Position numbers and translations under genes: made by a program
The notes under the pieces: model-generated
Database searches by the model: none
What the model was told of the DNA's origin: nothing
The model's input: the letters and a program-made list of their open reading frames with translations, nothing else
Shown here: piece by piece, positions 1 to 64,000 of the stretch
Position numbering within the stretch: position 1 is the stretch's first letter
Layout of the letters: every line of letters begins with the position of its first letter
NCBI GenBank assembly: GCA_951406725.2
Contig: OX597818.1
Coordinates: 66,526,001-66,590,000 of the forward strand
Length of the DNA: 64,000 nucleotides
DNA from: Octopus vulgaris
Lineage: Eukaryota
Direction: 5' to 3'

Positions 1-119
1 GAACTTCTTTCAGTTTCCGTCTACCAAATCCACTCTCGCAAGATGCCACGGAGTGAGACTGAACCCGGAACCATGTGGGTGCGGAGCAAGCTTCTTACCA
101 CACAGCCACTTCTACGCCT
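1..119 (-). mobile_element. SINE family A, 5' part (tRNA-like head), cut by window edge
   Basis: Reverse complement matches the head of the full copies at 42990, 55990 and 56682 (gtggctgtgtggtaag...catggttccgggttcagtc...gagtggatttggtagacggaaactgaaagaag). Confidence 0.85.
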
Positions 120-1666
120 ATATATATAGCAAATAAGTAACACTGATGTCCAGGTATCAGTATATCAGTGGTTTCAAGCGGCTCCTTGTAATAGGGTTTC
201 TGCAAATATTACCCTCCTCCCCGGAAGCATACTAGATGTTAGATCCCCCCACACAGGGTACTCCTTTATAATTTTTCTAGCAGATTAAAATAATTACATT
301 TCTTCTTTTTGTTAATATTGTAGGAGAATGACATTTAGAAAAAGATACCTAAAACTTACTGCAATTTAGAGTGGCAGAAGAAAATAACAGGTGTTAAGAA
401 AGAGGAATGGTGATATAGCTACATCCAACTTTATCCTTATCGCGTTCAAAAGACACAATCCAGCAAGCAGTCTACATTCACTTAGCGTTAAAACCATTGT
501 GCATTGATAGTTAAGTTCTTGTTGTTGGCGGTAAATGGGTGACTATAAAATCTGCCATATCTATATACAAGAATATGTCTAAGGGGATTGTAGGAAGGTA
601 ATGAAATACAGAAACGAGAAAGTAATCAGAAGGAGGAATAGCTTGGGTCGCTTAACACGATTATCATCTAAAAGGGGACAAAATGGGAAACAAAGGAGGT
701 CAGAATGTTATCCAATTGTGGGGATTAAGCGTACGACAAGATACATTTTCATCGAAGCTTAGCGGAATTTATATATTGAAACATTAAAATTTAGAATAGG
801 ATTTAATGACCAAGTAAGTGAAGTGGAATAGCTAAAGCAAAATAAGACATAAAAGTGGGGTACTTTTATATGAAATAGAAACCTCATATTCCTTTGTTTC
901 TTTCTAGCATAATGTTAAAGTGGTCCTGATAAAACTATTCAAAAATGAATTCAGTTATCATCCAAGTAGGGGTACACCTTTTCTACTGAATCAAAATCAA
1001 AGAATAAGGGCTAAAAATATAATATAAACATTTCTATAACAGATAAACTAATTTAAAAGCCTTGGAAAAATATATTCATATAAAAGATAACATTATAAAA
1101 AAAAAAACTGAAAGTTTAAAAAAATACCACATATATATAATAGAACACACATACACACACACGTATATATAGTGTAGTTATAAACTATAAATTCAAATAA
1201 AAAAATATAAATACAATATTGTAATGTTTTATAGCATGATTACTATAGTGAGAAGATACAAACTCCTACACAATCTATAGAGATTACACCAGTATTATAT
1301 GAGGGTTTAGAGATACACAACCAAAAAAAACACAATAATATGATATAAGATACAAGATATATAAGATATATTTATAAAATGTAAACTAGTAATAAAGATA
1401 GAAATACTATTTTTTCTAATGCCATAAAATATATACCGAATATAAAAAGGGATAAAATATAAAAAAATAAGCATAAATCAAGGTATACATAAAAAAAACT
1501 AATAAAAAATTAAATAAAAGGAGATAAATATACACTGGAAATGGTGTTATAAAACATTTTGTAAGATATAATATTACATACTCAGATATATGTAGAATCA
1601 TCACAGTTCCTAGGTGGTATATATCATACTTAAGGAAGGCGTAAGATCTGGGAATGCAGCTTAAAC

Positions 1667-2822
1667 ATCTTTTTTATATATCTAGTTTCAGCTCACGAGC
1701 TGTAGCCATGCTGGGGCACCGCCATTTGGTATTGCTACATAATTTTACTTCACGAATGCTTGTTAGAAATTGACATTTAGTGCATGAGGGCGTTTGATGC
1801 AGCTGTCCTCCTCTGCACTTCCCGCCGTGATGTTGGTTCATCTGGGACACTTGACAGTAAGAGGTCCAGTTTTATTTTGAAGACCTCTACATAAACTCCA
1901 TGCAGGTCTCTCAGGTCCTTCGGGATGACATTGGAGAACTGTGGACCTCTGAAGCCCAGGCTATTGCAATATCTTGTTCTACACCTTGATGGCAAATTGG
2001 CACTATGCAGTGGCGCCCAGTTCTTGTATTTGTGTAACTCTCGATGCCAAAGTTTGGGACAAGTCTTTCCAGGATCTTTCAGATGTATATTATGGCATAT
2101 CTTTCTCGCCTACGCTCTTAGGAATAGAGTCTTAATCTCCTGAGTCTCTCAATAGCTTATATGTGTAGCTTCGTTGGATTGCCTCAAGTTCTGAGATTCA
2201 TTTGACACTGGTTGGTGACCATAGTTGAGAGCAATAGTCAAAGTGGCTTAGGACAAGTGTCCTGCAGAGGATCATCATGGTTTCCTGATCCCTTGTTCTA
2301 AATGTTCTAAGAAGCCATCCGGTCGGCCGCCTGAATTTCCTTGTCAATTTAGCAACGTGCACTTGGAAGGATGCATCATTACTCATGTAAATGCCCAGGT
2401 CTCGCACTGACTGTGCTTCTGGGATTCCAATCCCTCCAGGTCCAGTGTAATTAATGGGTATAGCATTTAGTTTTGCATGCTGATAACACGTGGCTTGAAA
2501 CTTTTCTGCATTAAACTGCATGCTATTCTTTTCAGCCCACTTGTAAATTTCATCTAGCTCAGATTGCAGGTATATAATATTTTCATGGTTCTGTATTACC
2601 TGCAAGACGTTTGTATCATCTGCATAACTTGTTATCGTGGCTCTTTGTGTGGCTGGGGGCATGTCCGAGAGGCCATTATGAAGAGTAGTGGTCCCAAAAA
2701 GTGCCATGCGGAACACCGCTCACTATTTGCATGTCACTGGAGGTGGCCCCGTTGACTACTACCACCTGATTTCTTTCCATCAGAGAGCTATGAAGCCAAT
2801 CTCCCAATTGTCCAACCATGTC
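1667..2822 (-). mobile_element. 5'-truncated non-LTR retrotransposon (CR1/L2-group LINE): RT domain, C-terminus and 3' tail; frameshifted
   Basis: Minus-strand translation gives VVNG..SGVPHGT.GPLL, SYADDT, WAEKNSMQFNAEKF, VRDLGI, LVLSHFDYCSQLWSP and a C-terminal FKIKLD..L..VPDEP..AASNAL (ORFs 2198-2716 and 1777-1995). A terminal stem-loop lies at 1681-1723. Confidence 0.9.
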
Positions 2823-3240
2823 GAAATATGGTGGGGGAATTTTAAGAGGTCATAAGCCAACAAATTTTGGGATCTGATGATACACCATAAGGCAAAACAT
2901 TTCATGTATGGGACATCTAAGGTAATCCCGTAAATCAGCCTTCTCCATTTTAATATATACAGCTCTACATATTCGTGTGTGCTCTTGTTTTCGACTTATG
3001 TTTTTTTTACAAACGATATATATATAACAATGATAAATCTGAGAGCGAGTTATAAACAGTAACGGCAACACATCGTGACGTATATTTGCCATTTGAATAT
3101 GGCTAACCCCTAAGGGTGGATGCTACTGTAGTTTGTAGCCCCAGGAAGACACCTCCTCCAGCTGGCTATAGACACACTTTCTGTGCCCTATCAGTATTTG
3201 TGAAGGGAAGCCATCCTTCCCGTCTTCAACTTATGATACT

Positions 3241-3281
3241 CACGGACTCGAGTTTCAAGGTGTTGACCTATCATCGGCGTG
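3241..3281 (-). ncRNA. Minimal type I hammerhead ribozyme-like motif (U4C core variant)
   Basis: Minus strand reads CACG CCGATGA T AGGT caac ACCT T GAAA CTCGAG TC CGTG: stem I, stem II, palindromic stem III and a GUC cleavage triplet. Confidence 0.7.
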
Positions 3282-3531
3282 TGACAATCATAATTGTCGA
3301 CAAGAAGTATCTTCCTGGGGCTACAAACTACAGTAGCATCCACCCTTAGGGGTTAGCCATATTCAAATGGCAAATATACGTCACGATGTGTTGACGCTAC
3401 TGTTTATAACTCGCTCTGAGATTTAATCATTGTTTGATTTCACTTTTTCAATATCAGTGTCAATCGATACTGGAAAAAAGTATATGTATTTGTGAGGGGA
3501 ACTGACTTCTTGTCGACAGCTATGATTGTCA

Positions 3532-3572
3532 CACGCCGATGATAGGTCAATACCTCGAAATTCGAGTCCGTG
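3532..3572 (+). ncRNA. Minimal type I hammerhead ribozyme-like motif (second copy)
   Basis: CACG CCGATGA T AGGT caat ACCT C GAAA TTCGAG TC CGTG. Confidence 0.7.
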
Positions 3573-3737
3573 AGTATCATATGTTTAAGACGGGAAGGAT
3601 GGCTTCCCTTCACAAATACTGATAGGGCACAGAAAGTGTGTCTATAGCCAGCTGGAGGAGGTGTCTTCCTGGGGCTACAAACTACAGTAGCATCCACCCT
3701 TAGGGGTTAGCCATATTCAAATGGCAAATATACGTCA

Positions 3738-3782
<45 letters not shown>

Positions 3783-3824
3783 TATTTATTTATTTATTTA
3801 TATATATTTATTTATATATAAATC

Positions 3825-3958
3825 CAGACAGACGATACAAATAAATCAAGGACGGACATTCGGATTTTTCTATCCTCAGTCGAGTTCCAGATTATCTTTG
3901 CAATTTCGGCTGGTTATACTCAAGATTGCTCTAATCTGGCTAGGCCCAAGGAAAAAAT
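3825..3958 (-). repeat. Dispersed repeat fragment, second copy within 4460-4960; possible Penelope-type terminus
   Basis: About 130 bp highly similar to 4485-4616 (cattcggattt..ctatcctcagtcga..ccagattatctttgcaatttcggctggttatactcaag). Confidence 0.6.
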
Positions 3959-3989
3959 AAATAAATAAATGAATAAATACAAAATAAAA

Positions 3990-4068
<79 letters not shown>

Positions 4069-4249
4069 AATTTATAAATATAAATTAATAAGTTTTAATT
4101 TTTAACTTTAAATTTAAATAATTTAAATTTCGAGTTTTATATTTTATATATTTTGTATATTATATTAATTAATTTTATTTCTATGTTTTGGTTTATGTTC
4201 TTCACTGTTTGATTTGCCTAATAGTTGTTTATCTCTAATTTAATTTATA

Positions 4250-4308
<59 letters not shown>

Positions 4309-4310
<2 letters not shown>

Positions 4311-4441
4311 TCTTTTACTCTTTTACTTGTTTCAGTCATTTGACTGCGGCCATGCTAGAGCACCGCCTTTAGTCGAGCAAATCGACCCCGGGACTTATTC
4401 TTTTGTAAGCCCAGTACTTATTCTATCGGTCTCTTTTACCG
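4309..4441 (-). mobile_element. SINE family A, 3' tail fragment
   Basis: Reverse complement of gaccgatagaataagtactgggcttacaaaagaataagtcccggggtcgatttgctcgactaaaggcggtgctc..gcatggccgcagtcaaatgactgaaacaagtaaaagag. Confidence 0.9.
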
Positions 4442-4459
4442 ATATACATATATAATATC

Positions 4460-4960
4460 AAAATTGGAGAAGAACGCAAAACATCCGGACGGTCAATACA
4501 AGGGAATCAAGTACGATCATTCGGATTTGTCTATCCTCAGTCGATATCCAGATTATCTTTGCAATTTCGGCTGGTTATACTCAAGTTTGTTCTAATCTGG
4601 CCAGGTCCAAGGAAAATAAAAAGCTAAGAGCATTAGATTTCTTGGAATACAGCAGCAAATGTATACGAAAATAAGGACGGGAAAAAACACAGAAATGTTC
4701 CGTAAATACAAATGCAGTTAACAGGACATAACAGCAGGTGTCTTTCGACTAAGAATGAATTAAATTAAGCTGGCGTATGTAGAAGGAAGTCCATACGGCG
4801 GGGAAATAAGATTTAACAGCCACAGTGAGGAATATAGATGTTGCACGGATAGTAGTCGACCGAAGAATGAAACGTCAGACGTGGGCGAACACCAGTCACA
4901 TGGGGAGACAAGAGGGGGAGGTAGAAGCAGAGGGATAGGAGAATTAAGGAGGGGCGAGAA
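4460..4960 (-). repeat. Longer copy of the 3825-3958 repeat with a pyrimidine-rich minus strand; possible Penelope-type 3' region
   Basis: Internal similarity to 3825-3958, TA-rich flanks, and an architecture like 14954-15850. The family assignment is inference. Confidence 0.4.
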
Positions 4961-4999
4961 AAAATATATTCATATATATATATATATAAATTTTCTACA

Positions 5000-5260
5000 G
5001 ATATAACTACGTCTTAACGGATTAGAAATGATTTTGAATATATGCCAAACACTTTAATGAATATTATTGATAATATAAATATGAAATGTTTCAGGACGAT
5101 TAAAAATTTGCTTCTATGTGAATCAGCTACCATAGAATAAATGCATGAATAACTCCATTGTCAGGATTTGAATAATGTTCCTATTTACGAGCTTCTTTCC
5201 ACCGTTATGACCATTGAGTACTGTATACTATTGGACTGCACCTATGTATTTGTGGTCAAC
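5000..5260 (+). pseudogene. Highly decayed mariner transposase remnant
   Basis: QDLNNVPIYELLSTVMTIEYCILLD parallels mariner WD..G..YYELL....TI....YC.QLD. The DNA at 5162-5212 resembles the minus strand at 9560-9611. Confidence 0.5.
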
Positions 5261-6275
5261 CATTATTGTTTAGTTTACGTATCAGCTCGTTGTGTATATT
5301 AAAACCATCGTGGATTATATGTCATAAACATCTTATATCTGCAGATTTTCAAAACCAAGTCACATGAAGTAATATTTAGTACAAATTGGTTTCAGGTGTG
5401 CAATACGACGATAATAGCATAGGAAGAACTTGGAATGATATTCTACCAGCTGAGTCTCAGGCCACAGCTTCATAAATGATTCACTAAATGTAATTGTGGC
5501 AGATAAATGTGGCAATAAAGGACTAGCTGCATGCTTAACATCATACATTGTAATTGAAGAGGCAGGTGTTGAAAATTAAGGCAAACCAGATCATATTAAG
5601 TATCCGGTATTAACGCATCTACACAAACGCATCTGCGACAATCCAATTATGACGCACATGAAGTAAGTTACTAGCGCAAGATATATTTCTATTGATACTC
5701 ATCAAATCTGAATATTAGAGCAGAGCAAAATATAACTATAGTACAAATATCAATATACAGGATATCATTAAAGAAGTTTGTACATATTCTTCATGAAAAG
5801 CATTCACCAATTAATTTCCATTGAACTAATTACCAGTAATTTGTTCATGTAATTACGCTGAATAAATTACTTTAGAAGCACTATTTCACACAAGTCCCTA
5901 CGGTGCAATGATCGTGTTTTTTTTTCCAGTCTTCAATACAACAAAAAATAAATCTTCCTCAGTTTTCTCACTTAAAATATATAACAATTCCTAGGTTCCT
6001 CGCATGTTACTATCTGTGAATAAAGTGGTGTGGATACAAGTGTTGTGCAGTAATGTTCTCCACGTGTCCTTCTGATGGTGGATACTAAATTTATAGACTG
6101 GTGACACGAATGTAATTGTAAGGAAAATGTGGTGCACACTCCATATCTAAACGTCATCAGTCTTATATGCAAAAACGCACGTATATGTGTGTATTTGCTG
6201 AATATGTTCATATAAATACATATACATATATACAAGCATATATATCCCTAAGCACAAGTTTAGCTGTATATGTGC

Positions 6276-6450
6276 AAGCGTGGCTGTGTAGGCGCAGACG
6301 TGGCTGTGTAGGCGCAGGTGTGGCTGTGTAAGCGCAGGCGTAATTGTGTAAGCGAAGATGTGGCTGTGTAGGCACAGGCGTGACTGTGTAGGTGCAGGCG
6401 CAGTCGTGGTTGTGTAGGCGCTGGAATGGCTGTGTAAGCCAAGGGCAGGT
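6276..6450 (+). repeat. 20-bp minisatellite (about 8-9 units, gcgcaggcgtggctgtgtag) derived from the SINE A 5' end
   Basis: The unit matches the first ~20 nt of SINE A (ggcgcaggagtggctgtgt) and the array runs directly into the SINE body. Confidence 0.85.
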
Positions 6451-6835
6451 TTTGTGATTAGGAGCTTGCTCACGAAGCACACGACTCTGGGTTCAGTCCC
6501 ATAATGTGTCATATTTGGCAGGTGTCCATTACTCTAGCTTCGGACACACCAAAGTCTTGTGTGTAAATTTGGTAGACGGAAACTGAAAAAAGCCCTATAT
6601 AGAACTATGCTCATATATCTATGTGTTTGTACTTTTATATCTGTGTCTGTCCTTCCATCACCACTGGCCAACTGGCGTTGGTGTGTTTCTGTTCCCGTTA
6701 CTTAACAGTTCAGCCTAAGGAGCTGATAGAATTAGAACTATGCTTACAAATAATAAGTCCTGTGGTCGATTTGTTCGACTAAACCTCCTTAGGGTGGTGC
6801 TCCAGCATTGCCGCATTGAAATGACTGAGAGAAGT
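6440..6835 (+). mobile_element. SINE family A, full-length diverged copy
   Basis: Contains gggttcagtccca, ttggtagacggaaactgaaa and the tail ggtggtgctccagcattgccgcattgaaatgactga. Confidence 0.85.
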
Positions 6836-6857
6836 TTATATATATAGACACACACAT

Positions 6858-6908
<51 letters not shown>

Positions 6909-6920
6909 CATATATATATG

Positions 6921-7124
6921 TGTTTGTCTCCCCTTCGTATGTGTATATAAGGACACAGGATAAAATGTGTCGAAGCTGTCAGGAGGCGTTCGATGCCTCC
7001 TAGGGGCTAAATAACGGTGGTGTACCCCCTACTGTCACGTTCTTGTTAGATTGACAGTATACAACCATTATATCGCTCCACCACCGTACACCTCTCTACG
7101 AGAGATTTAGAAACTCAATATTTT

Positions 7125-7125
<1 letters not shown>
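6921..7125 (+). mobile_element. ~200-bp multi-hairpin element in (TA)n; related to 26231-26422 and to the 3' domain of the 354-bp unit
   Basis: Stems GACACA/TGTGTC, AGGAGGC/GCCTCCT, TACTGTCA/TGACAGTA, ACGGTGGTG/CACCACCGT and CTCTC/GAGAG; (TA)n on both sides. Confidence 0.75.
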
Positions 7126-7213
<88 letters not shown>

Positions 7214-7216
<3 letters not shown>

Positions 7217-7400
7217 AATAAAATAGAACATATGCATATATATAAACATATATGTACGTACCTACCTCTACATGTACATATACACGCATATATGTGTACA
7301 GGACACCAAAAAGACGTCGAACACATAGAGAGACGAAAAACATAGACACAAACCAAGGAACAGGACAAGCAAAAAAGAAAAAAAGAGAGATACAGGACAA
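7214..7400 (-). repeat. Near-identical copy of the 14953-15137 terminus
   Basis: gttaataaaatagaacatatgc...caggacacc..gacgtcgaacacatagagagacg...caggacaa at both loci, each following (TA)n. Confidence 0.85.
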
Positions 7401-7444
7401 TATATACATACATACATACATACATACATACATACATACATACA

Positions 7445-7480
<36 letters not shown>

Positions 7481-7489
7481 TCTATATAT

Positions 7490-7770
7490 ATGACGTAATA
7501 TTTTGTACCGATAAAAATACTGATGTTGAGTCACTATACATTAAGAAGAAAATTTGTTGCTGATATCGATTAGACTGCAACCGAAGATTATTTTTTATCT
7601 CTGGCGCCTTAGTTAATCTGCAATTTTGTCGATGGATCAAGCCAGCTCTGGCCATTGCATGACGTCACTACATTCACCATTTGACATTTCCTTCCCGGTA
7701 ATTTGTAGACAAATACATTGTATTGGGTTTTCCGTAAATTTCCTGCCGATTTTTAAAGAAACGGAAGGGG
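7490..7770 (+). pseudogene. Possible decayed Penelope-type RT fragment
   Basis: DKNTDVESLY resembles the Penelope RT motif DVESLYT, and downstream RQIHCIG resembles RQI.G.AMG. Heavily broken. Confidence 0.3.
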
Positions 7771-7789
7771 TCAAGAAATAATTGCCATT

Positions 7790-8970
7790 ACATTTTTAAT
7801 CAACAAAATATGAAGCATGTTGTTGCAAAATGCTTCTCCATCTTTCCTTTAACTTGAAAAACCCTCTTCCCAGACTTGTGGTGGTTTCATGGCAAAGAAT
7901 TCATCAAGGTATCTTTTTACGTCATTCAAGGAATTCAAATATTTACAGTTAAGTCTATTCTTTAGAGACCTGAATAAGTTAAAATCCGAAGGAGCAATAT
8001 CTGGTAAATATGGAGGGTAGGGTAACACATCCCAGCCGAGCTGCAGCAATTTTTGTCTGGTTCTCAAAAATACGTGCGGTCTTGCATTATCATTGTTGGC
8101 CAATTCTAGACGTTTCTCTTGAATTGCTGCTTTTAACTCGTCCAGTTACGTGCAGTATTTCTCAGAATTAATTATCTGGTTACTTGGGTGAAACTCTGGG
8201 TAGAGAATTTCTTTCCAATCCCGCCAGACACAAAGAAACACTTTTTTAGGGTGAAGACCCGCTTTTGGAGTGACTAAGGGTGGCTCATGTCGCTTACTCC
8301 AGGATCGCTTTCTCTGAACATTTTGGTAGATAATCCATTTCTCATCACCTGTCACAATTTGCTGTAAAAATAGCGCGTCTTCATTCCGTTTATAAAGCGA
8401 ATCACAAATGGATATGCGCTGCAAAAGGTTCTTCTCACTCAACTCATGTGCTCTTGAAAAGGTTCTTCTCACTCAAATCAAGTGCTCTTGAACGAAGGAT
8501 TTTGGTAGGTTGAGGCTTTCTGCCAATTCTCGGGTAGTGCAATGTGGTTAATTCTCAATTAATGACTTGATTTGGTGGTCATCTCTAGTGGATGGTCTGT
8601 CTGATTGCTTTTTAGCAATAAGGCTACAATCTACAGCTCGGAACCTTGCGAACCACTTCCGTACAGTTCTTTTGGATAAAGAAACATCACCGTAAACTGC
8701 GCATATCTCTTTGGTTGCTTGTGAGGCATTTTCCCTTTACGTAAAAAGAAAAGCATCAAGTGCCGAAAATGAACTTTCTTATCCTCCATTTTAAAGGGTG
8801 ACAGAATTAACACAATTTATTGGAACATAAAACTTCTTCCACGAAAAGATAGCTTAAACTGTGATTTAAATGGAGGTGTAGTCAAATCCTATTTTATGGA
8901 ATCAACCATGTTCTAAAATAAATCGAAATATAAGCTACTATAAATCGGCTCGAACTTTCCGTATCAATCA
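7790..8970 (-). mobile_element. Decayed mariner (DD34D) element
   Basis: MEDKKVHFRHLMLF (ATG at 8789), HELSEKNLLQRISIC, IVTGDEKWIIY, GLHPKKVFLCVW, DNARPHV, LGWDVLPYPPYLPDIAPSDFNLF. Several frameshifts. Confidence 0.93.
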
Positions 8971-9095
8971 CACAATATCTGTAAAGAATTAGGTCACACT
9001 TGTCATTGTGAAACAGGTTGTTTATGATGAAATCCTAGTTGATGTTATTCTTTACAAATTCACTGGAAGGACAAATTATTCGAGGTGAAAAGAGA

Positions 9096-10000
9096 TGTAC
9101 CCAAAATTTCTATTCGATTGTTTAAAGGAAAATATGCCACACATTTTAAAACAACATCGATTTATTCAATCAATGATATAAATACCATCTTGTTCCTATG
9201 CTTTTTGCCATCTTGTGTGGAGCTCCTTTATTCCCTGCTCAATGTATTTCTAGTGTTACTGGCTTTGAACTCATGCAGGTGAAGTTTTAGCGTCCTGATC
9301 AGATTTGAAAATCTTACCATTCAATAAGTTTAAAACACCGAAACAAGTTGAAATCTGAAGGCACGCCTATAGAGAGTGTGGCTAAGCTTCCCAGCGAAGA
9401 CTCGATAACTCGCACTGCGTCTGCTAAACATGTGCCCTCAAGTATTTTTCTGATGATAGGCAATGCCTTTATTATTATATTAGCAATTGGTGGTGGATGC
9501 TTCTTGAAGATCACAGTGTTTAATATATCCAGATGCCCTGAGAATACACCTGAATTATTAGCCATAACCATGGAAAGAAGCTCGTACACATTAACATTAA
9601 TAAAATCCTGCTAAATTAAAAGCATAAACTTTTGGGGACGAAGTCCTTCTTTGGAGTATAAATACAACGAGCTAATATCTGTGTATGCGCTCGGGTTTTA
9701 AGATCTAAATAACAATCGGGTTTCATTCAAATTGATCTTTCTAAGAAGTGGAACGAAGGTAGACCACGTTCGAAAATGCAAATCATTATGCAGTCTATAT
9801 TGGACAAAACCTAAGTAATTTCTAGGACTCTGAGTCTTGATCCAGTTAGTTTAGGAATCAAAAACATCAAGCTCCAAGATACAATCTTTTCTCTTTTCTT
9901 CGGCAAATTTCTATAATTCCCACATGATATTATAGCGTTTAAACTACTTTCTTTCATCCAAGCTGTCAATGAAGGCAAAGATTATGAGAGTAATAATATG
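9096..10000 (-). mobile_element. Older, heavily decayed mariner element
   Basis: Across frames: KEGLRPQKFMLLI*QDF..VYELL, LDILNTVIFKKHP, RAHV, LRWEA*PH, PSDFNLFRCF, LNGKIFKSDQD and YIEQGIKELHTRWQKA*EQDGIYIID*, in mariner motif order. Confidence 0.8.
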
Positions 10001-11892
10001 AAAGAATACTAAAATCAACAGTATAAGCATTTATAATAATTATGCTTAGGATTAGCACAAATAATCCGTAATGCATTTCTGATATTTCACATCAAATCAT
10101 CAGAAATAGAAGAATCATATTCATCGTTGTCGTCGTCGTCGTCATCAATGTCATCACTATCATCATCAACACTATCATCATCGTCCTCAACATCATTGCT
10201 TTATTAATTAATCCGTCTTCCTCATTAGCTTCCTTGTTAAAACCTTACGAACTTCACAAGGTTTGCGTGCTTATTAGATCTTTATAAATTAGAAGCCATA
10301 TTTTCGTAACGTTTCACGTTATCTTAGAAAATAGAGACAAACAACAGATATTGTTCTTGAAATGTAGAAATGAAAGTTGACCATGGTCGTTCTTCAGCTA
10401 TGTCTACTTGATAACGTCTGAATTCCAACAAAAGACCAATTAGAACAGGAAAATAATAATAGTCACCTTTATTGCTGTAATCATTGCAGACATAACAGTG
10501 TCAACCCTTCATTTTCTCGCGTGTAACAAACTCACTTCGAACGCCAACCTCCACAACTACCATGCCATTCTTTTCTTAATTCTTCTCGCCTAGAATCTAA
10601 AATAAGTTTTTGGTTATATTCCTCACGAGGTCACAAAAAAATTAATATTGACGCCTATTGCCAACAAAATTACACAAAGATATTTAAATATATCTGAACA
10701 TTCGAATACAATAAACTGATTAATAACAAATTGCATTCCATAAGTTACATATTTATAAGACTTCACATCAGGATGATTCAGTACAACTGAATGCTGTAAA
10801 AGTCTTTAATCATTTACGCAAAAAGTATCATATTCTCTCATGATTGACACACTGTCGATAGAAACAAGAGAAGGTTTTATGCAAAAACTAAAAGAATGAC
10901 ACCAAATAGAATTCTTTAAACTTTGGGTTCACTTTTTGCTGCATATTCCTGACACAAATGTCCTTTAACACTTCCACAAATACACACACTTGCTATTTAC
11001 GAAGAATAGAGCGTTGATATTGTAATAATGATATAAAGGCTCTTTCGGTTTACATATGTTACAGTATCAGCGTAATACATTCAGAAATAACAACTGCCTT
11101 TTTACCGTACATTCTATATGATATAGTCGCCGAGATTGCCAGATTGAACGACATATGATTCTCGTAATTATCGTTACGCTACAAATTGAATCTATCCGAT
11201 TATGTAAATAAAAAAATCATTGAATAGAGACATGGCACGATGAAATGATATACAAAATCCGCTTAATGTGATCGACATCGTCATTAAAATCTTGAAAGAA
11301 AATTCAAATTTGAAGCAAACAAACATTTAAGGAAATTCATCGATTCTGATTTTGAATCGCGTATTCCAATGAAAATGCTAATTTTTGCTTTTCAGTATTT
11401 TAGGGTCGATAAAGTAAAGTACCAGTGAAATACTGATGTCGATTCAATCCATATAAACCCAACTCGAATATTACTGGCTAAACGCCAGTAATTGAAGTGG
11501 CAAGGGTAAGACGATAACTGCTACTATTATTATTTTCCTTTTATCACAGATTTTGTGGAAACTCGTGGAATTTTGCTTGCCTTATGCGTTTTTCCACCTT
11601 TTGACAGTTTTTACTTCGTCCTACAGAATGTTCAACAAAATCTACCCTCCATACCACTCAAGCATTTGGTTCAGTTTTCGGGTTAGTTGCCGGTGTACCG
11701 ATCATGTATCAATTTGTATTGGATTACCTGTTACCAATAGCACTAAATCACACCTGACTCTTTATTACAATTATTAATATAACTACATGTTCAATCTCTA
11801 CTACGGAAATAATTACCACCACTAAAACCAATCATAGCCTTGTTATTCTAATTATGTTTCCTATCACTATCAGGACGTTAGGATCTTCTGCT

Positions 11893-11911
11893 CTATTATT
11901 ATTATTACTAC

Positions 11912-11984
<73 letters not shown>
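11893..11984 (+). repeat. (ATT)n microsatellite
   Basis: Direct reading. Confidence 0.98.
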
Positions 11985-12535
11985 GAGAGAGCAGTTCATG
12001 CCATCAAAGTGACACTGGGGTACAAATATATGAAGCCCAATATACCCATCATGACTACCCGTCTGATAAAGGTACACCAGGCACATGCATCACAACCATA
12101 TGTGCGCGACATGGTGATCTCATATCAAGATAAACAGCACATGAACTTGCAGGTGGGGCCCAGTTAGAATTTTCTTCAGGTTGAGTAGCTCATCCCGCTC
12201 AAAAGGTCCCTGAATAAGTGTTGTTTAAGGATGTTGAAAGAACCACCCATGTTTCCAAAGGTGAATTATTCAAACCCCAAAGAATCCTTCTCAACACATG
12301 GCTATGATGCTCCCCCACTACTCCTGCTCGTGATCAGAGATGCACATATCGTCAGCCACTAAGGGACATGCTCAACTGGTTAAGGTCAAGCAACTGACAA
12401 GCAAATCTGTGATATTGAGCAGAATATTTGCTGTAGCCCATCTTTTATACCAAGACAAAACAATGTACATGATAACACTTCCAATCAGTTAAGATCAGAA
12501 GCCATGAGAGCCACTGCCTGGTACTGCATCAGGGC

Positions 12536-12538
<3 letters not shown>
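11985..12538. mobile_element. ~550-bp non-coding insert bounded by (ATT)n on both sides; probably a TAA-targeted retroelement fragment or non-autonomous element
   Basis: Higher GC than the flanks, sharp borders with pure (ATT)n, no long ORF; same context as the R4/Dong inserts at 20867-24878. Confidence 0.5.
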
Positions 12539-12568
<30 letters not shown>

Positions 12569-12578
12569 CATTATTATT

Positions 12579-12611
<33 letters not shown>

Positions 12612-12900
12612 CTATGTTTGACTTTCGCTTTATATTTGTACAAGTTGGCTCCAAGTCTCACCCAGAGACCTCAAGAGACAACAGGGTTGGAAGTTCATGT
12701 TGTTGTTATGCCTAGTGTGCCATATATTTGGGGGGGTGGGGATGTTGTACTAATGAATGTCTAAAAAGAAAAAAAAAAGTTTTTTTTTTTTTTTTTTTTT
12801 TTAAAAGGCAATTTTACACATTCTTATAGTCATGAGAGACGACTAAATGTAAATGTTCACACAGAATTGGAGATATTTATGTTTCTAATTTTTCTTGTTA
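12612..12900 (-). mobile_element. 3' UTR of second R4/Dong-type family
   Basis: The first ~90 bp are nearly identical to 24452-24540 (ctatgtttgact...ctccaagtctcacccagagacctcaagagacaac), which there continues into an RLE C-terminus. Confidence 0.75.
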
Positions 12901-13072
12901 GGTGTACGTTTGTATGAGCTGTAGATATGTAAGTTTTTTTTTTACTTATTTTGAGGGTAATTCAAATTACTTACAGTAAACAGTAGATCTTCCAGTTTTC
13001 TACAGTTGACCTGCTGGGTTCGCTGTTGCCAGTTCAGAGCATCGTAAAAATACGTCCATCCTCTGTCACGTC

Positions 13073-13495
<423 letters not shown>

Positions 13496-14539
13496 GATAA
13501 TAGAAGAGCAAGTAGCAGGATAACCCTGAGAAATCGGTATTTCATTATTTCCGGTACAATGAGTCTGGATATATGTGGCTGGGAAGCGACTTTGTGGCGC
13601 AACACCAGCCACTATATTTCTAACATTGGATAGCAACATAGCAAAATGCAAAACAGTCTAATCAATGAACAAAATTAGAATACAATTCTAACCTCTATAA
13701 TGCTAATTTACTAACAACAATAAAGGAAAGAAAAACAATTTCGTATAGTTGCATACTGAGGATATATTCCAGGTTTACTCTAAAGATAGTGAGTCTGTAT
13801 AAATACACATCGTATAGCTAAATTTCAACACATCTCAATAATAATCGAGCATTTTAAAATTATACAAGAAAATTGTATGATGCGTTGTTTTTACTTTGTG
13901 GAAGTCAGAAGTATAAAAACAATACGAAAAATGTATAGGATTTGTCCTTTCTGTTGGTAAAAAAAACGCAGTATGTGACAGTGACGATTAGAATGAGTGG
14001 AAAGAAATGGTATCCATCTGAGAATAGAATAGAATAGAACAGAAAATACCTCCGTATTCTAGGTCCTAAAAAAAAAATCGAATCCTCACATTTCTCTATG
14101 AGATTTCAGAGAAATAACCTTTTTTTTTTCTCTACAAAATGATTTTTTACGAGAATCTATCCTTTAATAAATCCGATGTAAAACGGAAAGAAACATTTTA
14201 TGCCATTCATTTTCGTGCCGCAACATCCAGCAATTCTATTGATATGTAATGTTACCATTTATAACATGAATCGAGAATCAGCTACAGAGATAGATACCCT
14301 TTCAAATCAATTATCCTACAAATGTCACGCTATTTCTCGAATAATCTTCTAAAGCAACCTTGAATAATACATGCATCGTAATGTGATATCATATATGTTT
14401 ATAGAGAAATAGAATAGGAATATGTGTATACATAAATATAATCTGGTGACGAAATGCTGAAAAGAATCACAGGGAGCAGCTTTGAAAAATATGTCAAGTT
14501 AAAATACTTATACAAAGAGCTGCGGGAACCCAAGCACTA

Positions 14540-14608
<69 letters not shown>

Positions 14609-14908
14609 GCAAGTAATTATTTTGTTAAGACCGAAACCGAGGTATGCATTTAAGTCTGTTATTTATATAATTTTTCATATGTCCTGCCCGCCAAAGTTGG
14701 TTCTGGTGTTCGCTGAATTCTTCCTCTAGAGAATTTCCCTTCTAGTTTGATCGTTGATGATCTTTTTCTAGCATTCTGGCCGGCTAGCTAGCAGGCCAGC
14801 CCTGCCAATATACACATATTTGAATTTTCTCTGACTCCTCAGATTTTTTGAATGCTGGACTACTGGTTTTAAATTGATATTAAAATTAAAATTAATTTAT
14901 CTCCCTCA

Positions 14909-16178
<1,270 letters not shown>

Positions 16179-17039
16179 ATATATATGTGTGTGTGTGTGT
16201 ATACGTGTGTGTATATGTGTGTGTCTGCGTGCGTGTGGGTGTATGTACTCTACATCATTATAAAAAATGCTTAACCAAGTGATTGTATAAGAATGGCATA
16301 GTTATTTTGTTATTTCGTTAAATCTTTCGGCAGTTAATGACCCTGCAGTCATATATCAAAGTGGAAATGACCTAAGAAGTATTGAAACGAGAATTGGTTG
16401 AAATTTGGAATAATTTCCGGAGAGTTGACAGTTATTTGGTGACTGCTAAATGTGCATTATATCCCGAAATGAGAGAGAAGAGCGTTTAACATTTCAAATT
16501 CTGCTATGCTTATTTTCTCGCAATTTAGGGCAGCCGGTCCTGCATACAATAATGATTATAGCAAATCCACGAAGGCACCCATGAATTTCCGAAATCGACA
16601 CAAATACCTGATTGCATATATTAATAAATACATGAAAGTATACTCAGAAGTGTTACTTTAAAGACATTCGGAATCACTGGTGCCTCATATTTTGGTTTCA
16701 ATCGAATGGAAGGAAAGAAAGGCGTGGGAATATAATCTTGTCATTTTATACGAAGCTTTGTAAATATTGCAGATAATGATGTGGTACTGAGGCTTTTAAC
16801 ATTTAAATAACTGGTAATATCTAAATAATATTGTGTTGTGCCAATGCTGTAAATATAACACGTAGTTTTATGTCCAACTCTGAAAAGTTGTAACCGTTAA
16901 CTATGTTCTTCCACGCAAAAATATATAATTTATCACCAAGCATAAATATATCATTTATGACATTCTGCCGAAAACGATTTTGCAAAATGGGTCGCGAGAT
17001 CGAGGAATAAGAATCACGCAGATGCTAATGAAGGGGAAT

Positions 17040-17242
17040 AAGATGAAAATGAAGATGGTAGTGATTATGACGAAGATGTTGATGATAATGATGATGATGC
17101 CGACGACTACGATAATAATAATAATATTAATAATATTAATAACAACAGCAACATCGGCGACAACAATAATAATAATAATGTTAATGATTTTGTTATCTTT
17201 ATTATTATTATTCGTATTATCATCATCATTACTATAATTATA

Positions 17243-17301
<59 letters not shown>

Positions 17302-17328
17302 CATTATTATTATTATTGTTATTATTAC

Positions 17329-17401
<73 letters not shown>

Positions 17402-17415
17402 TTATTGTTATTATT
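17040..17415 (+). repeat. Compound trinucleotide tract (ATG/AAT/ATT)
   Basis: Direct reading. Confidence 0.9.
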
Positions 17416-17539
17416 GCTTTTATGGTAATAAGAAATTTATACATATTTATGTATATACTTATATATATGTGTGCATGTACATGTATGTATATATATATAT
17501 ACATATATATACATGCATATATGTTTATATGAATGCATA

Positions 17540-17579
<40 letters not shown>

Positions 17580-18381
17580 TACATCTATCTATATATATGT
17601 ATATACACACCCGTATATATGTATATATATATATATATAAATATGTATAAATGTGCGTGTGTGTACTCATTTGAAATTTATAGAAAAACAAAGGAGGAAG
17701 GCAGGTGTATGAGGCAACAAGCAGGTGTCTTCGTTTGGCGAGATAATAACGTATTGGTGATCCTAAAACGAAGGCGTACGTGAGTTTGAATGTATATAGG
17801 AATCTGTAAGACTGTAAGTGTTGATAGGGACTTGTGACATTAACGTGCGCTGGTTTGTGCGTGTTGTTACTTATATAGTGGTATGCGTAGTAACTCTATT
17901 GAAGATTGTGTGTGGGTAGGAGTGAAGAGAGACTGTAGGTGTCAGATGAAAAGAAGAGAGGAAGGGACACAGACGAAGAGAGGAAGGGACACAGACGGAT
18001 ACAGGAGGGAGTTGAGCCGATGTGGTATAAGCGAGGAGAGAATATTAATTAGTGGCGCACAGGGGTCGATCTCATCGACTGGCCCCCTCCCCCAAAATTT
18101 CGGGCCTTGTGTATAGAGGAGAAAAGAATATTAAGTGAATAACAGAATTGGTTCATAAATGCCAGTCATTTGATATTCTTGCAATGTATAAAAATAATAA
18201 GATCCTGCTAAGTGGGGATATCCGCACTTAGCGAATCAGATAAGTATTTCGTGTTAAAAATATTCTCTATAATATTTACGAAGCGTAGATTCCAGGACAG
18301 GTGAATAACGTATAAGTGAGAATCAAAGTGGTACAGGTATCAATTCATTACTGCCACGAACGACGCCTCCTTTAAATGATA

Positions 18382-18611
18382 CCTATTTCTTTACAACCCA
18401 CAAGCGGCTAAACACAGAGAGGAGAAACAAGATCAGACAAACGGATTAGGTCGATTATATCGGCCCCAGTGCGAAACTGGTACTTATTTAATCGACCCCG
18501 AAAGGTTGAAAGGCAAAGTCGACCTCGGCGGAATTTGAACTCCGAACGTAGCGGCAGACGAAATACCGCTAAGTATTTCGCCCGGCGTGCTAACGTTTCT
18601 GCCAGCTCGCC
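18382..18611 (-). mobile_element. SINE family B, full copy
   Basis: Reverse complement of the 15957 copy, from ggcgagctggcagaaacgttagcacgccggg to gggttgtaaagaaatag. Confidence 0.9.
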
Positions 18612-19361
18612 TCTTTCCTTTAATTAATAACGTTACACCATTGTCGAGAAACCATTTTCGGGAGATGAAACCATGATTCTGAAGCATAAAGGACAGTTCA
18701 ACTGATTGAACAGAGTTAACAAGTTCACGGAGCAAATATATTTACATTGAAACTCCTCGCTTTCAGTTGGCAGAAGGAAATTATCTGAATAGTGTATATT
18801 TGGTTAGAAAAACGTACACTTTAGGGATTCTTAGAGACTATAGTAGGAGGAGGAGATAATTGACCCAAATGACTCAGTTATCTAAACTTCTAACAACAGG
18901 CTCCGATCGTCTACATTTTTTTTATCTTCAGTAAGTTATATATGTGTAATGGTCAGTGGTGAAAAAAGCAATTAATATTTGGTCAGCTCACACATTTTTC
19001 AAAATTCATAGGACCACATGTCGGCTTAAACTTCTCAAATGGGCGAGAGATAAGGTAATAATAAAGGAATGAGTGATGGGTAAGGAATGATAAGGAGAAG
19101 TAAGATAGAGTAAGCCAAATATACCTATATTCATTACTGTATTTAAAGGCCTTAAGAAATAACGGAAAATACTTTAAATGTAAAATAGAATAGGGATGGT
19201 AGTCAAATCCATAGCTGAAATCAAGGATAACTCTTACAATTTAGTATGGTTAAACTGTTACAGCATTCAAATAAATATAGGAATTAGATATGCGCGTGAC
19301 GAATGAATTGTCTTTAAAATAATTAGAAGGAAATAATAATTATCTAAAATTAATGTAAACG

Positions 19362-19752
19362 AGTTTTACTGTTTTCTTTTACTTGTTTCAGTCATTTAAT
19401 TGCGGCCATGCTGGACCTTTAGTCGAGCAAATTGACCCCAGGACTTATTCTTTGTAGGCCTAGTACTTATGCTATCGGTCTCTTTCGCCGAACCTGTAAG
19501 TTACGGGGACGTAAACACACCAGCATCGGTTGTCAAGAGATGTTGGAGGCACAAACACAGACACACAAACATAGAAACACGCATACATAGACATAAACGA
19601 CGGGTTTGTTTCAGTTTGCGTCTACCAAATCCACTGACAAGGCTTTGGTCGGCCCGAAGCTGTTGTAGAAGACATTTGCCCAAGGTGCCACGCATTGGGA
19701 CTGAACCCAAAACCATGTGGTTGGTAAGCAAGCTACGTACTACACAGCCACT
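19362..19752 (-). mobile_element. SINE family A, full copy
   Basis: Head, internal (TG)-rich spacer and tail all present in reverse complement. Confidence 0.9.
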
Positions 19753-20003
19753 CATTCACCTGCGTTGTTCTATATAAAATGTGTTGCTATATATAAAATA
19801 TTAGAATTTAAGCCCATAAATTAATAAGGAATATAAAATACACTTCAGCAGGTGAAGCACTTTCTCTCTTGGTGTTATGGGCTTTCTTAGCTTATGGTCT
19901 TCCTATGTTGGTGGTTTGGGTTTTATTGGCTTGTTTACACCCTTTCGTGTCTCATAAATAGAGTCGTTTAACTGCAGATGGAGGACAGCTGTTCTGTGCA
20001 AAA

Positions 20004-20396
20004 TGAAGAAGGAGAAAGAGGAGGAGGAGGAGGTGAATAAGGATGGGGATGAGGAGGAGACGAAGAAGAAGAAGAAGAAGAAGAAGAAGAAGAAGAAAAG
20101 AAGAAAAAGAAGAAAAAGAAGAAAAAGAAGAAGAAAAAAAAGAAGAAGAAGAAGAAGAAGGAGGAGGAGGACGACGACGACGAGAAGAAGAAGGAAGAGA
20201 AGAAGGAGAAGAAGAAAGAAGAAGAAGAAGAAGAAGAAGAAGAAAAGAAGAAAAACAAGAAAAAGAAGAAAAAAGAAGAAAAAGAAGAAAAAGAAGGAGA
20301 AGAAGAAAAAGAAGGAGAAGAAGAAAAAGAAGAAGAAGAAGAAGAAGAAGAAGACGAAGAAGAAAAAGAAGAAGAAGAAAAAGAAGAAAGGAAGGA
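20004..20396 (+). repeat. ~390-bp (GAA)n-type polypurine tract
   Basis: Direct reading; source of the poly-K/R/E and poly-F ORFs. Confidence 0.97.
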
Positions 20397-20720
20397 ATGA
20401 TTTGGAGATATGTGGTGTACGGAAGAATAGATTCGATGCGGTCAGTAGTGATATCGACGGGGGAAGAATGGTCACAGAAGTATAGAAGGAGTCAAGAACT
20501 AGGTTGAAAAGGTATCGGTTATACTTGAGTAGGGAAAGATCGATATCCTTGAGTCTTTAAAGATTTCCTTCGAGCTGTCGACACGTCTGGCGAATGTATG
20601 AAATAAGGGTTTGAGGTGTTTAGAGAAAATATAAGAAATTTCTGAAAACAGGCCGCCGATCCCCGGGATTACAAATCTAAGTTTAAGTTTGTTGGTTTCC
20701 ACTATGTCACAGAGGGAAAC
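20397..20720 (-). pseudogene. Decayed Penelope-type RT fragment
   Basis: KLRFVIPGIGGLFSEISYIFSKHLKPL..RVDSSKEIF, then after a frameshift LDSFYTSV...SKSFL, parallels Penelope PLRPIVS..G.....IS..L...LKPL...DS..F..DV.SLYT. Confidence 0.55.
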
Positions 20721-20866
20721 GTTGTGCTAATATGAACTTAGGCCCTCGGCTTAGTAGCTGGAGTTTCGCTGGTCGGAGTGAGCCGGTCATTAGTGGCAGC
20801 AGTAGTAGCTGCAATAGTGGTGGGAATGGCAATTGTAACGGTTGCATTATTATTATTATTATTATT

Positions 20867-24451
<3,585 letters not shown>

Positions 24452-24874
24452 CTATGTTTGACTTTTGCTTTATATGTGTACAAGTTAGCTCCAAGTCTCA
24501 CCCAGAGACCTCAAGAGACAACAAGTTGGAAGTTCATGTTGGTGTTTTGTACTTAGTGTTGTACTAGGGAATGTCTAAAAAACCATACGAAAATTATGTT
24601 TGTTTTAAAACTTGAGATTACATAGAAAGTAATTTGTGTAGGATATGAGCAGCTCCCATGGGTACTATCTTTTGAATTACTGCCATTTTTGAGTTTCCTG
24701 GTATCTAAGTTAGTTAGCAATCAGCCCCTTTTGCTATCATTACCAGGGCACCTATGACAACAAGTATTGTTTTAGTCTTCAGGTTCCACATTTTGCTTAT
24801 TTCTATTTCAAGGTCTTTATATTTGCTCAGTTTTTGGCAGGTCTTGACAGATACGTTTATATCGATTGGGACAG

Positions 24875-24878
<4 letters not shown>
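24452..24878 (-). mobile_element. 3' end of a second R4/Dong-type family (RLE C-terminus and 3' UTR) in (TAA)n
   Basis: TVPIDINVSVKTCQKLSKYKDLEIEISKMWNLKTKTILVVIGAL...IQKIVPMGAAHILHKLLSM*; (ATT)n on both sides. Confidence 0.9.
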
Positions 24879-24949
<71 letters not shown>

Positions 24950-25135
24950 GTGTTGTTGTTGATGTTGTTGTTGTTAACCTGCCATATCTTTCAACTTTTT
25001 CTTCCTTCGCACAATTTGTTGTCAGCTGGGCATGCTACTCTATAATCCAGCTTAGTTTGTTTTCTTACTCACTTAAATCTGTCTGCCTTCCTATTCTTCT
25101 CAATTAAGTCTGTCTGGCCTCTTCTTGTTCTTATT

Positions 25136-25211
25136 CTTGTTGTTGTTGTTGTTGTTTTTATTGTTATTATTATTAGTAGTAGTAGTAATAGTAGTAGTAG
25201 TAGTAGTAGTG

Positions 25212-25268
<57 letters not shown>

Positions 25269-25312
25269 ACAGCAGCAGCAACAGCAGCAGTAGCAGTAGT
25301 AGTAGTAGTGGC

Positions 25313-25359
<47 letters not shown>

Positions 25360-25380
25360 AAGTAGTAGTGGTAGTAGTGA
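25136..25380 (+). repeat. Compound (TTG)/(TAG)n/(CAG) tract
   Basis: Direct reading. Confidence 0.95.
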
Positions 25381-26097
25381 CAAGAGCATTTGCGCAGGAG
25401 GTGGCTTCGCCTTGTGGCTGGTAGGGAAGTTGGCCAGTTTCAGTGGTTGGTCATTGTCCGAAATCGGGTCAAACACTTTGAGAACGTTATTGTCAGTCTT
25501 TCCTTTCAGGTTCCATAGCAGCAGAGTTAGCGATTATTGGTCGTGGAAGCAGAACAGTCGCTGCTGTATTCTTTATACAGTTGGTGAGAGTTGTTTGAAT
25601 AGTGTTGCTGGTGTCGTTGGAGGCAGCCGCGTGATTGTGGTTATATTAGCTGTTGTGGTATTCTTGTTTCTAATTGCTTCCAAAACAACTTGTATAATGT
25701 TTTATGCATTCATCAGCCTAATTATACATCCTTATGCAACTTGTGCCTAATCATCTCCCTAAATATACATCCTTATTGATATTTACTTCTACGCCACTCT
25801 CCGTAAATTTACTACATATTTATGCTAATTAATTACAGGTAGCAACTCCATAAGTCAGAATCAGATGTTATCAAATTGAATATCTAAAGAGTGATGTGTT
25901 AACAATTTAATCTAAGAGAAAATCTATTCTGGAATGTTTTCTTACTACAGAGAAATATACACGTCATGTTACTATGTGACAAAAATATACACACTAGCAT
26001 ATGAAAATCAGCGTGTGTTGCTAGGTACCTATGCATACTCACACATACGCACACACACATAATTATATATAGATATATAGATATATATTTATGTATG

Positions 26098-26139
<42 letters not shown>

Positions 26140-26230
26140 AACAATCACACACAAATAATTATATACAAATATATATTTATGTAAGTATATATAGATATGT
26201 ATATATATATATATATACATATATTTTTTT

Positions 26231-26518
<288 letters not shown>

Positions 26519-27656
26519 CATACATATATACATACATACTTACATACATCGGGAGAATCATACATTAAATATCTATTTTATTCGATTGTGAGTTAAGTGT
26601 ATCGAAGTAACATATTTTATAGGACGTTTGGGATTCATGGAAACTTACACCGATCTCCCAATAAATATATGACAACATTATTTAGGACTTGTTCACTGAC
26701 ACGGCGCAAACATCATGAAACATTGTGTATAAAGTACATACCGTTTGTTTTAATGCTTCACCATGCATATCATTCTGTTTTATTTTTCAATACATCGTGT
26801 ACTAAATCAGATATAAGATTACAAATATTTCTACCTCACACAATTATTCTATTATTTTTTATACCCTAAACTTTGCTTTGTGTTATGGAATTATACAAAT
26901 TTCGTATAGTAAAATATTGATATCATAATAATATATTATATTTTCATTTAAACAATGGCTTCGGGCAATAAAGGGATGTAATACAAGTAGAAGTACGAGA
27001 AAGCTCAAGAATTTATTTTTCAATCTCACAACAGACGGGAAATATAAATATAATTGAGACTTTACTGTTCCTGAATGAGGAAAATACATACAGAATCCCA
27101 ACAGACATATATAATAAAAATAAAATTCATATGCACTTGCATACGCACGCATATACTTACATACATACAAACATACATACATGCATACATATAAAGTGTG
27201 ATTAACGAGGAATACATAGGATCGCATATATTTATATTATTGCCTAGAGGCGGGTGATAGAAGTACAGTACAAGGAAACATGAATCTACAATGTATAGTT
27301 ATAACAATTATCTTGGGAGAATTCAAATGTAAAAATGATATTGGAATCATATTTGTAAATCATGAATATGAACAAGTTATTTATGTATGGAAGGGCGTTC
27401 ATGCCATAAATAAGACCGTTTCACAGACAATATGGCTCCTATAAAACTTTAACATAATCCCAAAAATGCACACTCGTTTATACATATATATGCTGTGCAT
27501 GCGCGCACACGCACACACAAAGACAACTATGTGTATGTATAGGTAACTATGTTCTAGTGTAGACAATAAATTGCATGGTTAATATACTGACACATGTACA
27601 CACATATATACATACATATATATATATATATTCACACACATATACATATACACACA

Positions 27657-27693
<37 letters not shown>

Positions 27694-27712
27694 GTATCTA
27701 TATCTATCTATC

Positions 27713-27744
<32 letters not shown>

Positions 27745-27793
27745 TAAATGTAGAGATGCAAAAATGCGTGTAAGCTTTTATATATATATATAG

Positions 27794-27849
<56 letters not shown>

Positions 27850-28605
27850 GTGTGTGTGCTCTTCGTACGCGCATATATATATGTGAACAACTAGCTATAT
27901 ATCATTTTGTGTGTGGATGTGTGTCTGCATATTCGCGATCACGATAAAATGTTTTTGTTCTATAAGTTGAAGACAAAAATATTTATATATACAAAAGGTG
28001 AGGGTGTAAGCATCTATATATTTCTACCACAATCAATATATCAGCACCCATTTGTATATAATTTCATTACATATTATATTGCCGCGAAAAATGTAAAGCA
28101 AATGTAATTCCGAAATGTAATTCTGTCGTCAACCATATTTCTTTAATGATTGTTAGGAATTATAAGTCTTTAACTATTTTATGCAGACACACCTTATTGG
28201 CAATATTTCATTGTAATTACATATTTGATGAAATATTTCGAAATATATGTCATATTAAAATGGTTTAATGATTCTCGAGAGCAATTATAATAAATGTGAA
28301 TCTAACTGAACTCATTTGCTCATATACAAAGAGTGCAAAATATACAAGGTGCTCTCATAATGTTTATGTTGTTTCCATTTCCTCTTCCATGTTCAATTTC
28401 TATTTTTTACATATTTTCAATGAATATCCAGGTGAATTTAATTAACGCCAAGTTTTGTAGACGCATGTTTTCAGTATCGCAAAGCTTTCGGATCTTTGAC
28501 CACGGTTCTCCAGTTACTTGGATTGTGCAGCGTTGGAATTCACAAATGAGGTGTAGTTTCATACTTTTTGCGGCATATCTTTTCATTACTTGATAGATAT
28601 GCGTA

Positions 28606-29030
28606 CACATGGGTGTGTGTTAAGAAGTTTGCTCCTAACCACAGGGTACTGGGTAAGTCTCACTACGTGCCACCTTGAGCAAGTGTCTTCTACATTAGCA
28701 CCCGCTTGATAGAAGCCAGAGGAGTGGGTTTGTTAAGCGGAGGTGAAAAATGTTCGACTCTTCTCTGTGTGTGTGTGTGCATGTGTATGTGTGTGTTTAT
28801 GAGTGCGTGTGTGTGTGTATGTATGCATTTGTATCTGTCTTTGTTCGTTTTTCTCCCCTACCAGTGCTTGACAACAAGGGTTTGCGTGTTTACGTCCCTG
28901 TAATCTGCCAGAACAGTAAATAAAGGAGAAAGTTTACAGAAAAAGTATCGGGGTCGGTTCATCTAGCTAAACATGCTTTAAGTCGGTTCCACAGCGCAGC
29001 AAATGTCAAACGTCCGAATCAAGTGACAGA
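28606..29030 (+). mobile_element. Old, diverged SINE family A copy
   Basis: caccttgagcaagtgtcttctac, (TG)n spacer, gcttgacaac..gtgtttacgtccc and a decayed tail. Confidence 0.65.
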
Positions 29031-32000
29031 TCCATTTGTTGATGGCTTGGTGTGTTTGAGGAATATAATTATTTTTCAGTAGCATTCAAAAGGTAATTGT
29101 CTCAACACTCGTATGGCACTCCTCAATTATAAAATTACCATCCATTGCTCTATATAATACATCAAGATTTCAGCAGAACAGACTGCATAGGTCATGCAAG
29201 CTGTAAACAACACCATTTTGGCTGGCTAAAAGTTTCGATTTAAAGTAGGAATGAATGCATCAGTTGCAGTCATAACACTATCTTACACCAACCGATGAAA
29301 AGGATTGCATATTGATGACTCTTCTTTAAAGCCATAGGATTGAATATTTTTGCAATAATCCAGTACAATCACATTCATTTAATTTAAAGATGAAAGCCCG
29401 GTAGATTTGTTTTCTGTAAATGATTACATGTTCTTTTCTCTGAGGCGGGTGCCATTTGTTTGTAGCGACTTATTGCACGATGAATCTGCATTTGATCATC
29501 ACATCCATTTCAGTTTGAAGCAGAACATCAATTTTCAATCACAGTCGTCTTTCGGTTAAAAATGTTTCTTTTTACTTTGAGAACGGTAAATATTCCAGTC
29601 GTGTCTAATCATATTAAGCAATTTTGTTTACCCATGGGAGTAAATTGTAAACTAACTTATGGTCATTCCTTAAATACAAACCACTTTAGGTCATGAAATT
29701 CTAGCATATATCACCAACATGACTACAGTAGAATATCCGCGTAAATATCCTTTGTTTGATGTATTTCAAATTGTGGATGATGTCCTCTTACTTTGTAATC
29801 CATTGCTCCAAGAACTGTCGGTTTTTCTTTTATATTTGCAGTTGGTTTACAGTCGAATGAGGTCGGTGTAGTATGTAGGTTGACCATTCCAGTACCATGC
29901 ACTACTTTGTGGACAATGTCTATTTGGAGACGAATGATAATTATATTCTTGAATATTCAAAATTTAGGCAATAGACTCTATCTGGTGTATATTGATTCTC
30001 TCTTTCAAATGATAAATTACAGTTTCTAAACCCACACAAATCCTCTGAAATTACTACCATCCGACGACTTCCGTTTCAGAGGCAAATACTAAAGTACAAA
30101 CATTGATTCCTGCAATATATTGCTATTGATTACTCGATGATATTTTCAGACTTTTAAATATCTTTCTTCTGGAATAAATTACCAAGGATCTTCACCATTG
30201 AGCTGGCAGCATTTTAAAGCATCGAGTCTTCAATATATAAGTGTAGCGCCTGAAAGCTCGATGACAAGTTGAGTAATCGCATCTATAATGGAAAGCAAAA
30301 ATCTATTACTTTGATGTCAATATCCACCTCTCTGTTGATTTCTTTTGGCTGTAGCAATTTCTTTTAATACGTATCTTTGTATTATCAAAGTAGATGAAAC
30401 ATAACTAAACAGCCTTATATATTCTTTCTTATGCAGCATAAGGAGTAGAATACCTCTCCTAGAAACCGTATCCATTGATCAATTTAGACATGTTTTTCTT
30501 TCAAAATCTTATTCCATTACTTACCAAAGTTTCCTGTGTTTTTCCTATTAAAATAGTTCTATTGTTGTCTGCCATTTTCTTTTACTCTAAATCTATTTTC
30601 TCTCTTTAGTTGGTTGTAGCTCTCTCCTTCTCTTCTAGACATGACGTTACATTTTATCTTTTGAGTGTTTTTTTCTTTGTATTTGTAATTCTTCTGCTTT
30701 AGCACGATTAAGTTTACTACCAGTCATTCTAAATATTCCTATCTCTCTAGACCGATATACTGACTTTATGATCCCCTGCTTCTATTTATAATGATCGTTA
30801 TTTTCTCACTCTATACACAGAGATATGGTCTGCATAAATGCACGGAGTATCGTTTAACAGAAAGCATTATCATTTACCTGCTCAAGTTACCTAAAATGTA
30901 TATTTGTTCTCCTCAATACTTCGGAGATTATATATTTTATATCAACACCGCAACATACATTCACATTTAGTAAGTTGAAATATGAAATATGCCATCTGTT
31001 GCATTTTACAACTTATTTTCTATAAAAACCACATCTTCAAATGCTTCGAAATAGCCTGAGTGTTAAGATGGGAATAATATTTCTTATATCGTAGAATTTT
31101 TCCAATAAGAATTTTTCTAAATCCATAGCCGAATCTCTCATGTAATGCATTAATTTTCAAAGAACAGTTTGAAAATGATGGTCATAATTGTATGGTTAAA
31201 ATGCAACCGACGTAGAATGTGTCGTATTCCCTCTATCCTGTTGAAATGAAAATATTTTGACGCAATTCTAAAATTATATGAGAATGCTGAAAAACAAACA
31301 CTCACACACACACAAACACACACATACATGCTTACATATGGCAGTAAAATTTTTCCATACTCAAATCATAATTGAGAATGTAATTTAATATAAATATAGT
31401 TGCGTGTTTCAAAGTAAAACATGTCGATATAATCCAGTCGAAAACCTGTGTCCTGTTATAACTTTTGTTTATTTTGTCTTTCTTATTCACAACACTTTAT
31501 GCCAAACGTTTACGATATCAAGAGCGGATACTTTCGGTATGTGCTTCAACTTCTGCACATTCCGATTAATTGTAAGTTTTGTATACACACTACATATACA
31601 AATACATCCACAAACCTACAAAGTGACGCACACACACACTCGCTCACATACACACAATGGTATGCCTATTTATCATGAAACCAATCATGGTTATAGATAA
31701 TTAAGGAATACAAAATAATTATTTAAAACTTCAAGAAGACGATATCAGCGAAACTATATCCAGTTCACTATGGCATTTTTTATAAACTAAAAACAACACT
31801 TTAAGCCACAAAACTCAGAAATATACATAGTAAAATATTATGACTCGAAGCAACATGTGGTTCCTTATTTTCCTTCTTGCCATCCATCCGGTTCTCTTTT
31901 GTGATGCATGTTAATATAAATTGCTTATGCCAAACTCTCCTTAAGAATACGTAGACTGATATAATTTCCTTGAACTATGATGCATTTTTTTTCAGCAAAG

Positions 32001-32109
32001 CATAAAGTTATTCTCTCACTACTGAAGTTAAAAGGTTAAACATTATTTAATTACGACGTATTCTCGAATTTTCTTCGCAGTATCTTTGAAATATATATAT
32101 ATGTTACAG

Positions 32110-32424
32110 ATCCCATCAGCCATGGATGACTACGTGATTGCATCTAGAATGTTACCCTCCGAGATACAAGTCCAAGCAATATTGTTTATGGAAGGCCAGC
32201 AGTCACCTATGCATGCCAGCCTCCCTTCTCCACGCCACCGATGTTATCCGAGGGACAGGCAAAGGCCGATATAACTTGGCACCAGTGACGTCACAAATCA
32301 TTTTTGCAGATTTGTGAACTGGAGAAAGCGTCTTGCCCAAGAACACAGTACGCAGACCGGTCCGGGAATCGATCTCACCACCTCATGATCGTGAGCCCGA
32401 CGTTCTAACAACTGAGCCATGTGC
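32110..32424 (-). mobile_element. SINE family C (tRNA-like head plus tgtgttcttgggcaagac block)
   Basis: Minus strand ggcacatggctcagttgttagaacgtcgggctcacgatcatgaggtggtgagatcgattcccgg has A-box- and B-box-like motifs; a related head is at 42478. Confidence 0.7.
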
Positions 32425-32569
32425 CTAGTAGTAGTAGTAGTGGTAGTGGTAGTGATGGTAGCTGTTGTAGCAGTAGAAACAGCAGTAGTTTTAATTGTAG
32501 TAGCAGTATATTGTTTATGGAATGCCAGCAGTTTGTAATAGAAGTATAAAAATGCAAGCAATAGAATTA

Positions 32570-32779
32570 GAAGAAGAAGAAGAAGAAGAAGAAGACGAAG
32601 AAGAATAAGAAGAAGAAGAAGAAGAAGACGAAGAAGAAGACGAAGAAGAAGAAGACGAAGAAGAAGAAGAAGAAGAAGAAGAAGAAGAAGAAGAAGACGA
32701 AGAAGAAGACGAAGAAGAAGAAGACGAAGAAGAAGAAGACGAAGAAGAAGAAGAAGAAGAAGAAGAAGAAGAAGATGGA

Positions 32780-32811
<32 letters not shown>

Positions 32812-32860
32812 CGACGACGGCCACGACCACGACCACTACCACGACGACCACGACCACGTC
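32570..32860 (+). repeat. (GAA)n with periodic GAC, then (GAT)n and (CAC/GAC)
   Basis: Direct reading. Confidence 0.97.
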
Positions 32861-33289
32861 GATTGTTCAAGTTGACTCCACCAGTTCATTTCTTCATCCG
32901 CATTCTTTACATTGCCTTCCACGTGACTCCGATTTTCGCAAACCTATCTCTACCAATTTTAACAGGAACTTTCTCCCTGTTAAAGAGGTTTTCTGCCCAA
33001 CTTTTGTAACTGTCATTATCGCAAACACTATTTATCATTAGTAATATCAGCGGCACCGGTTTTCATAATAAACCTAAACAGCATGCGATACGACGTTATC
33101 TTCTCCATTTGCCTTTTATTTATATCATTCACCCTGGTCATTACACACTTCTAATTTTGTTCAGGACTAGAAGTTTTTCTCACATTTTGCTGGTTACTTT
33201 CAAGTTGCCAATGACACTTATATTAACATCATGACGATATATGTAACTTGTAAATAAAGATGATCTCCGTGTGGATTATGATAGTAATA

Positions 33290-33518
33290 TATTTCTTTAT
33301 TGCCCATAAGGGGCTAAACACAGAGGGAACAAACAAGGACAGACAAACGGATTAAGTCGATTATATCTACCCCAGTGCGTAACTGGTAATTAACTTACCG
33401 ACCCCGAAAGGATGAAAGGCAAAGTCGACCTCGGTGGAATTTTTACCCAGAACGCAGCGCCAAACGAAATACTGCTAAGCATTTCGCCTGCCGTGCTAAC
33501 GATTCTGCCAGTTCGCCG
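33290..33518 (-). mobile_element. SINE family B
   Basis: Reverse complement of the family B head, core and tail 1. Confidence 0.88.
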
Positions 33519-34147
33519 ATGGTGATTACAAGATGACGATTATGATGTTTCATTTTTGTTATTTTTTTTTGTTCTTGACAGGGTTATACTTATGTATAAT
33601 GTTTACTTTGTTAGTCTTTTTATAACAATAGCATTTGCTGTGTAATGTATTCTCTTCATAATGCGTTAACACACTTTGCCTCTTCTTCCCTCTGTATTGC
33701 ATTGGTTTAGCTGACACTATGTATTGCAGTATTGCAATTTCAAACAAAACAAATTTCGTGTTAGTTATATTATGATAACGAGGTTAAGTAAAAACAACAG
33801 CAAACATCGTATTTTGTTCTTCACATTTTAGTAAAGCTAATTTATTTTGTTTCACCAAGTGGCAAACATATTTTATAGCCGAGGCTATTGTCCGATCCGC
33901 CAATATGAAAACTATTCCCAAGTGCTTTTTACCTAATGTTCTTACTTTATAACCTGTGAAAAAATGGTTACTGGTTACATTTTGAAAACATTTCTGTACG
34001 AAAGTATTCGTGCTTAAATTTAATTGTATTAATTTATTCTGGCAATAAATTCGACAAAATCTAATTAAACAACTACAAATTGGAAGTCTACTCGACTTTC
34101 TATTGTTGCGTATAGTTCATTAACCTCTCTTCAGCAATAAATGATAT

Positions 34148-34430
34148 ATGTGTGTATGTGTGTGTGTGTGTGCATATGTATATTTGTATATATGTAAGTA
34201 TGTATGTATTTATATGTGTGTGTGTGCATATATATATTTGTATATATGTAAGTATGTATGTATTTATATGTGTGTGTGTGCATATATATATTTGTATATA
34301 TGTAAGTATGTATGTATTTATATGTGTGTGTGCATATGTATATTTGTATATATGTAAGTATGTATGTATTTATATGTGTGTCTGTGTGCATATATATATA
34401 TGTAAGTATGTATGTATTTATATGTGTGCG
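34148..34430 (+). repeat. ~54-bp minisatellite (about 5 units) built from TG/TA/TATG microsatellite blocks
   Basis: Repeating tgtgtgtgcatatatatatttgtatatatgtaagtatgtatgtatttata; 18-aa periodicity in the ORF track. Confidence 0.9.
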
Positions 34431-35397
34431 TGTGTATTTCAGTGGAATGTATCGGCCCCAATACTTATTTTTATTTTTAAGCCAGGTACTTATTTTATCG
34501 TATCTATTGCTGAACCGCTAAGGTTTGGGACATGTAGACACCAATACCAGTTGTCAAGCAGGGATAGGGGATAAACATAGATACAAAAACATTCTGAATT
34601 CGATATTCATAAATATATAAAGCTGGAATTAGAAAATAATTAATAAAACCATAAGGGTTCGCAATGAGCCCTTTGTCACTAGAAACAATGCCAAGTCCGA
34701 CCAAAAATATGTTACCAGTTTTTCTCGTGATTATATTACTTGTACATATAACCGTCCAGTTAAGAATTATTACACAAGTATGAAATAATCTGGATATCCT
34801 TTTCTGGTCTTCTAAATGCACTTAGCACATGAGCCACAAATTTAATAATGATTATTAATTTGGGAACAGGACACCCAATTAGAGGGAGGATATCCTGGCA
34901 GGCTAATTTTAGTTAAATTTTATTCAATACAAATGGAGTCGAAGCGGTAATGAAATTGCGGTGGCACATTTTGGGATAAGGTGCATATATACTGCTCGGG
35001 GTACAAAAATGTTCCCATATTTTAGATTGCTGTGCCACTATTAGAAGTTAGGCATATGGTATCAGAATTTTAAAATTGGTAATTTTTGTATTTGTATTCG
35101 CAGTTTGCATCGTCATTTGAACCACTGCACTCCATGCATTTGTTGTTAAAATGCTTTTCAATCTGTAAAATCTGTGAGCTTTTATTGCTTCCTATATTTT
35201 AAAACGTTCACTTGTTAAATAAATATTAGATTTTTACGATTCAAGTTTTGCAATATAAAACATTTAAGTAAATAGTTTAACGATACAAAGTATTTAATAG
35301 CTTAACTATGAATGTGGTATAAAACTATCACATCAAAATGCATGATATATATTATATTATACGATGCTGTTTCAACAATAGTGTCTTAGTATAATTA

Positions 35398-35812
35398 TAT
35401 TTCTTTATTTCCCAGAAGAGGCTAAACATAGAGGGGACAAAGAAGGACAGACAAAGGGATTAATTCGATTACATCGATCCCAGTGAGAAACTGGTACTTT
35501 ATTTAGCGACCCCGAAAGGATGAAAGGCAAAGTCGACCTCGGCGCAATTTGAACTCAGAACGTAACGACAAACGAAATACCTATTTCTTTACTACCCACA
35601 AGGGGCTAAACACAGAGAGGACAAACAAGGACAGACAAACGAATTAAGTCGATTATATCGACCCCAGTGCGTAACTGGTACTGATTTAATCGACCCCGAA
35701 AAGATGAAAGGCAAAGTCGACCTCGGCGGAATTTGAACTCAGAACGTAGCCGCAGACGAAATACCGCTAAGCATTTTGCCTGGCGCGCGAACGTGTCTGC
35801 CAGCTCGCCGCC
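35398..35812 (-). mobile_element. SINE family B dimer
   Basis: Full unit 35581-35812 fused to a headless unit 35398-35580. Confidence 0.9.
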
Positions 35813-36619
35813 TGGTGTCTTAGTATTATGGGCAGGACAAATATATCTGGTGGTAAAGGAGACGGTGCAATAACTTTGATCAGATTGCGTGAGGTTATGT
35901 GTTTCCACTCTTGTAGTACATCGCATTTTGGTCCTTGGAAAATGAGACTACATAACTATGCCCGTAGGTCTGGTCTTTTTGCAGTGAATAATAAATGAAG
36001 TTGAATAATAAAGTTTGCAATCTTCGCCTTTATACTTCATTGAGTATAAGATATTGTTTTGTACTTGGAGCATGTTTTCATTTTCCACATTGCAGCTTCG
36101 CCATCATCAGGAAATTATGTGAGCAGAAGTTTGTAATGCACACCTACCAGTAGATTGGGATTGATGTGAAATGGTTTGTGGTTATTTATGTTATTTTTAA
36201 ATGAGATATCCATTTATAGATTTGCAACACAGAACTTTCTCGTCATAGAAATTATACTTAATGTGTTTAGTTTAGCAGTTGTTGCATCCATGGGAAGAGT
36301 TTAAAATTAATAGGTTTTGTATGCTGTTATGACTCGTCACAAATATCCATTAAGTTTGCAGTTTTCTATATGGATACTTGTTTTACAAAAGATGAGCATA
36401 CTTAAAATCAATTTTGTCTTTCACGGATGAAAATCTAAAACTTCATCCCAAAAATACGTGACTGACATCGATGTTATTTACGTGTTTTAATTATTTAAAT
36501 ACTTCCTTTCAAGAAGAAGATGGATTCTAACAAAGTGACAAAGCTCCATTATTCGAATGTAGAAAACGGAAATCGTAAGTATGTATGTATGTATGTATGT
36601 GTCTTCTATTTTTGAAGCC

Positions 36620-38560
36620 TAATAAATCTCCCGTTTAACATAAATCTAAGAAAATATGAGTTACACTGATATTTCTAGCAGTTGAAGAGCCTAACAGGTA
36701 ACCATCTGTTTTCTGTATTCGGAATGATAATGGCTTCAGTATCAAATGGAGAAGTACAGAAAGATTTTTCCCTGGAATATTCCGTTTGTAATGCCTATAC
36801 TACAAGAAACAGTTATTCTATTCTCAGTTGTAAGTTTAAGAATAGTTGTCCTCGTCTTTGTGAGTCTCCCTATATCAGTAATTAAGGTAGTAGGTACTTT
36901 GACCAGGTATAGGCACTTCAACCGTCATGAGTGAAGTGTAGATTTGAATGCCTTCTTATAGTTAAGCCATTCCGTCAAAAGGTTTCTGCGCTGTTTTCTT
37001 ACTTCAGACAATACAGCTTGGTTTATTAAAAGTTGTTCTGCACATCCCCACACTCCCTTCTTTCCACTTGCCTTTTTATGTCACAATGTTGTTCGATTCA
37101 CAATGGTCCAAGAGGAACTGGTTGAGGCAACTTCTGTACAGTTTGTACGTAATTTTTAAGCAAGCAAAGAGCCTATACTTTCCTGCCAAACTCGGTGATT
37201 TCATTTCAGGCAACAAGATGTGTCCTTGTTGTAGCAAGACAATGTCGTATATTAGCCTGACCTTCCATAGTCCTTTTTAAAATACATATAAATTGGCGTC
37301 TATAAAATGTCAGCTTCTTGAATCAATATCCAACAATTAGGCCCAAGCCTTCCCATTCCATTGTTTGCCTACTGCTATAGCGAAGTTTTCTGCATTAATT
37401 TTGTGTTTTACTGTTAGTGTTGGTACAGTATTCTCTCTCAATTGTATTTAACCATGATGCATTCAGGTTTCAACCCCTCTTTTCGTTCAACATGATTGAC
37501 CAGAATGATTGTAGATCTTCTTCGGAGGGAGCTTTCTTGGTGGTAATATTTTCCTTCCGCATCTCTCTGTATAACGTTTGTGGGTTGGAAGCAAACTTGC
37601 AATTGATACTGGCTCACTCAAAAATTCGCATGCGATACAGAAGTTTCTCGCTCATTATCCAGAGTTTATATTGTAAAGTGATTAGCTTTCCCTTAAGAGC
37701 AAAAGAGTTGCCATAAAGTTTCGCTAATTTTTGTCTAGAGTTGGTGAGGTGTCAACTCATTTTTCTCCTTACATCTAATTGTTGTAGTTAACCATCCAAT
37801 ATGGCGGCGCACGTTGTTGATGTTTTCGTCAAGTTTTGTGGTCCATGTAGACTGTTTCCCTTTCGTAATTTCGATACTTTGTTCATTGTAGATTTCTCCA
37901 GGTGTTCTTTAAGAGTAATAGTGGCTGTGTATATAAGATTATTAATATTCCAGTAATTAACATCACATGATTCCATGTGTTATCCGATAACATCGTTGAT
38001 AAATTTAAACACTAGATCTGTCAGATTTTTTCACACACTTGTTGGGAATAGAAATCTTCAAGAACCAGCATAATGTTTTCGAATTGTAATTTCGAAATGA
38101 GTCGGATATATTCCACATTCTTCGTTACTGAGTCAGCTAAATTTAGGGATAACCTCAAATTTAGTGATAGCAGGAACGGTGGTTTGTTAACATTATTTTT
38201 TAAGTCGTTCCTGGCAGATTTTGACTAATTTTCAGTGTTTTGGGAGGATCGCGGATCAGTTGATTTTTTGTTTTTTTTAGAAAAGATGCTTCTTGTCGGA
38301 GCTGTTTCGCATCGAAGTATTTAAACTGGGTTGAGCTTCGTCGCTGTATTGTTTTAACTGCTCCATGTATCCGATCTTCGTTTAGCTGTTGAGCCCAAGT
38401 AAAACGAGAAGAGTACTTACGCCTTCTTAAATAACTTACTAATGAAGTGGTTGATTTCATCGGTGGCAACGTTGTTAGTTTCATCTCTGTTCAACCATAA
38501 TCGTGTTTGCGAGATTCCACGTGGTGCAGATGTATATTTTAAAATCTGTTCAAAAGAGCA
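36620..38560 (-). mobile_element. Decayed R4/Dong-clade retrotransposon, N-terminal region to mid-RT
   Basis: KGVWGCAEQLLINQAVLSEVRKQRRNLLTEWLNYKKAF..H...LKCL..KVP and GIFQG; upstream YWNINNLIYTATITL. Many stops. Confidence 0.8.
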
Positions 38561-39006
38561 AGCAATACGATGGCAAGTAAAAGGCGTTTCTCTGATTAAT
38601 TATTAAAGAAATAAACCAGTGCCATCTTTTTTTCCTTCTTCCTGAAAATAATACAACTGATACCTTTCTTTAAAGATAAAATAATTATATAAAATAATAT
38701 ATCTTGCACAAATATTTTGTGTTAGAGTATTCACAAAAGAAATATCTTCATGATGAGAATGTTTACTTTAATGAAAGTACAGACTTTCATTAATGGAAAT
38801 AACGTTCTTTATTCAATACTGCGACATCTGCTCTTATTTCCTTTGCATATACATTGTTTATATTGTGGCTAATAACAATATATAATATATATGAACACAA
38901 GTTGTGAGACCAGCAAATGTACAGATGTCGGTCTAAGTGGTCGAATTACTAGGGAAAGGATCTGCATAGGCAAAATGTATATTGTGTCAATACATACTAT
39001 CGTATA

Positions 39007-39466
39007 CGACGGGGAACTGGCAGAGACGTTAGCACACCGGGCGAAACACATAGCGGTATTTCGTCAGTGTTTCCGTTCTGAGTTCAAATTCCACCTAAGT
39101 CGATTCTGCCTTTCATCCTTTCGGAGTCGATTAAATAAAAACCAGTTACGCACTGGGGTGAATTTAATCGATTTAATTCCTTTGTCTATACATGTTTGTC
39201 CCCTCTATGTTTAAACCCCACTGGGAAATAAATAAATATATAATATCATAATAAAGCGGTGAGCTAGCAGACATGTTAGCACGACGGGCGAAATGTATAG
39301 CGGTATTTCGTTTGTCTTTATGTTCTGAGTTCAAATTTCGCCGAGGTCGACTTTGCTTTTCATCCTTTTGAGGTTAATTAAATAAGTACCAGTTACGCAC
39401 CTAGTGGATTTAATCAACTGGCCGCCTCAGCAAAAATGTCGAGCCTTGTACCTAGAGTAGAAAATG
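39007..39466 (+). mobile_element. Two tandem SINE family B units (tail 1, then tail 2)
   Basis: Unit 1 (39007-39236) ends ..ccccactgggaaataaa; unit 2 (39256-39466) ends ..gagccttgtacctagagtagaaaa. Confidence 0.85.
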
Positions 39467-40360
39467 ATATATAATACCAGGTACTGTCATCAGCATCGGA
39501 TTTAAAACGATGGACACAAATGATATATGCTTGGTCATTGGATCATGTTTTATAAAGAGAGAGATTTCGATACTGGCCACAACAATTACAAATAACATTA
39601 CTGATATGCCTGTCTGAAGTAATCTCATATTGTTATAACTGCAATCCAAATACACCCACCAGTGCAGACATAATAAAAACATTCACTGATCATATATTTT
39701 CAATACTATTCCACTTTTTAATTTATATCAAATTTTTTTTGCTTCGTTCTTTCAGTCTCTTATTCATGCGACGCAGTGTTTATCACGGAGTTGTCATAAA
39801 CCACACTTCTATTTTTTTTCATAATTAGAAATATATATATAATGGGGTTGGTGATCACAATGGAACCAACACACACAATGAAAATATTTATGAAAAGAGA
39901 AGAGAAAATTTACGTAAACAAATACAACACAAAGATCATTAACTTATAATAATGCTAGAATTAAGTTGAACATGAAAAAGATGATTCTCAAATATTTATG
40001 TTTACGTATTTATTCGTTTATTTATTTAATTATGATTGTATATTTGAATATGAATACATACATATGTGAATAAATACACGCACATATCTATGTATATATA
40101 TACATATATATATATACATACATATATATATATATATGTATATATGTGTATATATATATAAGCATATATGTATATGTATATGCCTATATATGTATATATA
40201 TATATATATATCTATATCTATATATATATATCAATGTATCTATTTATCTATCTATCTATCTAACTATATATATATATATATATATATATTCATATATTGA
40301 TACACATATATGCATACACAAACACATACCCATATATATCCGCCTGTGTATAAGTGAACA

Positions 40361-40480
<120 letters not shown>

Positions 40481-41087
40481 CATACACACGCACAAAGAGG
40501 AAGAGAGACAGACAAAGAGAGAGAGGGCGATAATTTAGAATGAATAATCATTTGTCGATGTTTTCGCCGTTTCGTTTTCAGTGGGAATAACAGTCTAATC
40601 AAACAGAAGGCAACCAGCATCATTAACAGCTGAAACTAACAAAGCATTTAAAGAATTCAATTTCAACAATAATTTGTTTGAAATTTCGGAAAGTAAAAAA
40701 ACAATAACGTAAAATTTTACTGTTTATTGTGACATACTTCCAAAGTTTATTTGCACTATTAAAATCAAAATTTTAATTATTCGGTGCAAAATTGTGCTTT
40801 TCAGGGGAAAAGAAAATAAAGCAAACAGGATTCATTTAATATTTTTTTGCCTACCTTATTGCTAACGCGATGTGTGCTATGAATAAATGGCAATTAATTG
40901 CCAGTGACAGTAGAGGATGCATAAAAATACTTCATTAAATTAGAATGGTAGAATGGTGAAATGCAGAGGAACGACCTCTTAGTATAATATGCCTCATTTC
41001 CATAATCCGTGTATTCTCTCTATATTTTGGCATCAGATAATTCGCTTCTTGGAGAGAATATTGCAACAGAATGAGAAACAGCAATAT

Positions 41088-41098
41088 CATTATTATTA

Positions 41099-41190
<92 letters not shown>

Positions 41191-41260
41191 TATAGTAGCA
41201 GGAGGAAGAGGAGAAGGGAGGGGATCAGGAGGAGGCGGAGGAAGGGCAGCAGCAGCAGTA
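41088..41260 (+). repeat. Compound (ATT)n-(AGT)n-purine tract
   Basis: Direct reading. Confidence 0.95.
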
Positions 41261-41412
41261 ACAAGAATATTTGCATTGGTTAAAGCGGTATTACTATATA
41301 TAACAATCTTATTACTTCTACGTAAAGAATCCTGAAGGGGAAAAGTTAGACTGATTTCAGGCGAGTGTTCTTGGTGATGTTAAATACACTTGCACTGATT
41401 CGATATAACCTA

Positions 41413-41672
41413 GCTATATGGCGTAGTGGTTAAGAGCGCGGCTACTAACCTCAAGATTCCGAGTTCGATTCCAGGCAGTAACCAGAATAATACTACTAAT
41501 AATACTACTAATAATATTATCGAAAAACACCTTAGGAATGAGAACTCAGGTTCGAAGTTTCCCCAAGACACCGGATGAATGTTGGAAGGTATATCAGCGG
41601 AAACGCTATGTCATCAACAATCAAGATGAGGACAAATATCCATCGAATGTAAATAATATAAATAATGTAAAT
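41413..41672 (+). mobile_element. tRNA-headed element with AAT-rich spacer and degenerate hammerhead-like tail
   Basis: A box TGGCGTAGTGG (41419) and B box GTTCGATTCC (41463). GACAC CGGATGA..GTTGG/TCAGC..GAAACG..TGTC at 41567-41612; ends in (aaataatgt)-like repeats. Confidence 0.55.
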
Positions 41673-42477
41673 TCAATTTGCCAAGATATTTCGTCGTTTT
41701 GAGACCGCAACCTGTTCACTGACAGAAAGAGGGAGAAGGAGGAAGAGCGAGGAAGAGAGAAAGATAGATATATAATAGAATATTAAATGGGCCACGTGTG
41801 AGGAGAGGAAGTATTTAACTGCATGATGAATAGGTTACAAGAGGACTTAGAACAAAATCGCACATAGCTTATACTTTGAGTATTCTGAGGACGCCCTTAA
41901 TCAATGTGAAAAGAAACAGCTTTATGGAAAAAGGAATGAGAGTGCGGGTAGAAGAAATGACACGTGCAAATAAATCGTTTGGGAAGGGTAAAAAAATGCA
42001 GTGGCATTTTCTACAGAAACTCGTCCTCTCCATAACACATCTTTACTACGCTAATGTCTATCAAATGTAGTGAGAAAATTCTGGCCTGCCTAAGAGTGTA
42101 CCTAATTACCTAATTCTTATAAGCAACCTCTAGGTGAGTGCCAAATATGAGACTGACGTTGAGTCTATGAGTCTAGATCTGTCTCGTTCAGTAACGATAA
42201 TGGAATGTTGTTTTGTATAAGTGCGCAGTACAAATTAGGAAGGGATGCTGGAAGGTAAACTCAGATTGTATACACATTCAACAAGACAACGTCATTCGTT
42301 TGCTGAGGAATAATGAGGGTAGAATATTAAGTTGGACACTGAGCTGCGAGTCTGCATCTGCGATATACGTACGTATTGAGAGAGAGGCAAAATTATTTCG
42401 GAAATTTGTTGTTGTTGTTGTTATGAATTTATGACTCAAAGTTTCTCTTGAGGTTTATTCTTCATCGTGTCTATACT

Positions 42478-42785
42478 CGTGGCTGAGTGCTTCGCTATTC
42501 ATCTGATGATCGTGAGGTCGTGAGTTCGATTCCCTATCTCGCGTTTCTGTCCTTGGGCAGAATATTTCATTTCCCGTTGCTCTACTTCTCTTAACTGGCA
42601 AACATGAGCAGCATCTTAATTCAAAGAGCCAGCTTTGTCACATTCCGTATCACAAGGAATCTCTGTGACAACTACGTTAAAGTTACGCGTGTCAGTACAG
42701 TGTTGAACCACATGAACGTAAGTATCATGAGCAGGCTGTTCCGTTGATCATATCAACTAGAAAACTCATCGCCGTAACCGACGTA
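42478..42785 (+). mobile_element. Diverged tRNA-headed SINE (family C-like head, different tail)
   Basis: gatcgtgaggtcgtgagttcgattccc followed by tgtccttgggcag. Confidence 0.55.
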
Positions 42786-42867
42786 GTACCACTTTAATCT
42801 CGAGGAAACAAAATCACCTTTGAAATCTTTGTGCATCGAACACAATGTAGAAATGTTTTGTGAAAGA

Positions 42868-43367
<500 letters not shown>

Positions 43368-44490
43368 TATATATATATATATATATATATACCTTGTGCT
43401 ATATATTTTGCCCAGCCGAATAACTACACTGGATACGACTGTATTCATTTCTTTTTTTTTAAACGAAACGTGGAGGCCAAGACTCCGCTTCGTTCAAGCA
43501 GTAATGATTTTTCGTCAAAGAGACACTTATATAATTTATAAAATATAACTGATACGTTTTGTACTGAAGTAAAGATTAAATAATGCATGTTCCCTATGCA
43601 ATTGAATAATATTAGAGATGTGGCTACACAGTGAAACAAGTAACGGTATACATTGGTTTGGAGCTGAATATAAGGAATATCTTATATAACTTGCACAAGA
43701 AGCTGACTGGATATTATTCGATATCGTGTGATATATGTCTCATAATATGTCCTTTATTATATTTATTTATTTAAGTCATTGGATAGCAGTGAAGGTTGGG
43801 TCACACGTGGAAGGGTTTAGCCAAATAAATCGACCCCGATACCAGATTTTTCTATCATTTCCATTCAATAAATGTCTAAGTTACACAAACTTAAAAATAT
43901 AATACCAGTTCTCAAGCTATATTAGAAATACAAAGACAAATTTACCGGAAGTGCTGCACAGTTAGACTGAAACCAAAACCATTTAGTTGCAAAGCGAACT
44001 TCTTAACAACACAGCAAATCTAGCGCTTAGAGCAGCCAAACTAAAGTGTTAATAGTTATTCAATTTGTTTTACATTTGTTTGTAATTAACATAATTTCTA
44101 GTTGTGTTTCGTGAAGGTGGCGCAACGCATTTCGTTTTCCGGTTTTATAGAATTCAGAAAGTATCTCGAATAAATATCTAAGAGGGATTTCAGAGTACAA
44201 ACATCAACTTTAATTTCACAGATTTAGAATTAATAGCAAGAGGCTCATCTGCAGAATAGTTTCTATCTAAGGAAGTGAAAAAAGAAATATGTTCAAATAT
44301 TCATGCAGAAATGCTTTGTTTGTTTCTTTCTTTATTCTTTCTAATAATTTCCAACATTTCGGTTGTTTAAGTGCATCATTTTATTTTCACAAACAAAACA
44401 TTGTGTACGAAACAAAGTGAATATACAAATATGAACAAATACGAATATGGTCTGAAATAAACCCCAGGATGTTTCTACTAAGTATATCTA

Positions 44491-44559
<69 letters not shown>

Positions 44560-44681
44560 TATATATGTATGTGTATATATATATGAAAGTATGTGTGGTA
44601 TATATATATACAAACATACATATATGTATATATATACACACACGTATATATATCTATAGAGAGAGAAACTGAAGCAGACAG

Positions 44682-44760
<79 letters not shown>

Positions 44761-45687
44761 TACATATATATAAAATGCAGAGACTAATTTTCCTTCTACA
44801 ATCACTTCACTGAGATCAATTAGTTAATATATATCGAAGATTTATATTGCATTGTGTGTTTCCATTTAAAATAATTATCGATGCCTGAAAATGTAGTGTA
44901 TAATTACCTAAAATGATTTCTTTATTCAAATGCAGAATAATTGCTGATATATATTTAATATTCCTAAAATTATTGTGCATCTTCTACTGCCTGGCATCGG
45001 TTCTCTCGCCCACAATGTCATAGGTTTTGTTATTTTTCAAGGCATTCATTTTAATAGAACCCAGAATAGCTTACGTTGTATTTAAAACATGGTGTTACAG
45101 GGGGATGACACATAGAGTAAATTCTAATGAACTGAATGTGCTGCTGTGATTCGGTTGCGAATTTTGGATTCGATGCCTCGTCAAGTCTGTCATTCATTCG
45201 ACCGTTCACCGCTACACTAGAGTTATCCGGTGCTACCCATCCATGCAGATGACAAAACGCTCATTAGCATCAGAAACGTTTTAGAGGCAGATGTTGCGAC
45301 TCTCAGATTTTTCTTCCATTCTCAACGTTTTTTTTTTCTACACCACCTATCTTCATTCTTCAGCCAGATAAAGTCTTGCATTCTCAGCGGAATATGACAT
45401 TTTTCTGGGGGCATGTCCAAGCCTTGTGAGCATTAAATAAATATGTATGTGTGTGCACTGAAGTAGCTATTGAAAGAAAGACAGTCATGCTTTGGGAAGT
45501 GTCACAGAAAACATAGTGTTCTCAGTCTGCGTGTCTCATTCAGTGTTCCTTACATTCCGAATTTCTCTGTGGTTTGCATACGGCCATGTTGAAAAATATG
45601 ATATAAGTTGCAGCAGTCATAAGATAAACATGTTTCAATCAATGATACATGCTTTCATGTGAGAAATGTTTAAAAATTAAAATTAAT

Positions 45688-45691
<4 letters not shown>

Positions 45692-45757
<66 letters not shown>

Positions 45758-45815
45758 TCTCTCTCTCTCTCTTCTCTCTCTCTCTTCTCTTTTTCTCTTC
45801 TCCTCCTCTCTCTAT
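45692..45815 (+). repeat. (CT)n polypyrimidine tract
   Basis: Direct reading. Confidence 0.95.
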
Positions 45816-46010
45816 CATCTCTGATTCTACATAAATACACACACACACATATATATACATATATCTATGCACAAACACACAAACACTCCCACACACACAC
45901 AAACACTCCCACACACACACATTCACATACACACATACACACACAGACACATACACACATACACACACACACGTATATATATATATATATTGCGTATTAT
46001 CATCGTCAGT

Positions 46011-46048
<38 letters not shown>

Positions 46049-46059
46049 TATCAGAATAT

Positions 46060-47295
46060 TTCGTTTGATTTAGGTTCGGTCTTATTCTTAGAAAGATTTT
46101 TTGTGGGTGCCCTACCGTCTCACTCTTCTGACCGCACATTCTACATTTGTCTCTATCGGTAATGTTGTCTATTCTGCACTTCATATAATTGGTCCTTCTG
46201 TTTTGCCTTTTAGTCAAGAGCTTTTGACTCATTGTTGGCTTTTTTTAGGTTCACTTCCTCTCAATCAAGCTTTACAGGGTTTTGGCTTGTAAGGCTTGAT
46301 TTATTTTCCTCATTCTGCTTTACTACATGCTTTACTCTTCCACTTTTTGTTTTTATGTACTTTACTAGTCAAACAATTGGTATTTTATCTCAATCAGGTT
46401 ACGGCCTCCTTCTTAGTGGGGTAGATATATTCTGCCAGCATCTACTTTGATTTAGTGACATAGGCACGCTTTTAGTAGCTTTCTGGTTTTTCTAGATAGG
46501 CTTCTCAATTCACTGATCTTCCAGTGTTTTATGTTAAAGGTGCAATTTATGACGGGTATGGCTTGCGTGTGTTTATCCTTATTTACCTTTTAGAATTAAG
46601 TTCAGTGCAGCATATTAGTCTAAATCTTCTGTAATTCTCATATTCTCTTTCATTTCTGTGTATTCTATTTTAGCTGTTTCTTCTATTCCTAGAATTTGTA
46701 TATGCTATTGTGGTCGAATTCTCTAATTACTGCGCCTATGTTGAGATCAGTGCTTTTAGTGCTGAATAATTTGCCTTCTCTCAGTGTGACCCTTACACAT
46801 TTGTTCAGTCCTATGCTCATCCCGATATCATTGCTGACACTGTGAACAAATTTGACAAGGTTTCTCTATTGCATGGTGCTTTTAGTATACATTTCTAGGT
46901 CATCCATGTACAGGTGATACTATAGTTTTTGCTCGTAGTGTATTTAACAATGGCGATTTAGTTTAACAAGTTTGTTAGTGGGGTGTGAGAAAGGCAGAAA
47001 AGCAGGGGTGACAGAGGGTCGACTTGGAAAATTCCTCATCTTATTGGTAAAGTGTAAGTTTTGATAACTTGTGAGATATTTTTAAAGCTATGCTAGCTTT
47101 CCAGTTTACCATTGCATGTTTAATATATTTTAGGAGTGGTGGGACTTCCCTATTTGTGTGGAGATATTCCAGTATCCATAAGTATGGAACATTTACAAAT
47201 ACTTTCTTCTCATCAATCCAAATTATGTTCAGGTTTATCCTTCTCATCTTACCCTCCTCCATAATTGATGCGTTTACCTGAAGTTGCTCCCTACA
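46060..47295 (-). mobile_element. Decayed R4/Dong-clade RT fragment flanked by (ATC)n
   Basis: NLNIIWIDEKKVFVNVPYLWILEYL, GIFQVDPLSPLLFCL, HLYMDDLEMY and DKCRMCGQKSETV; (ATC)n at 46012-46050 and 47300-47330. Confidence 0.85.
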
Positions 47296-47716
47296 GCCAT
47301 ATCATCATCATCATCATCATCATAACATCATCAAAGCAATCGTTATAGTGATTTTTTAAAAAAATCTCAAATTCCTTCCGAAAACGGAAAAAAATCGCTG
47401 ACGTCTTAGTAATTGATTCATTATATTCCGAACAAAGACAACACAATATTCCTTCTCCTGTTCGTTCTGTTCCCGTTTCCATTTATCTACGATTTTATTG
47501 TCTTTCCATTTTCCCTTTCAGCATTTTGCATTCACCTTCATTCTCGCAGTTCTTTTGTTTTCGCACAGATTACCTTCCTTCCTTGATTTTTTCAATCTTG
47601 ACCTGACAGGTGTGTTTGAGCGTCAGACTCTATTGTGCCTCAAAAGTATGAAACAATTAGTAGCTCCTTTTTAAATATTCGGTAAAATAATTAAGAAGTT
47701 TATGCATATATTGTAT

Positions 47717-47778
<62 letters not shown>

Positions 47779-48030
47779 TCATATATACATACATGCACAC
47801 AGTCGACCACTTTAAGCACCCACACACTTATGAGTGCTTGTCCAAGTAAATAAATTATTTGTGTGTTTCAGGCAATATGTATGTGTAATCATTCTAGGTT
47901 GGAGGGGCGGCGGCTGGATGTATTTCTGTACGAATATATTCCGTCTTGCGACATTTTCATAAATTTGCCTTTATTTGCCAAGTAAAAGTTTTATGAACAT
48001 ACCACATACATGTGTATGTACGTACACACA

Positions 48031-48084
<54 letters not shown>

Positions 48085-49056
48085 CACACACACACACAGA
48101 CAAACGCACACATATATATTTATATGAAGCATTAAACACACACATACACACACACACACACGAAAAACATACAGAACATTGTATTTTACAACAATACATT
48201 ATCTTCTTGGTCTCACTTACTGAAAATGAAAAGAAAATATGAAATATTCGCTTATGTTTTGTCAATCCCCCTATCATATAGGTTATAACAAATACGATAG
48301 ATATTTGATAATAATTTTATCTCTCGAAGATATTTATGTTTACTCAAAACGACTTCCGATCTTTATATATTTTACATCATTGAATTCAACCTAGAGACCC
48401 ATTTATACAAACTCTCTTCTTAATTTTGATAGCATCCAGTTTTTTCAAACATTTCATTTAATATTTTTATAGTCTGATTTTATCAAAATGTATTAATATA
48501 AAAATAAAATGTTTTAAAGAAAGTAACTGCATTTGAGTTGTAGAGAGACCAAACAAGAAGCAATTCGATAAAATAGTAATAAAAGCAGTAAAATATTTGT
48601 TCTCATTGTGTCAGTGATACACAATCTCAGACCAACGAAAGTAAATATATGGGTAGTTAGATCTGTCTCGGTCGTCTATCGATCAAAAATTAATCATTAA
48701 AATTTTGGTATTATTTTTCATAAATTTTTGTATATTTATGTTCTTGTGTATGAGAAGTGCTGTGTATTTATATATCTCTTGAAAAGGATACAAAAGGGAA
48801 AGATATATTTCATGTAAAAATCTATCATTTATTTTCTTTTGACTTAAGTTCAAGCGCAAAAATTCTTTATCTATAAAGCTGTCAAATAGTTATAGAGATT
48901 GTTACTGAATAGAATGTTTGATATGAATATATCACTAGTAACTAAGTACTAAGGACGGAACTTGTCTGAAGTACAGCCAAATACACACACACACACACAC
49001 ACACACATTAAGAGAGCTGCATATATATATATATAATATATATTATAAATATATAC

Positions 49057-49118
<62 letters not shown>

Positions 49119-49148
49119 GTATATATACATACATATGCATATGTATAC

Positions 49149-49184
<36 letters not shown>

Positions 49185-49185
49185 A

Positions 49186-49282
<97 letters not shown>

Positions 49283-50029
49283 TATATACATATATATATA
49301 TATACATGTGCATATTTTTTTTTAAATGTCTCAGATTCTCATATCTAAAGTGTACAATAGATTATCTCATGTTCTGCGTTTAATAAAAAAAAGCGAATTC
49401 CTTTTAACAATATCTATTTCTCTGAATCGAATGTATATTCTATCAAATGTTTGGATAGTCTTGTTTATATATGTTGTTGTAAAGCCATATCAATGAAGAA
49501 CAAAATTAATTCATGTAAGTAAAATATATTTGATGGAATACCAGATTTATTAAAAAAAATATTTTCCATGATATTATTTCGAATTTCTAATTGATTTTCA
49601 ATAACATACCTGAGTATATTTTAATATAAATTACTATAAGATACTAATATATAGTTTAATATATATATAAATTATTTTACGATCTACTTGAAAATTTGCT
49701 TGTATTTAAATAAAGTCAATCTTTTTTAATATATTCGGATTTTTTAAAACAGTGTGGGTCGAACTTACTTTATTGTAAGTAAACAGATTATTTCTGTTTA
49801 ATAATTGTGACTCTGAACGATTGTTTTAAACGTGGGAAATTCGGTTACAAGCAACGTAAGAGTGATATTAAAATTTATTAATGCTTATGAATATAATTTT
49901 TCAATACGCAAGTTCTTATATATTTTATAAGTTACAAATTATTTCTTGGTGACAAGACACACACACGCACACACACACAGACGCACATACACATAAACGC
50001 CAACACACACACACATACATACTAATAAT

Positions 50030-50290
50030 TAATGGTACTATAAGCTGTACCAACATGCTGGAATAGTAGTCAAAATATCCAAACCAAAATACTTCACTGA
50101 AACAAAGGTGAAAGCAGGAAAGTGATTAAAAATCCCAAGACCCCGTACCAAGGACGAAAGTAATCGAAAATTGAAAAAGCCAGAAAGAATAGTATCACCG
50201 TAATGTCAAACTTGAGAAAATATCCCGAAGCCAGTGATATTATAGAGGTCAATAATATTCCTATATTTTTATAGGGAGGCGATTGAGCAT
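50030..50290 (+). pseudogene. Possible decayed RLE (R4-type) C-terminal fragment
   Basis: Across frames WY...KIL...KVIKN.RP...RKY...IPI, in RLE motif order; weak. Confidence 0.3.
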
Positions 50291-50296
50291 GCATGC

Positions 50297-50349
<53 letters not shown>

Positions 50350-50495
50350 TATGTATGCATATGCGCACATGTATATGTACGAGTGCGTTAAAGAGAAAGA
50401 GTTTGATAAATGGCGATAGACTGTTATTGATTCATTGTACCTTTTAATTACATGTTATTCTCGCTTTTTTGAAACTAATTTCAACATATATACAT

Positions 50496-50575
<80 letters not shown>

Positions 50576-50651
50576 AATTTTAATCCAAACGGGAAAACAA
50601 AAAAACAACAGTGGAACAATTACAGTATTATTATTAATAGGCGCTCAGGAA

Positions 50652-50714
<63 letters not shown>

Positions 50715-52529
50715 TCAGTTTCCTATAATTTTCGTAGATTAAAAACCTGATTCCTGGAAGTTTTATTATTTTCGTGTCCATCAGGCAATGAATATTTTTA
50801 TAAATTTTTCATTTGCAGTAACTCCAACCGAAGTTTCTTCTTTCTTGTCACAAAATTCCTTGTTATATGCAATTAATTCGTTTATAATTGTATTTTTGAT
50901 GTACCTAAACATAATGAGACAGCTTGTCATCAATATATATCCTGGAATGTGAAAAGGTTTTTCAAAATATAGCATTTAATAGATATAAATTTAAACGTGA
51001 ATGTGCTTGAAATATACTGGAGACATGTAAATAAGTATACGTTTGTTGCTCAATCTTTTGAACGTGAGAAGAATTTCAAGTCCCGCTTTTCTTATACATT
51101 ATAGAATATGCTTAAAAAATGTTCCAAAATCTAGCAGATTTATTCATTTTCAGATTATGTCATTAAGGCTTTTGTAACCTGCATATTTCAAATTCATTAT
51201 GCTGGCAACCTACATTGTAACTAATATATTCGGTTGACCACAATAATATCACATGGTTCATCGGAAGGAATGCGTAATATACTTTTGAATTCCTCACCAG
51301 GAAAATGTAACAACTTTTAATAGAGTTGATACACCAGAAAAACAGGAACTCTTGTGTATATTAAAAAATAATAAATATGAAGTCTACGCCACTGCTGTCA
51401 GCGATTCAAAAGAGTGATGTTATTATTTATAGGCAGGAATGTTAGTTCTGTTACAAGTGTTTGATTTTCAATGTTATATGTAAGAGAAATAAATTGAAAT
51501 GGCTTCAAAATGTCATTGAATAACAACAGTCCTTACGCTTTCGAAAAGAATATTTTTATGTCATACAATCATTATTTCGCCATAAACCGTTGAAAGAATG
51601 ATGAAATAAAACGCAACATATATAAAATATTACGAAAAGATGATATTGAACGGCGGAATGTTTATTACGACAGATAGAGGGAGTTATTGTAAAGTCTTAA
51701 ATGCCATATATATCAAATTCGATTGTTATATTTTGATTTCAAGTTGTCACATTAAGGAACTTGACCCAACAAAGAAATTTTGCAAGTGCCATTTCTGCAT
51801 TCTTAGAAACTCAGACGATACACTGTATAATCATTTATCTATTATGTACATTAAATCAATATTTATATATATTCTGAACAATTGGAATGCAACATCCATT
51901 ACTGCAACTGACATAAACGGATCAGAAGAATTGTTTGGAAATTATGGATCACGAGGTTTACACTTGTCACTTTCAGTCTCATCGAATCGATTTCATATGA
52001 CTGCTGCATGGATTGCTTGATATGTAAGCCAATCATCCATGACACATCGCATTAAAGAATGCTAGAAAATGTAAAATATATCTTCGCTGAAATGGAAGCA
52101 TACTTAGAGAAAGATGAAAAGGGAACGAACGCTGAATTAGGCGAGATGATAGGAGATTGCAGGAGGGAGAATCTGATATGAAGTGCACGATATTGATATG
52201 ACTACTGATATAAGGTAGAAAGGAATGTTCCTCGTTTTCCTCTGTGTCACTCTTACGCATTTCAAGAACGATCACTCAAACGAAAGGCAAGTTTCCAAAC
52301 GTTAGACATCAACCATGAAGTTTTATTAAAGTTGAAGGGATTTTGACTGATGTATTAAATAGAAAGTGGTTCACTTAAAGCAACACACCAAGCGGTGTTA
52401 TTGAATGTATCACTGAGGGCGTAACATCTGGGTGTATATGTCCATATGTATGTTAACATAAGAATATATATGCCTAAACATGTGTGGGTGTATGTATATT
52501 TATCATATGATAAATATACATATGATGTA

Positions 52530-52900
52530 TCACATGATTGCTTCCCGACCATATGATTCCTGGTAAGTCAAACTGTGTGGCAGCTAGGACATCTGTCTTC
52601 TATATCTTTGGGCCAACCAAAGACTTTTGAGTGGATTTGGTAGATGGAAACTGAATTAGGCCTGTCGCATATGTGTGTCTATGTATGTATATATGTATGT
52701 ATTTATGTGTCTGTGGTTGACCCACCACCATAATTTGACAAGAGATGTTGGTGTATTTACCTCCCTTTAAATTGCGGTTCGGCATACGGGACCGATAGAA
52801 GAAATAGTAGGCTTACTTAGAATAAGTCCACAGGTCGATTTGTTCGACTAAAGGTGGTGCACCAGCGAGGCCACGTTCAAATGACAGAAATAAGTAAAAG
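52530..52900 (+). mobile_element. SINE family A, diverged
   Basis: gagtggatttggtagatggaaactga, gaccgatagaa and gtcgatttgttcgactaaaggtggtgc..aaatgacagaaataagtaaaag. Confidence 0.85.
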
Positions 52901-53189
52901 AATATATGTGCGTGCGTGTACGTGCGTGTATATACATATATATATATATTTATATAAACATGAACATACACACACACACATATATATATGTATATGCATA
53001 TATATATATATATATAAATATGTATATGCATATATATATATATAAATATGTATATGCATATATATATATGTATATGTATATGTATATGTATACATGTATA
53101 CATTTGTGTGTATATATATATTTGTATGTATACACATACATATATATTTACATATATGTATATATTTATATTATATCATATATATATAT

Positions 53190-53550
53190 ACTTATCCGAA
53201 CCCACACCCCACCCGTGCTTTCCCCACTCTCTCCTCCCCCAACCAGCCCTCTTTCACACGCACATACATACTCTATTGTACACACCTTTGTGTTGGGGGT
53301 CACCTTTACCTTGTTATCTCCCCTACTTTCCTCCTCAAGTTTGACCTTTCTGTCCGACAATAGTCGCCATGATAGATCGTTAGCCACTACACACATGTTT
53401 TACTCTCTTTATTTTTTGTGTCCCTTTCTGTAGAAGAGCGTAGGCTCGAAACGTAAAACACTTTTTCTATTCCTGAGCGTTATAATAGTACATCTGTTTG
53501 TTTTATACACCACCTGTCTTCGTCTGTTGTGTTTTCGTAAACTCTCCCTA
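53190..53550 (+). mobile_element. Putative Penelope-type terminus containing a minimal hammerhead-like motif (53425-53458)
   Basis: TTT CTGTAGA A GAGC gtag GCTC GAAA CG TA AAA; pyrimidine-rich leader; (TA)n flanks. Confidence 0.6.
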
Positions 53551-53560
53551 TATATATATA

Positions 53561-53697
<137 letters not shown>

Positions 53698-54108
53698 GTA
53701 AGAGATCTGATCGAGAAGTATCATGACTGTTATCATGGTAACAACAAACCTGAAGCAGGTAGGGTATAGCTAATTGGCAAAGATAGACCCTGGACCATAT
53801 TGTGCATGCGCACTAGATTTTAACTTTCAAGCTCCCCTTCCGCTGTTTCCAACAGTGCTCGGAAAGAAGGTGTATAGCATGTAATGTTTTGTTTGCTAAA
53901 TTGCTTTGTATCTCATATATGCTTCAGTTATCGGTCAGAGGCCCTGCTTGGTTAGCCCAGTGATATAGAACAAATGTTAATGCGCCATTTATGTTTTTAT
54001 TTCATGAAGTATAAAAAAAGTATGGTGAGGATTATACACGTTTAAGGAAGACAGAATGGGAACAGTTTTGTTGTTGTTTATGCAAACAAGCATACACATT
54101 TTAGAAAC

Positions 54109-54198
<90 letters not shown>

Positions 54199-54415
54199 TT
54201 AATTATATGTATGGCTATAATAGAATCTGCTGCAAGTCAGTAAATTAAATAATTGTTAAGAAATTTGTTGTGTCACAGAGGACTCTCAGTCAATAAGACA
54301 TTTCACAATACTCCAGATATATACTGTCAACTTTCAAGTCTCCAGTGCTTAGGTTTTAAAACACCTAAACTTCAGAACGGTAGAGAGGATGAAATGAGCT
54401 CAAAGCAAAACATTG

Positions 54416-54625
54416 TCAATCTGACAAGTTAATACTCTGCTGTCTAAATCTAAAAGAGTTTCGTATGTTGTTCATACCATTTGCTGTATTCAAGTTCAAA
54501 ATTAAAATTGATTCCGCCATTATTTGTACGACCTTTGGTATTGATGATGTTACATTCCAGAAACTATGATTATTTTTAACTCGGAGAAAATCTAGCACAA
54601 ATATATCGTGATACGTTGGATTCAA
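54416..54625 (-). pseudogene. Possible hAT transposase C-terminal dimerisation-domain remnant
   Basis: SFWNVTSSIPKVVQIMAESILILNLNTANGMNNIRNSFRFR resembles FW.....P....MA..IL....STA..ER.FS.MN.I....R.R with the ERxFS block missing. Confidence 0.35.
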
Positions 54626-55073
54626 TACAAAGTAGCTGTGACTTCACCATTTAACATGTTCTATATATATTCAGTAATGAAAGCCACAGGTGTCACAATT
54701 TGGTTTATGTTATTCACAGATATGAAAGAGTATGGATGATATTAAAAGATGTCAAAAATGACAATTTATAAAGAATATTTGGTATCGTATTTGTATCCCA
54801 ATGTCTATTTTAGAATGATTACTATGAAGCTAAATAAAATGTGTGCGTCACACAGCGTTTACCATTCGATGATGAATAAGAAACCCACGACATTGCTTCA
54901 CAATGGAGGTTTATTTAACAATGAGTACGAAGTTCTAAAATTATTTGTTTCACACATAAATATTTATTCTTGTATATTCTGGTCCAGAAATTCACTGCAT
55001 CAAATTTATGTACACATATGCAGACATATTTATGCACCTCTCTCTCTCACACACACTCTCTCTCTCTCTCCTC

Positions 55074-55120
<47 letters not shown>

Positions 55121-55497
55121 GTTCAGGCACATACATACACTTATACATGTATGTGTGTGAATATGTTTGTGCGTGAATTAGTCAAATATTATTGCCGTGA
55201 TTATTAGCGCTACGGGCACATCATCAAAAGCGATCCATAAGGGATTGAAGGATATTGGAATTGAAACTAATATAATCATCCTGCTCAGTAGAACAACCCT
55301 CTCTTCTGCAATATATATGTATATGTATATATATACTTATATGTGTATATATGTATACATATATATGTATATATATATATACATATATATATATACATAT
55401 ATATATATACATATATATGTATATATATACATATATATATATATCCACACATATATACATATATATATATACACACACAACACACACATACACACAC

Positions 55498-55545
<48 letters not shown>

Positions 55546-55989
55546 TATTACACACACAAATATGCATGATTTTTATATGGATAAAGATATAGATGTGGTC
55601 TTACAGCGCTATTTCTAGGATATGATGGATGCCCCTCACTTAATTAGCGTATACACATACAGAGAGAGAGAGATAGAGAGAGAGAGAGAAAGAGAGGGAG
55701 AGAGTATTGGCTTGGAACCCACCACTAGCATAGTGGTAATGTATTCAAGACATGATATAATATTGTTTTTGTCTTACCTTCATTATCATAATATTCATTC
55801 CCAATTAAACGTGGTTGTTCTCTTATAACAACCTATAGTGCCGTATTTACGACATGATAAACTCCCATATTGGATTTCCGTGTGAAATACACTCCAGTTT
55901 ATATCGGTAGACGGGAGTTAAATACTCGCAACCTCTAGCGCTTAGGCCACCAGATTGCTGCAGTGAGTAGCGATTCTGTTTATTTAAGT

Positions 55990-56160
55990 GGAGTGGCTGT
56001 GTGGTAAGTAGCTTGCTAACCAACCACATGGTTCCGTGTTCGGTCCCACTGCGTGGCATCTTGGGCAAGTGTCTTCTGCTATAGCCCCGGGCCGACCAAT
56101 GCCTTGTGAGTGGATTTGGTAGACGGAAACTGAAAGAAGCCTGTCGTATATATGTATATG

Positions 56161-56192
<32 letters not shown>

Positions 56193-56400
56193 CGTGTGTC
56201 TGTGTTTGTCCCGCTAGCATCGCATGACAACCGATGCTGGTGTGTTTACGTCCCCGTCACTTAGCGGTTCGGCAAATAGACCTATAGAATAAGTACTGGG
56301 CTTACAAAGAATAAGTCCCGGGGTCGATTTGTTCGACTAAAGGCGGTGCTCCAGCATGGCCACAGTCAAATGACTGAAACAATTAAAAGAGTAAAAAGAG
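55990..56400 (+). mobile_element. SINE family A, full-length, little diverged
   Basis: Complete head, (TA/TG) spacer, body and (gtaaaaga) tail. Confidence 0.95.
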
Positions 56401-56681
56401 AGATATATGTTAATGATATCCTTTACATGGATATGTTTTATCTATTCGATGTAAATTATATATTTGACATTTATGTATATGAATGTGAATGAAGCTGAAA
56501 CTGCGTTTGACGGACGCAACTCTTTCGCTGCTAAATAGAACTAGCAAACCACTAAACGGATTGAAAATGTTATGTGTTTCGAGCAATATGTGATATTATA
56601 TAAGAGTGACATGTTAATGTATGACGTAGATAGCCTCCACATTTCACCGAATAGCGTAAAACTAGTAAGAAACATATATAA

Positions 56682-56844
56682 GGCGCAGGAGTGGCTGTGT
56701 AGTAAGTAGCTTGCTTCCCAACCACATTGTTCGGTGTTCAGTCCTACTGAGTGGCACCTTGGGCAAGTGTCTTCTACTATAGCCTCGGGCCGACCAAAGC
56801 CTTATGAGTGGATTTGGCAGACAGACACTGAAAGAAGCTCGTTG

Positions 56845-56895
<51 letters not shown>

Positions 56896-57103
56896 TTGTG
56901 TGTCTGTGTTTGTCTCCCCAGCGTTGCTTGACAACCAATGCTAGTGTGTTTACGTTCCTGTCAACTAGCGGTTCGGCAAAGAGACCGATAGAATAAGTAT
57001 TAGTCTTACAAAGAATTAGTCCTGGGGTCGATTTGCTTGACTAAAGGTGGTGCTCCAGCATGGCCACATTCACATGACTGAAACAAGTAAAAGAGTAAAA
57101 CAG
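56682..57103 (+). mobile_element. SINE family A, full-length
   Basis: Complete head, spacer, body and tail. Confidence 0.93.
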
Positions 57104-60100
57104 TGATGCATCTAGCTACTCTTTGAAATATAAGAAACAATTTCAGCAGTTTTATCTATCGTTGCAAATCCAAGGATTTTCTTCTGCTGCTTTTTAAAGA
57201 AATGATTACGTTAGTGGTTGGAATTTGTTAGCAGCCATGGATGAAAATGACCAGGAATTTGAAGATGTGTTGGGCGTAGGAAAAGTGCAGTTCAATATTG
57301 ATAGAAAACTATGTAAGATAATCTAATTCTTGCTGTGTTATGTTTGTTAAAAGTGTGTGAGATGTTTTAAGAAATTCGCTTAGAAAATAATGTGATGTCA
57401 GCTGAATATTGAAACGAACTGCGATGCGATACTTTATATGTAAATTGTATATATAGGATATAAAGTGTGCTTAAATGAATTAAGACGATAGCTGAACAAT
57501 AAGTGTTGCATCAAATGAAAGGAACGTATATCAAAATAGACATTTAATGCGATTAAATGCTGAGAACATGTTGAAAGAAAATTGCATTTTAATGATAGCT
57601 GTTTTACTTGAACAGCGACTGAGGTGAAATATATGTCTTTCAATGAGAATGTAGGAGACGATGTTTTGTAGTTTACATCAGTTTAATACATGTTGACATG
57701 GGAAACACAATGACATTAATTATCTGAAATGTTTGGTGCTCAATCCTACGAGACGTATCGTACTTTTGCAAAACAATCATGCCTTTCACGACTACTTATT
57801 GTATTCTATTCTAGGAGAGTTGTCTTCTTCTGCAGCACTAGTTTCTATTACTGCCCTGGACTGTTCTTAGATTGGTGTTGGAGGTGGTGATGTCATTTCC
57901 ACGTTGACCTCAATATTCATTAGCAATGGAATATGTGATACTTTAGGAGACATGCTTAATGTTATCTTCTGTATATTATAAATCACTGAATAATAGACAT
58001 TTTGAATGAAACTTCTTAAACAAGACGCATTATCTCGTTAGCCTCATATGTTTCCATAACCGATGGAATGAAGCTGGATGCGTTATAATACGTCTGTATA
58101 ACTCCGATATGCCTTGCGTATATTTGGAATAGTAAATCGATTCCGTTAAATATATTGTAGTCTTTCTCTGTATTTATTATTATAGAATTATTCTTGCTAA
58201 ATCTATCTATTCGTTCAGAGATCCGGTTTTAGAAAAGTAGATTTGCCAAACTACGTAAACAAGATAATATTCAAAACGGAATGGTTATAAAATGAGTGAA
58301 AGAATGGCGTCAATTCGAACGTATTATAAAATTTGTGGTATTGCTTCAGCTAATTGGATTAACCAAACTTCAGATAATATTAAATTGTATTCAGACCCAG
58401 GCAACATTGTTCATGAATTCTACATCTTGCCCATTCTTTCTCGCCTTTCTATACACATTTGCCCACTCACACATACATGCTTGCAAATGTAAAACACACG
58501 AATACTCATGGATTCCTAATAGATCAAGCACTGTCGCACAAAGGGTGTATTGTTGCAGGAAGGTATTATTTATTGGGAACGAATTCTCGAAAGAATGCAA
58601 CCATGACTACACTTTAAAAACCCTTGAGCTACAACTATTAACGTTTGAGGTAACATAAAAAAACAATCACAAAACCGAGAGATGAATGTATTTCAATTTC
58701 GTAAATAAAACTGTACTAACAAATATTGTGAAATTTAAACAAAGAAATGCAAAGATTTAGTTTCGTCCTTGTCGAACAGGAAGATAATACTTTTAGTTAA
58801 ACGCCATGTGTCGCAAGAAATGCAAAATAGACAAGAACGAATGGAAGAATTGAGGATTAATAGAGATAGACGGTTTCAAATTGCATATACAGAAAATAGC
58901 ACTTCCTATATACGTAACGTAATCTTCCTTTATTACATAACACAATTTCCATTACCAGCGATGCATGTTCCTTATCTTGAATTTAAATAATCGCTATTCA
59001 TAATGTTTCCCATCTGCACTCGTGGGGCTCATTTTCCCACAGCTGATTTCCCTTCCACTGTGAGATAAATATTTCTTTCTGAAGATTATCTTTCAACGCA
59101 CACCATATACAGAAATAGGAGAGCTATATAGAGAGACTGTTTGCTGAATGGCAAAGCATCAAACAGAACAACACACGGAATGCCTAATAAACTGCCAAAA
59201 TGGATGTTGCCGTGTATTGTCAGGGTAAAATTCTATCGTTTTCAGATTTCTGTTCGGTCTAACAGCTCCTGTAAGAATTTTAAAACACAGAAAAGCTACA
59301 AAATTTGCCCTTGTCATAACTAAATTCATTCACCATCACTTTTTATTAATGAGCGCTAATACTGTACTGAATATCACAACATTCCATAGGCTACGGCTGG
59401 GTCATAAATATTTGTCTAAATCTCAGTTCATATCATTAGGTAAAATAAAGTAAAATATGTAGCTTTATTTGGCATCCAGAAGTTAGGACATTTTCCCCGT
59501 TTCTGTCCTTCAAATCGGGTGTAAGGTTTCTACGTACATACTTGGCACGAACTTACATATAAACATAGTCTGCAACGCTTCCATATATTGAAATCGAACA
59601 CTATTTACACAGCAATCTAACGAGTAAATGTCATAGGCTACAAAAATTGTATCCCGCTCCATATTGTTCTGAGGAAGACATTTGCATTGCCTAAAATAAT
59701 GGTAGACTTCGTTTAAATGGCAGTTATTCGATAAGGTTCACAACGAACTTGTAGAAATCAAAATTTCTGCTTGAGAAACACACCAGTTAAATTACTTCGT
59801 CGGGGCAGGGAACAAGGTTCCAGGCAGTCTCAGAGCGGTGTAGGTAAATGTGACAATATATACCATTACATACGTTTTTATCTTTGTTTTTTATCCTTTA
59901 GTAACTTTTAGTTTCTCTGTTTGAGAAAATGTTTAAGCACTCAGATTTCACAATCGTTAGAGTCACAAGAAATCTCAAACCCATTCGTTTATAATTTATA
60001 AACTTACGAACAATTTATAAACAGTACACCGTTCTTGAATAATAACAATTTTTATATTGTGTTATTTTCCAACATCATTTAATAATTGGAAAACTAGCTT

Positions 60101-61389
60101 GAGGAATCGTAATTTTGTTCAATTAGAAAAGCGTTAAAATATATAAAATGAAGAATAAAGAAATATAAATTGATATGTCTTATTTTATAAATATCTTAAG
60201 CAATTACACTTAATTTATTATAATTATTATCTGCTGCCAGCGATGAATAACGGAGGCAAAGCAGGTGTTGACGAGTTGAAGAAAAATAAAATGAAAAATA
60301 ACAGAGAAGACTGGTGGTGTTTAGTTAACTTTGCGGGAAATGTAGAAAATATATTTTCTATGAAAATTAATGTGTAATTCGTATTAAGGACAACTAAGTG
60401 TAAATAAATGCTTCGCAATATATGATACCACAAACAATGGTTGTATGTGTAAACCTTAGCTCTGGCATCTTAAATTAAACAGCGTTGTGTGAAAAATATT
60501 TAAGCCAGAATCAAGATACTGGTGTTGATGTACGAGGAGTGTATCTAAAGTCTTGAGCCTAAAAAAACCCCCAAAAACATGGTTACAAGATTCCAAGGCT
60601 CAAAGACCTTGAAGGCTCAAAACGTGGCATACACACCGCGTATGTCGTGACATGCATTCGCCAAAATGATTCACCTCTTTCACTCATAGAAACATGTAAC
60701 GGATGACTATATTTCACCAACAAAGTTATTCTTTTGTTTTCTTATGATAAAATATCGGCTAAAAAAGAGATTTGAAATTAATCTTCGATTTTCAAAATCA
60801 GTAGACCACATGTGAAGTGGCTGATCTTTAAGTTAGAAAATATCCAACTACCTCTCTTCATTCAGAAAGGTCTAGTGCATATCAAAAGGTGGAATCTAAT
60901 TTAGTAATTGCATTTACCATGAAGAATAAACATCGTTTACATTCAAGTCTTAGCAGGAAAATATATATCTGCCTTTATATCTCTAATACATAATAACTGT
61001 AATATATGATATCACAAAATATATATCAGTAGTATCAAACCCACGTTGCATTGCATGTATCTACAGCTAGTATCCTTTCTGATACTACATAAGAGAATTG
61101 GTATCTGTAGGAGCTCTCTAGACTGATATAGTCAGATGGAGTCGTGGGACTTATTTCCCTGACTCTATTTGGCATCAAAAACAAAAAAGAAATTAAATTA
61201 CACCGAAGGAATGATAAAATACATTAGTGTTGCAAATTCGGAACTACAAATTTCAACTGCCAAGAGGGCGGCATTTCAGGTGTTATTTGAACCATCGTAT
61301 AAATAATATTAACACAAATCCCTTTGATAAAAATATAGTGTTGGAAAGCTAGTTTTTATTTAGTTATACTTGTTCATTCTTATCCAGTA

Positions 61390-61985
61390 TACGTTCTTTT
61401 CTACTCTAGGCACAAAGCCTGGAATTTTGTGGGAGGGTGTCAGTCGATTATATCGACCCCAGTACGCAACTAGTACGTAAGTTATTGACTCTGAAAGGAT
61501 GAAAAGCAAAGTCGACTTCGGCGGAATTCGATCTCTTAACATAAAGACAGACGAAAAACTGCTAAGCATTTCTCTCGGCGTGCTAACATTTCTTATTTCT
61601 TTATTTCCCATAAGGGGCTAAACATAGAGGGGACAAACGAGGACAAGTAGAGAGATTAAGTCGATTACATTACCCCAGTGCGTAACTGGTATTTAATTTA
61701 TCAACCCCGAAAGAATGAAAGGCAAAGTTGACCTCGGCGGAATTTGAACTCGGAATGTAACGGCAGACGAAATACCTATTTCTTTACTACCCAGAAGGGG
61801 CTAAACACAGAGGGGACAAACAAGGACAGACAAACGGATTAAGTCGATTACATCGACCCCAGTGCGTAACTGATACTTAATTTGTTGACCCCGAAAGGAT
61901 GAAAGGCAAAGTCGACCCTCAGAACGTAGCGGCAGACGAAATACTGCTAAACATTTCGCCCGGTGTGCTAAAGTTTCTGCCAGCA
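61390..61985 (-). mobile_element. SINE family B trimer (tail 1, tail 1, tail 2)
   Basis: Three copies of the gaaaggatgaaaggcaaagtcgac core at ~61495, ~61710 and ~61893, fused head-to-tail. Confidence 0.9.
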
Positions 61986-62071
61986 CGCTGTCTTATATCC
62001 AGTATATATTGCCTGACGAAAATTTATATTATGCATATTCCTCAGTAAGAAATGTCATATTACAAGGGAAA

Positions 62072-62467
62072 TCTTTATATATAAAATAGAGGTTGCGTGC
62101 TGTCTGTCTCCTACGATTTAGATTCCTAACTAATCCCACATTTTGCGGTGTAGTTTGAACAAAACCGGGTATCTGATAGTCGTGATTCATATCGAGCCCT
62201 TCTGGGTATTAGCGCGCGTCTACGATGAGTCTACGATTTAAAAAATAATTTACCATCAATGTTTCCCATTTTTAATGCATTTTTGGCATATATAAGGGAA
62301 GTAACTCTCTAAAAATGTATTATTAAATCTCAGAACGTAAAAAGCTACAGTAACACCCCGCCTTTGTTGTTAGCCATATTGAGATGATTATTATACTTTA
62401 CATCTCTAAAAATGCTTATATGGTTATTTCCCTTACAAACCCGAGCAACGCCGAGCGATACTGCTAG
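62072..62467 (+). mobile_element. Non-autonomous Helitron (396 bp)
   Basis: A|TCtttatatataaaa 5' end, a subterminal GC-rich imperfect hairpin (cccgagcaacgccgagc) and CTAG|T 3' end. No target-site duplication; inserted between A and T. Confidence 0.75.
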
Positions 62468-64000
62468 TATATTATAAATATATCCTAGTATTAAATGCCG
62501 TCACACTAAATACATTTTTTGGTAGACGTTCATTATATTAACTTTCAGCATTAATGAAAATGAGAATGTCATAAGCCATGTATATTTGCTTTCCCGTTTT
62601 CTATTAAATTTTGATAACTTGCTCTCCAAGATCTCGATGTAATTACTCCTGAAAACACGACTAATATGGTTTAGCATAGCACTATTGTTTCTTATGCGAA
62701 ATAATTGACATGAATTCCACGAAATGCAATTTCATTAAATTTTGAATGAAGAGGAAAAACAGATAATTGACAATTGTATGCTGGTGAAATATATTACAGG
62801 TACGCCACTTCCATTTACCTGTAATCAGCATAAACAAATTATAAGCCTGTAACTTATAATGTTAAATGCTTACAAAGATTTTGGAAAGTCTCATAAATAC
62901 ATTTGTTTACACAGAGATGTGTTAACCTTGCTCTATTCGTAAAATATTCTGTTGTTTCAGTGATTATAGGTTTGTTTCTGAACGTAAATATACGAGGGAT
63001 GCTGCTATATTCTTGGCTTTGTGTAAGGGAAAATACAAGAGGAACTGTTAATTATTCTATTCAAAATATTCCCCTCTCATATCTACAAACTTATTGCAGC
63101 GGTCCTTCAGTTTTTCTACCCCATGTAAACGAACTGGGAAATTTGGGCCTCCAGCCTAGCCTTTCGTTATACCGTTGAAATTGTTAGCACCCCTTTTATA
63201 GCTGGGTTGATCAAATACTTGCTGAAACGATGTAGAATTATTTTGCAATTCTGTAGTTGTGAATTTTTGCTCAAACACAGTTAAGTATTAACTATGTAAT
63301 AATATGAAACGATTAAAAGCTTACTACATCGAAATTACGTTTAAAATCTATAACTATGTAACATATGTTTCACACTGTGGGGAAGACTTAACGTGAAGAA
63401 CACAGACATGATAAAATAAATATGTTTGTCTACACACTTATTCACATAATAACCCTCATTGCATACACATATCATGGAAAAGGAAAAAAAGTGCTGACAG
63501 GAAGAGAACTGAATGCCTCCAATGCGTAAACGGTGTTGGATATAATAATAGAGAAGAGTTAATCCAAGGCCTAAATGTATATAAAGTAGCAGAAAAACTC
63601 AACATTGGAAAATGGTTTGAATAAAGAAGAAAAAACAACAACAGAAAGTGCAAAAAGAAATATCCGAATAGCATTAAAAAATAGCATTTCTCGATAATGA
63701 GAACCACTCGGCAAACTGTATGTCATACTTATATTTTGGGAGCCAAAATGTTTCTGAAAAGTCAATGGAAACACTAGAGACAAATTAGATGTGCTTACAA
63801 CGAAAGTGGCTCTCTTTATTATTTGCACTGTCAAGATGCACCTCGCATAAAAACAAGTGATATTTGCCAAATAAATAAATAAAATAACAAAGGAGCAATT
63901 TTTCCGAATTGTTCGTAAAATATATTGATTGTTAAATACATCGCAATATTATTAGAAGTTAAAATGTCTGTTACAGTTTTGGTTTATCCTTATTCGCTCG

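Follow-up and report, generated by a model that had tools for sequence, protein, structure and literature searches.

A covarying RNA fold in octopus hammerhead retroelements and its likely role as a start signal for a Penelope-type reverse transcriptase

The stretch of Octopus vulgaris DNA analyzed here (64,000 nt, "the window") carries two related sequences, at 6921-7125 and 26231-26422, which share about 85% identity and which a preliminary description singled out as an unnamed multi-stem RNA-like domain whose structure might be under selection. The locus raises the question of what element these sequences belong to and what the fold is for. Our analyses indicate that the domain is a real structured RNA within a known class of element, that it has a specific likely function, and that a site-specific LINE, which was unexpected, inserts in the same element. 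We consider 6921-7125 to be the 3' half of a non-coding, hammerhead-bearing retroelement of ~360 nt, with the fold likely acting as the binding and start signal for a Penelope-type reverse transcriptase (RT) that is supplied in trans, a reading to which we assign a probability of about 0.65.

The unit and its copies

A search of the 2.8-Gb assembly (227 contigs) showed that the genomic copies of the 6921 sequence come as 364-nt tandems with a hammerhead motif. The 6920..7123 copy has 99.0% identity to a full 364-nt subfamily B unit in locus L007 and begins 27 nt past the predicted hammerhead cleavage site; it lacks the hammerhead for the sole reason that it is 5'-truncated. As had been proposed, 6921-7125 and 26231-26422 both align colinearly with the subfamily A unit downstream of its hammerhead. 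The CCCTTC..ATA segment, in turn, had been taken as a piece of a free domain and is actually the 3' arm of a long rod around the hammerhead, and the pairing partner of this arm has been lost in the 6921 copy. The features mapped in the window are:

3026..3308, minus strand: inverted copy of the subfamily A unit, stopping at the long terminus in (TA)n
3304..3741, plus strand: partial tandem of the A unit (354-nt period), stopping at the short terminus in (TA)n
3510..3531, plus strand: empty site matching the one duplicated by a Tx1-type LINE in other A-lineage copies
3530..3574, plus strand: type I hammerhead motif (core CCGAUGA..GAAA, palindromic helix III, predicted cleavage after C3568), read from the sequence and a descriptor scan; no Rfam match
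6920..7123, plus strand: 5'-truncated copy of subfamily B (364-nt unit), flanked by (TA)n tracts and stopping at the long terminus
6923..6947, plus strand: 3' arm of the long rod around the hammerhead of full units, as folded in 7 natural units
6952..6971, plus strand: hairpin H2 (6 bp), double changes in 3/6 pairs, new G-C pair in lineage H
6974..7008, plus strand: hairpin H3, with an outer 4-bp stem (double changes in 1/4 pairs), an internal loop and an inner GGAGG stem (3/5 pairs)
7014..7021, plus strand: 5' arm of the long stem, double changes in 5/8 pairs
7031..7058, plus strand: hairpin H6, inside the long stem
7068..7073, plus strand: modal position of the short 3' terminus (putative first RT start site), read through in the 6921 copy
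7080..7087, plus strand: 3' arm of the long stem
7092..7109, plus strand: small hairpin H8, the 3' arm of which opens the GAGAYTTA motif; conserved, no double changes
7109..7127, plus strand: terminal segment to the long terminus (putative second RT start site), then (TA)n; subfamily B ends at +21 to +27
26228..26424, plus strand: 5'-truncated copy of sister subfamily C with the long terminus, (TA)n on both sides and one long-stem mismatch
62306..62414, plus strand: minimal insertion with a 12-bp duplication on each side, within another high-copy repeat; an inverted long end (62318-62337) is followed by a forward piece to the short end (62338-62402)

The minimal long-end/short-end insertion at 62306-62414 recurs in three other loci (L138, L146, and L149), and the repeat that carries it in the window has an end that we take to be Helitron-like. 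Two further repeats were noted in the window: a different repeat end amid TA tracts at 7280-7400, possibly the terminus of another Penelope-like element (PLE) family, and a 184-bp repeat in two tandem copies (35398-35765) that resembles cephalopod SINE sequence. The spacer past the long terminus of the A, B, C, and D units has an extra hairpin after the tail (e.g., window 3446-3482), which in A and B is preceded by a pyrimidine tract and CAG, resembling a splice acceptor.

The element is present in the genome in thousands of copies. A pattern of two helices from the motif gave 2,935 genomic matches and none for the reversed control; this pattern covers only A and B/C. Lineages D, E, F, and H were reached through weak profile matches in flanking DNA. 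The six lineages have units of 352-364 nt (tandem periods of 352-354 nt in A, 364 in B, 363 in D, 357-359 in F, and about 353 in H), all of them non-coding and all with one common fold, and lineages A, B/C, D, E, and F have about 45-58% identity across the domain; copies of subfamily D are mutually 99-100% identical. In seven natural units the hammerhead forms the tip of a long rod, the arms of which differ in sequence among lineages and still pair. In A, B, C, D, and F the hammerhead has its core, its helix II and a helix I of 6 bp; helix I is only 3 bp in the E copy, and the motif of lineage H was read by eye, the descriptor scan having missed it. The cores are often atypical, with CCGAUGA in B and some A copies, CCGACGA in C and a core of the U3-A8 type in D; hammerhead variants of PLEs in which helix III is palindromic and the core is of the U3-A8 type appear in the accessible part of PMC4209133, and according to the available portion of a study of Xenopus retrozymes only one of nine cleaved in vitro (Li, Clavereau & Pollet 2026, bioRxiv 10.64898/2026.07.22.740005).

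These properties place the element in a known class (non-LTR retrozyme / PLE pseudo-LTR), and it is not an unknown class of RNA. The tandem units are non-coding and fall within the 150-450 nt of retrozymes, each has one type I hammerhead motif, and they have no LTR, PBS or PPT. Visible target duplications exceed 4 bp, with 12-bp duplications at window 62306/62403 and in locus L178; most copies sit in (TA)n, where duplications are unreadable. In the accessible text of the descriptions of animal non-LTR retrozymes (Cervera & de la Pena 2020, PMC7229834; bioRxiv 10.64898/2026.07.22.740005), mussel units measure 350-390 bp, comparable to the non-coding units here with one hammerhead motif each that occur as monomers, dimers and multimers, and a PLE origin or mobilization of animal retrozymes is proposed. 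The 364-nt unit is such a retrozyme, probably moved by PLEs. The accessible sections of these two papers contain no map of a conserved fold downstream of the ribozyme, of a pair of fixed termini or of targeting by a LINE, and the available portion of the giant squid paper gives a bare tally of 235 hammerhead matches. In a literature search that covered few subscription journals, nothing came up on retrozymes of octopus, on covariation in a fold at the start sites of PLEs, or on Tx1 elements that target a retrozyme or are inserted at a hammerhead ribozyme; the family may already be in Dfam or Repbase under another name or none.

That the domain is unnamed was borne out in Rfam, where no hammerhead, SECIS or other family matched it (cut-offs of E≤1 for the window, the gathering thresholds for 8 loci, and E≤10 for two units), the only real match being U2 in L207 and the remainder sub-threshold miRNA-type noise. 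A tRNA-derived SINE head was ruled out, as there were no tRNA genes in eight loci. Contigs of four runs span 22-28 of 28 bins with no joints, and are uninformative on strand, ends and circles.

Covariation in the fold

Twenty-four natural copies, drawn from 35 clusters of 130 domain copies and a few others, were aligned by sequence alone; rearranged or truncated copies were excluded, and 3 of the 27 copies picked were dropped at the anchor search before alignment. RNAalifold predicted 23 pairs from this sequence-only alignment, 12 of which have changes on both sides. In our named 32-pair structure, 91.7% of 755 cells pair, compared to 36-46% with slid partners, and both sides have changed in 14 of the 32 pairs. 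As the column-shuffle tool ignores the relatedness of copies, we also compared 12 tip pairs that have no branch in common. These independent pairs have 14 double differences, of which 12 preserve pairing, against a null of 5.1 ± 1.9 for re-paired columns (p = 1e-4). Of the one-sided differences, 30 break a pair and 18 keep pairing, those that break a pair coming from decayed copies and misregistered columns.

Lineage H was held out, having been fetched only once the alignment and the model were fixed. The covariance model detects it at up to 93 bits, and in eight H copies added by sequence alone 238 of 256 cells pair (37-49% when slid), with three pair types that the training copies lack; in the long stem of H, pair 8 is open. 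G.U cells outnumber A.C cells (45 vs. 17), and the hammerhead strand is therefore favored as the RNA. Swaps of the transversion type (A-U to C-G) are also present.

The geometry of the fold is constant: relative to GAGAYTTA, the inner hairpin ends at -47/-46 and the 3' arm of the long stem lies at -22 in all six subfamily references. The inner hairpin of subfamily B has its 5' arm shifted by six columns, and the predictions for A and F place part of the segment containing the short end in pairs. The arms of the long stem, given earlier as 3330-3337/3396-3403 and 7014-7021/7080-7087, were all located, each pair of arms being an exact reverse complement, and the A and B stems do differ by three double changes in 8 bp. 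The loop inside this stem had been described as not alignable; it can in fact be aligned, being of equal length and constant geometry across the six references. The proposal that structure is under selection has support, well beyond chance, from the whole fold, the 8-bp stem being weak evidence when taken alone (p = 0.019 for B vs. A, and p = 0.11 over the 12 independent pairs); all three A/B changes in this stem are transitions and one is at a CpG on both arms. We infer that selection on each master lineage preserves the fold while its sequence drifts.

Copy ends and the probable role of a Penelope-type reverse transcriptase

Copies of lineages A-F have 308 distinct 3' ends, and 254 of these lie in two fixed windows, either inside the loop of the long stem (114 short ends) or after GAGAYTTA (140 long ends, a count enriched by our picking of loci by similarity search), with 54 ends elsewhere. 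The short ends fall past the inner hairpin but ahead of the long stem's 3' arm (modes at -34 to -29 from GAGAYTTA), and this position on the fold is held even though the local sequence differs in every lineage. The long ends fall at +7 to +31, the mode being +12 to +17 for A and F, and +21 to +29 for B, C, D, and E. Directly beyond 154 of the 254 terminal ends is (TA)3, the exception being lineage E (0 of 35). In lineage H, 10 of 29 ends are short, at -36 to -31, and the long ends are scattered. The two fixed end windows are new here, as is the finding that inverted insertions have one end of each type: of 75, 71 have one long and one short end (including the window locus at 3026-3741), three have two long and one has two short.

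These layouts match those of PLEs. A partial tandem with an inverted 5'-truncated copy, a tail at one end only and an AT-rich or (TA)n target are all found here, and the accessible text of Craig et al. (2021, PMC8557442) reports for PLEs the tandem/inverted layout, with an inverted 5'-truncated copy in their pseudo-LTRs, insertion into (TA)n and, at one end, a tail of 30-40 bp; our tail of 45-65 nt is longer, which counts against the match. The protein of a green anole PLE, Poseidon PAc, nicks and extends both strands of AT-rich DNA, and its cDNA begins at two internal sites, with the genomic tail lying between them (Frangieh et al. 2024, PMC11167929). As in PAc, a hammerhead is followed by two sites that bound the tail, the start sites in the octopus unit being deduced from copy ends. 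Unlike the unit, PAc is autonomous and its start sites are inside the ORF, in one predicted AC-rich stem-loop, whereas the unit is a non-coding RNA with the two sites about 170 and 215-235 nt past the predicted cut, a 45-65 nt tail and a five-helix fold backed by covariation. Because copies end at two positions that are fixed relative to the fold, and because the long and short ends match the two PLE RT start sites demonstrated in vitro, an RT-recognition signal is the best fit among the roles proposed at the outset, and the fold is likely a signal for RT binding and initiation. The fixed ends reveal the start positions of the RT but do not single out the helices responsible for them; H2 and H3, 60-130 nt upstream, could have another role.

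The mechanism that we propose would begin with transcription of the unit into a multimeric RNA or, after hammerhead cleavage, a circular one, to which the PLE protein would bind. Its endonuclease would nick both strands of AT-rich DNA, one nick priming cDNA within the mostly unpaired segment inside the long stem and giving the short end, and the other nick priming cDNA 45-65 nt further 3' and giving the long end. The two cDNAs might then be joined by template switching to produce the inverted structure, and run-on copying round a circle or along a multimer would produce the tandems.

The genome abounds in PLEs with intact 781-aa RT+GIY-YIG frames, and these have other ends. No autonomous PLE with the fold was found, in that none of 13 model matches in 88 PLE- and LINE-bearing loci is contiguous with a PLE frame (an ORF with a telomerase-like RT and GIY-YIG), and homology of the unit to the terminal repeat of an autonomous PLE was not found among the few PLE families sampled in the same genome, a small sample since the accessible part of the O. 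vulgaris annotation has 190 Penelope-like families. Several candidate partners were rejected: the L148-type PLE differs in its 3' UTR, which is long; Neptune-like families from a GIY-YIG search have other ends; the copy 1.3 kb past the L243 ORF was inserted separately, outside the (TA)n in which that PLE ends; and other repeats intervene between the copy in L140 and the RT fragment upstream of it. In the course of this search we observed a young Neptune-like PLE (L239-L242) with an upstream frame of ~480 aa, a 781-aa RT+GIY-YIG frame, terminal repeats of 456-504 bp, a CCAAT/TGACGT-rich 3' region and a minimal hammerhead-like motif of the U3-A8 type about 70 nt before its end.

Three other roles for the pairing have to be weighed against an RT signal. 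The fold could have been kept mainly as a stable scaffold for a circular RNA (conferring nuclease resistance or assisting ligation and hammerhead folding), with RT starts set by local unpaired sequence. This remains one of the roles suggested originally and has points in its favor: as circles, four natural monomers give good folds (z -3.8 to -8.4), the hammerhead rod pairs in 7 units despite unrelated arm sequences, and animal retrozymes accumulate as self-paired circular RNAs, at least in the part available of PMC7229834. A scaffold would need neither the constant spacing (-47/-46, -22) nor the invariant stem bases, and would leave the constant position of the short end across locally differing lineages unexplained; because that end keeps its place on the fold as the local sequence changes, we prefer the RT signal and judge a scaffold rather unlikely. 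A second, unknown catalytic RNA, whether a cleaving or a ligating ribozyme, might be suggested by the multi-helix fold with its invariant residues and by the U.U opposition in its conserved internal loop. Nothing otherwise points to this role and we believe it to be most improbable: there is no match to a ribozyme in Rfam, the unit already has a hammerhead motif, and an RNA cut cannot explain a pair of long and short ends on opposite sides of an insertion.

It is similarly hard to credit that the pairing acts in single-stranded DNA, as in Helitron- or MITE-like elements, or that CpG decay and common descent gave rise to the covariation as a by-product. The three changes first noted in the long stem, transitions with one CpG on both arms, would suit this explanation, and the antisense folds are stable too (z -3.0 to -10.3), but it has to contend with the transversion-type swaps, the excess of G.U over A.C on the hammerhead strand, 5'-truncated copies with fixed 3' ends (as expected of retroposed RNA) and the retention of the helices in the held-out lineage.

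A Tx1-type LINE at the unit

Tx1L of Xenopus inserts in Tx1D, and in the octopus genome a LINE of Tx1 type inserts in the retrozyme unit. Its 3' end was found just before the hammerhead in two old A copies, and of the best 30 loci for its protein 25 end in the hammerhead and fold, four enter another shared repeat and one is cut short. The LINE is young (1,148-aa frames) and has APE endonuclease (PF03372), RT (PF00078) and zf-RVT (PF13966) domains. Our tentative assignment of it as Tx1-type is based on these domains and on a sister lineage (82% ORF2 identity) that sits at the 5' end of U2 (L207:5623-5816 and L208) as tandem insertions with the first U2 bases duplicated. In the accessible text of Kojima & Jurka (2015, PMC4640811), Keno and other target-specific Tx1 LINEs likewise have APE, RT and zf-RVT and insert at one site in a multicopy target with a duplication, and Keno, like the octopus sister lineage, is at the 5' end of U2; the octopus LINE shows the same single site, multicopy target and duplication and differs in that its target is a hammerhead retrozyme.

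The association at these loci, together with the youth of the LINE, might be taken to mean that the LINE itself is the mobilizing enzyme and that the hammerhead and fold are simply its 3' end. This explanation, to which we give very little weight, is largely refuted by the duplications. In 20 longer loci taken from the 25 for junction reading, unit spacer lies upstream of the LINE in 19 and a 12-22 bp duplication copying the sequence of the local subfamily is present in 18; the LINE ends 16-29 nt before the start of the hammerhead core of A-lineage units (L204, L319-L348). Relatives of the LINE in tandem arrays (92% ORF2 identity) or at U2 (82%) are without the fold, and their ends are ordinary, not two termini in (TA)n. 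The upstream spacer, the local duplications and the fold-free relatives indicate that the unit is the target of the LINE and not its tail. A narrow junction pattern for one LINE subgroup matched 16 sites and none in controls.

Two observations concern the LINE elsewhere in the genome. Five loci (L201-L203, L205, and L206) contain head-to-tail LINE arrays with a period of about 5,277 bp, intact 1,148-aa frames and no retrozyme sequence. Past the LINE end in four others (L187, L198, L199, and L200) is a third shared target, multicopy and on contigs C2 and C27, for which the two loci scanned gave no Rfam or tRNA match.

In three loci (L177, L178, and L321) pieces of the LINE are inside insertions that end at unit termini and have no upstream spacer, that of L178 having a 12-bp outer duplication. 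Such insertions suggest that the signal acts in cis on foreign RNA and that the LINE pieces were hitch-hiking, and they can alternatively be read as LINE insertion with target deletion. A broader reading, which we offer tentatively and rate at somewhat less than even odds, is that the five-helix fold is a portable template signal of a Penelope-type (telomerase-related) RT and that a Keno-related LINE switched from U2 to the retrozyme and rides this signal, such that PLE, retrozyme and LINE constitute a three-tier chain of parasites. The fold would then fix two priming sites, any RNA placed upstream of it would be copied into (TA)n, and the LINE, by landing in the rod just ahead of the ribozyme, would come to use the signal of the retrozyme.

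How the RTs of PLEs, the closest relatives of telomerase RT, recognize RNA has been addressed in a single in vitro study in which two start sites were located near a single predicted stem-loop (PMC11167929). The six natural lineages described here provide a model of the start region that is backed by covariation and has both putative start sites mapped onto it, and helix-by-helix tests are therefore possible. Mobilization of retrozymes by PLEs was previously argued from their co-occurrence and from similarity to pseudo-LTRs, and the paired long and short ends constitute mechanistic evidence for the PLE machinery moving animal retrozymes. If true, the retrozyme-targeting LINE would represent a new class of target for Tx1-type elements.
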